Assembly: GCA_964601935.1 (NCBI GenBank)
Contig: CAZROP010000003.1
Coordinates: forward strand, 3,366 to 67,365
From: an uncultured Candidatus Saccharibacteria bacterium
Lineage (GTDB): Bacteria > Patescibacteriota > Minisyncoccia > Phycocordibacterales > UBA1006
DNA length: 64,000 nucleotides
Reading direction: 5' to 3'
Part shown: one piece after another, positions 1-64,000 of the stretch
Numbering within the stretch: the stretch's first letter is position 1
Layout of the letters: the number at the start of each line of letters is the position of its first letter
Translations under genes and position numbers: made by a program
The notes under the pieces: model-generated
What the model was told of the DNA's origin: nothing
Databases searched by the model: none
What the model saw: only the letters and a program-made list of their open reading frames with translations

Positions 1-1830
1 AGGTGGCGCGGTAATGGGTGGAAGACTACAGCAACAGCAGCAAGCCAAACTGTGGAGTTTCGTGCTGACGTGTTGCCTGTGCAGGGGGCTGCAAATCCTA
101 CTGGAACATGGCGACTGGGTGCGAGCATCAATGGGGGCGCATATCTCGATGGTATTATTGGTGTTACTTCGGGTGGAACAGGTAATACGACATCTATAGA
201 TATTGGTAACTTGAACGGTACAGGTGCTAGTGTGCGACTAGGTGGAACATCGGGAAATGTTCAAATGAACGCGGGTTACAACAATACATTCGCTGCTAAT
301 CGACTCACATTCTATAGTGGTGGTAATCAGAGTAGTATCCAAGGGTTTACAGGTGGCACGAATGTGGGTGTCGCAATAGGATATGCCCAGACTGGAACTA
401 ACCCAGGTGGTGCGAACACAACACTTTCAATCTTAGGTGCAAATGCGTTAAATACGGGTAAGGCATTAATGATTGAAAATAGCTCGCTGACTGATATATT
501 TACCGTTTTTAATAACGGTGACATTGATTATGGAGTATCAGGAGGTGGGAGGTATCGCGCTACATCAGGGGCGCACTCTATTGATCGCGGTAGCCTTTCA
601 ATACTTTATGACGGTGTAAACCCATCTTTTTCCCTTACTTCTTTTACTGCAGCACCTGTTGCTGGTACAATTACTGCAGCTTCGAGTAGTCCTGCTTTTG
701 CACCGACTTCAGGAACAGCACTTATGAATCTAGTGAGTTTGGCGCCTGTTATCAACCAAACCGGCGGAGCAAGCGGAATAACACGTGGAGTGTACATCAA
801 CCCAACATTGACCGCTGCTGCAGATTTTCGAGGATTAGAATTAGGTAATGGTCGTATATTACAAACAGACACCTATTCTTCAGGTTCAGGTTCGCTCGCA
901 CGATCTAGTTTGGAAAGTGCAGTGACCTGGAACACATCGGGTGCTCCTACTGCATGGAAATTAAATGTAACAGATACTGCAAGTGATGCAGCATCGCTCC
1001 TATTGGACCTGCAAACAGGTGGTACGAGTAGGTTCAAGGTGGCAAAGACGGGATCTACAACAATCGGTAGTACAGCCGTTGCTGATGGAACAAATTTGTT
1101 GAGATTAGAAGACGCAGACAGTGTGTGTGATTTTACCGCAAATGCCGGATCACCTGCGTGTGGGTCAGACGAGACCCTCAAAAAAGATATAGAGGAGTTG
1201 GAGATAGAAAGTATTTTGGCAAAGGTCTCTGCTCTACGACCGGTATCATTCCAGTGGAAGACAGATGGCGAAAACTCTCCAACGCAATTTGGATTTATTG
1301 CTCAGGAGGTAGGACAGCAGTTCCCTGAATTAGTAACTGAAAACACCTGGATAGATGGCACACAGAGAAAGTTCCTCAACACAGGAGGGTTGATGCCATA
1401 TGTGGTAGGCGCGATAAAACAGCTGGAGGTACGCTTGGCAGTTCTCGAAGAAAAGATAGGAGGTGTATTCGAAACATTATTTGCAAAAAAGGTTGAAACA
1501 GAGGAGCTCTGCGTAAAAGATGCTTCAGGTGCAAAGACCTGTATTACCAAGGCACAGTTGGATGCATTGCTATCGAATGCTGCTAGCGCAGGCTCATCAC
1601 AGACACCACCACCTAATACAGAAGATGATGTGCCGCCGTCAGATAACATACTACCAATAGGCGGTGATACTTCTCCACAAGAAGAGATTATTGTCGATGA
1701 TGAGGGTGGTGTGTCAGAAGAAAACACACCCGAAGAAAGTATCGTAGAAGATATTGTGCCAGAAGAAATTACTAACGAGAATATTCCAGAACAAGAAGTT
1801 AACCATGAAGTAATTGAGCCTACCATATGA
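1..1830 (+). CDS. Partial CDS with the 5' end outside the window. Gly/Thr/Asn-rich fibre-like surface protein with a C-terminal peptidase S74 (phage tail-fibre/endosialidase intramolecular chaperone) domain
   Basis: Frame 1 is open from nt 1; the listed GTG at 52 is internal. The N-terminal ~380 aa are G/T/N-rich beta-helix/fibre-like repeats. The C-terminus (DETLKKDIEELEIE...FQWKTDG...FGFIAQEVGQQFPELV...LMPYVVGAIKQLEVRLAVLEEKI) matches the auto-cleaving chaperone domain of phage tail spikes. Confidence 0.55.
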   Translation, partial: RWRGNGWKTTATAASQTVEFRADVLPVQGAANPTGTWRLGASINGGAYLDGIIGVTSGGTGNTTSIDIGNLNGTGASVRLGGTSGNVQMNAGYNNTFAANRLTFYSGGNQSSIQGFTGGTNVGVAIGYAQTGTNPGGANTTLSILGANALNTGKALMIENSSLTDIFTVFNNGDIDYGVSGGGRYRATSGAHSIDRGSLSILYDGVNPSFSLTSFTAAPVAGTITAASSSPAFAPTSGTALMNLVSLAPVINQTGGASGITRGVYINPTLTAAADFRGLELGNGRILQTDTYSSGSGSLARSSLESAVTWNTSGAPTAWKLNVTDTASDAASLLLDLQTGGTSRFKVAKTGSTTIGSTAVADGTNLLRLEDADSVCDFTANAGSPACGSDETLKKDIEELEIESILAKVSALRPVSFQWKTDGENSPTQFGFIAQEVGQQFPELVTENTWIDGTQRKFLNTGGLMPYVVGAIKQLEVRLAVLEEKIGGVFETLFAKKVETEELCVKDASGAKTCITKAQLDALLSNAASAGSSQTPPPNTEDDVPPSDNILPIGGDTSPQEEIIVDDEGGVSEENTPEESIVEDIVPEEITNENIPEQEVNHEVIEPTI

Positions 1831-3116
1831 TGACCACTCGATCGTATCTATTTTTGATAATATTTTTTCTGGTGAGCATAGGTTCGGTGTTTGCATCTGA
1901 ATCGAATGGTACTATTAATAGTGCTGCTAAATATTCGCGTATTTGTAGAAATGCACCGTGTTCGGTCTATAGTACAGTTAATTGGAAGCCAACAGGTACA
2001 ACGCCTGTAACAATCACGGATTCAGGGATTTCAGGATATGCATGGGGTGATGAGATTGGCTGGATCAATCTGGCGCCAACAGGAGCAGGGGTTACGGTCA
2101 ATCCTAGCACGGGCGCATTATCTGGCTATGCGTATTCTAATGTCAGTGGTTGGATTAATTTCAATCCAACAGATGTCCCGGGTGGAACTGATGTCGGTGT
2201 TTCGATTAACGGCAGTGGCGAGTTTGTGGGATGGGCGTGGGTGTCGAGTGCTCGTGGAGGGTGGATGAAATTTGACTGCACGTTATTGGCTACCTGTGTG
2301 ACTACTGATTGGCGCCCAATACCCAATAGAACAGTTGGCCCGGGCGGCGGTGGTGGAGGAGGGGGCGGCGGGGTAGGTGATGGCGGTACTGTTACTGGAA
2401 TTACTCTATCAGGAAGAGCATTCCCGTTGAGTAAAGTCACTGTGTTAAAGGATGGGCAATTTGCGCTATCTACAATCGCTGGACCTGATGCGCGTTTTGA
2501 AACAACTATTACTGATCTGACGTCGGGAACGTATACGTTTACCTTGTACACAGAGGATTCTGAGGGCAGGAGATCGGGGTCGTTCACTGCTCCGGTGCAG
2601 TTCACCGTTGGAACTGCTGCAAAGATAGGGGGAATATTTTTAGCACCCTCTATCGGAGTAGATAAAAGCGAGGTGAAGTATGGGGATAATATTGCCATAT
2701 TCGGTCAGTCTGTACCTGCTGCAACTGTGACGATATCAGTACATTCGCCAGAGGAAATATTCGTCAACGCTGTTACTGATACAGAGGGTGTATACTTGCA
2801 CGATTTCGACACTACGCAGTTATCATTGGGTGATCACGAAACAAAAGCAAAGGCAAAACAAGATAACCAGATTAGTAATTTCGGAGGATCAGTCGGGTTC
2901 AAGGTGGGTAATCGCAACGTTCCCATTGATGAGGAGGTAGAAGATTGTAAACAGCGAGGTGATGTAAATGGTGATTGTAGGGTCAACCTAGTAGATTTTG
3001 CGATTGCGGCATACTGGTACAAACGGTCAGCGCCACCAAAAGCCCCAGATATTAATGGTGACGGAAAGGTGGATCTGATAGATCTCAGTATCATGGCATT
3101 TAATTGGACAGGATAA
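1827..3116 (+). CDS. Secreted protein with a poly-Gly linker and C-terminal dockerin-like tandem Ca-binding repeats
   Basis: N-terminal signal peptide (MMTTRSYLFLIIFFLVSIGSVFASE). There is a G10 run. The C-terminus DVNGDCRVNLVDFAIAAYWY...DINGDGKVDLIDLSIMAFNW is a dockerin type-I-like duplicated EF-hand-like segment. Confidence 0.5.
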   Translation: MMTTRSYLFLIIFFLVSIGSVFASESNGTINSAAKYSRICRNAPCSVYSTVNWKPTGTTPVTITDSGISGYAWGDEIGWINLAPTGAGVTVNPSTGALSGYAYSNVSGWINFNPTDVPGGTDVGVSINGSGEFVGWAWVSSARGGWMKFDCTLLATCVTTDWRPIPNRTVGPGGGGGGGGGGVGDGGTVTGITLSGRAFPLSKVTVLKDGQFALSTIAGPDARFETTITDLTSGTYTFTLYTEDSEGRRSGSFTAPVQFTVGTAAKIGGIFLAPSIGVDKSEVKYGDNIAIFGQSVPAATVTISVHSPEEIFVNAVTDTEGVYLHDFDTTQLSLGDHETKAKAKQDNQISNFGGSVGFKVGNRNVPIDEEVEDCKQRGDVNGDCRVNLVDFAIAAYWYKRSAPPKAPDINGDGKVDLIDLSIMAFNWTG

Positions 3117-4147
3117 TACATATGAACACAAACTCTCAAGCAACATATCGTCGTAATATCATTTCAAACTGTGTTTCCATAAAGTCCTGCAAAACTCACA
3201 GAGCTCGAACAGTTTCGGACTTTTGGAAATCACAGCTGGAACGTCTCCCCAAAGCAGTTTTGAATTTCCGAAAAATAATCCATGAATTCCATTCTGGTTT
3301 TTCAGCGGTTTTATTTATCTTGGGAATGTTAGCACTGTTCCCTGGTATCGCGTTCGCTGCAGATATATCTATTATTTCTAAGGAATCTGTTGTAGGTATA
3401 GGGGAATTTGTACATGTTCAGGTTAGCATATCGAGCGAGCAAGAGGCAATTAATGCCGTAGAGGGCAGCATTGTATTTCCTGCAGATCTGCTGGAGCTTT
3501 CTCGGATTGAGGATGGGAATTCAACTATTTTGTTCTGGTTAGAGCGGCCGAAAGAACGTATCAAAGGAGAACTATATTTCTCGGGAATTATACCTGGCGG
3601 GTATCAGAAGTCTGATGGCAATGTCTTTCAGTTGGTATTCAAAGTTCGTGGTTCCGGCAAGGTAACAATTCAGGGTAAGGACATGCGAGTACTAAAAAAT
3701 GACGGAGATGGAACACTGGCAACGGTCACAATATCTCCTGCGACTGTTACTACGCAGCTAGCATCAACACATCAGGCGCAGGATAGAGAGTCAGAGGATA
3801 CAGACCCGCCAGAACCATTTACTGTTGAGGTTGTACAGGATACCAATCTGTTTAACAATGCATGGTTTTTGGTTTTTGCGACACAGGACAAAGGGGTAGG
3901 TGTCGATCGATATGAAATATGCGAAGGTAAAACTTGTACCACAGGAGACAGTCCTTATCCTCTTCAAAACCAGAAACTATCTGATACAATTATCGTGAGA
4001 GCAATTGACAAAAACGGAAACGAAAGAATTGCCAAGGTTCCAGGATCGTATACTAGTACACTGATCATTGTACTGGCAGTCGCAATCGTTGTATGTATCA
4101 TAATCTTTTTACGAAATCGAATCTCAAAACTATTATGGAGGCGGTAA
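3104..4147 (+). CDS. Membrane-anchored protein with an N-terminal cohesin-like beta-sandwich domain. The start codon is uncertain
   Basis: The signal-like segment LFILGMLALFPGIAFA is followed by a ~140 aa domain with a cohesin-like pattern (GEFVHVQVSISS...AVEGSIVFPADLLEL...). There is a C-terminal TM helix (LIIVLAVAIVVCIIIF). It is paralogous to the next gene. Confidence 0.4.
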   Translation: MDRIIHMNTNSQATYRRNIISNCVSIKSCKTHRARTVSDFWKSQLERLPKAVLNFRKIIHEFHSGFSAVLFILGMLALFPGIAFAADISIISKESVVGIGEFVHVQVSISSEQEAINAVEGSIVFPADLLELSRIEDGNSTILFWLERPKERIKGELYFSGIIPGGYQKSDGNVFQLVFKVRGSGKVTIQGKDMRVLKNDGDGTLATVTISPATVTTQLASTHQAQDRESEDTDPPEPFTVEVVQDTNLFNNAWFLVFATQDKGVGVDRYEICEGKTCTTGDSPYPLQNQKLSDTIIVRAIDKNGNERIAKVPGSYTSTLIIVLAVAIVVCIIIFLRNRISKLLWRR

Positions 4148-5253
4148 ATCGCAAGCTATGGGTTCTTGCCGTCCTTTTGATCCTGCCTTTTTCTGCAGAC
4201 GCGGCATCTCTGGTGCTCTCGCCACCATCTGATACGTGTACTGTAGGGTCGGATTGTAAAATGGTGGTGCGCGTATCCAGTACTGACTCGGTCAGTGCAG
4301 CAGAGGGTGTTATTTCTTTTCCTTCGGATAAACTAGAGGTTAAAAGCATCTTTAAATCACCATCAGTATTCAATCTATGGATTCAAGAACCTGGGTATTC
4401 TAATTCCAAAGGTACGGTAAATTTCGAAGGCGTAGTTCTGAACCCGGGCTTTACCGGGAATGGAACTATTCTGACTATTGTATTTCGGGCAAAGTCAGCA
4501 GGTACCGCATCATTATCATTTTCTTCGGCACAGGTGCTCGCTAATGATGGGCTCGGAACTAATATACTGAGTTCACGTGGGAAGGGTACGCTTACTCTGG
4601 TGCAGGCGCCTGTAAAAGAGCCTGAACCTGTTGTAAAGCCAGAGCCTATTCCTGTAGCGCCTCCAGTACCAGTACCTGTAGAGATTCCTGAACCCGTTGT
4701 TCCTATTCCAGAAATTCAGGTAATAACACCAGATCTTTCTACTTTGGCTGCAGACAAAGAGATAGATTCTTCTGTTTCCTGGAAGCTGAGCGATAACCTA
4801 GTCCGTATCCTTTCTATTGCCGCACCACTGCTACTTCTATTACTGCTAATCGGAGTACTCACGAGATCTTCTCGCGATAGGAAGCTGAGCGACAAGAAGA
4901 TGCTATTCGAGGCGCGTGTCAAAGCATACTCTGCTATTACAGGGCGTATATTCAATCTATTCTTGGATCCTGATATTACCACGCTATCGGATGGTGCTGT
5001 TATGTGGGCAAAGTTGAATCAGCTGCTGTCAGAGGCGATGTTGGTTGCAAGCCATGCGTTGGCAAATCTACTGGTTGAGTACAAGGTCAAAGTCTTTGAA
5101 TTCCATCAGTCATTGAACAAGAAAAACGAGAGCGAAACGCAGCGGCTGCATGCTGAGCTGGTACGACTGGTTGGCAGAATCCATGCCCAGATGAGAAAGG
5201 AATTGCATGTAGATAATAAATCTGTATTTAATGATGAGGGTAAGATTTCATAG
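4135..5253 (+). CDS. Cohesin-like domain membrane protein, paralogous to the upstream gene, with a Pro-rich linker, a TM helix and a cytoplasmic tail
   Basis: Signal peptide MEAVNRKLWVLAVLLILPFSADA. The cohesin-like block aligns with the upstream gene (VRVSSTDSVSAAEGVISFPSDKLEV / VQVSISSEQEAINAVEGSIVFPADLLEL). The PEPVVKPEPIPVAPPVPVPVEIPEP linker is followed by a TM segment. Confidence 0.45.
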   Translation: MEAVNRKLWVLAVLLILPFSADAASLVLSPPSDTCTVGSDCKMVVRVSSTDSVSAAEGVISFPSDKLEVKSIFKSPSVFNLWIQEPGYSNSKGTVNFEGVVLNPGFTGNGTILTIVFRAKSAGTASLSFSSAQVLANDGLGTNILSSRGKGTLTLVQAPVKEPEPVVKPEPIPVAPPVPVPVEIPEPVVPIPEIQVITPDLSTLAADKEIDSSVSWKLSDNLVRILSIAAPLLLLLLLIGVLTRSSRDRKLSDKKMLFEARVKAYSAITGRIFNLFLDPDITTLSDGAVMWAKLNQLLSEAMLVASHALANLLVEYKVKVFEFHQSLNKKNESETQRLHAELVRLVGRIHAQMRKELHVDNKSVFNDEGKIS

Positions 5254-5320
5254 TCGCAAGCCTCTTTTTAACTCTGAAGAGTGGCTGTGGACAGGGTGTC
5301 TGTAGTAGCGGGACTGATTC

Positions 5321-5329
5321 TGTTATAAT
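5321..5329 (+). promoter_or_regulatory. Candidate extended -10 promoter element (TGnTATAAT) upstream of the SBBP repeat gene
   Basis: TGTTATAAT lies ~55 nt upstream of the ATG at 5384. No clear -35 was found. Confidence 0.25.
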
Positions 5330-5383
5330 GATTATCTATACAGTTCTTGCAGCTTGTTTATTCAGTAATATAACTAATTTATT

Positions 5384-8300
5384 ATGACGACGATGTCCAA
5401 AATCATTCGCTCTTTCTCTATCGGTTTATTGTCAGTACAGATTATAGGGGGGCATAGTGTGTACGCGCTATCTCAACCTATTATTGCTACCCCTGATTTA
5501 TCTGCTCCGATCCGTTCCCATATTGAAAGCGGCAGGGTTGCGCTCCCTTTTATTAAAAATAATGGACAATATTCGATACCTGAAAAGGTAAAATACTATG
5601 TTGATACGTTCGCAGGGACAGTGTTCGTAGAGCGGAACCGCTTGGTCTATTCTTTGCCCGATGTTGGTAATGAATCTAGCCGATATATTATTTCCGAGTC
5701 ATTTGTGGCGCCTGATATCAGGAGGAAAGTGCATCAAGTAGTCCCGTCAGAGACTCAGGTATCTTATTTTTTGGGAAAAGATAAGTCTGGATGGACGAAG
5801 GGTGTTCCTACTGCGCACGAGATCAGTTTGGGTAACGTTTGGAATGGCATAGAAGTATCGCTCAAAGCGTATAATAACACTATCGAGAAGATATTCACTG
5901 TTTTGCCCGAAGGTAGCGTGTCAGACATTAACATGTCGCTAGATGGTGTGACTTCTTCGCGAATTAACGAGTACGGAGAACTGGTATTGGTTACTCCTGA
6001 AGGAGAGCTTGTCATGTCAGCACCTATTGCCTTTCAGAATATTGACGGCAAGAAAGTGTCTCGTAATGTCGTCTATGTTGTATCCAATAATCACTACGGG
6101 TTTTCTGTTCCAGAATACGATCACCGCTATCCATTGGTTATCGATCCATTGATACAGAGTACGTATCTGGGTGGTTCAGGTACTGAAGAAGTCCTCGGGT
6201 CACCGCTATCCATTGATTCTTCCGGTAATGTTTACTTTTTAGGTGTCACGGCATCGAGTAGTTACCCAGGAGTAGCGGGCGGCTATCAGTCGGTAAAATC
6301 TACCGGTAATGATATAGTAATTTCAAAATTGAACAGTAGTCTGACTACCTTGATACAATCTACCTACTTGGGCGGTACAGGTGATGATGTTGCTACGCGC
6401 GGATATGTGGCGTTCGATTCCTCGGGCAATGCATATGTGTTAGGTACTTCGAACTCAACAGATTTTCCAGGAGTAGCGGGCGGCTATCAGTCGGTAAAAT
6501 CTACTGGGTATGACTTTGTTATCTCAAAATTGAATAATAGCCTAACGACACTCATTCAGTCGACATACGTAGGGGGTGTTGGCACAGAAGCTGCCTATGG
6601 AGCAGTATCGTTCGATTCGACAGGTAACTTATTTTTCATGGGAGCCAATAGTGGCGGGGGGTTCCCTGGGACTACAGGAGGATACCAGACCGCTAATGCA
6701 GGTGGCGGAGGAGATCTAGTTATCGTGAAGATGAATAGCGGGCTGACGTCATTAGCACAAGCTACCTATTTAGGTGGTGCTGGGCTCGAGAATGGATTCG
6801 AGCGTGTAGCATTCGACGCAAGTGATAATGTATATGTGACAGGTCATTCAACTGCAGCGGGTTTCCCTGGTACAACCGGAGGTGCTCAGCCTGCATACGC
6901 AGGAGGTGGCAGCGACATTATTGTGGCAAAGCTCAATAACGCATTAACAAGTCTGATACAGTCTACCTATCTAGGTGGAACTGGTGTTGACGCCACCTAC
7001 GGTATGGTAACATTCGATACAGGCGGAAATATCTATATTACAGGTGAAACAACCTCTACTAATTTCCCTGGGACTACAGGAGGATACCAGTCTGCAAAGT
7101 CAGGAAGTGATGATTTCATTATTACAAAATTGAATAATGGATTAACATCAATAATACAATCTACCTATCTGGGCGGTACTGGTAGCGATTGGGCTGATGG
7201 GTCAGTACGCCTGGATTCTACCGGGAATGTATTTATTGGGGGTAAGACGTCATCCTCAGATTTTCCAGGTACTACTGGCGGATATCAGAGTAGTTATGCA
7301 GGAAGTGGAGATCTCGTCATTGCAAAGCTAAATAGCGGATTGACATCGTTAACCCAGGCAACTTATCTAGGGGGAACCGGTCTGGAGGATACTGACGGGA
7401 CTGTATGGTTAGATACCGCAGGAAATGTGTATATTGGTACAGATACTTCATCTACTAACTTCCCAGGTACTACTGGTGGATACCAATCCGCAAATGCGGG
7501 CGGAGTTGACTTTATTATTGCAAAACTTACTAATGACTTGCAGGCAACGAAGGTTGCGAGTGTTGGTTCGTCTGCTGGTAATGGGAGTTATGGGGTAGGG
7601 GCGAGTATACCCATTGCTGTGCAGTTTAATGGTCCTGTAGTCGTAACAGGTACACCACGATTGACGTTAGAAACAGGTGGTACAGATGCAGTAGTTGATT
7701 ATACTTCCGGTTCGGGTACTAGTACTTTGATATTTACCTATACTGTCGGCGCAGGCCATACGAGTGCTGATTTGGATTATGGAGGAACTGGTTCACTAGC
7801 CCTGAATGGGGGAACTATCACTACTGCGGTAGATGGTTTTGCGGCTACGCTGACGTTGCCTACTCCTGGCGCAGCAAATAGTCTGGGTGCGAACAAGGCT
7901 CTCGTGATAGATACGACCGCGCCGAGCGCACCCAATGTATCACTCGTTACACCGGTAACCAGTACCACAGTCATGACTAACCCTGTCTCAGTGGCGGGAT
8001 CGGGCGGGTCTGTAGAGGCTAATAGCACAGTCACTCTTTTAGAAAATGGTGTTCCTGTCTGTACTAGTACGGCAGCTGGCGATGGTTCGTTTAGTTGTCT
8101 GCTCGGACAGGTGGGTGGTGTTCATTCGTACACGATAACAGCAACTGATAGTTCAGGAAATATATCTGTACCATCCGTATATTCATTGATGTATGCACTA
8201 TCTAGCGCTGGTGGATCTAGTGGTGGAGGCGGATACCTGGCTCCTTTCAATGCTATGGCGGCTCCAATAAGGACCGACTCGGTAACTACATCAAAGATTA

Positions 8301-8506
8301 CTGTGAGACAGGTTCAGGAGTGGTTGCGTAAATTAGGCTATACTCAAATTCATATAACAGGAAAGTATAATGTAGCAACAATAAAAGCGCTTCGAGCACT
8401 CAAAAAGCAGTACTCGATACAAACAAAGTATCCAATAAAGAAAATGATAACTGATCCTGTGGTAGTAGCAAAGCTGCAAGACTTAGTACTTCTCGGGGTG
8501 CGCTAG
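5384..8506 (+). CDS. Large secreted beta-propeller (SBBP-type) repeat protein with Ig-like segments and a C-terminal peptidoglycan-binding-like domain
   Basis: There are ~10 tandem ~67-aa repeats (L[TI]QSTYLGG[TS]G.D....FDSSGN.Y..G.T.S.DFPGTTGGYQS....D..I.KLN) typical of Pfam SBBP beta-propeller repeats. The C-terminal VRQVQEWLRKLGYTQIHITGKYNVATIKALRALKKQY resembles PG_binding_1. An N-terminal signal is present. Confidence 0.6.
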   Translation: MTTMSKIIRSFSIGLLSVQIIGGHSVYALSQPIIATPDLSAPIRSHIESGRVALPFIKNNGQYSIPEKVKYYVDTFAGTVFVERNRLVYSLPDVGNESSRYIISESFVAPDIRRKVHQVVPSETQVSYFLGKDKSGWTKGVPTAHEISLGNVWNGIEVSLKAYNNTIEKIFTVLPEGSVSDINMSLDGVTSSRINEYGELVLVTPEGELVMSAPIAFQNIDGKKVSRNVVYVVSNNHYGFSVPEYDHRYPLVIDPLIQSTYLGGSGTEEVLGSPLSIDSSGNVYFLGVTASSSYPGVAGGYQSVKSTGNDIVISKLNSSLTTLIQSTYLGGTGDDVATRGYVAFDSSGNAYVLGTSNSTDFPGVAGGYQSVKSTGYDFVISKLNNSLTTLIQSTYVGGVGTEAAYGAVSFDSTGNLFFMGANSGGGFPGTTGGYQTANAGGGGDLVIVKMNSGLTSLAQATYLGGAGLENGFERVAFDASDNVYVTGHSTAAGFPGTTGGAQPAYAGGGSDIIVAKLNNALTSLIQSTYLGGTGVDATYGMVTFDTGGNIYITGETTSTNFPGTTGGYQSAKSGSDDFIITKLNNGLTSIIQSTYLGGTGSDWADGSVRLDSTGNVFIGGKTSSSDFPGTTGGYQSSYAGSGDLVIAKLNSGLTSLTQATYLGGTGLEDTDGTVWLDTAGNVYIGTDTSSTNFPGTTGGYQSANAGGVDFIIAKLTNDLQATKVASVGSSAGNGSYGVGASIPIAVQFNGPVVVTGTPRLTLETGGTDAVVDYTSGSGTSTLIFTYTVGAGHTSADLDYGGTGSLALNGGTITTAVDGFAATLTLPTPGAANSLGANKALVIDTTAPSAPNVSLVTPVTSTTVMTNPVSVAGSGGSVEANSTVTLLENGVPVCTSTAAGDGSFSCLLGQVGGVHSYTITATDSSGNISVPSVYSLMYALSSAGGSSGGGGYLAPFNAMAAPIRTDSVTTSKITVRQVQEWLRKLGYTQIHITGKYNVATIKALRALKKQYSIQTKYPIKKMITDPVVVAKLQDLVLLGVR

Positions 8507-8547
8507 TCCAGTAAATCGTACATTCGAATAGTCTGTTGCTAATTTAT

Positions 8548-8580
8548 AAAAACTTGCCGCTACTATGCGGCAAGTTTTTG
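8548..8580. terminator. Bidirectional rho-independent terminator between the convergent SBBP gene and pyk
   Basis: AAAAACTTGCCGC-tactat-GCGGCAAGTTTTT is a perfect 13-nt stem with A/T runs on both sides. Confidence 0.6.
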
Positions 8581-8598
8581 ATCGTATATGTTTTCTAG

Positions 8599-10035
8599 TT
8601 ATAGAATAGTATGAACTATGATACTGTTTGTACTACCTGGTTCGCCCATGGGGAATCCTGCAGATACTATTACTTTCTCACCTTTCTTCATGTTGAATCG
8701 GTCACGAAGAATACTATTAAGCTCCTGTTCAACAATAGTGAATTGGGGTTCAGAGAATGCATGCATAACTGATCGTATTCCATACGATAATGTGAGTTGA
8801 TTTGCAACAGACTCATGCGGGGAAATCGCTATAATGCGTAGATCAGGGCGGAATCGTGCCAGTGTGCGTGGTGTGCCGCCTGTTTCTGTCAGGCACACCA
8901 ATGCCTGCGCCTCGATTGATTCGGCTAGGTGGATGATTGCTTCGGAGATTGCCTGGGTCTGTGTTTCAGAAATATCCACGATATGAGCAGTATTCATAGG
9001 CTCTATATCACGGGCAACGCGTGACATTACTGCAATGGATTCAACAGGGAATTTCCCTATAGAAGATTCGCCTGAAAGCATCACAGCGTCAGTACCATCG
9101 AGGATCGCGTTAGCTATATCGGACACCTCTGCACGCGTAGGAACAGGGGATTGCTCCATACTGTCGAGCATCTGTGTGGCGGTAATGACCGGCTTGCCGT
9201 AATTGCGGGCGATTTCAATCATGCGTTTCTGCTGGAGGGGGACATGTTCTGCACCGATTTCTACCGCCAAATCTCCACGTGCTACCATAATACCATCAGT
9301 CGCTGTTATGATTTCTTCCAGTTGCTCGATTGCTTCTTGAGTTTCTATCTTCGCAATGATGAGTGCTTGTGATCCAGCTTTCTTTAATATTTTTCGTAAA
9401 TCATCCACGTCTTTTGCGGTACGTACAAATGATAATGCTATAAAGTCTGCATTCTGTTGTATTGCGAACTTTACATCCTTTTTATCCTTGTCAGTCAGCG
9501 CAGGAATGGATAGATATGCTCCGGGAATATTCAACCCTTTTTTACTGCCCAACATTCCGCCTGTAATGACCTTGCATACAATTTCATCTTTGCTGTTGGT
9601 GGACAGTATCTCGAGCTTCTTTTTGCCGTCTTCTATCAGAATATGTCCGCCTTTTTTGACTTCGGCAGGCAGTGCTGCATAGTTGATACTAATACGTGAT
9701 GGGGTGCCAACGCATGGTTCTGTGGTGAGAGTTACCTTTGCGCCTTGCTTTAGCTCTATTGATCCGTTCGCTACCTCTCCTATACGGATTTTGGGACCAG
9801 CCAGATCTACCAAAATACCAACACGTTTGCGTACACTGGTCATTACTTCCCGCACTGTTACGATGCGTTCCGTATGTTCGTCATGGCTGCCATGAGACAT
9901 GTTGCAGCGCACCACATTCAGCCCAGACAGGATCATTTGTTTTAGTGTTGCTGGGTCAGACGATGCCGGTCCCAGTGTTGCGACTATTTTGGTTCTTTTA
10001 AGGCGTAGGTTTTCGGTTGCAGGGTGTAGTGACAT
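8599..10035 (-). CDS. pyk: Pyruvate kinase
   Basis: The sequence KTKIVATLGPAS...NVVRCNMSHGSHDEH...MVARGDLAVEIG carries the canonical PK motifs. I chose the MSLHP start because the longer N-terminus (to 10068) overlaps a terminator hairpin. Confidence 0.85.
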   Translation of the reverse strand: MSLHPATENLRLKRTKIVATLGPASSDPATLKQMILSGLNVVRCNMSHGSHDEHTERIVTVREVMTSVRKRVGILVDLAGPKIRIGEVANGSIELKQGAKVTLTTEPCVGTPSRISINYAALPAEVKKGGHILIEDGKKKLEILSTNSKDEIVCKVITGGMLGSKKGLNIPGAYLSIPALTDKDKKDVKFAIQQNADFIALSFVRTAKDVDDLRKILKKAGSQALIIAKIETQEAIEQLEEIITATDGIMVARGDLAVEIGAEHVPLQQKRMIEIARNYGKPVITATQMLDSMEQSPVPTRAEVSDIANAILDGTDAVMLSGESSIGKFPVESIAVMSRVARDIEPMNTAHIVDISETQTQAISEAIIHLAESIEAQALVCLTETGGTPRTLARFRPDLRIIAISPHESVANQLTLSYGIRSVMHAFSEPQFTIVEQELNSILRDRFNMKKGEKVIVSAGFPMGEPGSTNSIIVHTIL

Positions 10036-10057
10036 AGGGCTGTATTTTAGCATAGAT

Positions 10058-10110
10058 TTCTGTAACAAAAATAGCGGTATCTTTATATTTTATATAAAGA
10101 TACCGCTATT
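10058..10110 (-). terminator. Rho-independent terminator (minus strand) downstream of the 10160-10579 gene
   Basis: A perfect 19-nt inverted repeat AATAGCGGTATCTTTATAT/ATATAAAGATACCGCTATT is followed on the minus strand by TTTTTGTT. Confidence 0.5.
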
Positions 10111-10159
10111 GAAGACCAATACGAATATTTACTTAACCCTTACTTCTCTAATACCATGA

Positions 10160-10579
10160 CTACACCGAGCGCTGCCACGCTCGGTAGTCCCGCACGATTG
10201 CCCAGATAAAGGCGACGATAACACATATTACGGTAACTGGCGCTATAAGAGTCAAATAATAATGCCCATACACACCAATAAACCTATAAAATGGGTTGTC
10301 CACGAGTTCCGTGTAGTCGTTCGTTGGAAAGCACCATCGGGATTTTCCAATCAGTGCCCCAACCAGACTAAATGTTCCTAAAATACTCATACACCAGGGC
10401 GTGGAGCGCTGTCCCTTATGGGTGTGTCGCCACCACGCGACCCCTGTGACTGTAATCGAAGTGATTAAGCCGATAGTAATCCACCCAGGGTTGTCCCAGA
10501 GGTAATAACATGCAAATCCAGCCATGAGGCCAAGGCCGCCTAATGTGGTCACCAAGATGAACAGTATTTTCACTTTCAT
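10160..10579 (-). CDS. Hypothetical integral membrane protein (4 predicted TM helices)
   Basis: ORF of 139 aa with multiple hydrophobic helices and no recognisable motif. Confidence 0.45.
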   Translation of the reverse strand: MKVKILFILVTTLGGLGLMAGFACYYLWDNPGWITIGLITSITVTGVAWWRHTHKGQRSTPWCMSILGTFSLVGALIGKSRWCFPTNDYTELVDNPFYRFIGVYGHYYLTLIAPVTVICVIVAFIWAIVRDYRAWQRSV

Positions 10580-10695
10580 TGTCCTAATTTGTTTGATTTA
10601 ATATATAAAAGCATATAGAGATAGTATTGTCAATTCTCTGGGAAGATCGATGTAATTTGTCCCCAGAACAGGACTGTAAACATAGTTTCATAGGT

Positions 10696-10723
10696 TTGAC
10701 AAGTGTGGATATTCTGGTAGGAT
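10696..10723 (+). promoter_or_regulatory. Candidate sigma70-type promoter for infA
   Basis: TTGACA, then a 16-nt spacer, then TAGGAT, about 20 nt before the infA ATG. Confidence 0.3.
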
Positions 10724-10741
10724 GGGTGTTGACTTTAGTTC

Positions 10742-11008
10742 ATGAGTAACAACGTAGACGCACAGAAAGAGGGCACTATAAAGGGGGTTGTCGTGGAGGC
10801 TCTGCCGAACACGACTTTTCGCGTTGAATGTACCAATGATGCTGGTGGAACACAGGAAGTCATTGCCTATTTGGCTGGCAAAATGCGTTTGCACCGTATC
10901 AAGGTCGTCTGTGGCGATTCTGTTGATGTGCTTCTCGATGGCTACTCTACGAATAAGGGTCGGATTACGAGAAGACACGATATACCTAAACACACTCCGC
11001 AGTCATAA
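10742..11008 (+). CDS. infA: Translation initiation factor IF-1
   Basis: The sequence KEGTIKGVVVEALPNTTFRVECTNDAG...GKMRLHRIKVVCGDSVDV is close to the canonical IF-1 S1-like OB fold sequence. Confidence 0.9.
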   Translation: MSNNVDAQKEGTIKGVVVEALPNTTFRVECTNDAGGTQEVIAYLAGKMRLHRIKVVCGDSVDVLLDGYSTNKGRITRRHDIPKHTPQS

Positions 11009-11078
11009 GACATTCGCGGATGATGTGATTTTTTGTATCGTGGTAACCTTTGCCTAATGGCAGTTAATATTCATTTCT

Positions 11079-11201
11079 ATGAAAGTAGTAGCATCCATTG
11101 CAAAGAGGAATCTCAAAACGGGGGACAAAATAGTCCGTCGTAATGGTCGATTGTATCGCATTAATAAAACTAATCCCCGCCGGAAGGCTCGACAAGGTTA
11201 G
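11079..11201 (+). CDS. rpmJ: 50S ribosomal protein L36, a cysteine-less (non-zinc) form. It is absent from the ORF track because it is shorter than 60 aa
   Basis: The 40-aa translation is MKVVASIAKRNLKTGDKIVRRNGRLYRINKTNPRRKARQG. This matches the L36 pattern MKV..S.K......K...R.G......NP.HKQRQG and sits at the conserved position between infA and rpsM. Confidence 0.75.
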   Translation: MKVVASIAKRNLKTGDKIVRRNGRLYRINKTNPRRKARQG

Positions 11202-11378
11202 TCAGGATTCCTTATTTGACGATCTCCTTGTCAAAATCTCCGTTTTTTACTCACCGCATAGGTAATACGGCTCGTAAAAATACTCGATTTTGACTTCGGA
11301 TCTCATTCAAATATGAAATCCCTCACTTAGAGAACAGGGTTTCATTACTTTGCTCTCACCTTGATAATCATAATATAT

Positions 11379-11759
11379 ATGCGTATTTCAAGCATAAATA
11401 TCCCTGATAACAAACATCTTTCGGTTGCGCTTACTGCAGTGTATGGTGTCGGTCGAGCTCGTGCTGCAAAGGTTTTGACTCAATTGAACATTGATCCGAC
11501 CCGAACAGCCGCAACCCTTTCGACCGAGGAAGAAGCGAACATTCGAAATCTCCTCGAAGCATACACATTAGAAGGCAACCTTCGTCGCGAAAAAGCTCAG
11601 CATATAAAGCGACTGAAGGATATTGACAGTTATCGTGGAGGACGTCACTCACGAAGCCTCCCTGTCCGTGGTCAGAGGACAAAGACCAATTCCCGTACCG
11701 TCCGTGGTAACAAGCGTACTACGATGGGTTCTGGAAAGCTAAAGGTTTCAAAGACATAG
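11379..11759 (+). CDS. rpsM: 30S ribosomal protein S13
   Basis: MRISSINIPDNKHLSVALTAVYGVGRARA... matches the S13 N-terminus (ARIAGINIP..KH..IALT.IYGVG). Confidence 0.9.
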   Translation: MRISSINIPDNKHLSVALTAVYGVGRARAAKVLTQLNIDPTRTAATLSTEEEANIRNLLEAYTLEGNLRREKAQHIKRLKDIDSYRGGRHSRSLPVRGQRTKTNSRTVRGNKRTTMGSGKLKVSKT

Positions 11760-11760
11760 T

Positions 11761-12195
11761 ATGGGAAAGAAAAAAGTCATTCGCCAACAGGGTCAGCGTG
11801 CTGACAAGAGCCTCGTTGCTCGTCAGTTGGCCCGAGTTAGCAAGAAAAAGCTCGCTAGTGGTGTGTTGAATATCTTTTCAACATACAATAACACTATCGT
11901 TACATTAACAGATTTGAATGGTAATACCGTTATTTCGTCATCCGCAGGTGCGCTAGGATTCAATGGAGCTAAAAAGTCCACACCCTACGCAGCTAACAAG
12001 GTAGGTGAAGTAATTGGTGAAAAGGCAGCTCAGGTGGGTGTCAAAGAGGTGTCAGTTGTTGTCCGTGGTGTTGGTTCAGGGCGCGAATCTGCGATTCGTG
12101 GCGTTCTGTCACATGGGGTTACAATAACAAAAATTGTAGACCAAACACCTGTTCCATTCAATGGACCTCGTCCGAAAAAAGCACGTCGAATCTAA
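11761..12195 (+). CDS. rpsK: 30S ribosomal protein S11
   Basis: The S11 signature ...NIFSTYNNTIVTLTD...GSGRESAIRGV...PFNGPRPKKARRI is present. Confidence 0.9.
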   Translation: MGKKKVIRQQGQRADKSLVARQLARVSKKKLASGVLNIFSTYNNTIVTLTDLNGNTVISSSAGALGFNGAKKSTPYAANKVGEVIGEKAAQVGVKEVSVVVRGVGSGRESAIRGVLSHGVTITKIVDQTPVPFNGPRPKKARRI

Positions 12196-12214
12196 TCCGT
12201 CATCGTATTTACAT

Positions 12215-12808
12215 ATGCACTCATTCAAAAAGTTCAAAGTGGCACGACGACTAGGCGTTGCACTCTTTGACAAATGTCAAACAGGAAAATTTGTTATCCA
12301 GCGTGCGCGAGTAGTGGGAAAGAAGGGCCCCAAAAAGGCCAGCGATTACTCACTCCAGTTAACTGAAAAACAAAAGGTTCGTTATTACTACAATGTTGCA
12401 GAAAAGCAGTTCAAAAACTACGTTCTCAAAGCTGCAAAAACAGCAGCTCCGGCACGGTCATTGTTTGAACTACTCGAGAATCGTCTGGACAATGTGGTAT
12501 ATCGACTGGGGTTTGCGGCATCTCGTCAGGCATCTCGTCAGATAGTGTCGCATGGTCATATGTCGGTCAATGGCCGCCGTGTTGACATCCCGTCATTCCA
12601 GGTTGGTCCTAATGATGTTATCACATTCCGTGATGGGTCCCGCGACAGTCGTATGTTCGAGCTCTCCAAAGAGCGCGCAGCAAAACATTCTGTTCCAGGC
12701 TGGCTATCACTGGATGCCCCTCATATGTCCGCAAAGGTTTCCGGTACTCCGTCTGACCCTGATCCAATTCTGAACTTTTCTTCCGTTATCGAGTTCTACA
12801 GTCGATAG
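12215..12808 (+). CDS. rpsD: 30S ribosomal protein S4
   Basis: The sequence SDYSLQLTEKQKVRYYYNVAEKQFKNY...LENRLDNVVYRLGFAASRQASRQIVSHGH..VNGRRVDIPSFQV matches S4. The start is placed at the MHSFKKFK methionine. Confidence 0.85.
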   Translation: MHSFKKFKVARRLGVALFDKCQTGKFVIQRARVVGKKGPKKASDYSLQLTEKQKVRYYYNVAEKQFKNYVLKAAKTAAPARSLFELLENRLDNVVYRLGFAASRQASRQIVSHGHMSVNGRRVDIPSFQVGPNDVITFRDGSRDSRMFELSKERAAKHSVPGWLSLDAPHMSAKVSGTPSDPDPILNFSSVIEFYSR

Positions 12809-12925
12809 TAACACCTAGTTGATATTCATCATTACGAACAATGAGGATTGGATACCATCGAATCCTCAGAAAGTCGTATCAAAGTGGAATACACTTTATC
12901 AGTACACATAACAATCATCTCATCT

Positions 12926-13903
12926 ATGTTTACACTCTCACGTACTATCGGATTGCCTGCGGAATTATCGATTCTTTCATCGGAAGGCAATACTGCTACA
13001 TTTGAAATCAAAGGTTTATATCCTGGATATGGTCATACTATGGGCAATGCACTGCGCCGTATTATTTTATCGTCATTATCTGGTGTGGCTGCGGTGTCAG
13101 TCAAAATTACAGGTATTGACCACGAGTTTTCTGCTATCGAAGGAATCCGTGAGGACGCACTGCGTATAGCACTCAACTTGCAGCAGGTACGCGCACGCAT
13201 CGTGAGCGGATCAGAATACAAAACTTCTATAAAGGTCACTGGTCCTGCAGTAATTACTGCAGCAGATATACAGACTGATGCTAACATAGAAATTGCGAAC
13301 CCAGATCAATATATCTGTGAGATTACGAAAAAAGGTTTTACATTTGAAGCAGAAGTAGTATTTGCCACCGGAATAGGGTTTGTTCCCAAGAATCAGTTCC
13401 ACAAGGAGCGCGTATCAGCAGGAACTATTCTGATCGATGCAGTGTTCACTCCGATACGACGTGTGTCATATGATGTAGAAAACATGCGTGTTGGTGATCG
13501 TACTGATTACAACAAAGTAGTGTTGAATATTGAAACTGATGGAACACTGACTCCAAAAGAGGCTCTCGATAATGCATTACGTATTTTGTTGGTACAGACT
13601 CAGTCATTATTGTCGTTATCTGACATGGATGTACAGAAACTGTATTCATCAACTCACGTATCGCCTGCAGAGGCTTTGCCAGAATCAGAGGTTGATACTA
13701 CTGATACACTGAAAACTCGTATTGAAACTCTCAACTTTACTTCCCGTACATTGAACGCATTATCTGACGCCAACATTCGTACCGTGGGTGGTTTGGTACG
13801 CAAGACAGAGTCAGATATTCTAGCACTCGATGGTATCGGTCCAAAGGGAGTCGAAGAAATAAAATCAGTGTTAGTTGACATGGGTCTGGGATTGAAAGAT
13901 TAA
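12926..13903 (+). CDS. rpoA: DNA-directed RNA polymerase alpha subunit
   Basis: GYGHTMGNALRRIILSSLSG plus the N-terminal dimerisation and C-terminal domain pattern. The start is at MFTLSRTIG. Confidence 0.9.
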   Translation: MFTLSRTIGLPAELSILSSEGNTATFEIKGLYPGYGHTMGNALRRIILSSLSGVAAVSVKITGIDHEFSAIEGIREDALRIALNLQQVRARIVSGSEYKTSIKVTGPAVITAADIQTDANIEIANPDQYICEITKKGFTFEAEVVFATGIGFVPKNQFHKERVSAGTILIDAVFTPIRRVSYDVENMRVGDRTDYNKVVLNIETDGTLTPKEALDNALRILLVQTQSLLSLSDMDVQKLYSSTHVSPAEALPESEVDTTDTLKTRIETLNFTSRTLNALSDANIRTVGGLVRKTESDILALDGIGPKGVEEIKSVLVDMGLGLKD

Positions 13904-13918
13904 TTAATATATAAGTTT

Positions 13919-14275
13919 ATGCGTCATCACAATAAAAACAGAACACTCGGACGTGATACGGATCAGCGGTTGGCATTACTGCGATCGCTCTCCGTTGCAC
14001 TGATTGAACGAGGCGCAATTATAACCACAACAGCAAAGGCAAAAGAACTCCGTCCTTTTATCGAGCGTTTGGTTACTCTTGCAAAAACTGATACTGTGGC
14101 TGCACGTCGACTCGTTTCTTCTCGTATGGGGGGAAATGACGCAGCTGTTGCAACATTGTTTGCGCGTATTGCACCCATGTTTGTTGATCGGGCAGGGGGA
14201 TATACGCGGATTACAAAGATTGGTCACCGCGAAGGAGATGCTGCACACATGTCACAGATTGAATTCGTAAAATAG
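13919..14275 (+). CDS. rplQ: 50S ribosomal protein L17
   Basis: MRHHNKNRTLGRDTDQRLALLRSLSVALIERG... matches the L17 consensus (MRH.....LGR...HR.A...N). Confidence 0.9.
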   Translation: MRHHNKNRTLGRDTDQRLALLRSLSVALIERGAIITTTAKAKELRPFIERLVTLAKTDTVAARRLVSSRMGGNDAAVATLFARIAPMFVDRAGGYTRITKIGHREGDAAHMSQIEFVK

Positions 14276-14276
14276 T

Positions 14277-14621
14277 ATGAAAAAAATAGTTACATTTGAT
14301 GCTACTGGTAAGAAATTGGGACGTTTGGCGACTGAAATTGCTATGGCTCTTCAGGGTAAAAACGATCCGTCTTACGAGCGGCACATTTTGGAAAATATCG
14401 AGGTAATAGTACAGAACGCTAGCAAGTTGGATCTTGCAGATCGCATGGATCGTGAGTACAAGTCGTATTCAGGTTACCCAGGTGGTTTGCGTCTGGAAAA
14501 AGCAGGTCGTCTACAGGAGCGTAAAGGAACTGCTGCACTGATAAAGCATGCAGTTTCAGGAATGCTCCCAAAGAACACTCATCGTAGTCGATTATTATTG
14601 GCAATTACAGTTGAAGAATAG
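14277..14621 (+). CDS. rplM: 50S ribosomal protein L13 (short form)
   Basis: The sequence DATGKKLGRLATEIAMALQGK...AVSGMLPKN matches the L13 pattern. Confidence 0.85.
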   Translation: MKKIVTFDATGKKLGRLATEIAMALQGKNDPSYERHILENIEVIVQNASKLDLADRMDREYKSYSGYPGGLRLEKAGRLQERKGTAALIKHAVSGMLPKNTHRSRLLLAITVEE

Positions 14622-14622
14622 T

Positions 14623-15102
14623 ATGGATGAAATAATCGAACCAACTTCTACGGTAGTAGCAGAAAATCCTCATACGTTTTCTTTTGTTGACGCAAAAGAA
14701 AACATGGCAGGCAAAACATTCCGTGAGGTAATCGGCCGTCGCAAAACAGCGACAGCACGTGTCCGCGTTATGTTGGATAAGAAACTATCAGTACTCGTTA
14801 ACGGTAAAGACGTTGCAGAGTATTTCCCAGTGCCTCTCTACAAAACGGCAGCACTGTCCCCGTTGGTATCACTAGATATCAAAGAGGGAATTACGTTGTC
14901 AGTTGTTGTCAATGGCGGTGGTCAGAGTTCCCAGGCAGAAGCGGTGCGTCACGGCATTGCTCGCGCATTGGTGTTCTTGGATCCTGCGATGCGAACAGTT
15001 CTGAAGCGTGCTGGTTATCTCAAGCGCGACCCTCGCAAGAAGGAGCGAAAGAAGCCGGGACTCAAAAAGGCTCGAAAGGCAGCACAGTGGAGCAAGCGCT
15101 AG
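14623..15102 (+). CDS. rpsI: 30S ribosomal protein S9
   Basis: GRRKTATARVRV...GGGQSSQAEAVRHGIARAL...LKRDPRKKERKKPGLKKARKAAQWSKR carries S9 signatures. The ATG is 2 nt after the rplM stop. Confidence 0.85.
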   Translation: MDEIIEPTSTVVAENPHTFSFVDAKENMAGKTFREVIGRRKTATARVRVMLDKKLSVLVNGKDVAEYFPVPLYKTAALSPLVSLDIKEGITLSVVVNGGGQSSQAEAVRHGIARALVFLDPAMRTVLKRAGYLKRDPRKKERKKPGLKKARKAAQWSKR

Positions 15103-15419
15103 TTTGCGGAACTGTGGTGAAGGGGTCGGGAAACGGAAGCTTCCCGCACAGGAGAGCAGCGAACAGCGTTGAGAACCATCGGTTCTCAAAAGAGTGCGCA
15201 GCACTCTGCAGTGGAGCAAGCGCTAGTTACAGCCTCATCCTTGTGCCACAAGAATCCTGCAGCTCACAGAAATGTATATGCTGCAAGATTCGGGTGGCAC
15301 TGGGATAGTGCACAAAATTCGGGTATATAATTTCTTGTGTGGTCTATCATGATTGTGTTACGACGACTGCAGACAGGAACCTTTATTGGATTATTAATCA
15401 ATCGTAAGGTTTACAACAT

Positions 15420-18400
15420 ATGTCACACAAACACACAGTTCTTCCTCAGAAAAGGTTCGGGAAGTTCCAGGAGTCACGCATTGCAGTGCCTGATTTGTTG
15501 GAGCATCAAACCGCATCGTATATCGATTTCATTCAGAATCGTTTACCGGTAATCATTCAAGAGTTTTCTCCTATTGAAGATTATTCAAAAAAGAAGTTCA
15601 CACTATCTTTCGTTAATTTCGAAGTTATTCCGCCTAGTGTAGATGAATACTATGCACGTGAAATGAAAAAGAGTTACGAGGCAGAACTTCGTTTGCGAGT
15701 AAAGCTTCTCAATAAAGCGACAGGAGAAACAATAGAGCAGGACATTAGTCTTAGTGAGATTCCTTGGATGACACCACATGGTACCTTTATCTTTAGTGGG
15801 GTGGAACGAGTTATTGTCCCTCAGTTATCACGTAGTTACGGTATTTTTATCCATAATTCAGAAACTCGAAAGGGATTATTTTTTGGTGCAAAGGTTATTC
15901 CTGCGCGAGGAATGTGGATACAGATGGACATCGAACATGACGGTGTGTTGTGGGCGCGTGTAGACGGAGGAAAGAAATTCCCAATATCATATTTCCTCAA
16001 GGTGTTAGGCATGGACTCAAATGATGCTATATTAAAGGCGTCAGATGATTCAATGTATCAGGCATTGATGAAGACAACTTTGGCACAAGATACTACGAAA
16101 AACACTGCAGACGTATATAGTGAGCTGTATACCAAACTCCGTGATGGAGAATATGCTGCTGCTGATAATGCAAAATCATATATCGATGACGCATTGTCTG
16201 CGGGGCGGTATAATTTTTCTCGTGTAGGGCGATTCCAGGTGAACAAGCGTTTTGGCCACCCGACAGATGAAAAGAGTGTCGCAAACATGCAGCTAACAGC
16301 ACAGGATTTGGTGGACACCATTGTGGAATTATCACATCGTCAATCAGATCCAGATGCCGTGCCCGATGATATCGATCACTTGGCTATGCGTCGTGTGCGA
16401 TTCGTAGGCGAAATGTTGGAACAGCAAATCCGTCGTGGTATGTTGCAGGTACGTCGTAATACACAGGACAAAATGTCTACCGTTGATTCTGATCGTGTAC
16501 TACCTATTCAGATTTTGAACCAGAGACCTCTACAGGCGCGCATTCGTGAATTCTTTGCGACCAATCAGTTGTCCCAGTTCATGGAGCAGGAAAATATCTT
16601 GAATGAAATAGAGCACACCCGTACAATTTCTGCACTCGGTCCCGGAGGTCTCACTCGTGAGCGTGCAGGGTTCGAGGTTCGCGACATTCACCCGTCACAG
16701 TATGGGCGTGTTTGTCCTATACAGACACCAGAAGGTCCTAATATTGGTTTGATTTTACGCTTGTCTATTTACGCTCGTATTAATCACCTGGGTATTATAG
16801 AAACGCCTTATATGAAGGTGGAAAAAGGAAAGCTCACAGGCGAGGTGGTATACCTGAATGCATTCGAAGAAGAGCAATACAATATAGCGCACTTTGGGGT
16901 ATCAGTAGACAAGGATGACAAAATTATCCCAGTGAACGTAGAAGTTCGCCATCAGGGAGAACCTCGTATCGTACCGAAGGCCCAGGTTCAGTTGATTGAT
17001 ATTTCAGCTAATCAGATGTTGTCAGTTGCAGCTGCTCTTATCCCATTCCTCGACATGGATGATGCGAAACGAACACTCATGGGTGCGAACATGCAAAAGC
17101 AGGCTTCGCCATTGGTGAATCCTGATGTACCACTCGTTGCGACAGGTATGGAGTCCGATGCAGCTCTGCATACAGGGCGATTGATTGTTGCTCGTGAGGC
17201 TGGAAAGGTATCATATGTCGATGCAAAGAAAATCATAGTAGAGCACAAAAAAGGCGAGACAACATATAATTTTATTACCTATGCTCGAACAAACGACAGT
17301 TCAATATTCCATCACACACCAACCGTACAAAAAGGCGATTCTGTAGCAGTCGGCGATGTGCTAGCAGATGGATCGTCATCTCGTGGAGGGCAGTTGGCGT
17401 TGGGGCAGAACGTGCGCATGGCATTCATGCTGTGGCGTGGTCACAACTATGAGGATGCGATTATTATCTCGGAGCGTCTATTGCGTAATAACAAATTTGC
17501 AAGTATCCGTATCGAAGAATACGAATGTATTGTGCGTGATACAAAACTTGGTCCTGAGCAGCTCACATCTGACATTCCTAATGTATCTGAAGCAAAGCTT
17601 CGCTACCTGGATGAAGACGGTATTATCCGTGTTGGATCAGAGGTATTCGAGAATGATATTCTCGTGGGTAAAATTACTCCAAAAGGAGAAACAGAATTGT
17701 CACCCGAAGAGCGTTTGCTACGATCACTGTTCGGTGACAAAGCACGAGAAATCAAGGATACTTCATTGCGCCTAGACTATGGAAAGCGTGGACGTGTTAT
17801 TGGTGTAAAGGTATTCTCTCGTGAGAAGGGAGATGACTTGGAAAACGGAATACTAAAGAAGGTTTATGTTGAGGTTGCGACCATGCGCCATGTCCAGGCT
17901 GGAGACAAATTGGCTGGACGTCACGGAAACAAGGGTGTGGTATCGATTGTATTACCAGAGGCAGACATGCCCTATACAGCAGATGGAGAGCCTGTCGACA
18001 TCGTGCTCACACCTATGGGTGTGCCAGGACGTATGAACTTGGGTCAGGTTATGGAAATGCACTTGGGGTTGGCGGCGAATACGCTCGGGTATCAGGCGGT
18101 AATACCAGCATTCTGTGGAGCAACCGAAGAAGAGGTCAAGTCAGAGTTAGTGCGTGCTGGATTCGATGAATCAGGTACTGTCGAGGTGTACGATGGCCGT
18201 ACGGGAGAGAAATTCGATCAAAAAGTTGCTGTCGGATACATGCATATCTTGAAACTTCATCACATGGTTGATGATAAAATGCACGCGCGTTCAATAGGTC
18301 CCTACAGTTTGATTACTCAGCAGCCATTGGGAGGAAAGTCTCAGTCAGGAGGTCAGCGATTCGGAGAAATGGAGGTGTGGGGATTGGAGGGGTATGGTGC

Positions 18401-18701
18401 AGCATATACGTTGCGCGAAATGTTGACTATAAAATCGGATGACATTCAGGGGCGTACCGATGCGTTCGAGGCCATCATTCGCGGAGGTGAAATTACCCAA
18501 TCCTATGTACCAGCTTCATTCAAGGTTCTGTTATCCTATCTACGAGGATTGTCATTCAATGTAGATCTAGGACGCGAAGACGTGATGGTGGATGGGCGTG
18601 GTGGTCAGTCGATAGTAATAGAAGACGAAATACTGGTTGAAGATATTCCAGACCCTGCCGTAGCTCCAGAATTACCAGCTGATACGTCGTTGATTGTTTA
18701 A
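15420..18701 (+). CDS. rpoB: DNA-directed RNA polymerase beta subunit
   Basis: RFGKF...PDLLEHQTASY..., the Rif region GPGGLTRERAGFEVRDIHPSQYGRVCPIQTPEGPNIGL, and GRHGNKGVVS with the C-terminal motifs. Confidence 0.95.
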   Translation: MSHKHTVLPQKRFGKFQESRIAVPDLLEHQTASYIDFIQNRLPVIIQEFSPIEDYSKKKFTLSFVNFEVIPPSVDEYYAREMKKSYEAELRLRVKLLNKATGETIEQDISLSEIPWMTPHGTFIFSGVERVIVPQLSRSYGIFIHNSETRKGLFFGAKVIPARGMWIQMDIEHDGVLWARVDGGKKFPISYFLKVLGMDSNDAILKASDDSMYQALMKTTLAQDTTKNTADVYSELYTKLRDGEYAAADNAKSYIDDALSAGRYNFSRVGRFQVNKRFGHPTDEKSVANMQLTAQDLVDTIVELSHRQSDPDAVPDDIDHLAMRRVRFVGEMLEQQIRRGMLQVRRNTQDKMSTVDSDRVLPIQILNQRPLQARIREFFATNQLSQFMEQENILNEIEHTRTISALGPGGLTRERAGFEVRDIHPSQYGRVCPIQTPEGPNIGLILRLSIYARINHLGIIETPYMKVEKGKLTGEVVYLNAFEEEQYNIAHFGVSVDKDDKIIPVNVEVRHQGEPRIVPKAQVQLIDISANQMLSVAAALIPFLDMDDAKRTLMGANMQKQASPLVNPDVPLVATGMESDAALHTGRLIVAREAGKVSYVDAKKIIVEHKKGETTYNFITYARTNDSSIFHHTPTVQKGDSVAVGDVLADGSSSRGGQLALGQNVRMAFMLWRGHNYEDAIIISERLLRNNKFASIRIEEYECIVRDTKLGPEQLTSDIPNVSEAKLRYLDEDGIIRVGSEVFENDILVGKITPKGETELSPEERLLRSLFGDKAREIKDTSLRLDYGKRGRVIGVKVFSREKGDDLENGILKKVYVEVATMRHVQAGDKLAGRHGNKGVVSIVLPEADMPYTADGEPVDIVLTPMGVPGRMNLGQVMEMHLGLAANTLGYQAVIPAFCGATEEEVKSELVRAGFDESGTVEVYDGRTGEKFDQKVAVGYMHILKLHHMVDDKMHARSIGPYSLITQQPLGGKSQSGGQRFGEMEVWGLEGYGAAYTLREMLTIKSDDIQGRTDAFEAIIRGGEITQSYVPASFKVLLSYLRGLSFNVDLGREDVMVDGRGGQSIVIEDEILVEDIPDPAVAPELPADTSLIV

Positions 18702-18719
18702 TTGCTAACAAAGTACTCT

Positions 18720-21700
18720 ATGAAAAATACTTCACAACAAATGTTTGAATCAATGGCAATTCGTCTGGCGTCACCAGAACAGATCAAATCTTGGTCATTT
18801 GGTGAGATTCTCCGACCAGAAACAATCAACTACCGTACCGGACGTTCCGAACGTGGTGGCCTGTTCGATGAGCGTGTATTCGGACCAGAAAAAGATTACC
18901 AGTGTTACTGTGGTAAGTATCGCGGTATTCGTTATAAGGGTATCGTATGTGAAAAATGTGGTGTCGAATTGACTCGTAGTGTAGTTCGCCGCGAGCGCAT
19001 GGGTCATATAGAGTTAGCAGAACCAGTTGCACATATTTGGTTCTCTCGTGGATTACCTTCACGTATGGCGTTGATACTCGACCTGCCGTTGTCTGAACTA
19101 GAAAAGGTAATTTACTTTGCTGGCTACATTGTTATTGCGACTCATGAAGACGAGCGCGAAAAGATAGTTCGTGATTTGGATCGTGAGTTCAAAAATCGTA
19201 TGTCCCAGTTGACTGACGAGACAGAAAAGCAAAAGATGCAGGACAAGTATGTCGCAACAAAGCAGGAGATAGGATCGCTCATTCCTAATCGTGTATTGTC
19301 AGAGTCAGAGTTTTATACATTCTCTCTGAAATACAGTACCTTATTTGAAGCGGGAATTGGAGCAGGTGCGTTGTATAAAATATTCCAAAAAATAGATCTG
19401 CCTGTTCTAGAGCAGAAATTGGAAAAGAGTTTGGAAAAGGCATCGGCTCTTGCTCGTGAAAAGCTACAGAAGCGTCTGTCATTAGTGCGTCAGTTGATAC
19501 GTGCGGATATTCGACCTGAATGGATGTTCTTGCGTGCTATTCCGGTAATTCCGCCAGCACTGCGTCCAATGGTTGCACTGGAAGGAGGGCGTTACGCAAC
19601 GAGTGATATCAACGATCTCTATCGACGTGTTATCAATCGCAACAATCGTTTGAAAAAGTTGATAGAAATCGGTGCACCTGATGTAATTCTCCGTAATGAA
19701 AAGCGTATTTTGCAGGAGGCGGTAGATGCTCTTCTCGATAACTCTATGAAGAAGGGATCAGGAGGTGCTATGTCAGTAGGCCAAACTCGCCAGCTGAAAT
19801 CTCTTGCAGACAACCTAAAGGGAAAGCAGGGGTTATTGCGTCAGAATCTTCTCGGAAAGCGTGTAGATTATTCAGGGCGTTCTGTTATTGTGGTAGGTCC
19901 TAATCTGGCATTGGATGAATGTGGTTTGCCGAAATATATGGCATTGGAACTATTCCGTCCATTCGTAATCGGTCAGCTGATGCAGCGTGAATTAGCTTTC
20001 AATGTTCGTGGTGCTAATCGCATGATAGAAGAAGGTGCGCACGAAGTATGGGAGATTCTCGATCAGGTAATCGAAGGAAAATATGTATTACTGAACCGTG
20101 CTCCGACACTGCACCGTTTGTCTATTCAGGCATTCAAACCAATACTAATCGAAGGAAAGGCTATTCAGATTCACCCATTCGTGTGTTCATCTTTCAACGC
20201 TGACTTTGACGGAGACCAGATGGCGGTACATGTTCCATTATCTCGCGAGGCACAGCGTGAAGCGCGTGATTTGATCGCAGCCCCTAATAATCTTCTCAAG
20301 CCTCAGACAGGAACACCAATTATGTCGCCAGGACATGACGTGGTGCTGGGTGTGTATTGGATGACTACAGAAAAATCAGAAGCACTCGGCCAGGGTAATA
20401 CCTACGCGTCAATCGAGACGATGTTGCATGCGCGAGAGTTCGGTCACTTGGATTACCGTGCATTGATCAAGATGCCAATACCGACCACTGATAAGTTCGC
20501 TCATATCGATCCATCTAGTGGATATATGGAAACGACTCTCGGGCGATTGCTATTTAACGAAGTGTTGCCGGATGACTACCCATACATCAATCATATTATT
20601 GCAAAGAAAGATTTGGAGAAGCTTGTACAGGATTTGATCGAGCGCTATGGTTTCCAAATTTCTGCACGAGTATTAGATAGTATCAAAGACTTTGGCTTCA
20701 AATACAGTACATACTCTGGTACTACATTCAGTATGGACGAGGTCACTGTGCCTAGCGAGAAAAAAGAAATCATCGCTAATGCCGACAAAGAAATCATCGA
20801 GATAACGGGGCAGTTCGGTGATGGTCTTATCACTATAAACGAGCGACACAAAATGACTATTGATGTTTGGAATCGTGCTACAAAATTGGTTGGAAATGCT
20901 CTGGAGGCGCATCTTTCAGAACATCCATCGATTCACGATATGATCAGATCCGGCGCTCGTGGTAGTACTTCACAGCTGAACCAGGCTGCCGGAATGAAGG
21001 GTGTTATTCAGAACATTACGGGAGAAACATTGTCATTCCCAATCAAGTCTTGTTATAAGGAAGGATTTTCTCCTCTCGAGTACTTTATCAACGCAACTAC
21101 GGCGCGAAAGGGGCTTGCCGATACTGCATTGAACACTGCAAAGGCTGGGTACCTGACACGAAAGCTGCATGATGTAGCTCAGGATGTAGTGGTTACCGAG
21201 AGTGACTGTACTACCAAAAAAGGTATTATAGTTCGACAGGAAAATATAGACGGAATAGAGCACACGTTGTTCGAAGGCACATTCGGCCGCGTATTAGGAG
21301 CGGATGTAAAGGACTCTTCGGGTACAGTTGTATTCAAGCGCGGAACCCTGGTCACGCGACCGATAGCACATGAGATACAGAATCTTGCACCAGAATCTGT
21401 CCTAGTACGTAGTCCTCTCACCTGTGAATCACATAGTGGTGTCTGTGTGCAGTGTTATGGATTGGATCTCGGTCGTAACAAGCTGGTATTGTTAGGGGAA
21501 TCAGCAGGTACTGTGGCGGCACAGTCAATTGGAGAGCCAGGAACTCAGCTGACGTTGCGTACTACACACTCTGGTGGTGTTGCAGGTAGTGATATTACCA
21601 AGGGTCTCCCACGTGTAGAGGAACTATTCGAGCGTCGCGAACCAAAGGCATTGGCATTGATAGCAAAGCATGAAGGTATCGTGTCAGCAATCGAAGATCG

Positions 21701-22382
21701 TGATGGTGTAATGACTATTATAGTCACGCGCGAAACATCAGGACGCGCAACCAAAGGATCGCAGGATGATAAATATGTTGTATCATTCCGACGAACTATC
21801 ACGGTTGTAGTGGGTCAGCGCGTAATGGCAGGTGACGCATTGACAGACGGTTCACGTAGTCCGAGCGATATCTATGCAGCGGCGGGTCAGGAGGTAGCAC
21901 AGAACTATCTGATTTCCGAGGTAGCACAGGTGTACGACATGCAGTCTGCGTCAGTTGCTCGCAAGCACTTGGAAATTATTGTTCGTCAGATGTTTGCGCG
22001 TTGTCGTGTCACCAATTCTGGAGACACTACTCTGGTGCCAGGACAGATATATAACTACTCAGAAATCGAAGAAGAGAACGGACGTGTGCGTGATGTGAAT
22101 GGTATCGAGGCGGTATTCGAACGATTGCTGCTCGGTATTGCAGAAGCTGCATCACGTAACCCCTCATGGCTATCATCAGCATCATTCCAGTATACCCAGC
22201 GTACACTGACAGATGCTGCAGCTCGCGGAGCAGTTGATCCATTGCAAGGATTGAAGGAAAACATTATTGCAGGAAACCTTATTCCAGCAGGAACAGGTAT
22301 CAATAATGAATACATAGACATGTCGGACATTATCGAAATGAGAGCACAGGCACGCAACGTCGAAGTAGTAGAAACCGAATAG
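18720..22382 (+). CDS. rpoC: DNA-directed RNA polymerase beta' subunit
   Basis: The zinc motif CYCGKYRGIRYKGIVCEKCGVE, the catalytic NADFDGDQMAVHVP, and the trigger loop / C-terminal zinc motif CESHSGVCVQCYG are present. Confidence 0.95.
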   Translation: MKNTSQQMFESMAIRLASPEQIKSWSFGEILRPETINYRTGRSERGGLFDERVFGPEKDYQCYCGKYRGIRYKGIVCEKCGVELTRSVVRRERMGHIELAEPVAHIWFSRGLPSRMALILDLPLSELEKVIYFAGYIVIATHEDEREKIVRDLDREFKNRMSQLTDETEKQKMQDKYVATKQEIGSLIPNRVLSESEFYTFSLKYSTLFEAGIGAGALYKIFQKIDLPVLEQKLEKSLEKASALAREKLQKRLSLVRQLIRADIRPEWMFLRAIPVIPPALRPMVALEGGRYATSDINDLYRRVINRNNRLKKLIEIGAPDVILRNEKRILQEAVDALLDNSMKKGSGGAMSVGQTRQLKSLADNLKGKQGLLRQNLLGKRVDYSGRSVIVVGPNLALDECGLPKYMALELFRPFVIGQLMQRELAFNVRGANRMIEEGAHEVWEILDQVIEGKYVLLNRAPTLHRLSIQAFKPILIEGKAIQIHPFVCSSFNADFDGDQMAVHVPLSREAQREARDLIAAPNNLLKPQTGTPIMSPGHDVVLGVYWMTTEKSEALGQGNTYASIETMLHAREFGHLDYRALIKMPIPTTDKFAHIDPSSGYMETTLGRLLFNEVLPDDYPYINHIIAKKDLEKLVQDLIERYGFQISARVLDSIKDFGFKYSTYSGTTFSMDEVTVPSEKKEIIANADKEIIEITGQFGDGLITINERHKMTIDVWNRATKLVGNALEAHLSEHPSIHDMIRSGARGSTSQLNQAAGMKGVIQNITGETLSFPIKSCYKEGFSPLEYFINATTARKGLADTALNTAKAGYLTRKLHDVAQDVVVTESDCTTKKGIIVRQENIDGIEHTLFEGTFGRVLGADVKDSSGTVVFKRGTLVTRPIAHEIQNLAPESVLVRSPLTCESHSGVCVQCYGLDLGRNKLVLLGESAGTVAAQSIGEPGTQLTLRTTHSGGVAGSDITKGLPRVEELFERREPKALALIAKHEGIVSAIEDRDGVMTIIVTRETSGRATKGSQDDKYVVSFRRTITVVVGQRVMAGDALTDGSRSPSDIYAAAGQEVAQNYLISEVAQVYDMQSASVARKHLEIIVRQMFARCRVTNSGDTTLVPGQIYNYSEIEEENGRVRDVNGIEAVFERLLLGIAEAASRNPSWLSSASFQYTQRTLTDAAARGAVDPLQGLKENIIAGNLIPAGTGINNEYIDMSDIIEMRAQARNVEVVETE

Positions 22383-22389
22383 TCCGAGT

Positions 22390-24162
22390 ATGGATCAGAT
22401 TCTCGACACAGGACGTGGCAGGGAAGTAGTTGATTCAATCAAAGAACGGATATCCATTGCTGACATCATTTCTCGTTATATACAGCTAACTCCGGGTGGA
22501 AAGAATCTCAAGGGATGCTGTCCGCTGCACGGAGAAAAAACTCCTTCATTCTATGTTTCTCCTGCAGAGGGATACTGGAAATGTTTCGGGTGTGGCAAGG
22601 GCGGTGATGTCATCACATTTATCCAAGAAATAGAAAAAGTTTCATTTCGTGAGGCATTAATCTACCTAGGTGAAATAGCAGGCATTGATGTGCATCGGTC
22701 AAAATCTGATTCATTAAATACCGCAGGTGAAATTGATTCAGTACTATTTTCACTACTAGGTCGTGCCAAGCAGTTGTACATGCAGCAGTTGGCACACAAC
22801 CCTGAGGTAACTGAATATTTGGTGTCCCGAGGTGTGAGTCAGCAGATGATAGAAAAGTTCCAGATAGGATACGCTCCCGATGAATGGCAGACTTTGTACA
22901 ATGCTGTCCGAAGCGATGCATCAGCGGAAGCAATCATCGCTTCGGGACTCGGTATTCAGGGTAAAAAAGGAATATATGACAGATTCCGTAGCCGCATCAT
23001 GTTTCCTACACACGATATTCGTGATCGAGTGGTCACCTTTTCTGGGAGAATCTGGTCGGCTACAGGAAACTACACGACCGAACGCCCTGACGCTGGCAAA
23101 TATGTAAATGGTCCAGAATCCCCGGTGTATCACAAATCCCGTGTGTTGTATGGAATCAATCTGGCACGAGTTGCTGCAACACAGAAAAAGCGACTCATCC
23201 TCGTAGAGGGTCACCTGGACTGCATTCTATCACACCAGGTAGGTCTAGAAGAAACAGTGGCCGTCGGGGGCACTGCTCTGACCGAGGACCATGTAAAGGT
23301 GATTCAGCGCTACTGCAACAATGTAGTCCTCGCATTCGATGGAGATAGTGCAGGGCAAAAGGCGATACTCCGCTCGCTGCCAGTGCTGTACGAGCATGAC
23401 ATTACGGTAACTGTCGCACGGTTCCCGGCAGGAACAGATCCGGCCGACATGGCACAGAATAACTCTGCGAACTATCGAAATGCCATTGATTCTGCAACTG
23501 ATTATGTTACGCATCGTATGATGTTGCTGCAGTCAGAGGGCATGCCGCTGGCAGACATCGACAGGATATTACGCCAGGAAATCTATCCACTCCTGGCACT
23601 GATAAAAAATCCACTTCTACTGGATACCGCCATCGGTACCATCGCGCGAGCGACAGGTACATCCAGTGATAGCATTATTCGTGAACATATCCATCGTGAA
23701 CGCAAACGCACCGAGAGCAATGTCGGTGAAAAGAGACCTGTTGTATCAGGTGCAAAGAGTGAGTCAGTGATGACTATCCGAGACATGGCTCTGCGTATAG
23801 TGGTAGTCTGGCAGGAATTACAGCAGGATGTTGGCTTTGCTCCGGATAATCTGATACAGTATCTACAGAACTCTACAGGCATGGATATTGGTTCAGAAAT
23901 AGATTTGGCACAGCGGTACACTATCGCCGAGACAGAGTACCATCTGAAATTTCAATGGCTCTACGGCGGTCAGAAACCTCAGGATATTATGCCTGTGATA
24001 CTAAAACAATTTGTCGATATGTATATACGTGACACCATGCAGCGATATAGTAGTGCGCTCCATCAAGTTGTCGATGATACTGAAAGAACATCATTGGAAA
24101 ACAGCATAGTTGCATTATTAGAACATAAACGCTACAGCGAAACACATACATATGGCTCCTAA
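22390..24162 (+). CDS. dnaG: DNA primase
   Basis: The CHC2 zinc finger [31 protein letters not shown] and the Toprim motifs (EGHLDCI, DGDSAG) are present. Confidence 0.9.
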
Positions 24163-25516
24163 CAAAAAAACTACAAAACCTCTACCAGCACCATCACGCA
24201 AGCCTGCGGCAAAGAAGCCTGCAGCAAAAGTAAAAATACCTGCAAAGAAACTAGTAAAACCTGCAGCGAAAAAAGTACCAGCTCCTGCAAAAGTTATAAA
24301 AAAACCTGTCTTTGCAAAACCTGTAGTTGCTGCTAAAAAAGTAATCAAAAAAGACATTCCGAGTGTGACCAGTGTTGTCCAGTCAAAGGGTATACATGTA
24401 CCGCTGGATCCAAATCTGATGTCACACATGTCCAGTGATGAGCGTGTACGGGTTTTGTTAGAAAAAGGAAAGAAACGCAGATTCGTCACCTACGAAGAAA
24501 TACTGCGGTATTTTCCTGATGCAGAGCATGATATCGAATTACTGGACACTCTCTATCAAAAGATCGAAGATGCGGGGATCGTGGTATCAGAGGGTGCTGA
24601 TTTGTTAGGAGACACTATAGAGATCAAAAAATCAGGTCAGGGCGGAGGATTGCTGGACAGTGGTGCCTTCTCTAATACACAGACATCGTACGACCCAGTG
24701 CAAATGTATTTGCGCGATATCGGAAAGTATCGCCTGATCAAGGCGTCCGAAGAGCGCGAATTGGCACAGCGTATTGCAATTGGGGATGTCGAGGCAAAGC
24801 AGGTCCTCGCAAATGCTAACCTGCGTCTCGTAGTATCGATTGCAAAGAAATATGCCAATCGCAGTCCTGATTTAACACTGCTGGATTTGATTCAGGAAGG
24901 TAATATCGGATTGTTCAAAGCCGTAGAAAAATTCGACTGGTCAAAGGGCTTCAAGTTCTCTACCTATGCAACCTGGTGGATACGCCAGTCTATTACGCGT
25001 GCATTGGCAGACCAGTCGCGTACTATTCGTATTCCTGTGCACATGGTAGAAACGATTTCTAAATACCGACAGGTGTCGCGCAAACTCCAGCAGGATCTGG
25101 GACGCCGTGCACTGGCAGAAGAAATCGCATCTGAAATGGATTTGGAGGTAGAGAAAATCCACATGATCGAGCATATTACTCAGTCTACACTGTCTTTGGA
25201 AGAACCTATTCCAGGGGGAGACGAAGAAAAATCATCACGCGGAGAATTCATTGCCGACGAAACAGTGCCACGCCCCGATGCAGAAGTGTCAAAGAAATTA
25301 CTATTCGAGCATATTCATGAAATACTCGGAGACCTCTCAGAAAAAGAGCGCAAGATAATAGAAATGCGCTACGGTATCACAGACGGTATATCATATACCC
25401 TGGAGCAGGTTGGTCGTCAGTTTGGTGTGACCCGTGAACGTATTCGTCAGATCGAATCAAAGGTGCACGATCGTATGCGATCGAGCGATAGAATACGAAA
25501 GCTCATGGACTACTAG
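24152..25516 (+). CDS. rpoD: RNA polymerase primary sigma factor (sigma-70 family) with a Lys/Ala/Pro-rich N-terminal extension
   Basis: Region 2 ([38 protein letters not shown]), region 3 and region 4 ([22 protein letters not shown]) are present. The N-terminal ~60 aa are [11 protein letters not shown]-type repeats. The dnaG-rpoD arrangement is conserved. Confidence 0.9.
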
Positions 25517-25593
25517 TAGTCTCAGACCCACCAGGGAGAGGACAGTCCCTAGAAATAGACATCCCCGAAATATTTGGTAATATACTAATATAT

Positions 25594-25671
25594 ATGAATA
25601 AACCAAAGAAAATCGCTCAGCGCAAGAAAGACAAGAAATCCGGAAAAACTATCTCATTGCGTCATAGATAA
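25594..25671 (+). CDS. Candidate small ORF encoding a 25-aa highly basic peptide (MNKPKKIAQRKKDKKSGKTISLRHR)
   Basis: ATG..TAA ORF located between the rpoD stop and a strong terminator hairpin. It is too short for the ORF track and I found no homology basis for it. Confidence 0.15.
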   Translation: MNKPKKIAQRKKDKKSGKTISLRHR

Positions 25672-25674
25672 TGA

Positions 25675-25710
25675 AAATAACACCTGCTCATGCAGGTGTT
25701 ATTTTGTTTG
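25675..25710 (+). terminator. Rho-independent terminator after rpoD and the small ORF
   Basis: AAATAACACCTGC-tcat-GCAGGTGTTATTT is a 13-nt perfect stem followed by TGTTTG. It overlaps the annotated N-terminus of the 25690 ORF. Confidence 0.6.
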
Positions 25711-25743
25711 AATCTTTACCTGTTTGTGCTAGTATATCTGTCT

Positions 25744-26358
25744 ATGTTACATGAAGAAGAAAAAATACAAATAGTAGAGCCAGATACAGGCGAGCCTACG
25801 GGTGAATTAGTATATAGGTCAGAAATATTTTCGCGCCAGCTCTGGTGTCGTACTACCAATGTGTTCATTCTAAATGACGAAGGTCAGATACTTTGTCATA
25901 AACGTTCGCATAAAAAAGAACGTTATCCAGGAGTATGGTGTACGCATTTTGGCGGTCACGTTACCGAGGGTGAGAGTTTCCGTATCAACGCAATAAAGGA
26001 AATGGAAGAAGAGGTCGGTATGCATGTTCAGGCATTTCAAATGATTCCTTGGCGCACCAGCAAAAAAGAACACTCTCGCATCTGGGTGCGTGACTTCCTA
26101 ACTGTATACAATGGTTCATTGGATGCGCTGAGATTGCAGGATGGGGAGATTGACGAGGTTGCTTGGTTTTCTGCGAGCGAGATCTTACAGAAACTAACCA
26201 TGGATGACCCTGATTGGCAGGACGAGTTAGTAGGATTCCATGATTTTCGCGAGGACTACCAGTGTTTGCGTGCTGCACTGACGGCTTGTCTGGATATTGG
26301 AATATTCGGTGGTCCGTTCATGACGCTCAAGAATTGGCACCCAAACGAGGTTGTATAG
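25744..26358 (+). CDS. NUDIX hydrolase
   Basis: The Nudix box GGHVTEGESFRINAIKEMEEEVGM (GX5EX7[RK]EUXEEXGU) is present. The start is moved to the MLHEEE methionine because the upstream ATG lies inside the terminator stem. Confidence 0.7.
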   Translation: MLHEEEKIQIVEPDTGEPTGELVYRSEIFSRQLWCRTTNVFILNDEGQILCHKRSHKKERYPGVWCTHFGGHVTEGESFRINAIKEMEEEVGMHVQAFQMIPWRTSKKEHSRIWVRDFLTVYNGSLDALRLQDGEIDEVAWFSASEILQKLTMDDPDWQDELVGFHDFREDYQCLRAALTACLDIGIFGGPFMTLKNWHPNEVV

Positions 26359-26378
26359 GAGAGTTTTATGAGAAAATA

Positions 26379-26404
26379 AAAGGCCGCCCAGATGGGCGGC
26401 CTTT
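26379..26404. terminator. Bidirectional terminator between the convergent Nudix gene and a membrane-protein gene
   Basis: AAAGGCCGCCC-agat-GGGCGGCCTTT is an 11-nt GC-rich perfect stem with A/T-rich flanks. Confidence 0.55.
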
Positions 26405-26414
26405 ATTACTCTTG

Positions 26415-27083
26415 CTACTCTTTCTTGGTCGCTATCTCTACCTGTGGATGCTCTCGAAATGCATACCATGATGTCGCGATATAGAACATATGGTGTACAG
26501 CGATAGACAACAGCCAGCCATTAGGCGGCATCAGCAGTATCAGTGCCCCGAACAAAAATCCACCCACCAGAGAAAACGCGATAAAATATAACGACCAGAA
26601 TCGCGGCAGTATACCGACGAGCGGGAAGTGAATCAACAGGAATACTGTTGTAAACAGGTCTAACGCATGGGATGGACTGGATGAAATTTCCAGCGCTATT
26701 GATGCCAGCACCAGCATACACGATTGTTGGAAAAATAGCTCAGCCACTTTTGATAAGGTGTGATTCACACCACCCATTACGCCTGTTCCGCCGCCTCGCA
26801 GTTCCTTTCTATGGTCAACAATTGAATAGACAACCAATGCCAGTGCAACTATGCTGTACAGGGTATACGCCTGCAACGAGGTAAATGACAGTGATGCAAT
26901 CAGGGGTGCGGTATCAGGAATCAGGCTCAGCACCAAAAAAGCAAACCCTGCATACACAGGGGCTACGATATATGATTGTGCATATGACAGTCCATAGTAC
27001 TTGCGAGCGAGCCAGAACCAGCCCATTCCTAAGAACCATATACACAGCCATACTGCTATGATTATCGTACTATCCAGGCTCAT
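26415..27083 (-). CDS. Polytopic membrane protein, possibly a CPBP-family intramembrane protease
   Basis: There are 6-7 hydrophobic helices. Weak CPBP-like motifs are KELRGGG, FxxxH (TTVFLLIHF) and HH (AVHHMF). The start is set at MSLDS because the longer ORF N-terminus is the translation of the tRNA gene. Confidence 0.4.
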   Translation of the reverse strand: MSLDSTIIIAVWLCIWFLGMGWFWLARKYYGLSYAQSYIVAPVYAGFAFLVLSLIPDTAPLIASLSFTSLQAYTLYSIVALALVVYSIVDHRKELRGGGTGVMGGVNHTLSKVAELFFQQSCMLVLASIALEISSSPSHALDLFTTVFLLIHFPLVGILPRFWSLYFIAFSLVGGFLFGALILLMPPNGWLLSIAVHHMFYIATSWYAFREHPQVEIATKKE

Positions 27084-27158
27084 GGAGCCGGCAGAGGGAC
27101 TCGAACCCACGACCCACGGTTTACAAAACCGTTGCTCTACCAACTGAGCTATGCCGGC
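27083..27158 (-). tRNA. tRNA-Thr (anticodon UGU) with the CCA encoded
   Basis: Cloverleaf: acceptor GCCGGCA/TGCCGGC, D-arm GCTC-AGTTGGTA-GAGC, anticodon stem ACGGT/ACCGT with loop TTTGTAA, and T-loop TTCGAGT. There is one T:T mismatch in the T-stem. The 3' end is TCCA. Confidence 0.75.
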
Positions 27159-27211
27159 GTTACAGAAGTAACTAACGTAGTATACTGAATATTATGATGG
27201 GGTCAACAAAC

Positions 27212-27652
27212 CTAATGTTGGGAATTAATCGGCTGGCTGGGGTAACGCTTTTTCGATAATGTTCTGATCAGTCTCTGTTCGGTGGCGCTGCGGGATTCGC
27301 GTGACTGATCAGCGAGGCGTTCTTTCAGCTGGTCCTCGTGCCGTTCCAGGTATTTGATAATTCCCAGTAGTCGCTTGTGACTGACTCGTAGTAATTTGTA
27401 GATGGTCAGCTTTACATAGCTCAGCAAATTCACTGCCCAGTAACGGAACGAAATATCACGTATCCAGTACAGGATATTGTAGAATCGCTGTTTCCACTTC
27501 TTTAAATTGGGAACATGCCAGGAATACAGTAATTCATTATGGTGTGTTGTATGGATTGCATGGGAATAGGTGCGGATGCTTTTGTACAGCAAAAGCAGGC
27601 AGGCTAGACACAGACCTCCGTAGAATAATAGAAATGAAAGAGATAAATCCAT
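27212..27652 (-). CDS. Hypothetical protein with an N-terminal TM helix and a basic/helical C-terminus
   Basis: ORF immediately downstream of tsf on the same strand. No recognisable motif. Confidence 0.4.
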   Translation of the reverse strand: MDLSLSFLLFYGGLCLACLLLLYKSIRTYSHAIHTTHHNELLYSWHVPNLKKWKQRFYNILYWIRDISFRYWAVNLLSYVKLTIYKLLRVSHKRLLGIIKYLERHEDQLKERLADQSRESRSATEQRLIRTLSKKRYPSQPINSQH

Positions 27653-27672
27653 ACAACACGATAATGATCCGA

Positions 27673-28131
27673 CTATTCCTCCAGTACCGCTATGCGATAC
27701 ATGCGCCCGATTTCGATACGTTCGCCCAGCTTCTGCATGGATTCCTCCAACAGTCCATGAATCGTGATGTCAGGATTCATCAGGAATGATTCTTCCATGA
27801 TAGTATCTGCTGTCGATCCCATTGCGGTGACATGCATCGCGATATGCTTGCCCAATTCGACAAAATCTTCATTCTTTGCAACAAAGTCCGTCTCGCACAA
27901 TAGCTCCAACATGGTGCCCACTGTTTTGTTGCTGTGTACATAGGTGGTGATGGCGCCGGCGCCTAATACTCGGTCTGCCTTTTTCGCGCTCTGTCCTGCT
28001 GAAAACTCGCGCAACACTTCGCGTGCGCGTTCCATGTCGCCGTTCGCTGCCTCGAGGGCTTCTTTACACTTTGCTACTGAAACTCCCGTTTCTTCTCGTA
28101 GCTGTTTTACTAGGTCAATTGAAATTTCCAT
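27673..28131 (-). CDS. tsf: Elongation factor Ts (short form)
   Basis: The N-terminal UBA-like sequence LVKQLREETGVSVAKCKEALEAANGDMERAREVLR and the ...CETDFVAKNEDF motif are present. Confidence 0.85.
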   Translation of the reverse strand: MEISIDLVKQLREETGVSVAKCKEALEAANGDMERAREVLREFSAGQSAKKADRVLGAGAITTYVHSNKTVGTMLELLCETDFVAKNEDFVELGKHIAMHVTAMGSTADTIMEESFLMNPDITIHGLLEESMQKLGERIEIGRMYRIAVLEE

Positions 28132-28364
28132 AGGTGCTCTATAATGGTGGATTATATTTATAACGTACGAATTATACCATGTGTTGGATATTCTTCGACC
28201 TTGCCCGTTTGTTGAAAAAGTGGTTTTGTTTGGTGCCTTGTACGGTACTCAAAATAGAAGAAAAGATATTTCTCATTCCGTAGGAATTTATTACACATTC
28301 AGTTAGCTTACTACGTGCATAGAATCATTTGCAATATTAAGAATTTCAGTTAGAATAATGGTAT

Positions 28365-28955
28365 ATGAAAAAGTATAAGCTCTCTGAAATCGCAGATATC
28401 CGACTAGGTTATGCTTTTCGTAGTGCGGTTGAGCCAGATCCAAATGGGAATTGTGTCGTTATTCAGGCAAATAATGTGCGTTCAGCAATAGAAGTTGACC
28501 ATAATGGCAGCCTCGTGAGGTGTAGCTTGAACCTGGGTGGTAATCCTCCTTATGCCGCACAGGGGGATGTATTTCTTTCATCTCGTGGATTTGGATTAGG
28601 GTCATATAGTTCTGCTGTGTATACTGGCCAGTCAGAAAAAGTCCTAGTGTCTGCTTCATTATTCATTATTCGTTTGACGGACGTCGGCAAGCAACTAGCT
28701 ACTCCTCATTATATCTCTGGTTTCTTCCGTTCTCCTGTAGGACAGAAATTGCTGGTAGATAGATCGTCAGGCTCTCATGTTCAAACGCTATCCCGCACCG
28801 CTCTGGGTGAAATCGAGATCGTACTACCTGATATTGAAAGACAAAATTCGATTATTGATCTGCAAGAATGCGCACGATACAAGCATGAAGGCTATCGCAG
28901 GAAAATACGACTCGAAACAGAAATTATCAATTCATTATTTACTAGTGTAATATGA
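28365..28955 (+). CDS. hsdS: Type I restriction-modification specificity subunit, half-size (single target-recognition domain)
   Basis: KLSEIADIRLGYAF at the N-terminus of the TRD and the conserved distal helix region LPDIERQNSIIDLQE are present. At 196 aa this is half the usual HsdS length. Confidence 0.65.
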   Translation: MKKYKLSEIADIRLGYAFRSAVEPDPNGNCVVIQANNVRSAIEVDHNGSLVRCSLNLGGNPPYAAQGDVFLSSRGFGLGSYSSAVYTGQSEKVLVSASLFIIRLTDVGKQLATPHYISGFFRSPVGQKLLVDRSSGSHVQTLSRTALGEIEIVLPDIERQNSIIDLQECARYKHEGYRRKIRLETEIINSLFTSVI

Positions 28956-29281
28956 GTACTAAAGCAGAAAAAACAATAAGTGAATCAATGAAGGTGGAGG
29001 TTGCCTTTCCTGGGTGCGTTCATGTCGAATTAGTGCAAGCGAACGATTTGAAACATTATGAGATATTTCTGTGGTTAGTTTCGCTGATGGCCTCGATCGC
29101 TTCTGGGTTTTGGGTGTCCTATGTGTGTACAGCGCCTGTTGATAATGCTATTGGTTGGTCCGCTGTTGCATTTACAGTACTAACTCTCGTATTTGGATCG
29201 ATTGCGTATTACTACAGATCTAGGATCAACGATACAAAGATAAAAAAGACATTCTTACTTGAAAGCTTTAATAACAAATAA
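28952..29281 (+). CDS. Small 2-TM membrane protein of unknown function, translationally coupled to the R-M operon
   Basis: An ATGA overlap with the upstream hsdS stop. It has two hydrophobic helices and ends 5 nt before the hsdM start. Confidence 0.4.
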   Translation: MSTKAEKTISESMKVEVAFPGCVHVELVQANDLKHYEIFLWLVSLMASIASGFWVSYVCTAPVDNAIGWSAVAFTVLTLVFGSIAYYYRSRINDTKIKKTFLLESFNNK

Positions 29282-29285
29282 ACAT

Positions 29286-30797
29286 ATGAACAACAAAAAA
29301 TACACACAAGAAGACCTCAACAAAATCCTTTGGGACGCAGCGGATTCTTCTCGTACACAGGTGGATGCCGGAATCTACAAGGACTACGTGCTTGCGATTC
29401 TTTTCTTCAAATACCTGAGCGACCTCTCGAAGAAAAAGCTCAACGAGTACAAGGAGCGTTTCGGGAACGATGAAAAGCGTACCGAAGAAAAAATGAAGCT
29501 CGATCGATTCTATCTTCCTCCGAAGTCGTCATTTGATTACATCTATTCAATCATTGAGCAGGACAATCTTGGTGAGGAAATAAACAAAGCACTTCATCGT
29601 ATTGAGGATGCCAACAAGGAAAAGCTTGACGGTGTATTTTCTGTAGATTTCAACTCAGAATCAACTCTTGGAAAACTTGCGGAACGAAATAAAATGCTTC
29701 GTCATCTTATACAGGACTTCGCAAAGATGGATCTCGCTGATGTGAATGACGACATCATCGGAAATTCGTACATGTACATGATCGAACGCTTTGGAGCCGA
29801 TGCTGGTAAAAAAGCTGGAGAATTTTTCACTGTGCGTAACGTTGCAAAGCTTGTGGCAAAGCTCGCAGAACCAAAGGCCGGTGCTCGTATCTGTGACCCT
29901 TGTGCTGGATCTGGAGGCCTCCTCCTTCTTGCTGGTGAAGAAGTTGAAAAGCAGGGTTCAAAGAACTACGCTCTCTATGGACAAGAATCAACAGGTTCAA
30001 CATATCAACTCGCTCGTATGAACATGTTCCTTCACGGAAAGGACTCAGCACGTATCGAATGGGGCGACACGCTCAATAATCCACTCCTTGTAGAAAATGA
30101 TCAGCTCATGAAGTTCGACACGATCGTTGCGAATCCTCCATTCTCTCTCAAAAAATGGGGTGCCGAGCATGCTGATGCAGATAAGTACAAGCGATTCTGG
30201 CGCGGTACTCCACCAAAGGATAAGGGTGATTTTGCATTCATCGCTCACATGGTTGAAGCAGCAAAGCCAAAGACTGGTCGCATCGCAGTCATTGTTCCGC
30301 ACGGCGTTCTTTTCCGAGGTGGTGCCGAAGGTAAGATTCGCGAACAACTTCTTAAAGAGAACATTGTCGAGGCAGTCATCGGACTTCCTGCAGGACTTTT
30401 CCAGACAACTGGTATTCCCGTAGCTGTCCTTGTAATTGATCGTTCAAGAGAAAAAGGTGGAGCAAATGAAAACAAAAAAGATGTCTTCTTCATCGAAGCG
30501 TCAAAGGAGTTTAAGTCAAACAAAGCTCAGAATATTCTTACCGATGAAAATATCGAGAAGATTTACTCTACGTACAAAACTCGAAAGGACGTAGCGAAGT
30601 TCGCTCGCAAGGTAAGTCTCAAGGAAATCGAGGAGAATGATTTCAATCTCAACATCACTCGTTATGTGGACACATTCACAGAGGAAGCCCCCGTAGATAT
30701 CAAAGCAAACTTGAAGGAGCTTGCTGAGCTTGAGCCACAGCTCGAGAAGCTTGAGAAACAAATGGTCGTATATCTAAAGGAACTAGGAATCAAATAA
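29286..30797 (+). CDS. hsdM: Type I restriction-modification N6-adenine DNA methyltransferase subunit M
   Basis: The HsdM N-terminal domain (LWDAADSSR....YKDYVLAILFFKYLSD), the AdoMet motif I (CDPCAGSGG) and the catalytic NPPF (VANPPFSLKKW) are present. Confidence 0.9.
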   Translation: MNNKKYTQEDLNKILWDAADSSRTQVDAGIYKDYVLAILFFKYLSDLSKKKLNEYKERFGNDEKRTEEKMKLDRFYLPPKSSFDYIYSIIEQDNLGEEINKALHRIEDANKEKLDGVFSVDFNSESTLGKLAERNKMLRHLIQDFAKMDLADVNDDIIGNSYMYMIERFGADAGKKAGEFFTVRNVAKLVAKLAEPKAGARICDPCAGSGGLLLLAGEEVEKQGSKNYALYGQESTGSTYQLARMNMFLHGKDSARIEWGDTLNNPLLVENDQLMKFDTIVANPPFSLKKWGAEHADADKYKRFWRGTPPKDKGDFAFIAHMVEAAKPKTGRIAVIVPHGVLFRGGAEGKIREQLLKENIVEAVIGLPAGLFQTTGIPVAVLVIDRSREKGGANENKKDVFFIEASKEFKSNKAQNILTDENIEKIYSTYKTRKDVAKFARKVSLKEIEENDFNLNITRYVDTFTEEAPVDIKANLKELAELEPQLEKLEKQMVVYLKELGIK

Positions 30798-30801
30798 ATA
30801 T

Positions 30802-31302
30802 ATGGCAGATACAAAAAGACAAGTTTTCTATAGTTTCCACTATAAGCCAGATGCGTGGCGTGTTTCTCAGGTTCGAAATATCGGAACTATTGAGGGTAAC
30901 AAACCTGCTCCAGATAACGATTGGGAAACTGTTACAAAGGGTGGTGATGAGGCTATAAAGAAATGGATCAAAGACCAGATGAAGTATCGATCTTGCACTG
31001 TTGTTCTCGTTGGAAAAGATACTGCCAACCGAAAGTGGATAAACCATGAAATTGTCGAGTCATGGAAGGCTGGTATGGGTGTTGTTGCGATTCATATATA
31101 CGGTTTGAAAAATCACGACGGCTACATCACCACTCAGGGAAGTAATCCATTTGATTACATATCTTACGGAGACAAAAAGCTCTCTTCGATTGCCAAATGC
31201 TATAACCCTGCAGGAACCAATAGCAAAGAAAGATATGACTGGATTTCACGGAACATGTCAGCCATGGTCGAAGAAGCTGTAAAAATCAGAAATAACAATT
31301 AA
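30802..31302 (+). CDS. ThsB-like TIR-domain protein (Thoeris ThsB / DUF1863 TIR-like family)
   Basis: KRQVFYSFHYKPDAWRVSQVRN...CTVVLVGKDTANRKWINHEIVES...VVAIHIYGLKNHDGYITTQGSNPFDYISY aligns with my recollection of B. cereus ThsB (KRVFFSFHYQDVIDFRVNVVRN...VTCVLIGSQTFNRRWVRYEIMKS...IIGIHINAFKDKYGNIKSKGPNPFDYLGY). That includes the putative catalytic Glu in (Y/H)EI. Confidence 0.65.
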   Translation: MADTKRQVFYSFHYKPDAWRVSQVRNIGTIEGNKPAPDNDWETVTKGGDEAIKKWIKDQMKYRSCTVVLVGKDTANRKWINHEIVESWKAGMGVVAIHIYGLKNHDGYITTQGSNPFDYISYGDKKLSSIAKCYNPAGTNSKERYDWISRNMSAMVEEAVKIRNNN

Positions 31303-31307
31303 TATTT

Positions 31308-31712
31308 ATGAGTACAAACGAAAAAAGACTAAAGCATTTGGAACTGATACAAGGAGTGATAACGAGAATGGGTAGTAACCTATTCACTCTTCGTGGGTGG
31401 ATGATAACGCTCGTTGTTGGTCTCTCTGTGGCTTTCTTGGAAGTTGGCCGCAACGAGCTGCAAGTAATATTGGTTCTAGTTATTTTGATATTCTGGGTAC
31501 ATGATGCTTATTTTCTCTCCCTGGAGCGTGGATACCGATGCTTGTACAACAAAGTAAGGAAGTTGGATGAGGATGCTATTGATTTCTCAATGGATATTTC
31601 AGAGTTTGATGTTTTGAAAACAATATCAATTTGGTACTGCATGTGGTCTAAGACATTGTCCTTTTTCTATGTACCGACACTAATATTAATAGCCCTAATA
31701 AGTATATTCTAG
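31308..31712 (+). CDS. Small 3-TM membrane protein. Candidate pore-forming effector (SLATT-like?) of the TIR cassette
   Basis: 134 aa with an amphipathic N-terminal helix, TM1 (LFTLRGWMITLVVGLSVAFL), TM2 (VILVLVILIFWVHDAYFL), a ~45-aa loop and a C-terminal TM (FFYVPTLILIALISIF). It is tightly packed between two TIR genes. The effector role is inference. Confidence 0.45.
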   Translation: MSTNEKRLKHLELIQGVITRMGSNLFTLRGWMITLVVGLSVAFLEVGRNELQVILVLVILIFWVHDAYFLSLERGYRCLYNKVRKLDEDAIDFSMDISEFDVLKTISIWYCMWSKTLSFFYVPTLILIALISIF

Positions 31713-31714
31713 CC

Positions 31715-32401
31715 ATGGATACATCTCGAAAAATATTTGTTTGCTATAAATACAAAGATTGGGGTGTTCAGCCTCTTGTTGAATATACGCCGACAGAGGA
31801 CACAGACTATCTCCACACACCTCGACATTATGTCGATAAAATAATAGAAGTTGTTGGAGCTGATCATATCTATAAAGGAGAGCGAAGTGGTGAAAGTATG
31901 GGAGATTTGGCGGACGACACCATTGACTCAAAGCTCAAAGAGAAAATCTTCGACAGCTCTGTCACTGTCGTGCTGATCTCGCCAAATATGTTTGACAGGT
32001 CAACATTAGAAAAAGATCAGTGGATCCCTAACGAAATTTCCTACTCACTCCGCTATAAAACTAGAGGATATAGAACAAGTAATCCAAATGCGATGCTTGC
32101 AGTAGTTCTGCCTGATAGAAATGGTAGCTATGATTATGCTGTGGTCCATCAAAATTGTGTGACAACATGGCGCACAGATACCTATTTTACTATCCTGAAC
32201 GAAAATATGTTCAATAGAAAAAGCAAGAATCAAAGACCTTGTGGTACATGCGGCAGTCACCACCATTTTGGAGATGATCATTCATATATTCACCCAGTCA
32301 AATGGTCTGACTTCATTTCTAACCACAATATCTATATCGATCATGCTTTATCACTAAGAGAAAACTTGCATCATTTCGATATCACAAAAATGCACGATTA
32401 A
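31715..32401 (+). CDS. Second TIR-like (DUF1863/ThsB-type) domain protein with a Cys/His-rich C-terminal extension
   Basis: KIFVCYKYKD...SSVTVVLISPNMFDRS...QWIPNEISYSL follows the TIR-like signature (F.SY..D....VVLIS.N...S.W...EI.Y.L). The C-terminus is CGTCGSHHHFGDDHSYIHP. Confidence 0.5.
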   Translation: MDTSRKIFVCYKYKDWGVQPLVEYTPTEDTDYLHTPRHYVDKIIEVVGADHIYKGERSGESMGDLADDTIDSKLKEKIFDSSVTVVLISPNMFDRSTLEKDQWIPNEISYSLRYKTRGYRTSNPNAMLAVVLPDRNGSYDYAVVHQNCVTTWRTDTYFTILNENMFNRKSKNQRPCGTCGSHHHFGDDHSYIHPVKWSDFISNHNIYIDHALSLRENLHHFDITKMHD

Positions 32402-32406
32402 TCATT

Positions 32407-34077
32407 ATGAAAAAAAACTCTCAATTAAAACTACATATCTCCCTAAGCAAGGAACACAATAAGTATCAGTCCGACGTGGTCGATGCCTTTAAGGGTGTAG
32501 ATGTTTCCTTTGACGGTGGACTCATGAGGTTTTCTTCTGGTGAGTTGGCTATGCAGATCATGCTGGCTATCGGTACAGGTGTTATATCGAGTGCTATGTG
32601 GGACGTCATTAAAGCTGGAATAAAAAAGCTTTATAAGAAGTTCAATACCTCACGCATCACCCTCAGAGATTCAGATTCGATAATGTATACAATTAAGCCA
32701 GATTTCTCTGTAACTGTTTTAGTTGTTCCAGATAGAGCTAAGGAGTTTGAACATATTAAGACATTTGATGATCTTGTTATTTATTTTCAAAATAACTCCA
32801 ACCCAAAAAATAATACTGGTTGGCAATTAGTGCCAGTAAGCGATGTTTTTACGTTTGTGAAATCTTACGCGTTTTCTAGAGACAACCTAACTAATGGAGT
32901 ATTAACAGAAGAAAAGATTGGCAACATACACTATGGTGATATCCATGCCACATATACATCAGAAAATGTAGATCTATCAAAGATACAAATACCAATTGTA
33001 AAAGAGGCTAGTTTTAATCCTAAAAAAGAAGATCTTCTTAAGGATGGTGACTTGATAATGGCTGATGCTTCTGAGGATTATGATGGTATTGGCGTAACTA
33101 TTTCAGTTCATGGTATCGGCAAAAATAAAGTCGTGGGAGGTCTACATACTTTTGTACTTAGAGATGAAAAAGGTAAGACCAGTGAATACTATCGTCAATA
33201 TATTTTTCTAAATAGAGAGATCAGAAATAAGCTACAAAAAGTAGCCAACGGTGTTTCTGTGTATGGAATCTCAAAAACAGCTCTCTCAAAAATGGAGCTG
33301 CCGCTACCATCTCTGTCGGAACAAAATCGTATTGTCTCAGTCCTTGAAACTTGGGATAAATCAATCGAGAAGCTTGCTCAAAAAATTGAAGCAAAGAAGC
33401 AGGTCAAGAAAGCCCTGATACAGGATTTACTAACCGGCAAGAAACGATTACCGGGATTTAATAAAAATTGGGAAATCACTGAACTTAAAAAGATTGCAGA
33501 AATATTTTCTGGTGGCACCCCTGATACTGGCAATAGGGATTTTTGGGACGGCAATATAAATTGGATAACTCCAACTGAAATTACTAAAACAGGTAAATAT
33601 ATCATTCAGAAGACAGAGAAAAAGATTACAGATTTGGGTCTTAAAAATAGTTCTGCAAAACTACTCCCTAAAAATTCTTTAATTATATGCACCCGTGCGA
33701 CTGTTGGGGAATGTGCGATTTCTACATATCCCATTTCAACCAATCAGGGTTTTAAGAATCTTGTTCCAAAGAGTAATACAAATGTTGAGTACCTTTATTA
33801 TTTTATAAAATCAATTAAAAATAGGCTTATAAAACTAGGATCAGGCAGTACGTTCTTAGAGGTTTCAAAAGGTGATATTGAAAAGCTAAAAATACATTTA
33901 CCGCCTGTAGATGAGCAAGTCGCAATTGCCCAGATACTAGCGACGGCAGACAAAGAAATCACCGAACTCGAAAAGAAACTCTCAATACTCAAAGAACAGA
34001 AACGATACCTCCTCAATAATCTGATCACCGGCACGATCCGCACACCCGAAACATTATCAACCAAACTAACCCAATAA
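32407..34077 (+). CDS. hsdS: Type I restriction-modification specificity subunit, full length with two target-recognition domains
   Basis: The central conserved region LPLPSLSEQNRIVSVLETWDKSIEKL and the distal one LPPVDEQVAIAQILATADKEITELEKKL are present. The two variable TRDs give 556 aa. Confidence 0.85.
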   Translation: MKKNSQLKLHISLSKEHNKYQSDVVDAFKGVDVSFDGGLMRFSSGELAMQIMLAIGTGVISSAMWDVIKAGIKKLYKKFNTSRITLRDSDSIMYTIKPDFSVTVLVVPDRAKEFEHIKTFDDLVIYFQNNSNPKNNTGWQLVPVSDVFTFVKSYAFSRDNLTNGVLTEEKIGNIHYGDIHATYTSENVDLSKIQIPIVKEASFNPKKEDLLKDGDLIMADASEDYDGIGVTISVHGIGKNKVVGGLHTFVLRDEKGKTSEYYRQYIFLNREIRNKLQKVANGVSVYGISKTALSKMELPLPSLSEQNRIVSVLETWDKSIEKLAQKIEAKKQVKKALIQDLLTGKKRLPGFNKNWEITELKKIAEIFSGGTPDTGNRDFWDGNINWITPTEITKTGKYIIQKTEKKITDLGLKNSSAKLLPKNSLIICTRATVGECAISTYPISTNQGFKNLVPKSNTNVEYLYYFIKSIKNRLIKLGSGSTFLEVSKGDIEKLKIHLPPVDEQVAIAQILATADKEITELEKKLSILKEQKRYLLNNLITGTIRTPETLSTKLTQ

Positions 34078-34081
34078 ACAT

Positions 34082-37000
34082 ATGTCACTCACAAACGTAA
34101 ATTTCGATGAAGCCAAGCAGTCACAGCTCCCATTCGTTGAGCTCCTGTTGAACATGGGCTACACATATGTTTCTGTTGCCGAAGCGCTCAGACAGCGAGG
34201 TGATACTTCGAACTTCATCCTTGCTGACATTGCAACAGAAAGGCTCATGGAGATAAACGGTTACGAGGTTGATGGTACCGAATACAAATTCAGCGAGAAG
34301 GATGTACGAGATGCTATCGACGAACTTGAGCACATCCAGTATGAGGGACTTATTGATACCGCTCAGAAAGTTTACAACATAATCATGCCGACAAGCGGAG
34401 GTAAGACGATCAAGGTGAATCACGGGGGCAAGAAGGTATCTAAGAACTTTAAGTTCATCGACTTCGAGAACATCGAGAAGAATGCTTTTCATGTATCTGT
34501 GGAATATGTCGCTAGTGGCAAGCAGAATATTCGTCCTGATATCGTTGTTTTTGTAAACGGTATCCCTTTTGCAGTGATTGAGAATAAGAAATCTAGTGTT
34601 GCCGTAGCTGAGGCACTCAACCAAATGAACCGTAATCAGGGTCCAGAATTCTGTCCGAAGCTTTTTACCTATACTCAGTTACTCGTTGCGACCAATGGCA
34701 AGGAGTTGCAGTATGGGACGACTGGCACACCAAACAAGTTCTATGCAGTTTGGAAAGAGAAAGGCACAGATTTGAAAACACTCAATACTCAGGTGTCTAC
34801 CTTGATCAAAAAGAAAATTGAACCCACCGTATATGCACAGTTGTTGCAAGACCTGAACGGATATACTGATGGCCATAAACAGCGAACAAGTAGGCTTCCG
34901 ACAGAGCAGGATCGAGGAGTATTTTCGTTATTTGAACCAAAACGACTACTGGATCTGACCAAGAACTATATTCTGTTCGACGCAGGTGTAAAGAAACTCT
35001 CACGATACCAGCAGTATTTTGCTATTCACAAGATGCTCAAGCGTGTAGAAGAGGAGGAGATTACTGACCATGGCATTACTCGCCGTAAGGGCGGACTGGT
35101 GTGGCATACTCAAGGATCAGGTAAATCGCTGACTATGGTGATGTTTGTGAAGGCGCTCATTGAAGATCCGCATATCCTCAATCCTCGCGTGATTATTGTC
35201 ACTGATCGTCGGGATTTGGATAAGCAAATCAAAGATACCTTCAAAAACTGCAACCTCAAGAAAGAGGTTGTTCAGGCTACCAGCGGTCAAAACCTCATTG
35301 ATCTCATCAAGGAGAAGGACTTGTCCGTCGTCACTACGCTCGTTCAGAAGTTTGAATCAGCTGCAAAGAAGAGCGTGGGGTTTGTGGATGATGACAAGAA
35401 CATTTTTGTTCTCATTGACGAAGCACACCGAAGTCAGAACGGTATGGCAAACTTCGAGATGAATAGAATCATCCCGAATGCGTGTTACATCGGATTCACA
35501 GGTACTCCACTTATGAAGAAGGACCGAGAGAGTTGGAAGAAGTTCGGTGACTACATCGACAGGTACACGATCGATGACGCCTTGGCTGACAAGATTATTC
35601 TTCCGCTTATTTACGAAGGTCGATATGTCGACTTGATTCAGAATGCTGAACAAATTGATCGTAGGGTTTCCAGAATTACTGATGGCTTGAGTGATAAACA
35701 AAAGAAGGAGTTACAGAAATTTGCCGGGACAAAGCTGATCAAGAGTAACCCGAATAGAATTGCAGAGATTGCGATCGACGTCGAAAATCACTTCGTTCAA
35801 AATTTCCAAGGCACAGGGCTCAAGGCTCAGCTGGTCGCACCTTCAAAGTTCTCTGCTGTATTGTTTCAGAAGTCTTTTGAAGCAAGCGGCAAAGTCCGTA
35901 CTGCGGTAATTATTTCTGATGAACACGAGGATGGCGATGATGAAAACCTCCACAAGAAAGAGGTCGTTGGGTACCTAGAGGGAATTCGCAAGAATCATAG
36001 CAGTGTTGAGAAATACGAAAAAGACGTCGTCGATAGTTTTAAGTATAACGATGATGGTATCGAAATCATTATTGTGGTAGACAAACTACTTACAGGGTTT
36101 GATGCGCCGCGAAATACGGTACTCTACCTCGCGAAGGATTTACGAGATCATAACCTACTCCAGGCTATCGCTCGTGTGAATCGACTGTACGAGAACAAGA
36201 AAGAGAAGCCGAAGACCGCAGGATATATCATGGATTATTCTGAAAATGCAAAGAATATCGATACTGCAATGAAGCTCTTTGGCAACTATGATGAAGGAGA
36301 TGTCAGGGGAACACTTATTGATGTATCTGAGAAGATACAGGAGCTCGAACAGAGTTACTCGCTAGTTCATGATCTATTCAAGGAAATAAAGGGATCGTCT
36401 GACGATGAGGAGTATTTACAATTCCTGGCAGACCAGCCAAAAAGAGAGACATTTTACAAGACCCTTAATGCATTTATAAAGAATTTGAGTGAATGTTTTG
36501 TGCTGCAAGATTTTGTTCATGAGTTCAAGCATCTCGACCTCTATAAGCGTGAGTTAAAGAAGTTTGCTGAATTGCGCAAGTCGGCAAGTCTGCAGTATGC
36601 TGATCGTGTTGATTTACTCGAATACAAGCAGTCACTCATTAATATCCTCGATAGGTATGTGGATGCTCGTGGTGTCGAATTGCTCACAAAACAAGTCAAT
36701 ATTACAGACAGGGCACAGTTTGAGCAAGCGGTAGCTAACCTAGGGTCAGACAAATCAAAAGCGGAAGCAATTGCTGCACAAACCGAAAAAACTATCACAG
36801 AAAAGATGGATAGTGATCCTGAATTTTACGAGAAGTTTTCAAAAAAGATTTCAGAGATTCTGGAGAAAATGCGCCAAGGAAAGCTTGCTGATGTGGAAGC
36901 GCTGAAACAAATGAAGGTGATTAGTAGTGACGTCGTGAATAAAAAAGACGAAAGCCTGCCCGAGAAGATTGAGTCACAGAAGGGGGCAGACGTATTTTAT

Positions 37001-37273
37001 CGTAATATTCGAGCAGGGCTTGATGGACTGAATCTGGACGAGGACACCTATATCTCTATAGTTCTCGATATCTTTTCTATCATCAAGAATGAAGCAATTG
37101 TAGACTGGTACAAGAATGGCGATGTGAAGCGCAAAATACGAAACAGCATCGATGATTATCTGTATGATGTTGTAAGAGGTGAAAAAGCTATTGATATTGA
37201 TAATGATCGTATTAGATCGATTATAGATACTGTATTGCATTTGGCAGAACATAACTTCGAATTGTTCATCTAA
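34082..37273 (+). CDS. hsdR: Type I restriction enzyme R subunit (endonuclease/helicase)
   Basis: The N-terminal PD-(D/E)xK nuclease (RPDIVVFVNGIPFAVIENKK), SF2 helicase motif I (TQGSGKSLTMV), motif II (LIDEAHRSQ), QxxR, and the long C-terminal helical domain are present. Confidence 0.9.
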   Translation: MSLTNVNFDEAKQSQLPFVELLLNMGYTYVSVAEALRQRGDTSNFILADIATERLMEINGYEVDGTEYKFSEKDVRDAIDELEHIQYEGLIDTAQKVYNIIMPTSGGKTIKVNHGGKKVSKNFKFIDFENIEKNAFHVSVEYVASGKQNIRPDIVVFVNGIPFAVIENKKSSVAVAEALNQMNRNQGPEFCPKLFTYTQLLVATNGKELQYGTTGTPNKFYAVWKEKGTDLKTLNTQVSTLIKKKIEPTVYAQLLQDLNGYTDGHKQRTSRLPTEQDRGVFSLFEPKRLLDLTKNYILFDAGVKKLSRYQQYFAIHKMLKRVEEEEITDHGITRRKGGLVWHTQGSGKSLTMVMFVKALIEDPHILNPRVIIVTDRRDLDKQIKDTFKNCNLKKEVVQATSGQNLIDLIKEKDLSVVTTLVQKFESAAKKSVGFVDDDKNIFVLIDEAHRSQNGMANFEMNRIIPNACYIGFTGTPLMKKDRESWKKFGDYIDRYTIDDALADKIILPLIYEGRYVDLIQNAEQIDRRVSRITDGLSDKQKKELQKFAGTKLIKSNPNRIAEIAIDVENHFVQNFQGTGLKAQLVAPSKFSAVLFQKSFEASGKVRTAVIISDEHEDGDDENLHKKEVVGYLEGIRKNHSSVEKYEKDVVDSFKYNDDGIEIIIVVDKLLTGFDAPRNTVLYLAKDLRDHNLLQAIARVNRLYENKKEKPKTAGYIMDYSENAKNIDTAMKLFGNYDEGDVRGTLIDVSEKIQELEQSYSLVHDLFKEIKGSSDDEEYLQFLADQPKRETFYKTLNAFIKNLSECFVLQDFVHEFKHLDLYKRELKKFAELRKSASLQYADRVDLLEYKQSLINILDRYVDARGVELLTKQVNITDRAQFEQAVANLGSDKSKAEAIAAQTEKTITEKMDSDPEFYEKFSKKISEILEKMRQGKLADVEALKQMKVISSDVVNKKDESLPEKIESQKGADVFYRNIRAGLDGLNLDEDTYISIVLDIFSIIKNEAIVDWYKNGDVKRKIRNSIDDYLYDVVRGEKAIDIDNDRIRSIIDTVLHLAEHNFELFI

Positions 37274-37277
37274 CCTT

Positions 37278-37982
37278 ATGAAAGAATTCATATTTGGAAC
37301 GTTTATATATGAATACCAACTTTTAAAACAAGATCGTAAAACGCTCTCCCTCACTGTTACCCCAGACCTACGTATTATCGTTAAGTGTCCACAGGCTGCA
37401 GATGATGACCGTATTGAAGCCTTCTTACAAAAGAAGTGGTTCTGGCTTGAGAAGCAACTTTCGTTCTTTAAAAAGTATCAGCGCAAAATGTATGAAAAAG
37501 AGTATGTGTCCGGAGAAGGTTATTTGTATTTGGGTAGACAGTACAAGCTCATTGTTCGAAGGGCTAAAGAAGATTCCGTCTCTCTCACTCGTGGTCAGTT
37601 AGTTGTTCTTACGACAAAGTTAGTTACCGACGGAAAACACAACAAAAAACTTATTGAGGGTTGGTTTGCTGAGAAAACTAGCATCATATTTCAAGATAGA
37701 TTTACTGAAATGCTCAAACGCTTTGATTTTAAGAGTCTTCCAAGGATGTCCACTCGAGGAATGAAGAAGCGTTGGGGTAGTTTCTTGAACCAAGACAAGA
37801 TATTTCTGAATCCGAAACTAATCCACACCTCAAAGGACTGTATTGATTATGTTATCGTTCATGAACTCTGTCATATGAAGTACAAGAATCACGACAAAAA
37901 GTTCTTTGATTTCCTTGACCAAAAGTTTCCTAAGTGGAAAAAGGTAAAGGAAAAGCTTGAAATCATGGGTTCATACTTTTAG
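37278..37982 (+). CDS. YgjP-like (DUF45 / M48-family) zinc metallohydrolase associated with Type I R-M
   Basis: The HExxH motif (VIVHELCHMKYKNHDKKF) is present. The gene is translationally coupled 4 nt after hsdR. YgjP-like genes are a known accessory of hsdR loci. Confidence 0.7.
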   Translation: MKEFIFGTFIYEYQLLKQDRKTLSLTVTPDLRIIVKCPQAADDDRIEAFLQKKWFWLEKQLSFFKKYQRKMYEKEYVSGEGYLYLGRQYKLIVRRAKEDSVSLTRGQLVVLTTKLVTDGKHNKKLIEGWFAEKTSIIFQDRFTEMLKRFDFKSLPRMSTRGMKKRWGSFLNQDKIFLNPKLIHTSKDCIDYVIVHELCHMKYKNHDKKFFDFLDQKFPKWKKVKEKLEIMGSYF

Positions 37983-38061
37983 TAGATAATATGCTGAAAT
38001 TATTCCATTATTACTTAATATACCGTATACTAAAGAATATAAGCTAATCCACAAAAACGTT

Positions 38062-38463
38062 ATGAAAACAGGATACTTTGGGAATATAGAAGAGCTGACT
38101 ATCGAGAACACCAATTTTCGCCAGGTGCTGTATACCGCACAGCACTGCCAGTTGGTGCTGATGTCATTGTTGCCAGGAGAAGAAATAGGGATGGAAGTTC
38201 ACGAAGAAGGTGACCAGTTTTTCCGATTCGAGGCAGGACAGGGTCGCGTCATTGTTGACGATATGGAATACGATGTCGCAGACGGGGATACGGTTATTGT
38301 GCCCGCAGGTGCACAGCATAATGTAGTGAATACCTCTGATTCTGAATCATTGAAATTGTACACACTGTATACGCCACCACATCATATGGATGGCATAGTG
38401 CGTACAACACGTGTCGATGCAATGGACAACGAGGCAGAATTTGATGGTAGTACGACGGAGTAG
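38062..38463 (+). CDS. Cupin-domain protein
   Basis: Cupin motifs G(X)5HXH-like (GEEIGMEVHEEGDQFF) and the second motif (GDTVIVPAGAQHNVVN) are present. Confidence 0.65.
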   Translation: MKTGYFGNIEELTIENTNFRQVLYTAQHCQLVLMSLLPGEEIGMEVHEEGDQFFRFEAGQGRVIVDDMEYDVADGDTVIVPAGAQHNVVNTSDSESLKLYTLYTPPHHMDGIVRTTRVDAMDNEAEFDGSTTE

Positions 38464-38467
38464 GGGA

Positions 38468-38510
38468 AGAACACAAAAGCTGGTCCCATGGGTACCAGCT
38501 TTTGTGTTCT
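38468..38510. repeat. Perfect 17-bp inverted repeat with a palindromic loop and no U-tract
   Basis: AGAACACAAAAGCTGGT-cccatgggt-ACCAGCTTTTGTGTTCT. It lies immediately after the cupin stop. Confidence 0.45.
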
Positions 38511-38591
38511 GTATAGTATTACTTCAACGCATCCAGCAGAGATGCGACATACTATTGACTGATTATGTGTATGGCAGTAATATAATTATAT

Positions 38592-39089
38592 ATGGACAAG
38601 AAGCTCGAACTCATACGATATATTCTGAGTCGGCTAGACGGCGGCGTTGCCGATTTATGGAAGATTTATAAACTAATGTACTTCATTGATTTTGCGTTTT
38701 ACGCTGAACATAAAAAGTCCTTATCAGGAGCAGAATATTATAACTGGCAGTATGGACCGGTTCCTATGAATCAGCAACAGTACTTGATCGAGAATTTGAT
38801 CGAATCAGGAGAAGGGTTAGGGTTGTGGAGAAAAGTGGATCAGAAGTCAGTTCAGGTAAATAATCCTGTGGTAGATAAGGATGGTTTTAATAGCGAAGAG
38901 GTGGCTGTGATTGACGGCGTCTTGTCAAAGTATGGAGGATTGACCGGTAGAGAATTGGTGACGTTGTCACATGAAGACATACCCTGGAAAATGACAAAAG
39001 AAGGAGAAAAAATAGAATATGACTATGTATTTTGGCGAGAAACAGAACCTGTAGAAATTCAGGACATCACTGATCAAGTTTTGAAATAA
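38592..39089 (+). CDS. Panacea-domain (DUF4065, SocA/PanA-like) putative antitoxin
   Basis: LELIRYILSRL.....DLWKIYKLMYFIDFAFYAEHKKSLSGAEYYNWQYGPVP matches the DUF4065 pattern (K..K.LY.....G.....Y..GP). Confidence 0.6.
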   Translation: MDKKLELIRYILSRLDGGVADLWKIYKLMYFIDFAFYAEHKKSLSGAEYYNWQYGPVPMNQQQYLIENLIESGEGLGLWRKVDQKSVQVNNPVVDKDGFNSEEVAVIDGVLSKYGGLTGRELVTLSHEDIPWKMTKEGEKIEYDYVFWRETEPVEIQDITDQVLK

Positions 39090-39090
39090 T

Positions 39091-39459
39091 ATGTCGTCAG
39101 TCAAAGTTTCGACCAGGTTCGCAAAATCTCTCAAAGAGAATAGTAAACACAAAGGACTGGAAAAGGTGCTGGCTCTAAAACTTAAGGAGTTAGATAAGTA
39201 TTTTGATTTGTCATACAAAGTATTGCACAATGATGCTGATTGGTGTATCAAAAAGCTCGATGCAACAAGTACAATCGGGGCGTATCGAATCATTGCCGCA
39301 CGATCTACTGATGGTAAAAAGGTAGTATATGATTTTTACTTTAAAAACTCAAAACAAGACATGAATAAAGCCGAGTTACAAGAACTGGCTGAATTTATAT
39401 CATCCTGTGACTCCGAAGAGTTCTATGTAAATCTTGATGACTTTGTACTTGATAGTTAA
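39091..39459 (+). CDS. Hypothetical 122-aa protein, translationally coupled to the Panacea-domain gene. Candidate toxin partner
   Basis: It starts 2 nt after the upstream stop. I recognise no domain in it. The assignment rests on gene context alone. Confidence 0.35.
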   Translation: MSSVKVSTRFAKSLKENSKHKGLEKVLALKLKELDKYFDLSYKVLHNDADWCIKKLDATSTIGAYRIIAARSTDGKKVVYDFYFKNSKQDMNKAELQELAEFISSCDSEEFYVNLDDFVLDS

Positions 39460-39460
39460 C

Positions 39461-39492
39461 AAAAACCACCCGAGAGGGTGGTTTTTGGTTTG
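39461..39492. terminator. Bidirectional rho-independent terminator between the island and convergent rpsB
   Basis: AAAAACCACCC-gaga-GGGTGGTTTTT followed by GGTTTGG. The minus-strand reading has a U-tract as well. Confidence 0.6.
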
Positions 39493-39496
39493 GACA

Positions 39497-40174
39497 TTAT
39501 TTCAACGCATCCAATAATGATGTAATGATGTAATGCACAGTTTGTGCATTGGCATCATTCGCCATGACTGGGTAGCCAGTCTGTGATATGTCACAGTCGG
39601 TATTTGCGATTGCAACTACAGGGATTTTCTTTGCATTACACTCTGCAACACAGATGTGTTCGTAGCGTGGATCGATAACGATCACTGCTCCAGGTACTGC
39701 CTCCAGGTGTTCGATTCCACCGAACTTTGATTCCAGATCCTCGATCTCACGATCGATCATCAGTTTTTCCTTTTTGGTTTTGTACGTCAGAGTGCCTGCA
39801 TCGCGGCCTTCTTTCAGCTTCTTCATCTTGTCGATACGGCGGCGGATTTCTGACCAGTTGGTGAGAGTTCCTCCGATCCATCGTTCAGTCACGCATGATA
39901 GGTGGCTGATGCGAGCGAGTCGAGCAACGATATCGCTGGTCTCTGGTTTGGTTCCAACGAGGATGATTGTTTTGCCTGATGCCTTTACCGATGCGAGCAT
40001 GGTTTTTGCATCTACGAGCTGCTTGCTGGTTGATTCCAGGTCGATGATGTCGATGCGGTTTTTCATCCCATAGAGATGAGGGATAACCGATGGGTGACGG
40101 CGTGAGCGCGAGTATCCCATGTGCGCACCGCGTTCGTACAGTGCCGATATTGTTTCCTGATGTGAATTTGACAT
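39497..40174 (-). CDS. rpsB: 30S ribosomal protein S2
   Basis: MSNSHQETISALYERGAHMGYSRSRRHPSVIPHLYGMKNRIDIIDLEST... matches S2 (HFGHQTR.WNPKM..YI.G.RN...IIDL). Confidence 0.9.
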   Translation of the reverse strand: MSNSHQETISALYERGAHMGYSRSRRHPSVIPHLYGMKNRIDIIDLESTSKQLVDAKTMLASVKASGKTIILVGTKPETSDIVARLARISHLSCVTERWIGGTLTNWSEIRRRIDKMKKLKEGRDAGTLTYKTKKEKLMIDREIEDLESKFGGIEHLEAVPGAVIVIDPRYEHICVAECNAKKIPVVAIANTDCDISQTGYPVMANDANAQTVHYIITSLLDALK

Positions 40175-40316
40175 GATTGTATATGTGTATTCTTTGCACA
40201 ATCCCGAATGATAATAGGGTGGGATCGTTATTAGCTACTAGGACAAAGAACTAACCCTCTATACACTACTGAAAAATGATGGTATTGCAAGGGGGCGAGA
40301 GGGGGAGGGTGACCAG

Positions 40317-40356
40317 GAGCCCCGCCCCATTACCATTTGGTAATGGGGCGGGGCTC
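40317..40356 (+). promoter_or_regulatory. GC-rich perfect 19-bp stem-loop in the divergent rpsB/mreB intergenic region (mreB 5' leader)
   Basis: GAGCCCCGCCCCATTACCA-tt-TGGTAATGGGGCGGGGCTC ends 15 nt before the mreB ATG. There is no U-tract on either strand. Confidence 0.4.
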
Positions 40357-40371
40357 TGGTACACTAGATGC

Positions 40372-41404
40372 ATGTTCAACTTCTTCAAACGCTTCACACA
40401 AGACGTTGCCATCGATCTCGGGACTGCAAATACCCTGATTTATATAAAAGGCAAGGGTGTAGTGCTCTATGAGCCATCGGTAGTTACGATCAATCGCAAA
40501 ACCAATGCGATCGTTGCTGTAGGTACCGAGGCAGAACGCATGTATGGGCGTACTCCAGGACATATCGAGGCGGTGCGTCCATTAGTTGATGGCGTGGTTT
40601 CGGATTTCGAAGTTACCGAGGAAATGCTACGGTATTTTCTAGGCCGTGCATTACCAAAGAAATCATTTTTCTCTAGTCCGCGCGTCATAGTCGGTGTACC
40701 GTCAGGCATCACAAATGTGCAGGCACGTTCTGTGATCGACGCGGTCGGACATGCAGGCGCAAAACAGGTGTACCTGATAGAAGAACCTATGGCAGCAGCA
40801 ATCGGGGTGGGGCTGCCCGTGACAGAATCAGTCGGCTCTATGATTGTTGATATTGGTGGTGGCACAACAGATGTTGCTGTTATTTCGCTATCAGGTTCGG
40901 TAGTATCGAAAAGCATCAAGGTCGCAGGAGATCACCTGAACACATCGATTGTTCAGTATATACGTGACGTGTATCAGCTAGCGGTCGGAGACATGACAGC
41001 AGAGGAGGCAAAGATTACGATCGCATCAGCGTTCCATGATGACGAAGAGGCGACATTCCCGGTGCGTGGGCGTGATCTGGCGTCAGGGTTGCCGCGCGAA
41101 TTGATACTGACACGACAGGACGTGGCGCGAGCCATTGATGATTCATTACGCATGATTATTTCTGGAGTAAAAGAAGTGTTAGAGCGTACCCCACCTGAAC
41201 TAGTGTCAGATATTTTGCATCGAGGTATGTATATGGCAGGTGGAGGTTCATTGATACGCCGTTTGGATGAACGTATCGCGCATGAGACAGGGATGAAGGT
41301 GGTCGTAGCAGCAGAGCCATTGTCGGCGGTTGTGCATGGTGCTGGTTTGGTGTTGGAAGACATGGCAAAATATCGTAGTGTATTGCTAGGTGAAGAATTA
41401 CAGT

Positions 41405-41430
<26 letters not shown>
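40372..41430 (+). CDS. mreB: Rod shape-determining actin homologue MreB
   Basis: MFNFFKRFTQDVAIDLGTANTLIYIKGKGVVLYEPSVV...EPMAAAIG...DIGGGTTDVAVIS carries actin-fold phosphate/adenosine motifs. Confidence 0.9.
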
Positions 41431-43239
<1,809 letters not shown>

Positions 43240-43303
43240 TATTGAAGAGAGGTTGCATTGTTTCTGCAGAAATCTTTTGAAAAGTGTACTATACTAGCAG
43301 TGT

Positions 43304-43678
43304 ATGTTGTTCAAAGTATTCGAGCTGTATAACCTGGGTCGTGACTTCAAAAAAGACCCCATAGGAACCGGGGCAGGATTAGGTCGCGAAGTAGTCGCGC
43401 CTATGTTTGTTATCCCTATAGTACTATTAGCAATCGCATCACTGGGCATGATGGCATTGTGGTGGTGGGTTGGTTGGGGTATTTTTATATTTTTTGCAGC
43501 TATTGCCTGGGCGATATTGTTGGCGATACACATCATGTATCTAGGTGTATCGCGCGTGTTTGGTGCTACTGAACAAACCGTAAAGCAACATGTTTCAGAA
43601 TTTCAAAATAGGAAAAGTAGTACCACTTCTTCAGCTGCGCATACAGCTACTATTATTGATGTAGAGGGGAGGGAATAG
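43304..43678 (+). CDS. Hypothetical membrane protein (two TM helices)
   Basis: Hydrophobic segments IPIVLLAIASLGMMALWWWVGWGIFIFFAAIAWAILLAIHIM. Confidence 0.4.
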   Translation: MLFKVFELYNLGRDFKKDPIGTGAGLGREVVAPMFVIPIVLLAIASLGMMALWWWVGWGIFIFFAAIAWAILLAIHIMYLGVSRVFGATEQTVKQHVSEFQNRKSSTTSSAAHTATIIDVEGRE

Positions 43679-43708
43679 GAGGTGATATACAGCCTGTTGG
43701 GTAAGTAA

Positions 43709-43744
43709 AAAGTAGTCTGCGAAAATGATTTCGCAGACTACTTT
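43709..43744. terminator. Bidirectional terminator
   Basis: AAAGTAGTCTGCGAAA-atga-TTTCGCAGACTACTTT is a 16-nt perfect stem with A/T flanks, lying between convergent genes. Confidence 0.55.
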
Positions 43745-43774
43745 GATGGAATGAGGTAAAAGAGTCAGGGGTAC

Positions 43775-44086
43775 TTATTCTTGTACCGGATAAGTTTTGT
43801 TGTACCAAACAGTATCCAGCTCAAAATAGTTCTGGCTGAAGTTTTGTATAAATTGGTATTCTTCGCCGTCCTCAATTTTTTTATCCGTTGGATTGACCCA
43901 GCTTATCCTGATTGTGCAACTCTTGCACTCAAGACGAGCTTGCCCCATACCATTTCTAGGGGTGATGTTATAAATCTTTGTAACTTTGGCGTGCACTACT
44001 CCCTCTGGGAGGGGTTTGGAAGAATCGCAGCCAAAAATAAGGCTCAAGCCTACCAAGGCTAAGACCAAGATGGGTACCTTTTTCAT
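43775..44086 (-). CDS. Putative small lipoprotein
   Basis: A signal peptide with lipobox (LVGLSLIFGC) is present. Confidence 0.45.
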   Translation of the reverse strand: MKKVPILVLALVGLSLIFGCDSSKPLPEGVVHAKVTKIYNITPRNGMGQARLECKSCTIRISWVNPTDKKIEDGEEYQFIQNFSQNYFELDTVWYNKTYPVQE

Positions 44087-44224
44087 CTGTGTATAAGTTT
44101 TGGTAAAGTAATTTCCCTGAGGATACCACAGAGTACCTCGATAATCAACTAGAAAGAGAGTAGTGGCAGGGCTATTCCGAGACTTTGCAATACCTCTGCA
44201 TTAACTACTCGGGGCAGATTAATG

Positions 44225-44680
44225 TTAATCCAGCTGCGTAGGGCACTCCTGCTCAGAGAGGGCAAAGACGGCAGAGGAGTCATAGGTAATATCATTCAGA
44301 TCCGCGAACCGATTATCTGCAACGGTGAGCGGTCCGAATCCACGGATAAATCCTTTGTTAGTCTTTTTGAATGCGATTTGCATAGTAGACTGGACACCCT
44401 CAGAGTTGAATACATATTCGCCTAGCAATACGCCGTTCTGATACGTTCCAGTGAATGGACCGTGAGAGCTGTCCTTTTCAAAATTATCAAACACTAGGGT
44501 TCCTGATACTGCCGCATCATCCTGGGTTTTGACATCCAGACTGTATACATCCTGCGCTAGATTCGCCTGATAACATCCGATAATAGACGCCTCGGCGCTT
44601 GGGTTTCTTTTAATAAAGACAAATATGCCGGCAATGATGACTGCTGCTATGATGAGTATGGTTATAAGTGGATTTTTCAT
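44225..44680 (-). CDS. Hypothetical secreted / membrane-anchored protein
   Basis: N-terminal TM anchor MKNPLITILIIAAVIIAGIFVFI. Confidence 0.4.
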   Translation of the reverse strand: MKNPLITILIIAAVIIAGIFVFIKRNPSAEASIIGCYQANLAQDVYSLDVKTQDDAAVSGTLVFDNFEKDSSHGPFTGTYQNGVLLGEYVFNSEGVQSTMQIAFKKTNKGFIRGFGPLTVADNRFADLNDITYDSSAVFALSEQECPTQLD

Positions 44681-44736
44681 ATACAGTAATTATACCACAG
44701 ATATCTGTAAATAAAGATCTATAGATACATTGTTCA

Positions 44737-45453
44737 TTATTCCTCAGTAAATTGTACGCTTTGTGCCATTGCGTGAAAGTCTTTCAGATGCTGCCGAATG
44801 ATCTGTGCCGTTGCGCCTTGTTCGATATATCGCACGATGTCTCCGTCAAACTTCTGTTCCAACTCTACTAATTCAGGAGAATCAAAGTGCGGAACAAAAC
44901 TAAAGTACGATTGCAGGATATAGGTTCGAGAAACTTGCGGTATGAAAAAGGTGTACTGACTGCGGGCCTCGGTATTCAGCCTGCTCGCAGACGGGTTATA
45001 GGTGCCCCACAGGCCCTGACTGTTCGTGATAGACATCAATCGGAAGGAGGAAAGAGTTTCAGGAACTACTTTCTTTTGCAGTATGTGCAGTAGAAAATCA
45101 TCCCCACATTCATTGGGGTGGTCAGCCTCGAGTCCGTACATGCGTATGCCCATTTGAATAGTGCTGGAGGATTCGGGTAGTACAACTTTCGGAAATGAAT
45201 ACTCCCAGTCAAATACATTCAAGGTATCAGCTGTGCGATAGGTATCCTCCTGTGGACAGGTACTTGGGCCTTTTTGGATATGAACTTCGCCCCAGCTCGC
45301 AGGATAGCGGAATGCAGGACTGTATTCGGAGCTTTTGTAGGAAATATATTCTGTACTAGAGTTACTTCTCAGCTGTTGTGGTACATACACAAATTGCCAG
45401 TAGAGTAGTCCTACTATAATAAAACCTACTATTACGATGCCAAGCTTTTTCAT
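44737..45453 (-). CDS. Hypothetical secreted / membrane-anchored protein
   Basis: N-terminal TM anchor MKKLGIVIVGFIIVGLLYW. Confidence 0.4.
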   Translation of the reverse strand: MKKLGIVIVGFIIVGLLYWQFVYVPQQLRSNSSTEYISYKSSEYSPAFRYPASWGEVHIQKGPSTCPQEDTYRTADTLNVFDWEYSFPKVVLPESSSTIQMGIRMYGLEADHPNECGDDFLLHILQKKVVPETLSSFRLMSITNSQGLWGTYNPSASRLNTEARSQYTFFIPQVSRTYILQSYFSFVPHFDSPELVELEQKFDGDIVRYIEQGATAQIIRQHLKDFHAMAQSVQFTEE

Positions 45454-45480
45454 ATACTTTTATATTGTATCACCGACTAG

Positions 45481-45551
45481 TTGCCCGACAGGGACTCGAA
45501 CCCCAATACTCAGAACCAAAATCTGATGTCCTACCATTAGACGATCGGGCA
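45481..45551 (-). tRNA. tRNA-Gln (anticodon UUG), no encoded CCA
   Basis: Acceptor TGCCCGA/TCGGGCA, D-arm GTCT-AATGGTA-GGAC, anticodon stem TCAGA/TCTGA with loop TTTTGGT, and T-loop TTCGAGT. The length is 71 nt. Confidence 0.7.
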
Positions 45552-45770
45552 AATCGACTACCACCAGAACATACTACCGCGGGGTAGGTCAAAAATCAAT
45601 TCAGCTGGAGGTCTTGACTTATTCTGCTCTCAAGAGTAGTTTATTGCCTAATACGTGAATACTCTAATTTATAGAGGAATGGTTCACACTTCTAGGGCTG
45701 GCTGGCTCAGTATCCCATAAAGTAGGTAGTTGGAGAAGTTTGAATCATTATTTACTTAAATTGATGTGAA

Positions 45771-46112
45771 ATGGAAAAGGTATTATTAGGTTTTTTTGCA
45801 TTGGTTTTATTTTTTTCTGTGCAATTTGCACACTACATTGGCGAGAGCCGTCCTGGTGGCCATATCGATCACGTGCAGGATTGCCATTGTTACGAATGGG
45901 TAGTTCCCGCAGGAGCACGGCCGGACACAGTGGAAGTTGCCTCTGGATACCAACAGGTTATTTATGCAGAAGCTGGTGGCTCTGGGAAAAAGTTCCAAAT
46001 CCCCAGTGCCTGCTCGGGTCGCTGGTTGATATTCAAGCATGACCCAGATGCTATCTTAACTCTAACCGTTTGTGACGGTACGATTAGGGGTATTACTGTC
46101 AAGTCAGAGTGA
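45771..46112 (+). CDS. Hypothetical secreted protein
   Basis: Signal peptide MEKVLLGFFALVLFFSVQFAH. It is followed by a strong terminator. Confidence 0.4.
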   Translation: MEKVLLGFFALVLFFSVQFAHYIGESRPGGHIDHVQDCHCYEWVVPAGARPDTVEVASGYQQVIYAEAGGSGKKFQIPSACSGRWLIFKHDPDAILTLTVCDGTIRGITVKSE

Positions 46113-46132
46113 AACGGTTCGACGTATCCGAG

Positions 46133-46178
46133 AAGGCGAATTTCAAGCAAGATTTGAAATTCGCCTTTTTATTTTTTA
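46133..46178 (+). terminator. Rho-independent terminator
   Basis: AAGGCGAATTTCAA-gcaaga-TTTGAAATTCGCCT followed by TTTTTATTTTTT. Confidence 0.6.
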
Positions 46179-46202
46179 CTATTCACGGTATGATGGGTTT
46201 CT

Positions 46203-47621
46203 ATGGCGTTACAGATTTATGATAGCAAGAGCAAGAAAAAGCACCCATTTGTACCAATTGATGGGAACAAGGTATCCATGTATGTCTGTGGTATTACACC
46301 CCAAAACTCACCCCATTTGGGTCATGCTGTATCGGCAATTCGCATGTCAGTAGTACGTCGGTATCTTCAGTATCGCGGATATAACGTGATCTATGTAGAG
46401 AATATTACGGATATCGATGACAAAATCATTGCACGATCTGTCGAGCTGGGTATCCCTCCGGGCGAAATCGCTGACAAATATTCTGCAGAATATCGCGAAC
46501 AGTTGCAACGTGTCGGCGTTCCTGATCCAGATCACGTACCTCGAGTGAGCGGATATATAGAAAAGATCATTGCTTATGTGCAGGACCTGATCAGTCGCAA
46601 TCATGCATATGTTGTCGGAAATGACGTATATTTCGATATCGCATCATTGAAATCATATGGGGAGTTGTCAGGGCGCAGTCGCGAGTTCGCACAGTCAGGG
46701 CATCGTATAGCAACATCAGAAGGCAAACATGACGAGGCTGATTTCGTATTATGGAAATCTGATACTCAACATGGCTGGGAAAGTCCGTGGGGTGTTGGGC
46801 GACCGGGGTGGCATATCGAATGTTCGGCAATGTCCAGTGATATTCTCGGTCCGCGTGTTGATATCCATGGTGGGGGATTGGATCTATTGTTTCCGCATCA
46901 CGAGAACGAGAATGCTCAGTGTATCGCGCACAACGGACATCAGTTTGTTAATACCTGGATGCATTCGGGGCTATTGAATATCAATGGCACAAAGATGTCA
47001 AAGTCATTAGGAAACTTTATCACACTGTTCGATGCTATTGATATGTATGGTGCAGAGTTGATTAATTTTGTGATACTGCGACACCAGTATAGATCGGCGA
47101 TTGATATGACGGATCGTTTGTTTATGGATAGCTTGAATGCGTTGTTGGTATATGTACGTATGCTGCAGGATAATCCAGGGTGGGAATCAGTGACTGATGA
47201 TGAACTGAACGCTAATGCTACAGTTGCTGATATGAATGCACGTTTTATCGATGCTATGGATGATGATATTCATACTCCGCGTGCATTAGTCGTACTGTCT
47301 CCCTATGCTGAATCCATTCAATCGTTTGATGAATCAGAGCGACCGGTCATAGCTGCAGGGGTCAAAAGGTTGCTGGCGGTACTAGGGTTGTTTGTTGTAT
47401 CTACGGCAGATCAGGCGCTAGAGAGTATGCTGAAGTTTCACCAAAAAGACCGCAATGAAAAAATAACAGTATCAGAAATTGAATCTATCTTGGCACAACG
47501 AGCACAGGCACGTGCAGACAAAAATTACGACGAAAGTGATCGTTTGCGTGAAGTATTGGCAAGTCATGACATTAAATGTATTGATGGAAAAGACAAGTTG
47601 TCCTGGGAGTTTATATTGTAA
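46203..47621 (+). CDS. cysS: Cysteinyl-tRNA synthetase
   Basis: Class I HIGH (PHLGHAVS) and KMSKS (KMSKSLGN) motifs are present. The zinc-binding Cys/His residues are (CGITPQ..., ...GWHIECSAM). Confidence 0.9.
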   Translation: MALQIYDSKSKKKHPFVPIDGNKVSMYVCGITPQNSPHLGHAVSAIRMSVVRRYLQYRGYNVIYVENITDIDDKIIARSVELGIPPGEIADKYSAEYREQLQRVGVPDPDHVPRVSGYIEKIIAYVQDLISRNHAYVVGNDVYFDIASLKSYGELSGRSREFAQSGHRIATSEGKHDEADFVLWKSDTQHGWESPWGVGRPGWHIECSAMSSDILGPRVDIHGGGLDLLFPHHENENAQCIAHNGHQFVNTWMHSGLLNINGTKMSKSLGNFITLFDAIDMYGAELINFVILRHQYRSAIDMTDRLFMDSLNALLVYVRMLQDNPGWESVTDDELNANATVADMNARFIDAMDDDIHTPRALVVLSPYAESIQSFDESERPVIAAGVKRLLAVLGLFVVSTADQALESMLKFHQKDRNEKITVSEIESILAQRAQARADKNYDESDRLREVLASHDIKCIDGKDKLSWEFIL

Positions 47622-47708
47622 TTTGGGCGATATTTCTTAAAACTAGTATAGTAAGACAGGGGGTCGGATGCCTATTAAAATTACTTCACTATGATAGTAT
47701 GATGCTAT

Positions 47709-49403
47709 ATGCAATTGATAGACGACATTAGAGATTTGATATATAGCGCGATAGAGTCAGGGATTATAGATCGCGATGATATAGTAGTAGAACGTCCTGC
47801 AGATAGATCGCATGGGGACTTTGCTACGAATGTTGCGATGGTGTTGGCGAAGCGTCTGGGCAAAAACCCAGTTGTATTTGCTGGTGAATTAGTTGCTACT
47901 CTTCAGGGTAGCGTGCTACCCGAGTGGGTCCGAGATATCTCTGTTGCCGGTCCAGGATTCATCAATATGTCAGTACGACCAGAGTACCTGCGTGAGCTAG
48001 TCCAGAGCATTACGGTTACTGGTTCAGGCTATGGATCTAATACATCACGTTCAGGACAGCTGGTGTTGGTAGAGCATTCCAGCCCTAACCTGTTCAAGCC
48101 TTTTCATATTGGTCACATGATGAATAATGCGATTGGTGAATCAATTGTTCGTCTGGTGCGCGCGTCTGGTGCGCGCGTGATTCCGCTGTCGTATCCGTCT
48201 GATATTTCGTTAGGCATAGCAAAGGCAATACGTGTAGTGATGAACGATGGGGTGGAGGTGTTGGATTCCCTGGCTATACCAGCGCGGCAGGTAGAATATC
48301 TAGGGCAGTGCTACGTGCGAGGGAATAATGAATTCGCTGACAATCCTGCGGTGGTAGCAGAATGTAAAGAAATAGCAAAGAAATTGTATGATGCAGTCCC
48401 TAGTCCAGAATTGACACTGTATCAGCGATGCAAAGAAATCAATATGAATGACTTCAAGAATACGGTGATACGTCTGGGCTCGTGGTTCGAAGGGTTCATC
48501 TATGAAAGCGAGTCAGGTGCAGTAGGTGAGGCAATCGTCCGTTCGCACCCAGAGTTGTTTACAAAAAGTGATGGAGCAATAGTGTACGAGGGCGAACAGG
48601 ATGGATTGCATACACGTGTATTTATTAATAGCGAGGGGTATCCTACCTATGAGGCAAAAGACCTGGGCCTGTTATCGTTAAAGTTCGAGCGATATAATCC
48701 AGACTTATCTATATTTGTCACTGATCACGAGCAGATGAATTACTTCCAGGTGGTGTCTGCTGTAGCTGGAAAGATCAATCCCACATGGCGAGAGCGTACC
48801 GTGCACCGTACACATGGCCGCATGACATTGCGAGGGCAAAAAATGTCATCCCGATTGGGTGGCGTACCTGTTGCAGCAGAAACCCTACAAATGGTTACCG
48901 ATGTGATACGCGAACGTACTCCTGATATTGCAGACAAGGATGCAGAGATTCTTGCTATAGCAGCAATAAAGTTTATGATTTTGCGCTCCAAGGCCGGAAG
49001 TAATATCAATTTCGATCCTGATACCAGTTTGTCGTTGGAGGGAGATACGGGTCCATACCTACAGTACACCGTAGTGCGTGCACGGTCAGTGCTGGCAAAG
49101 ATTCCTGATAATTACATGCCGCGTAATGACGGAGCAGACGACGCAAGGGATATGGAAATAGAAAGGGTGTTACTACATTTCCCTGAGGTGGTCGGGCTGG
49201 CTATCGATGAATGGGCTCCACATCATATCACGACCTATCTACTGGAGTTAGCGCAGACATTCAATAGTTGGTATGGGCGTAATAGAATTATTGATGCGGA
49301 AAATCCGCACGAGTCATACAATATGATGCTAACGCGTGCTGTTGCGATCACTATTGAAAATGGATTGGAGTTGCTAGGTATTAGGGTTCCAGAGAGGATG
49401 TAG
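47709..49403 (+). CDS. argS: Arginyl-tRNA synthetase
   Basis: The HIGH-like PFHIGHMMNNAIGE is present. The overall layout has an N-terminal Arg_tRNA_synt_N and a C-terminal DALR anticodon-binding region. Confidence 0.9.
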   Translation: MQLIDDIRDLIYSAIESGIIDRDDIVVERPADRSHGDFATNVAMVLAKRLGKNPVVFAGELVATLQGSVLPEWVRDISVAGPGFINMSVRPEYLRELVQSITVTGSGYGSNTSRSGQLVLVEHSSPNLFKPFHIGHMMNNAIGESIVRLVRASGARVIPLSYPSDISLGIAKAIRVVMNDGVEVLDSLAIPARQVEYLGQCYVRGNNEFADNPAVVAECKEIAKKLYDAVPSPELTLYQRCKEINMNDFKNTVIRLGSWFEGFIYESESGAVGEAIVRSHPELFTKSDGAIVYEGEQDGLHTRVFINSEGYPTYEAKDLGLLSLKFERYNPDLSIFVTDHEQMNYFQVVSAVAGKINPTWRERTVHRTHGRMTLRGQKMSSRLGGVPVAAETLQMVTDVIRERTPDIADKDAEILAIAAIKFMILRSKAGSNINFDPDTSLSLEGDTGPYLQYTVVRARSVLAKIPDNYMPRNDGADDARDMEIERVLLHFPEVVGLAIDEWAPHHITTYLLELAQTFNSWYGRNRIIDAENPHESYNMMLTRAVAITIENGLELLGIRVPERM

Positions 49404-49451
49404 CTCTAAAATAGAAGATGCCGTACTTTTCAGATTAAAGTACGGCATTCT

Positions 49452-49754
49452 TTAAAAGAGTAAGGCTAATTGAAGTTGAACAGGCTGCTTAATTATTTTT
49501 ATCTTCTTTTGGCGCTGCTCACGTTGTTGTTTCCGTACTCGGTTAAACTGAGCAAGTCCCGCCTCTCCTGCGAAATGGAACCTAATACAGGCAAGCCAGA
49601 TCTCTGTTTTGGTATAGCCTATATCAGCGTTTCGATTCTTTAGATACATTCGACATACCGCACGAATACGCGCATCCAAGTCGTTAGGTCTACTACAACC
49701 AACCTTATGCAATAAATTCTCAGGAACACGGTGGATAACGGTGTTGTTTGCCAT
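49452..49754 (-). CDS. Hypothetical 100-aa basic protein (uncertain)
   Basis: An isolated minus-strand ORF between two plus-strand aaRS genes. No motif recognised. Confidence 0.25.
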   Translation of the reverse strand: MANNTVIHRVPENLLHKVGCSRPNDLDARIRAVCRMYLKNRNADIGYTKTEIWLACIRFHFAGEAGLAQFNRVRKQQREQRQKKIKIIKQPVQLQLALLF

Positions 49755-49881
49755 TGCTAATAGATTTTGTCTATAGTATTACATACTTTGCTTAATTGTC
49801 GAGAATTGTATAGAATGTCACTATCCAGCGATTCCCTGACAAGGAGGAGGATGTTCATCAAATTGAGGGTCAAATAGTGCT

Positions 49882-49902
49882 CCCTCTCCCTCTGGGAGAG
49901 GG
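49882..49902. repeat. GC-rich stem-loop (CTCCCTCTCCC-tct-GGGAGAGGG) inside a G/C-rich intergenic stretch
   Basis: A 9-bp perfect stem followed by CCGGGGTGAGGGGTGG. It overlaps a probably spurious minus ORF (49821-50036). Confidence 0.3.
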
Positions 49903-50048
49903 CCGGGGTGAGGGGTGGCAACACTCCAGCTCAGAATTTTGACCAAAGTAGGGTGGCACCGCGCGTATATTCGCGCCCCTGCAGAATTATTAACCAAAAT
50001 TGTCGTTATTAATCTGTGTGGGTTCTTCTCATTCAATCTATAAATAAT

Positions 50049-51455
50049 ATGCAGCGAACATTAATAGGGTCTCTTTCCGAACACAAAGGGGGTGAGGTGT
50101 TGGTCCAGTCATGGATACATAATTATCGCGATCAGGGGAAAATGGTATTTTTTGATTTGCGGGATCGTAGCGGTATTGTTCAGGCAGTGGTATTGCCAGG
50201 TCACGTACAAATGGAATTGGCAAAATCTATTCGTAATGAATGGGTCGTAGAAATGCATGCTCGTGTGAATGAGCGTCCAGAGAAAAACAGAAAAGAAGGA
50301 GTTGTAAATGGAGATATAGAGTTAGAGATTTTGGGGATTACTATTTTAAACGAGGCAGAGGCTCCTTTGTTCGACATGAATGGTTCTACCATTGGAATTG
50401 ATGAGGAGGTCAGGTTGCGTAATCGGCCTCTGGATCTGCGGTCACCACGTTTGCAACACAATATTCGTATGCGTTCCAAGGTGGCACAGGCGGTCCGTAA
50501 CTATTTGGAAAATGAACATTTTGTAGAGATTGAAACACCGTTATTAACACGTTCTACCCCCGAGGGTGCGCGTGACTATGTAGTGCCGTCGCGAGTCTTC
50601 CCGGGGTCGTTCTATGCGCTGCCGCAGTCACCTCAGCAATACAAGCAATTGTTGATGTCCGCGGGTTTCGAGCGGTATTTTCAGATTGCAAAGTGTTTAC
50701 GTGACGAGGATTCTCGTGGAGATAGGCAGCCAGAGTTTACACAAATAGATATGGAGATGTCATTTGTCGACCGCGAGTCGGTCATGCAGTTAAACGAGGC
50801 ATTACTCATACATATAGTAACAACATTGTATCCTGAAAAGCGTATTCAGCAGATACCCTTTCCTAGAATAAGTTACAAAGATGCAATAGAAAAGTACGGG
50901 AACGATAGACCAGATATTCGCGAGGACAAAGAAGATCCGAACCTTTTGGCTTTTTGCTGGATTGTTGACTTTCCATTCTTTGAAGGAACTGATACATCTG
51001 ATAATCCTGACACTATGGGCGAATGGACGTTTACGCATAATCCGTTTTCTGCACCTATGCCAGAACATGTGGGCAATCTAATGAGCAAGACATCGATAGC
51101 AGACATTATAACGAGTCAGTACGATATTACATTGAACGGCTACGAAATAGGTGGTGGGTCTATTAGAAATCACAAGGCCGAGGCGCTGGAGACTGTGTTC
51201 GAAATTTTGGGATATTCATCTGATGTTATTCAGGCCCAGTTTGGTCATATGTTGCGCGCATTTCGTCAGGGGACGCCTCCACACGGCGGTATTGCATGGG
51301 GCTTTGATCGCCTGATGATGATTTTACAAAATGAACCTAATATTCGCGAGGTTATCGCATTTCCTAAAACGAGAACAGGTCAGGATGTACTGATGGATTC
51401 ACCTTCAGAGATTTCAGTAAAGCAGTTGAATGAATTAAGGATAAAGAATTATTAG
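50049..51455 (+). CDS. aspS: Aspartyl-tRNA synthetase, short form lacking the bacterial GAD insertion domain
   Basis: Class II motifs are FYALPQSPQQYKQLLM, QIAKCLRDEDSRGDRQPEFTQIDMEMSF and GGGSIRNH...PPHGGIAWGFDRL. At 468 aa it is ~120 aa shorter than the typical bacterial AspRS. Confidence 0.85.
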   Translation: MQRTLIGSLSEHKGGEVLVQSWIHNYRDQGKMVFFDLRDRSGIVQAVVLPGHVQMELAKSIRNEWVVEMHARVNERPEKNRKEGVVNGDIELEILGITILNEAEAPLFDMNGSTIGIDEEVRLRNRPLDLRSPRLQHNIRMRSKVAQAVRNYLENEHFVEIETPLLTRSTPEGARDYVVPSRVFPGSFYALPQSPQQYKQLLMSAGFERYFQIAKCLRDEDSRGDRQPEFTQIDMEMSFVDRESVMQLNEALLIHIVTTLYPEKRIQQIPFPRISYKDAIEKYGNDRPDIREDKEDPNLLAFCWIVDFPFFEGTDTSDNPDTMGEWTFTHNPFSAPMPEHVGNLMSKTSIADIITSQYDITLNGYEIGGGSIRNHKAEALETVFEILGYSSDVIQAQFGHMLRAFRQGTPPHGGIAWGFDRLMMILQNEPNIREVIAFPKTRTGQDVLMDSPSEISVKQLNELRIKNY

Positions 51456-51584
51456 CTTGAAACAGCCGCCGGCGAGAGGATGTTGTTACGAAAACAATGT
51501 TTGATCGCCGCCGGCTTTTCAGATACTACAATGTGGACACTGATTCACTCAGAGTTTTTGTGTGGGGTATACTGTATCTATCCT

Positions 51585-52340
51585 ATGTCTGTAGTATATA
51601 CCGTTGGGACATTTCAAGGTCCATTAGAGTTACTTCTATCGTTGATAGAATCTGAAAAACTCCCCATTTCGGAAGTTTCTTTAGTGCGCGTTGCCGAGCA
51701 GTTTTTGCAGTACGTAACAAGCATGTCTCGATTTGATTCAGATCTCGTGTCACGATTCTTGGCGGTTGCTGCCACCTTGGTTGCTCTGAAGGCGCAGTCG
51801 TTGCTACCCATACCTGATCTTTCAGAAGAAATAGAGGCTGACGCAGCTGAATTGGAGTATCGCCTCAGTATGTATGCTGCGCTGCGTTCTGCTGTGCGTG
51901 TGCTGGAAAAACACTCTATGCGCACCCAGCCTCTGTATACTCGTAAACCAGGATGGAAATATACCTATACCTTTGTTCCAGATGCGAGTGTCACAACTGG
52001 CCGTGTGGTTGGTGCGTTGCGCGAAATTTTGGATAGGTCGCGCGAGCATTCCCTAGAAACCACCTCGCCTGAATTAGAAGAGGTCGCACTTCGTCCGGCA
52101 GTATCACTGGAACAGGTCATGCAGTCTATTTCAGACACCATTGCTCGCGGTGAATCATTCTCCTTGACTGGGAACAGTCGGCATGCGAATACTAGTTCAC
52201 GAGTAGATGCGTTGGTATCATTTCTAGCTATACTCGAATTAATACGCAGTGGTATACTCTGTGCGAATCAGGATACGCATAATGCAGACATCGTATGCGC
52301 ACCTGCTGGTGTTCTATCCACAGATTTTAACGCTAGTTAG
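51585..52340 (+). CDS. scpA: Segregation and condensation protein A
   Basis: FQGPLELLLSLIESEKLPISEVSLVRVAEQFLQYV matches the ScpA N-terminus. It is followed by scpB. Confidence 0.8.
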   Translation: MSVVYTVGTFQGPLELLLSLIESEKLPISEVSLVRVAEQFLQYVTSMSRFDSDLVSRFLAVAATLVALKAQSLLPIPDLSEEIEADAAELEYRLSMYAALRSAVRVLEKHSMRTQPLYTRKPGWKYTYTFVPDASVTTGRVVGALREILDRSREHSLETTSPELEEVALRPAVSLEQVMQSISDTIARGESFSLTGNSRHANTSSRVDALVSFLAILELIRSGILCANQDTHNADIVCAPAGVLSTDFNAS

Positions 52341-52360
52341 GCTAACTTTGTTATACTAAA

Positions 52361-52909
52361 TTGACTATGCTTACATCAGAACAGTTGGAGGCTCTATTGT
52401 TTGTCGCGGGGGATGAAGGAGTGTCTGTAGATACTCTTGCAGAAGCATTTGAATTACCTAGCTCTCACATTGAAACCTTGTACACAGAGTTGCGTTCAAT
52501 CTGCGACACATCAGCTCGTCCCTACAGTGCGGTCTTTGTGCGTAATAATATGGCGCTCGTTACCAAGCCGCAGTTTTCTGATATCGTTGCAAAGACGCGC
52601 ACGTATATTGATAAACAACCGCTCACCAAATCCCAAATAGAAATATTGGCAATCTTGTTGTACAAAGGACCTTCTACGAAATCAGAGATCGATGCATATC
52701 GTGGAGTGAATTCGGCGCAGGCCGTGCGTGGATTGATGCTGCGCGGAATGATTGACAAGACGGGGCATGCACAAGGCTCGTCTCTGTATACTACTACGTC
52801 AGACACGTTGCACATGCTGGGTGTGACAGATGTCGCAGAGTTACCCGAGTATGCACCTCTTAAAAGTTCATTAGAAACAGTCGTTTCTTTGGCAGAAAAA
52901 TCAGAATAA
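52361..52909 (+). CDS. scpB: Segregation and condensation protein B
   Basis: The winged-helix pair pattern LEALLFVAGDEGVSVDTLAEAF...SQIEILAILLYKGPSTKSEID is present. Confidence 0.8.
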   Translation: MTMLTSEQLEALLFVAGDEGVSVDTLAEAFELPSSHIETLYTELRSICDTSARPYSAVFVRNNMALVTKPQFSDIVAKTRTYIDKQPLTKSQIEILAILLYKGPSTKSEIDAYRGVNSAQAVRGLMLRGMIDKTGHAQGSSLYTTTSDTLHMLGVTDVAELPEYAPLKSSLETVVSLAEKSE

Positions 52910-52911
52910 TT

Positions 52912-53952
52912 ATGATACCACGAAACTCATTACTGCGTACTTGGCGTGCAACTCGGAGAAAGATAATGGTGCTCATAGTTGGCCTGGTGACGCTGTGTAT
53001 ACTAGTTATTGGGTTATTGGGTTATATTCTCTATACGCGTACTACATCAGATTTGATTCCTCGCAGTACTGAGGCGGTACCGCAGACAGTAGTCTCGGAG
53101 GATGAAAGTACAGAAACCTATGATTTTAGTGTTCTGCAAAAAATGTATACAACACTAGCTGCCGACAAAACATTCATTGGCGACGGCCTATATGTTGTAC
53201 TATGGGACAAGGCTCACCATAAATTCTATGATTTATACGCAAAAAATCCAGATACACCCTATAACGCTGCATCAGTAACGAAATTGATGACCGCATTAAC
53301 GCTAGCAGAACGTGGAGCCTTACCAAATGAATTTATTGCCGATGCGGGTATGGAGGAAATTAATATGCCAGAAGGCGAAGTTTCTGGCGATTTCCGTGGT
53401 CAGACATTTCCACGACAAGACCTGTTGGCAGCTCTCCTGGTCCAGTCCTCCAATCAGGCGGCCTATTCGCTGGTAAAACCCATGGGCATGGACAGTTTTT
53501 TGAGCAGCATGAATAATGTGGCTTATAAACTGGGTATGTCTCGCAGTATTTTACGCGATCCATCGGGGTACGATTTTGGTAGTAAATCTCAGGCGTCCTA
53601 CATGTCTCCTCGTGATGTTGCTCGGGTTGCATTTGAATTAGCTACCAAATATCCTGATATCACCAATCTTTCTACTAACTTCCGCTATGATATTACTAAT
53701 ACCCGTGGTAAGAAATTTACACTGCGCAACACCAATCCCTTGGTAGAAAATAGAGATGATGTGATATTGTCCAAAACAGGGTATACCTATCTGGCAGGCG
53801 GCAATCTGACTATGGTGACTCGACCCAGGGATAATATGATGGTTGCCTTTGTTAGTATGCATTCCACCAAAGAAGGACGCTTCAAAGATGTTCAGAATAT
53901 GATACAAACTATGGAGACAGCCCTGGAAATGCATGATTTAATAAAAAAATAA
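52912..53952 (+). CDS. D-alanyl-D-alanine carboxypeptidase (peptidase S11, low-molecular-weight PBP)
   Basis: The SxxK (SVTKLM), SxN (SSNQAA) and KTG (KTGYT) motifs are present, with an N-terminal TM anchor. Confidence 0.8.
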   Translation: MIPRNSLLRTWRATRRKIMVLIVGLVTLCILVIGLLGYILYTRTTSDLIPRSTEAVPQTVVSEDESTETYDFSVLQKMYTTLAADKTFIGDGLYVVLWDKAHHKFYDLYAKNPDTPYNAASVTKLMTALTLAERGALPNEFIADAGMEEINMPEGEVSGDFRGQTFPRQDLLAALLVQSSNQAAYSLVKPMGMDSFLSSMNNVAYKLGMSRSILRDPSGYDFGSKSQASYMSPRDVARVAFELATKYPDITNLSTNFRYDITNTRGKKFTLRNTNPLVENRDDVILSKTGYTYLAGGNLTMVTRPRDNMMVAFVSMHSTKEGRFKDVQNMIQTMETALEMHDLIKK

Positions 53953-54030
53953 GACTCTCTCTAGCAGAATATCCTCTGTGAACAACGAACCAGATCTCAA
54001 TTTAATGATATGATATACTAGTCTTCGACT

Positions 54031-55095
54031 ATGTTGTTACCGATTTATCCCAAAATCCTATCAGCTCTGACCCCGGCATTTTTTGCGACTTTGTTCGGGT
54101 TTTTATTTGCTCCGCTGTTATTACGGTTCATGGAGAAATTCCGCATGTGGAAACGTGTTGCTCGTGAAGAAAACAACCCTGATGCAATGTCCGAAGCATT
54201 CGAGCGAGTTCATGACGCCGCAGCGGAAAAACGTACGCCCCGTGTAGGGGGTATCATTATTCTTACTGGACTGGCAATAACTACGCTCTTTTTGGTATTT
54301 ATGCAGACAGTTGCACCCAGTACATTGGCAGGTTCGTTTGACTTTACCAGTCGTAGTCAGACATTGATTCCTATCGCTGTATTCATGGTTATGGGGCTGA
54401 TGGGATTTGGTAGTGATTTACTACAAATCTATGCTCGTGCCAAGGCGTGGACCCAGGGATACCCGCGATTAGTATTTATAGGGCTGATGCTGTCGTTTGT
54501 ATTGTTCGGGTCATACTGGTTCTATGTAAAGCTGGGCGTTGATGCAATACTGGTACCCGCGCTGGGTTGGGTTACATTGGGCTGGTTGTTTGTCCCGGTC
54601 TTTGTCGTTATAGCGTATGCCGTATTTTCTAGTGGTGTCATAGATGGTATTGACGGGCTGGCTGGTGGGGTAATGATGATTATCTACGCTGCCTACGGTA
54701 TTATTGCCTTCAACCAGACCCAGTATGATTTGGCTGCCTATTGTTTTGCAGTTACAGGATCTATCCTGCCGTTTCTCTGGTTTAATATTCCGCCCGCTCG
54801 TATATATATGGGTGAGGTAGGCATGCTGGCACTTACATCATCACTGACGTTTGTCGCCTTTTTAACAGATCAGGTGCTTCTGCTCCCTATTATTGCTTTT
54901 CCTTTGTTTATTTCCGCACTTTCTTCATTTTTGCAGATTATATCAAAGAAATATTTTGGGAAAAAAGTATTTTTAGTCGCGCCTCTGCATCATCATTTTG
55001 AAGCTCTGGGTTGGTCACGGGAGCGTATTGTTATGAAATATTGGGTATGCAGTGTCCTATTCGCATTAGCAGGCGTGGTACTTGCGTTGCTCTAG
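54031..55095 (+). CDS. mraY: Phospho-N-acetylmuramoyl-pentapeptide transferase
   Basis: A polytopic membrane protein with DGIDGLAGG and the HHH motif (APLHHHFE). Confidence 0.9.
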   Translation: MLLPIYPKILSALTPAFFATLFGFLFAPLLLRFMEKFRMWKRVAREENNPDAMSEAFERVHDAAAEKRTPRVGGIIILTGLAITTLFLVFMQTVAPSTLAGSFDFTSRSQTLIPIAVFMVMGLMGFGSDLLQIYARAKAWTQGYPRLVFIGLMLSFVLFGSYWFYVKLGVDAILVPALGWVTLGWLFVPVFVVIAYAVFSSGVIDGIDGLAGGVMMIIYAAYGIIAFNQTQYDLAAYCFAVTGSILPFLWFNIPPARIYMGEVGMLALTSSLTFVAFLTDQVLLLPIIAFPLFISALSSFLQIISKKYFGKKVFLVAPLHHHFEALGWSRERIVMKYWVCSVLFALAGVVLALL

Positions 55096-55098
55096 AGT

Positions 55099-56220
55099 AT
55101 GTCTCGACCTGAATTTACGTTTGATACTACGTTTGTTGTATTAACAGTAGCACTGATCATTATTGGTCTGGCATCATTTTTGTCAGGTGCATTATTTCTC
55201 TTTTCAGAGAACAGCAGTATTTTTTGGAGCACCGTACTGCGTCATGTTGGATTGGGTCTGTTGGGAGGCGTAACAGGGTGGGGGGTATACAAGCTTGCAC
55301 GTGCGAAACAACTCGCTAGAATTGCACCCTATGTTGCTGTGATATCATTTTTGCTAACATGTCTGGTATTTGTGCCTAGTATTGGTACTAATTTGGGCAC
55401 AGTTGCTACACGATGGATATCTATCGGAGGTGTATCCGTACAGCCTGGTGAGTTTTTGAAAATAGGTGCGGTATTAGGTATGGCGTGGTGGTTTTCTACA
55501 CGGAGAGAATTTATCGGTACCATCTGGGGCGGTCTGATTCCTTTCTGGGTTATCACTGGTTTGTGTGGAGCATTACTGCTACTACAACCTGATACAGATG
55601 GATTTGTTGTTATTTTTGGTGCACTTGCAGCATTATATTTCTTTGCACATGCACCGTGGAAACATATCGGCATCAGTTTTTTGGCGGTACTCGTTGTGGC
55701 GGGCGGACTGTTGTATACACGCCCGTACTTGCGCGATCGTCTGAAAACTTTTCAGAATTCAGAACAGGATACTCTAGGTGCCTCGTACCAGGTCCGTCAG
55801 TCACTCATTGCTATTGGATCAGGAGGTATCGTAGGCCGCGGATATGGAAAGGGAATTCACAAATACGAGTATCTACCCGAACCTATGAGTGATGGACTGT
55901 TTGCGGTTGTTGGGGAAGAATTAGGGCTTATTGGTACATCTCTCATTGTTATCCTTTTCTTTCTTTGGTATGTTCGGGCGTTGGTACTGGCAATGCGCTG
56001 TTCTTCCTTCTTTTCGCGCTACGCCATTGTGGGATTCGCGCACATTGTAGTTATTCAAGCATATATCAATATCGCCTCTAATATCGGAATATTCCCATTT
56101 TCAGGTCTACCACTACCATTCATGAGTCAGGGGGGTACAGCGTTATTCGTCATGCTCGTTATTATAGGCTGTATGGCGTCATTAATGAGTACCGGCTATA
56201 CACGTACGCACGTCCAGTGA
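55099..56220 (+). CDS. ftsW: SEDS-family peptidoglycan glycosyltransferase (FtsW/RodA)
   Basis: GIFPFSGLPLPFMSQGGTALF is the SEDS signature. The gene sits between mraY and murG. Confidence 0.85.
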   Translation: MSRPEFTFDTTFVVLTVALIIIGLASFLSGALFLFSENSSIFWSTVLRHVGLGLLGGVTGWGVYKLARAKQLARIAPYVAVISFLLTCLVFVPSIGTNLGTVATRWISIGGVSVQPGEFLKIGAVLGMAWWFSTRREFIGTIWGGLIPFWVITGLCGALLLLQPDTDGFVVIFGALAALYFFAHAPWKHIGISFLAVLVVAGGLLYTRPYLRDRLKTFQNSEQDTLGASYQVRQSLIAIGSGGIVGRGYGKGIHKYEYLPEPMSDGLFAVVGEELGLIGTSLIVILFFLWYVRALVLAMRCSSFFSRYAIVGFAHIVVIQAYINIASNIGIFPFSGLPLPFMSQGGTALFVMLVIIGCMASLMSTGYTRTHVQ

Positions 56221-56234
56221 TATACTAGAACAAT

Positions 56235-57443
56235 ATGAAAATTGTATTAACAGGCGGAGGCACGGGTGGACATTTTTATCCTCTCATAGCAGTTGCAGAA
56301 TCTTTATGGGTTATGGCGGCAGAGGATTCTCTGACGAGCCTCAACCTGTATTATTTTTCTGACAAGGCGTACAACGAATTAGCACTGCGCAATCAGCGTA
56401 TTATTTTCAGATCAATTCCATCTGGCAAGCTGGGTTTGTCATATGGGTTCTTTCAGCGAATCTCTAGCTTGATTGCTGTGATGTATGGTATATGTGTTGC
56501 AGTATGGCGATTGTTCATACTGTATCCTGATGTGATTTTGGCAAAAGGTGGCTATGCGAGTGTGCCAACCGCTGTTGCTGCGTGGATATTAGGTATACCC
56601 GTATTTATTCATGAATCAGATGTAGTCCCAGGTCGAGCTAATATGTTTCTATCTCGTTTCGCTAAAAAAATATTTATTTCCTACAAGGCTGCACAACAAC
56701 ATTTCCCAGTCCATAAAACTATATACATAGGCCAGCCAGTACGTCGCGCGTTACTACACCCTGCGGGAGAAGGTATCGAGGCGTTGTATAAATTAGAAGA
56801 TGATATCCCTGTTCTCTGGATTGTAGGAGGTTCTTTAGGTGCCAAAAAAATCAACGACATAGTTGTCGCAATGTTATCCGACCTGCTCTATCATGTACAG
56901 GTTATTCATCAAACAGGTCCTAAAAATTATGATGAAGTGATCCAGATGTCCGAAAGTGAGTTGCAAGGTCATCCTTATAAATCCCGTTATCACCCCGTTG
57001 CTTATTTGGACGAGTTGTCTACGCGACGCGTTGCTGGAGTTGCGAAAGTAATTATAACGCGTGCAGGTTCAATGTTGTTCGAGATTGCGGCGTGGAAAAT
57101 ACCTGCGATTGTTATACCTAGACCCGTATCTAATGGTGATCACAATCGCAAGAATGCATACGCATATGCCGAATATGGCGGTGCTGTCATTGTCGAAGAA
57201 TCCAATCTGACCCCAGAAATACTGCGTACTGAAATTATGCGCATCATGTCTGATTCTGCTATACAGCGTGATATGTCAGAGCATGCATATCAGTTCGCGA
57301 CACCTCGTGCTGCAAATGAATTAGCTGCATATTTGATAGAAGAATGTTATAAGCATGAAGAAAGAAAGACAGATCCTGAGGTGCCTATTTCGGTGCTTAT
57401 CGAAGAGCAGTTGGAACATCAAGAAAAGTCTAAAAAAGAATAA
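56235..57443 (+). CDS. murG: Undecaprenyldiphospho-muramoylpentapeptide beta-N-acetylglucosaminyltransferase
   Basis: KIVLTGGGTGGHFYPLIAVAESL is the G-loop, and the C-terminal GT-B UDP-GlcNAc binding region is present (ITRAGSMLFE...). Confidence 0.9.
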   Translation: MKIVLTGGGTGGHFYPLIAVAESLWVMAAEDSLTSLNLYYFSDKAYNELALRNQRIIFRSIPSGKLGLSYGFFQRISSLIAVMYGICVAVWRLFILYPDVILAKGGYASVPTAVAAWILGIPVFIHESDVVPGRANMFLSRFAKKIFISYKAAQQHFPVHKTIYIGQPVRRALLHPAGEGIEALYKLEDDIPVLWIVGGSLGAKKINDIVVAMLSDLLYHVQVIHQTGPKNYDEVIQMSESELQGHPYKSRYHPVAYLDELSTRRVAGVAKVIITRAGSMLFEIAAWKIPAIVIPRPVSNGDHNRKNAYAYAEYGGAVIVEESNLTPEILRTEIMRIMSDSAIQRDMSEHAYQFATPRAANELAAYLIEECYKHEERKTDPEVPISVLIEEQLEHQEKSKKE

Positions 57444-57492
57444 CCACTGCAAAACCGCAGCATCCTAGGATGCTGCGGTTTTGCAGTGGTTA
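57441..57492. terminator. Bidirectional terminator with a 25-bp perfect stem that includes both convergent stop codons
   Basis: TAACCACTGCAAAACCGCAGCATCC-ta-GGATGCTGCGGTTTTGCAGTGGTTA. The flanks are T-rich in both directions. Confidence 0.7.
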
Positions 57493-57756
57493 TTCTTCGT
57501 AGCTACCATCGCCGCCGAGCATGTATTCAATCATACTTGCCTCATCATCCAGGGTGCCCTCAGTGAGCTCTTCTTCTCGCTGTGCTTCGAATGATTCAGT
57601 ATCTTCTCCATCGGTTCCTGGAAGTGCACCATCGTCTGTTGGTATGGGTTTCGCGCGTGAGGAGGAGGGTTTTATAGCGGTAGTGTTAACATCAAAATCC
57701 ATCGGGTCACTATTTGTAGGAACATCATCATCTAATAATAAAAAATCATCACTCAT
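57490..57756 (-). CDS. Highly acidic, low-complexity hypothetical protein
   Basis: MSDDFLLLDDDVPTNSDPMDFD...EEELTEGTLDDE. It lies downstream of rbfA on the same strand. Confidence 0.35.
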   Translation of the reverse strand: MSDDFLLLDDDVPTNSDPMDFDVNTTAIKPSSSRAKPIPTDDGALPGTDGEDTESFEAQREEELTEGTLDDEASMIEYMLGGDGSYEE

Positions 57757-57810
57757 ATTGTTTATTAAAACTACACAACTAATTTGTAACAAAACGATTG
57801 TTACATTTTT

Positions 57811-58149
57811 TTAGGTAATGTCAATTGATGTATGGTGGGCAACATCGGGGACAAATATCAAATAGGGCTTTCTTCGGTGGCGGAACTGCTTGCCGATAGT
57901 CTCTGCAATCTCTGCGCCGTGTCGGGTCATGAATGATAAGGCTCCAGTGAGGCCATGTTCAGGAAATACCGATACATAGACACTCACACGTCCGCCGTGT
58001 TCCGATAGTAGGCAATTGGTGATAGTAATGAGTGAGTTTTTGTACGCATTTCGGGATACCCAAGTAGCAATTACACTACGTATTGCTTCCAGATATTCTG
58101 TCTGTATGTGTTGTTTGCGCGGTTCTGGTGTATTCATACTATCCATCAA
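57811..58149 (-). CDS. rbfA: Ribosome-binding factor A
   Basis: Its position immediately downstream of infB (with an overlap), its ~110 aa size and the RbfA-like pattern (..ITITNCLLSEHGGRVSVYVSVF....ALSFMTRHGAEIAETIG...RRKPYLIF) support the call. Confidence 0.65.
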   Translation of the reverse strand: MMDSMNTPEPRKQHIQTEYLEAIRSVIATWVSRNAYKNSLITITNCLLSEHGGRVSVYVSVFPEHGLTGALSFMTRHGAEIAETIGKQFRHRRKPYLIFVPDVAHHTSIDIT

Positions 58150-59653
58150 TTTGGGTTATACATTCTATTAGATCGAATTGGTGCGGTAACTCCCGTAATT
58201 CCACCATCATTCCGCAGTCTGTTCCTTCCTCTACTTTCTGCATTGATGATTTACCTGCTTGCAGCGAAACTATCTTGCCTTTGGATACAATCTCTCGTCC
58301 ACGAACTATTCTAAATGTGTCTTTTAGTTTGAATTCACCGCTGGCGACACGAACGCCTAGTAGTACCTGGTTTTTGTCTTGACTGAATACCTTCAGGACT
58401 TGCCCTGTACCGATAACAGAATCTACTCTTTTCTTGAACTTGCGGTTTTCAGCAATTTCTTCTAACCATTCGCTGATCCTATAAATAATAGAGAAGTGTT
58501 TGATCAGAACCTTTTTTGATTCATCCATGTCTCGTGCGAGATCGTCTGTTGACACATTAAATCCGATAATTAGTGCATCGGGATCCCGTGACACCATGCG
58601 TATATCAGTTTCGCTTATGTTTCCTACGCCCGCATGTACAATTTTGAAGAATACACGGTCAGTTGTATGTTTATGCACCTCTGCTACGACAGCATCGAGA
58701 GATCCGACCACATCACATTTGATAACTACAGGAATTATATTCATCTCATCTGATGGGGGAACTTCGTCAATCCATCGGACAGGTGTTTCGCACTTTGCTG
58801 CTTCTAGTTCCGCGGAGCTTTTGTCAGGATAGCAGGTGAATAGTTCACCTGGTGGGCATTGTTCAGAAAATCCATATAAAGTAACAGGTGATGATACTGT
58901 AGCAGAATCAACAGACTTATTATTAAAATTATAAATAGACCGGCAAGGAACAATACTGCAGCCTGCTACGACAAAGTCTGATTTGCGCAGTACCCCATCT
59001 TTTATCACAACTGTTGCGGCGATTCCGCGCTTGCTGTCGATGTGAGACTCAATAACAAATCCGGATGCAGGCACCTCAGGCGAATATGATAAATCAATAA
59101 ACTCAGAGAGTAGCAGAATGGTTTCTAGTAGCTCTTCTATTCCAGTTCCTGTTTTTGCTGAGATCTTTGTATAGGGTACGTCACCCCCATAGCCCTCCAG
59201 GTATACACCGAGCTCCATCAGTTCTCGAATAGTTTTTTCAGTGTCTGTGCCTGGGCGGTCAATTTTATTAATTGCCACAAGATATGGAACGCGACTGTGT
59301 TGAATAGTATTCCACGCTTCTACCGTTTGTGGTTTGACACCATCGTCTGCCGCAACGATCAATATGGCAATATCAGCAATAGTTGCACTGCGTGATCTGA
59401 TGCTTTGGAATGCGGCATGGCCAGGGGTATCTATAAATGTGATCTTTTTAATCGTACCTTCAGGGGTCTGATGTTCGACCTCATATGCTGTTACGTGCTG
59501 GGTTATGCCGCCCGCCTCTGCATCTACAGTATTGGTATTGCGAATAGTATCGAGCAGTGTCGACTTTCCATGATCTACATGACCCATTATAGCCACGACA
59601 GGAGGTCGGGTAGGTTGACTACTATTCGATGACATAGTAGAACTAGTATACAA
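58139..59653 (-). CDS. infB: Translation initiation factor IF-2, short form lacking the long N-terminal region
   Basis: The G domain is VAIMGHVDHGKSTLLD, DTPGHAAF and NKID. Domains II, C1 and C2 are present. It is only 504 aa. Confidence 0.9.
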   Translation of the reverse strand: MYTSSTMSSNSSQPTRPPVVAIMGHVDHGKSTLLDTIRNTNTVDAEAGGITQHVTAYEVEHQTPEGTIKKITFIDTPGHAAFQSIRSRSATIADIAILIVAADDGVKPQTVEAWNTIQHSRVPYLVAINKIDRPGTDTEKTIRELMELGVYLEGYGGDVPYTKISAKTGTGIEELLETILLLSEFIDLSYSPEVPASGFVIESHIDSKRGIAATVVIKDGVLRKSDFVVAGCSIVPCRSIYNFNNKSVDSATVSSPVTLYGFSEQCPPGELFTCYPDKSSAELEAAKCETPVRWIDEVPPSDEMNIIPVVIKCDVVGSLDAVVAEVHKHTTDRVFFKIVHAGVGNISETDIRMVSRDPDALIIGFNVSTDDLARDMDESKKVLIKHFSIIYRISEWLEEIAENRKFKKRVDSVIGTGQVLKVFSQDKNQVLLGVRVASGEFKLKDTFRIVRGREIVSKGKIVSLQAGKSSMQKVEEGTDCGMMVELRELPHQFDLIECITQIDG

Positions 59654-59686
59654 ATCATACCAATAAAAGCAAGCCTTTGTGGTATA

Positions 59687-60943
59687 GTGTATGTGTTATC
59701 TATGTCGCTGTTTTCCCGTCTCTTTTCAATTCCCTGTGCCTATTTCGATTATGCTGCGACAACGCCAATGGATCGCGGGGTGTTATCTCGTATGAATAGT
59801 GTAGCATGTACACACTACGCCAATCCCGGCAGTTTGCATTCCGCTGCAGCTGGTGCTCGTTCAGTGCTAGAGGCGGGTCGTAAGCGCATGCAGGAGTTAT
59901 TGTGTGCGCAACACCATGCTATTGTATTTACCCGTGGAGGCACCGAAGCATGCAATATCGCTATTCATCAGGTGCTCGGTTCTTTCTCTCTGGAGAATCC
60001 TGGAGTAACACCTCACGTATTGGTATCTCCAGTTGAGCACCCTGCTATACGCGAAACAGTTGCACGCCTCGATCGAGAAGGTCGTATTGTATCAGAATAT
60101 CTACCGACTGACGCTATGGGTCATGTGATTACATCAAGTGTAACAGATCTTGTTCGACCTGAAACAGCGTTGGTTGCAGTACAACTCGTGAATAGTGAGC
60201 TGGGTATTATACAGCCCATAAAAAAGATCTCGCATACACTGCGCTTGATTGCAAAGAATTCCACAACCAAAAACTTCCCACAACTGGTATGTGATGCGGT
60301 ACAGGCAGGCGGTGTTATGGATATTCATGTGCAATCACTGGGTGCACAGTATGTCGCATTATCCGCATCCAAATTTTATGGACCCAAGTCCGGAGGAATT
60401 CTCTGTATTCCGCGAGGAGCTACAGTGGCGCCATCACTCTTATCCGGCGGGGATCAGGAACATCATTTGCGTCCCGGTACCGAGGATGTTATGACAGTCG
60501 CTGGGACAGTCGCCGCGTATGAGTCAGTAGTTGAACATGCTACACCTGATAGAGAGCACCTGCAACAGATAAAATCTTCTATTATTGCTGGTATAGCGCA
60601 AGTGCTGCCTGCTAGTGTATTCACGGTCAATCCCGAGCATACCGCTCCACATATCGTGCATGTATCAGTACCAGGATATGATAGTGAATATGTTGTATTA
60701 TTTTGTGATGCAGTTGGGGTAGAACTGGCTAGTCAGTCTGCATGTTCAGCACGCGAAGGCGGAGTATCTCATGTAATCGATCATCTCTGGAGTATGCGCG
60801 CTAATACTGACCCTCACGAATATGCACATATTCGTATATCGTTTGGACGTCATACAACACAGTCCCATGTCCAGCGGTTAATTAAACGATTGCAGGAGTT
60901 ACAATCTGCAGTATATATACGAAGTGCTGCACCACATATATAA
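59687..60943 (+). CDS. Cysteine desulfurase (class V aminotransferase, IscS/NifS/SufS-like). The exact start is uncertain
   Basis: YFDYAATTPMD... is present. The PLP Lys context is SASKFYGPKSGGIL and the active-site loop is CSAREGG. Confidence 0.8.
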   Translation: MYVLSMSLFSRLFSIPCAYFDYAATTPMDRGVLSRMNSVACTHYANPGSLHSAAAGARSVLEAGRKRMQELLCAQHHAIVFTRGGTEACNIAIHQVLGSFSLENPGVTPHVLVSPVEHPAIRETVARLDREGRIVSEYLPTDAMGHVITSSVTDLVRPETALVAVQLVNSELGIIQPIKKISHTLRLIAKNSTTKNFPQLVCDAVQAGGVMDIHVQSLGAQYVALSASKFYGPKSGGILCIPRGATVAPSLLSGGDQEHHLRPGTEDVMTVAGTVAAYESVVEHATPDREHLQQIKSSIIAGIAQVLPASVFTVNPEHTAPHIVHVSVPGYDSEYVVLFCDAVGVELASQSACSAREGGVSHVIDHLWSMRANTDPHEYAHIRISFGRHTTQSHVQRLIKRLQELQSAVYIRSAAPHI

Positions 60944-60945
60944 TT

Positions 60946-61941
60946 ATGACCTTATTCACTAGACGCTATAAGTTTTTAGGTTGTTTACTGGTATTCTTGC
61001 TACTGGTTGTAGGGTCTTTGCATGGGCTAGCACAAATACAAGAGTCGCCGATATACACCATTGTTGCAGGAGGGGATGTTATGTTAGGTCGCCGTACCTT
61101 GAAATTGATAGAACAACACGATACCAGTTATCCATGGAAGTATGTCGCTCCGGTATTTCGCGCTGCTGATATTGCTTTTATTAATCTAGAAGGAGTTGCG
61201 TCAGAGCGCGGCGCCGCTTTACAGAAACGTTACGCTTTCAGATTTCCTCAGTACACCTTGGCTGGTGCGCGTGATGCAGGTATTGATGTAGTCTCTATAG
61301 CTAATAACCACACCCTCGACTATGGCTATATAGGAATGTGTGATACCTACAAAACCTTGATTGAACAGGAGATGAGTCCTATTGGGGCGGGATGTAATCG
61401 TGCACAGGCAATCGCACCTGTTATACGCGAACTGCCGGATGGAACTCGGGTCGCATTCTTCGCTATATCAGAGTTTTATCAGGGGAATACCGCAACAAAA
61501 TCTTCTCCTGGATTTGCACCCTATTCTCCAAAATGGATTATGTCTGCCGCGCGTGCTTTGAAAAAATCGGGAGATGCAGATATTGTGATTCTCTCTATTC
61601 ATGCAGGAACAGAACATGTCTTTACGCCGAACAAGCGTATGCAGACACTGTATAAATCTATTATTGAAGGTGGAGTGGACGTAGTGCTGGGCCATCACCC
61701 TCATGTGCCGCAGCCAATACAACGCTATGGTGATGGATGGATTGTCTATAGTTTGGGTAATCTGATATTTGATATGCATGATGCAATACCACATACGACC
61801 GACCAAATACTTGCTAAAATCAGTATTCAGAAAGGCAAGGTAACATCAGCAGGACCTATCCCTATTCGTATGACAGAAGATTTCCAGCCCTATTTAGTGG
61901 CTGATGAAGAGCAGGTTTTGGCCGGTGGTTGGGAGCAGTAG
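60946..61941 (+). CDS. CapA-family (poly-gamma-glutamate synthesis / metallophosphoesterase) protein
   Basis: [10 protein letters not shown]...[10 protein letters not shown]...[11 protein letters not shown] matches the PGA_cap pattern. An N-terminal signal/TM is present. Confidence 0.7.
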
Positions 61942-62029
61942 CAGAAGGATGGAAAGTACTCGTAGACACTCATTTCACACATGCGAGATATTTGTATTCC
62001 CAAAAAAACATTGTATACTATCCATGTTA

Positions 62030-64000
62030 TATGAATACTCCTCATTCACTTCCACCTTTTTCACAGTTTACTACCAAGGCAAAGCAGGCGATTCAGCGTG
62101 CTCATGAATTGGCGGTAGAACGCGCCCAATCATATGTCGGCGTAGCCCACTTGGCCGCAGGGATTTTGTTACAGGATGATAATACTGCTATCGATGTTCT
62201 GGAGCATTTGCAGGTAGACCTGGATCAGTTGACCGAGGCAATTATGGACAGTATTGATCCAGGAGATGTTAATCGTGGCGAGGTTACGTCGGGAGCAATT
62301 CAACTGTATCTCACACCAGATTTGTCCAGTGTTCTCGAGGAGTCCGTCAATATTACCCGATCTTTAAAGGACGAATGGTGTTCAGTTGAACATTTATTTC
62401 TAGCTATCCTATCTATTCCGAACGAGCTGTCCGAGACGTTGCAGGCTTTCCATATCTCGCGTGACAAGGTATGGGATGGTATTGTATATGTTCGCAAAAA
62501 TCCATCTCAAAAAACTGATAACAAAAAAGAGCGATCACAGAAAATACTTTCAAAGTTCTCGCGCAATCTGACCGATCTTGCACGTCAGGATAGACTCGAC
62601 CCTGTTATCGGTCGTGATGCAGAGGTTCTCCGCATGGTACAGATACTGTCACGACGCACCAAAAATAATCCAATGTTATTAGGTGAGCCTGGCGTAGGAA
62701 AAACAGCATTAGTAGAGGGGCTCGCTCAGCGTATTGCACGTGGAGATGTCCCTGAATCTCTAACTAACAAACAGGTGATACTACTTGACCTCGGACTGTT
62801 GGTCGCGGGTACCAAATATCGCGGTGAATTCGAAGATCGTTTGAAAAAGGTAGTAAAAGAAGTCGAAGAATCACAAGGATCTATTATTTTATTTGTAGAT
62901 GAAATCCATACACTGATTGGCACAGGAGGTTCAGAAGGTGCCATGGATGCAGCGAATTTACTAAAGCCTGCACTCGCACGCGGAGAATTACGCTTGATTG
63001 GTGCAACAACATTGAACGAATATCAGAAATATTTCGAGCGTGATCCTGCACTGTCTCGACGATTCCAGACTGTTCTGGTAGAAGAGCCAAACGTTGCAGA
63101 TGCAATCGCAATACTGCGTGGATTGAAATACAAGTATGAACTTTTTCATGGGCTACGTATTACTGATGATGCAATTCGTTCTGCAGTAGAATTATCAGTG
63201 CGCTACATTCCGTCCAAGTTTCTTCCTGATAAAGCAATCGATCTCATCGACGAAGCATCGTCACAACTGCGTCTCAGCATAGAAAATATGCCTGAAGAAT
63301 TGGCAGTCTTGCATGCGCGTGTACGTAGATTAGAAATCGAACGTGAAGCATTACGCAGTGATACGGGTTTGACGTCGGCTGCAAAATTGAAATCCATAGA
63401 GGACGATTTATCTGAAGTACAAAAGGTCATGAAGCCCTTGCAGCAGCAGTGGAATTCTCAGAAGAAACTGCTGACTGATATATCTGTTGCAGAAAAGGAA
63501 TTAGATTCTTTGCGTACAGAATCAGAGAATGCAGAATTATCGGGCGACCTGGCGCGCGCTGCAGAGATCCGTTACTCAGAAATCCCTGCACGTCAAACAC
63601 ATGTTGATTCGCTGCACAAGAAAATATCTGCAATACAAAAGAAAAATAGATTGTTACGCCAGGATGTAACCTCAGAAGATATCGCGCAGGTGGTAGCACG
63701 GGCCACGGGCGTACCTGTGACCAGTCTACTGGTAGAGGAGTCAGAAAAACTACGATCCATGGAGTCCGAGCTGCACAAGCGTGTAAAAGGTCAGGATGAG
63801 GCGGTTCGTGTTATCAGTAATGCAATTCGTCGTGCGCGTGTGGGTATTAGCGACCCGAATCGCCCTATAGGATCATTCATATTCTTGGGTCCAACCGGTG
63901 TTGGAAAAACGGAGTTAACAAAAGCTCTGACTCAGTTCATGTTTAATGACGAAAAGGCTCTGATTCGTGTTGATATGTCAGAATTCATGGAGCGTCATTC
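62030..64000 (+). CDS. clpB: ATP-dependent chaperone ClpB, partial (the 3' end lies outside the window). It is absent from the ORF track because no stop falls in the window
   Basis: The Clp N-domain is followed by NBD1 Walker A (GEPGVGKTA), Walker B (ILFVDEIH), a ~130-aa coiled-coil M-domain and then NBD2 Walker A (GPTGVGKTE). Confidence 0.85.

Follow-up and report, generated by a model that had tools for sequence, protein, structure and literature searches.

Type V Thoeris, described in December 2025, protects B. subtilis from phage (Yirmiya et al., bioRxiv 10.64898/2025.12.03.692087). Its TIR protein, ThsB, is sufficient on its own to produce 3'cADPR upon infection, this molecule poisons cells that harbour the system, and defence is lost in the presence of the Tad1 sponge; 3'cADPR failed to trigger a second type V system that was validated (bioRxiv 10.64898/2025.12.03.692087). 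The effector, ThsF, has three transmembrane (TM) helices; its model is a homo-heptameric channel in which positively charged pockets lie between the protomers (bioRxiv 10.64898/2025.12.03.692087). A related gene pair had emerged earlier when genes lying inside BREX, DISARM and Type I restriction-modification (R-M) loci were screened, the work that gave rise to the PDC candidates (Payne et al., bioRxiv 10.1101/2024.01.29.577857). In the supplement of that study, cassette CAS_00164 (FAM_00415>>FAM_00416, count 57) equals PDC-M50, a candidate that went without experimental test there; a literature search for 'PDC-M50' returned no main-text match, and we found the name only in this supplement (bioRxiv 10.1101/2024.01.29.577857). 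Here, we analyze a three-gene cassette in a 64-kb stretch of Patescibacteria DNA, hereafter the window, and conclude that it is very probably a type V Thoeris passenger in a Type I R-M operon of Patescibacteria (CPR), composed of one ThsF gene and two different thsB genes.

Results

A TIR-TM-TIR cassette between hsdM and hsdS

Reading in the same direction, three ORFs (166, 134 and 228 aa) separate hsdM from hsdS, as the first-pass annotation of this DNA had described (Table 1). Junctions from hsdM to the ygjP-like gene span 2-5 nt throughout: 4 nt between hsdM and the first TIR gene (TIR1), 5 nt between TIR1 and the TM gene, 2 nt between the TM gene and the second TIR gene (TIR2), 5 nt between TIR2 and hsdS, and 4 nt each for hsdS-hsdR and hsdR-ygjP. 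hsdM itself probably starts at the ATG at 29286, with 4 nt between it and the preceding ORF. The same annotation had read these genes as one operon, a reading for which the short gaps and common strand continue to speak; it depends on those two features because a promoter/terminator scan performed no better than chance (32 promoter-like sites vs 29.3 expected from shuffled sequence). The ygjP-like gene is the usual closing gene of this R-M operon type and lies downstream of hsdR in related loci, and a half-size hsdS upstream of hsdM is also found at five of them (L005, L006, L009, L015 and L044).

Table 1 Features of the cassette and the surrounding R-M operon (positions in the window).
Feature	Position	Strand	Basis
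Half-size hsdS, single target-recognition domain, 5' of hsdM	28365..28955	+	Pfam Methylase_S E 1.5e-05; PADLOC Specificity_I E 1.2e-15
hsdM	29259..30797	+	Pfam N6_Mtase E 4.5e-100, HsdM_N E 4.1e-20; PADLOC MTase_I E 3e-124
thsB-1 (TIR1), ThsB-type TIR protein, 166 aa	30802..31302	+	Pfam PF08937; PADLOC ThsB
thsF, type V Thoeris effector homologue, 134 aa, three TM helices	31308..31712	+	BLASTP, hhalign, PADLOC PDC-M50A, AF2, hydropathy
thsB-2 (TIR2), second ThsB-type TIR protein, 228 aa, conserved C-terminal Cys/His region	31715..32401	+	PADLOC PDLC00428
hsdS, 556 aa, N-terminal extension of ~135 aa	32407..34077	+	Pfam Methylase_S E 1.3e-44, two stretches; many PADLOC Specificity_I models
hsdR	34082..37273	+	Pfam HSDR_N, SWI2_SNF2, ResIII, T1R_D3-like; PADLOC REase_I E 2.7e-150
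ygjP-like metallopeptidase	37278..37982	+	Pfam YgjP-like E 1.9e-51

The membrane protein is a homologue of ThsF

To compare the 134-aa protein with an effector of known activity, we retrieved the validated ThsF gene by an exact-sequence contig look-up of the B. thuringiensis type V ThsB (P0271), which matches IMG 2624526259 of Table S1 (B. thuringiensis DAR 81934) at 100% identity and has the ThsF gene directly downstream (L086:3773-4198, 141 aa). The TIR cluster of this ThsB was rejected as a route to ThsF: its B. cereus and Priestia plasmid homologues adjoin SIR2 or Macro effectors, and the cluster is common to several Thoeris types and therefore unusable for fetching the effector. The window protein aligns with the B. 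thuringiensis protein over its full length (BLASTP, 44% identity over 130 aa, E 8e-34; hhalign, probability 99.9%, E 4e-37), and the two match the same four PADLOC PDC-M50A models (PADLOC-DB v2.0.0; window protein E 2.1e-38). Hydropathy places three TM segments at approximately residues 25-46, 49-73 and 115-134, and an AF2 monomer model (mean pLDDT 89.3) has helices at 5-46, 49-85 and 115-133. Four conserved arginines, R20, R74, R77 and R84, fall on the predicted cytoplasmic side, an arrangement that in the model is compatible with the positively charged inter-protomer pockets of the predicted ThsF ring. A Foldseek search of the model against the PDB gave no match at E <= 0.001, the best being an uninformative ESCRT-III-like helical hairpin (E 3.2).

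Family databases say little about this protein. Pfam and NCBIfam returned nothing significant, and we took the sole Pfam match, to CoxIIa (E 0.014), as noise. PF10028 (DUF2270), the label given to type V by Yirmiya et al., matches neither the window protein nor the validated ThsF homologue at E <= 10; among 32 homologues it matched weakly in 8 (best E 0.005; the cut-off is 25 bits), alongside DUF3278 in 21 (best E 2e-4) and 8xMP in 3, and we rejected all three as too weak to settle membership of the family. Because PF10028 fails its threshold, the ThsF assignment rests on direct homology rather than on a Pfam family. As a label, DUF2270 seems to stem from remote annotation of representatives, and its authors themselves warn of noisy annotations (bioRxiv 10.64898/2025.12.03.692087).

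The first-pass annotation had instead likened the middle protein to SLATT-type two-TM effectors, which would make the cassette a type VII Thoeris, where SLATT effectors pair with ThsB. A small membrane protein beside TIR genes suits such an assignment, but the window protein has no SLATT Pfam match at E <= 10, no SLATT family appears among the 25 of 30 families listed for the 32 homologues (E <= 1), and three TM segments rather than two, together with the clear homology to ThsF, make it so improbable as to be close to negligible. Nor did the protein turn out to belong to an unrelated family without a link to defence, the outcome that the annotation had set against its own reading; its family is that of a known defence effector.

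Both flanking proteins are ThsB-type TIR proteins

Profile searches bear out the TIR assignment of the two outer proteins. TIR1 matches Pfam PF08937 (ThsB_TIR, E 3.2e-26) as well as the PADLOC models ThsB PDLC00433 (E 1.5e-66) and PDC-M50B (E 9.8e-63). TIR2 scores slightly under the PF08937 cut-off (20.2 vs 21.2 bits) and matches PADLOC ThsB PDLC00428 from end to end (residues 4-226 against profile positions 2-218 of 219, E 2.1e-68). In the collection of Yirmiya et al., TIR1 shares 73% and 68% identity with the 'DUF2270 - Type V' TIR domains IMG 2598686312 and 2546039240 of cluster 2661146773, and TIR2 is 46-48% identical, tail included, to 'DUF2270 - Type V' TIRs of cluster 2742576382. The Cys/His-rich tail of TIR2, which had been thought foreign to ThsB, is thus conserved in a known ThsB subfamily, the latter cluster, and is spanned by the PDLC00428 profile. 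Cluster 2661146773 also contains type XI ThsBs, and the two type V ThsBs validated by experiment fall outside the TIR clusters of both window ThsBs. TIR proteins near-identical to those of the window occur in Minisyncoccota and Moranbacteria MAGs.

In TIR1, Glu83 occupies the alignment position of the YEI-motif Glu of B. cereus MSX-D12 ThsB, which we take to be the catalytic residue (E85). The alignment of TIR2 homologues shows E107 as invariant and C148 as nearly so. By alignment, then, the putative catalytic Glu is retained in both window TIRs, as E83 in TIR1 and E107 in TIR2.

Bacterial TIR domains also act as effectors, depleting NAD+ in CBASS, Pycsar and TIR-pAgo, and such activity might, Yirmiya et al. 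warn, also underlie some unverified TIR operons (bioRxiv 10.64898/2025.12.03.692087). Applied to the window, this would make the TIR proteins toxic NAD+-depleting effectors and the membrane protein a sensor, anchor or immunity factor. Such a division of labor appears highly improbable, given that the homologous type V ThsB alone yields 3'cADPR upon infection, that added 3'cADPR is toxic to system-carrying cells while the Tad1 sponge ends defence, and that both window TIRs belong to ThsB-type families (PF08937, PADLOC ThsB models). The concept of TIR sensors signalling to a membrane effector, put forward in the first-pass annotation, is upheld as the best model.

No ThsA-type effector in the window

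The cassette itself contains no SIR2, SLOG or Macro domain. For the rest of the 64-kb window, we took as genes the 40 other ORFs of >= 120 aa, overlapping antisense ORFs excluded, and searched them with PADLOC at E <= 1e-5: no ThsA, SIR2, SLOG or Macro model matched, and the seven families that did match are not Thoeris-related. PADLOC provides the complete check; in Pfam, none of these domains appears among the 25 of 68 matched families listed for the same ORFs. The missing ThsA is in this way borne out across the window.

The cassette occurs with and without R-M genes

We gathered 80 genome loci via the TM protein. One or two ThsB genes adjoin the effector gene in 78 of them, the two exceptions being a contig ending early and an overlapping ORF call; wherever the neighbouring DNA is readable, the effector gene always lies beside a ThsB gene. 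The ThsF family is very large, with 4,898 representatives (50% identity level, E <= 1e-3), and Patescibacteria commonly encode it. Loci of a single R-M lineage differ in their ThsB set and keep ThsF, which fits ThsBs acting as exchangeable sensors.

R-M genes lie beside the cassette in 25 of the 80 loci, and the hsdM|hsdS junction hosts it in 14; the remaining 55 have none within 6 kb. The surrounding R-M operons fall into at least two similarity classes (HsdM E ~1e-240 to 1e-290 vs ~1e-100). Plasmids of Priestia, E. coli and Vibrio carry TM-then-TIR pairs with no R-M genes, embedded and free copies have the same ThsB types, and the validated B. thuringiensis homologue adjoins Gabija-like helicase/OLD genes rather than R-M. 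Because just 25 of 80 related loci have R-M genes nearby, we regard the cassette as independent of R-M. Its nesting inside a Type I R-M operon, between hsdM and hsdS, stands as first described; with most related loci free of R-M and the plasmid copies standalone, this placement does not define the system.

These data bear on whether the cassette guards its host operon, with the ThsBs or ThsF sensing inhibition or failure of HsdMSR, for instance by an anti-restriction protein, and not the phage itself, as PrrC guards EcoprrI. Recurrence at the same hsdM|hsdS junction (14/80, within the 25/80 flanked by R-M), host operons of at least two clearly different similarity classes, and gaps of 2-5 nt that imply co-transcription would all accord with such coupling, as would the precedent of PrrC, cited as almost exclusively embedded in Type I R-M (bioRxiv 10.1101/2024.01.29.577857). 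We nevertheless consider a guard role distinctly improbable: TM and ThsB genes stand without R-M nearby in 55/80 loci and in the plasmid copies examined, their ThsB types do not differ from those of embedded copies, the B. thuringiensis homologue works alone in B. subtilis, and many unrelated defence systems are embedded in R-M without being coupled to it (Payne et al., bioRxiv 10.1101/2024.01.29.577857).

Discussion

We favor a mechanism in which the cassette works as a type V Thoeris, the whole of it being drawn by homology. Each ThsB TIR protein would sense a phage cue and, through its conserved catalytic Glu, convert NAD+ into a cyclic ADP-ribose-type signal, which is 3'cADPR in the validated homologue. 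The signal would bind the cytoplasmic face of a predicted oligomeric ThsF ring, a face putatively made up of the amphipathic N-terminal helix and the loop at 73-112, with R20, R74, R77 and R84 on them, and the three-TM ring would then breach the membrane and abort infection. Carrying two different ThsBs probably broadens the range of phages sensed. Nesting between hsdM and hsdS would provide co-transcription and co-transfer with R-M, which the cassette would not need for its function.

3'cADPR is uncertain as the signal in the window because the window ThsBs belong to other clusters and the second validated type V system is unresponsive to it. Two bolder proposals seem unlikely to us: that the recurrent hsdM|hsdS placement, across at least two divergent R-M lineages, reflects functional coupling in addition to co-transfer, such as a PrrC-like back-up upon R-M inhibition, and, separately, that the window ThsF answers a signal other than 3'cADPR, since TIR1 clusters with type XI ThsBs.

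As one more type V Thoeris or PDC-M50 locus, the cassette carries little weight beyond annotation. The ThsF family is, however, invisible to Pfam and NCBIfam and therefore routinely left 'hypothetical', and the cassette has landed repeatedly at the hsdM|hsdS junction, which may be useful to students of embedded defence systems.

Among known systems, PrrC/EcoprrI resembles this locus in placing a second, co-transcribed defence module among the hsd genes; PrrC hardly occurs unembedded and is under the control of the R-M complex, whereas the window cassette type is mostly free (55/80) and has a homologue that works alone. Types I (ThsA SIR2-SLOG plus ThsB) and II (Macro-TM effector plus ThsB) likewise combine ThsB TIR sensors, often multicopy, with a separate effector, and type II, as type V, kills via the membrane. 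In contrast to both, the window has no SIR2, SLOG or Macro domain, and its effector, a membrane protein of 134 aa, shows no soluble domain recognisable as ligand-binding. The match to PDC-M50 is closer, with a PDC-M50A protein (the TM protein) encoded 5 nt from a PDC-M50B protein (TIR1) and embedded in R-M, although PDC-M50 is a two-gene candidate and the window adds a second ThsB of another subfamily (PDLC00428).

Type V Thoeris shares the most with this locus: a full-length ThsF homologue with three TM helices, ThsBs in clusters listed for type V, no ThsA, and a TIR-effector-TIR order that is implied by the Table S1 pair IMG 2598686312 and 2598686314, with a single gene between them. It differs in that the window ThsBs come from other clusters than the validated ones, the host is a Patescibacteria MAG, the genes are nested in R-M, and PF10028 stays below threshold, as it does on the validated homologue. 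The first-pass annotation had considered the combination undescribed; with a membrane protein 44% identical to ThsF and a TM and TIR pair corresponding to PDC-M50, the cassette is, judged by its sequence, no new kind of system but a further type V Thoeris (PADLOC candidate PDC-M50) within a Type I R-M operon.

Layout of the cassette and search for ThsA

The three genes of the cassette lie co-directionally between hsdM and hsdS, as the first-pass annotation had read them, encoding proteins of 166, 134 and 228 aa (TIR1, the TM protein and TIR2). Successive junctions from hsdM to ygjP measure 4, 5, 2, 5, 4 and 4 nt, with 2–5 nt between the genes of the hsdM–hsdS stretch. The operon reading is drawn from this spacing and the common strand, because promoter- and terminator-like motifs were no more frequent than in shuffled sequence in a motif scan.

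Genes and other features of the defence island and the window
Feature	Window coordinates	Strand or direction	Position
592-aa ORF	52-1830		
Island, borders included	27673-40201		
tsf	27673-28131	minus	island border
109-aa ORF	28952-29281		
hsdM	29259-30797		5' flank of cassette
TIR1 ORF (thsB-1)	30802-31302	co-directional with TM and TIR2 ORFs	cassette
TM protein ORF (thsF)	31308-31712	co-directional with both TIR ORFs	cassette
TIR2 ORF (thsB-2)	31715-32401	co-directional with TIR1 and TM ORFs	cassette
hsdS	32407-34077		3' flank of cassette
hsdR	34082-37273		3' of hsdS
YgjP-like gene	37278-37982		3' of hsdR
SocA/DUF4065-like region	38592-39459		
rpsB	39497-40201	minus	island border

TIR1 matched the Pfam ThsB_TIR family (E 3.2e-26) and the PADLOC models ThsB (E 1.5e-66) and PDC-M50B (E 9.8e-63), while TIR2 fell slightly under the Pfam cut-off and matched the PADLOC ThsB model PDLC00428 along its entire length (E 2.1e-68). 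Alignments place a catalytic Glu in both proteins (E83 in TIR1, E107 in TIR2); E83 aligns with the YEI-motif Glu of B. cereus ThsB, a residue we take to be catalytic. Together with three hydrophobic segments in the hydropathy profile of the TM protein, these matches bear out the description of two ThsB-type TIRs flanking a three-TM protein. The window was also said to lack ThsA, and this held: the 40 other large ORFs scanned are housekeeping genes (rpoB/C, ribosomal proteins, MreB, tRNA synthetases, DnaG and similar), their seven PADLOC matches, all listed, are paralogues of housekeeping enzymes, and SIR2, SLOG and Macro families are absent among the 25 of 68 Pfam families listed for them.

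The TM protein is a ThsF homologue by sequence

No family was assigned to the TM protein in Pfam or NCBIfam scans, nor Pfam annotation to any of its close relatives. It matched all four PADLOC PDC-M50A models (best E 2.1e-38), and a confident AF2 model (pLDDT 89.3) shows a long N-terminal helix that continues as TM1, followed by TM2, a short ordered loop and TM3. Type V Thoeris is defined as ThsB plus ThsF, a three-TM protein labelled DUF2270, and has been validated from B. thuringiensis DAR 81934 and Bacillus sp. 1NLA3E (Yirmiya et al., bioRxiv 10.64898/2025.12.03.692087). The B. thuringiensis ThsB in Table S1 of that paper is 100% identical to the ThsB protein P0271; on both contigs bearing P0271, a gene for a 141-aa product follows after 13 nt, in agreement with the consecutive ThsB and ThsF IMG ids in Table S2. 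The TM protein is 44% identical to this product over 130 residues (BLASTP, E 8e-34), its family profile aligns with it at an hhalign probability of 99.9%, and both match the same PDC-M50A models, which together identify the TM protein, at the level of sequence, as a ThsF homologue. Since Pfam PF10028 (DUF2270) stays under threshold on the window protein, the validated homologue and the plasmid copies, "DUF2270" is a loose label; only weak matches occur, in 8/32 relatives, and its authors caution that the effector annotations given there are representative-based and noisy.

Some ThsF homologues among the representative-library matches carry N-terminal fusions: a Pfam 8xMP domain (PF24838, "octameric membrane protein"; E 1.6e-27) in P0232, and a soluble domain of ~220 aa without a Pfam match in P0202. 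The validated ThsF homologue (L086:3773-4198) has a weak full-length 8xMP match (E 0.012), which hints at remote 8xMP–ThsF kinship.

The TIR proteins lead to the same system. TIR1 is 68–73% identical to Table S1 "DUF2270 - Type V" TIRs (Yirmiya et al.), and TIR2 is 46–48% identical to others, including the Cys/His tail once thought foreign to ThsB and in fact common to these TIRs. One pair among all these listed TIRs has IMG ids flanking a single gene. The PADLOC PDC candidates go back to genes nested within BREX, DISARM and Type I R-M systems, and cassette CAS_00164 is designated PDC-M50 in the supplement (Payne et al., bioRxiv 10.1101/2024.01.29.577857). The cassette thus belongs to type V Thoeris (PDC-M50 in PADLOC), and its position inside a Type I R-M operon follows an already documented pattern; the claim of an undescribed system does not stand.

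Relatives and genomic context

Close relatives of the TM protein number in the hundreds, most of them from Patescibacteria MAGs; a profile search (E <= 1e-3) recovered 4,898 ThsF-family representatives at the 50% identity level. Eighty genome loci, the closest relatives among 177 found, were annotated in phmmer searches that used the window proteins. One or two ThsB genes adjoin the TM gene in 78/80, ordered TM-TIR1 (43), TM-TIR2 (13), TIR1-TM-TIR2, which is the window order (8), TM-TIR2-TIR1 (6), TIR1-TM (5), TIR1-TM-TIR1 (2) or TM-TIR1-TIR1 (1); the two TM-only loci are put down to a contig that breaks off or an overlapping ORF call. In 25 loci, 14 of them with the order hsdM-[cassette]-hsdS, the cassette is flanked by Type I R-M genes; this embedded share is probably overstated because these are the closest relatives. 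The carrying operons form at least two similarity classes, and loci whose R-M operon is of the window's lineage differ in their ThsB genes (TIR1-TM-TIR1' in L006, TM-TIR2 in L005, TIR1-TM in L015). No R-M genes lie within 6 kb in the other 55 loci. TM protein homologues also occur in 143 plasmid records (including 40 Klebsiella and 36 E. coli), and the three plasmids inspected, from Priestia, E. coli and Vibrio, hold TM-then-TIR pairs without R-M genes. Embedding might suggest a PrrC-like guard of the R-M system, a reading we disfavour given the many free-standing copies and a homologue that acts autonomously.

Vibrio chagasii plasmid NZ_AP025467.1 (918-5129) carries two tandem membrane-protein plus TIR modules: a 148-aa TM protein without a ThsF match precedes a 387-aa TIR protein, followed by a 286-aa protein with a faint TIR match, a ThsF homologue and a ThsB. 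On Streptomyces plasmid NZ_CP108986.1 (208202-208582; H16), tblastn picks up a ThsF-like sequence (33% identity, E 9e-9) under or beside a gene whose annotated product is a HIT domain-containing protein. As type XI Thoeris has a HIT hydrolase for its effector, H16 may be a mixed Thoeris locus.

The surrounding island

The cassette sits in a defence island of ~11 kb between tsf and rpsB, usually neighbours within one operon, together with a half-size hsdS, a small TM ORF, hsdM, hsdS, hsdR, ygjP, a cupin gene and a SocA-like pair. The window EF-Ts is just 152 aa, its TIGR00116 match confined to the first 143 of 293 positions. The window HsdS (556 aa) has ~135 extra N-terminal residues before its first target-recognition domain, within which the hydrophobic segment LAMQIMLAIGTGVISSAMWDVI may form a TM helix; HsdS of L006 is of similar length. 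A 109-aa ORF, hydrophobic in its core, shares 4 nt with the end of the half-size hsdS and stops 4 nt before the likely hsdM ATG at 29286; it has no family match, and none of the 80 loci encodes a homologue. At the island end, a SocA/DUF4065-like antitoxin homologue (NCBIfam SocA_antitoxin, E 2.5e-09, under cut-off) and a 122-aa ORF without family, starting 1 nt after it, may form a toxin-antitoxin pair. Elsewhere, the product of the 592-aa ORF includes a Peptidase_S74 (chaperone of endosialidase) domain (E 3.5e-16), a domain characteristic of spike or tail-fibre proteins of phages.

Proposed mechanism and comparison with type V Thoeris

In type V systems, infection leads ThsB to produce 3'cADPR, a molecule toxic to cells with the B. 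thuringiensis system; defence is blocked by the Tad1 sponge, and in an AF3 model seven ThsF protomers form a channel with basic pockets between neighbouring subunits (Yirmiya et al.). The observed homology, gene adjacency, catalytic residues and TM topology of the cassette are consistent with a similar chain, in which ThsB would sense phage and produce a cADPR-type signal; this would bind the cytoplasmic face of a ThsF ring, putatively the N-terminal helix and the 73–112 loop with conserved R20, R74, R77 and R84, whereupon ThsF would breach the membrane and infection would abort. The TIRs might instead be NADase effectors themselves, which the published type V biochemistry disfavours. Signalling from TIR to membrane effector was the kind of mechanism first proposed, and that part stands; the accompanying likeness to SLATT effectors does not, as the TM protein gave no match to a SLATT family in a Pfam scan at E <= 10. 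Two different ThsBs probably widen sensing, which fits the ThsB swapping among related loci and the multi-ThsB loci described by Yirmiya et al.

For the window system 3'cADPR is a presumptive signal: its ThsBs fall outside the validated TIR clusters, the cluster of TIR1 also includes type XI ThsBs of unknown product, and one validated type V system does not respond to 3'cADPR (Yirmiya et al.). The cassette agrees with type V Thoeris in its effector, a homologue of the gene beside the validated B. thuringiensis ThsB, but differs in its ThsBs, which come from TIR clusters other than those of the two validated ones.
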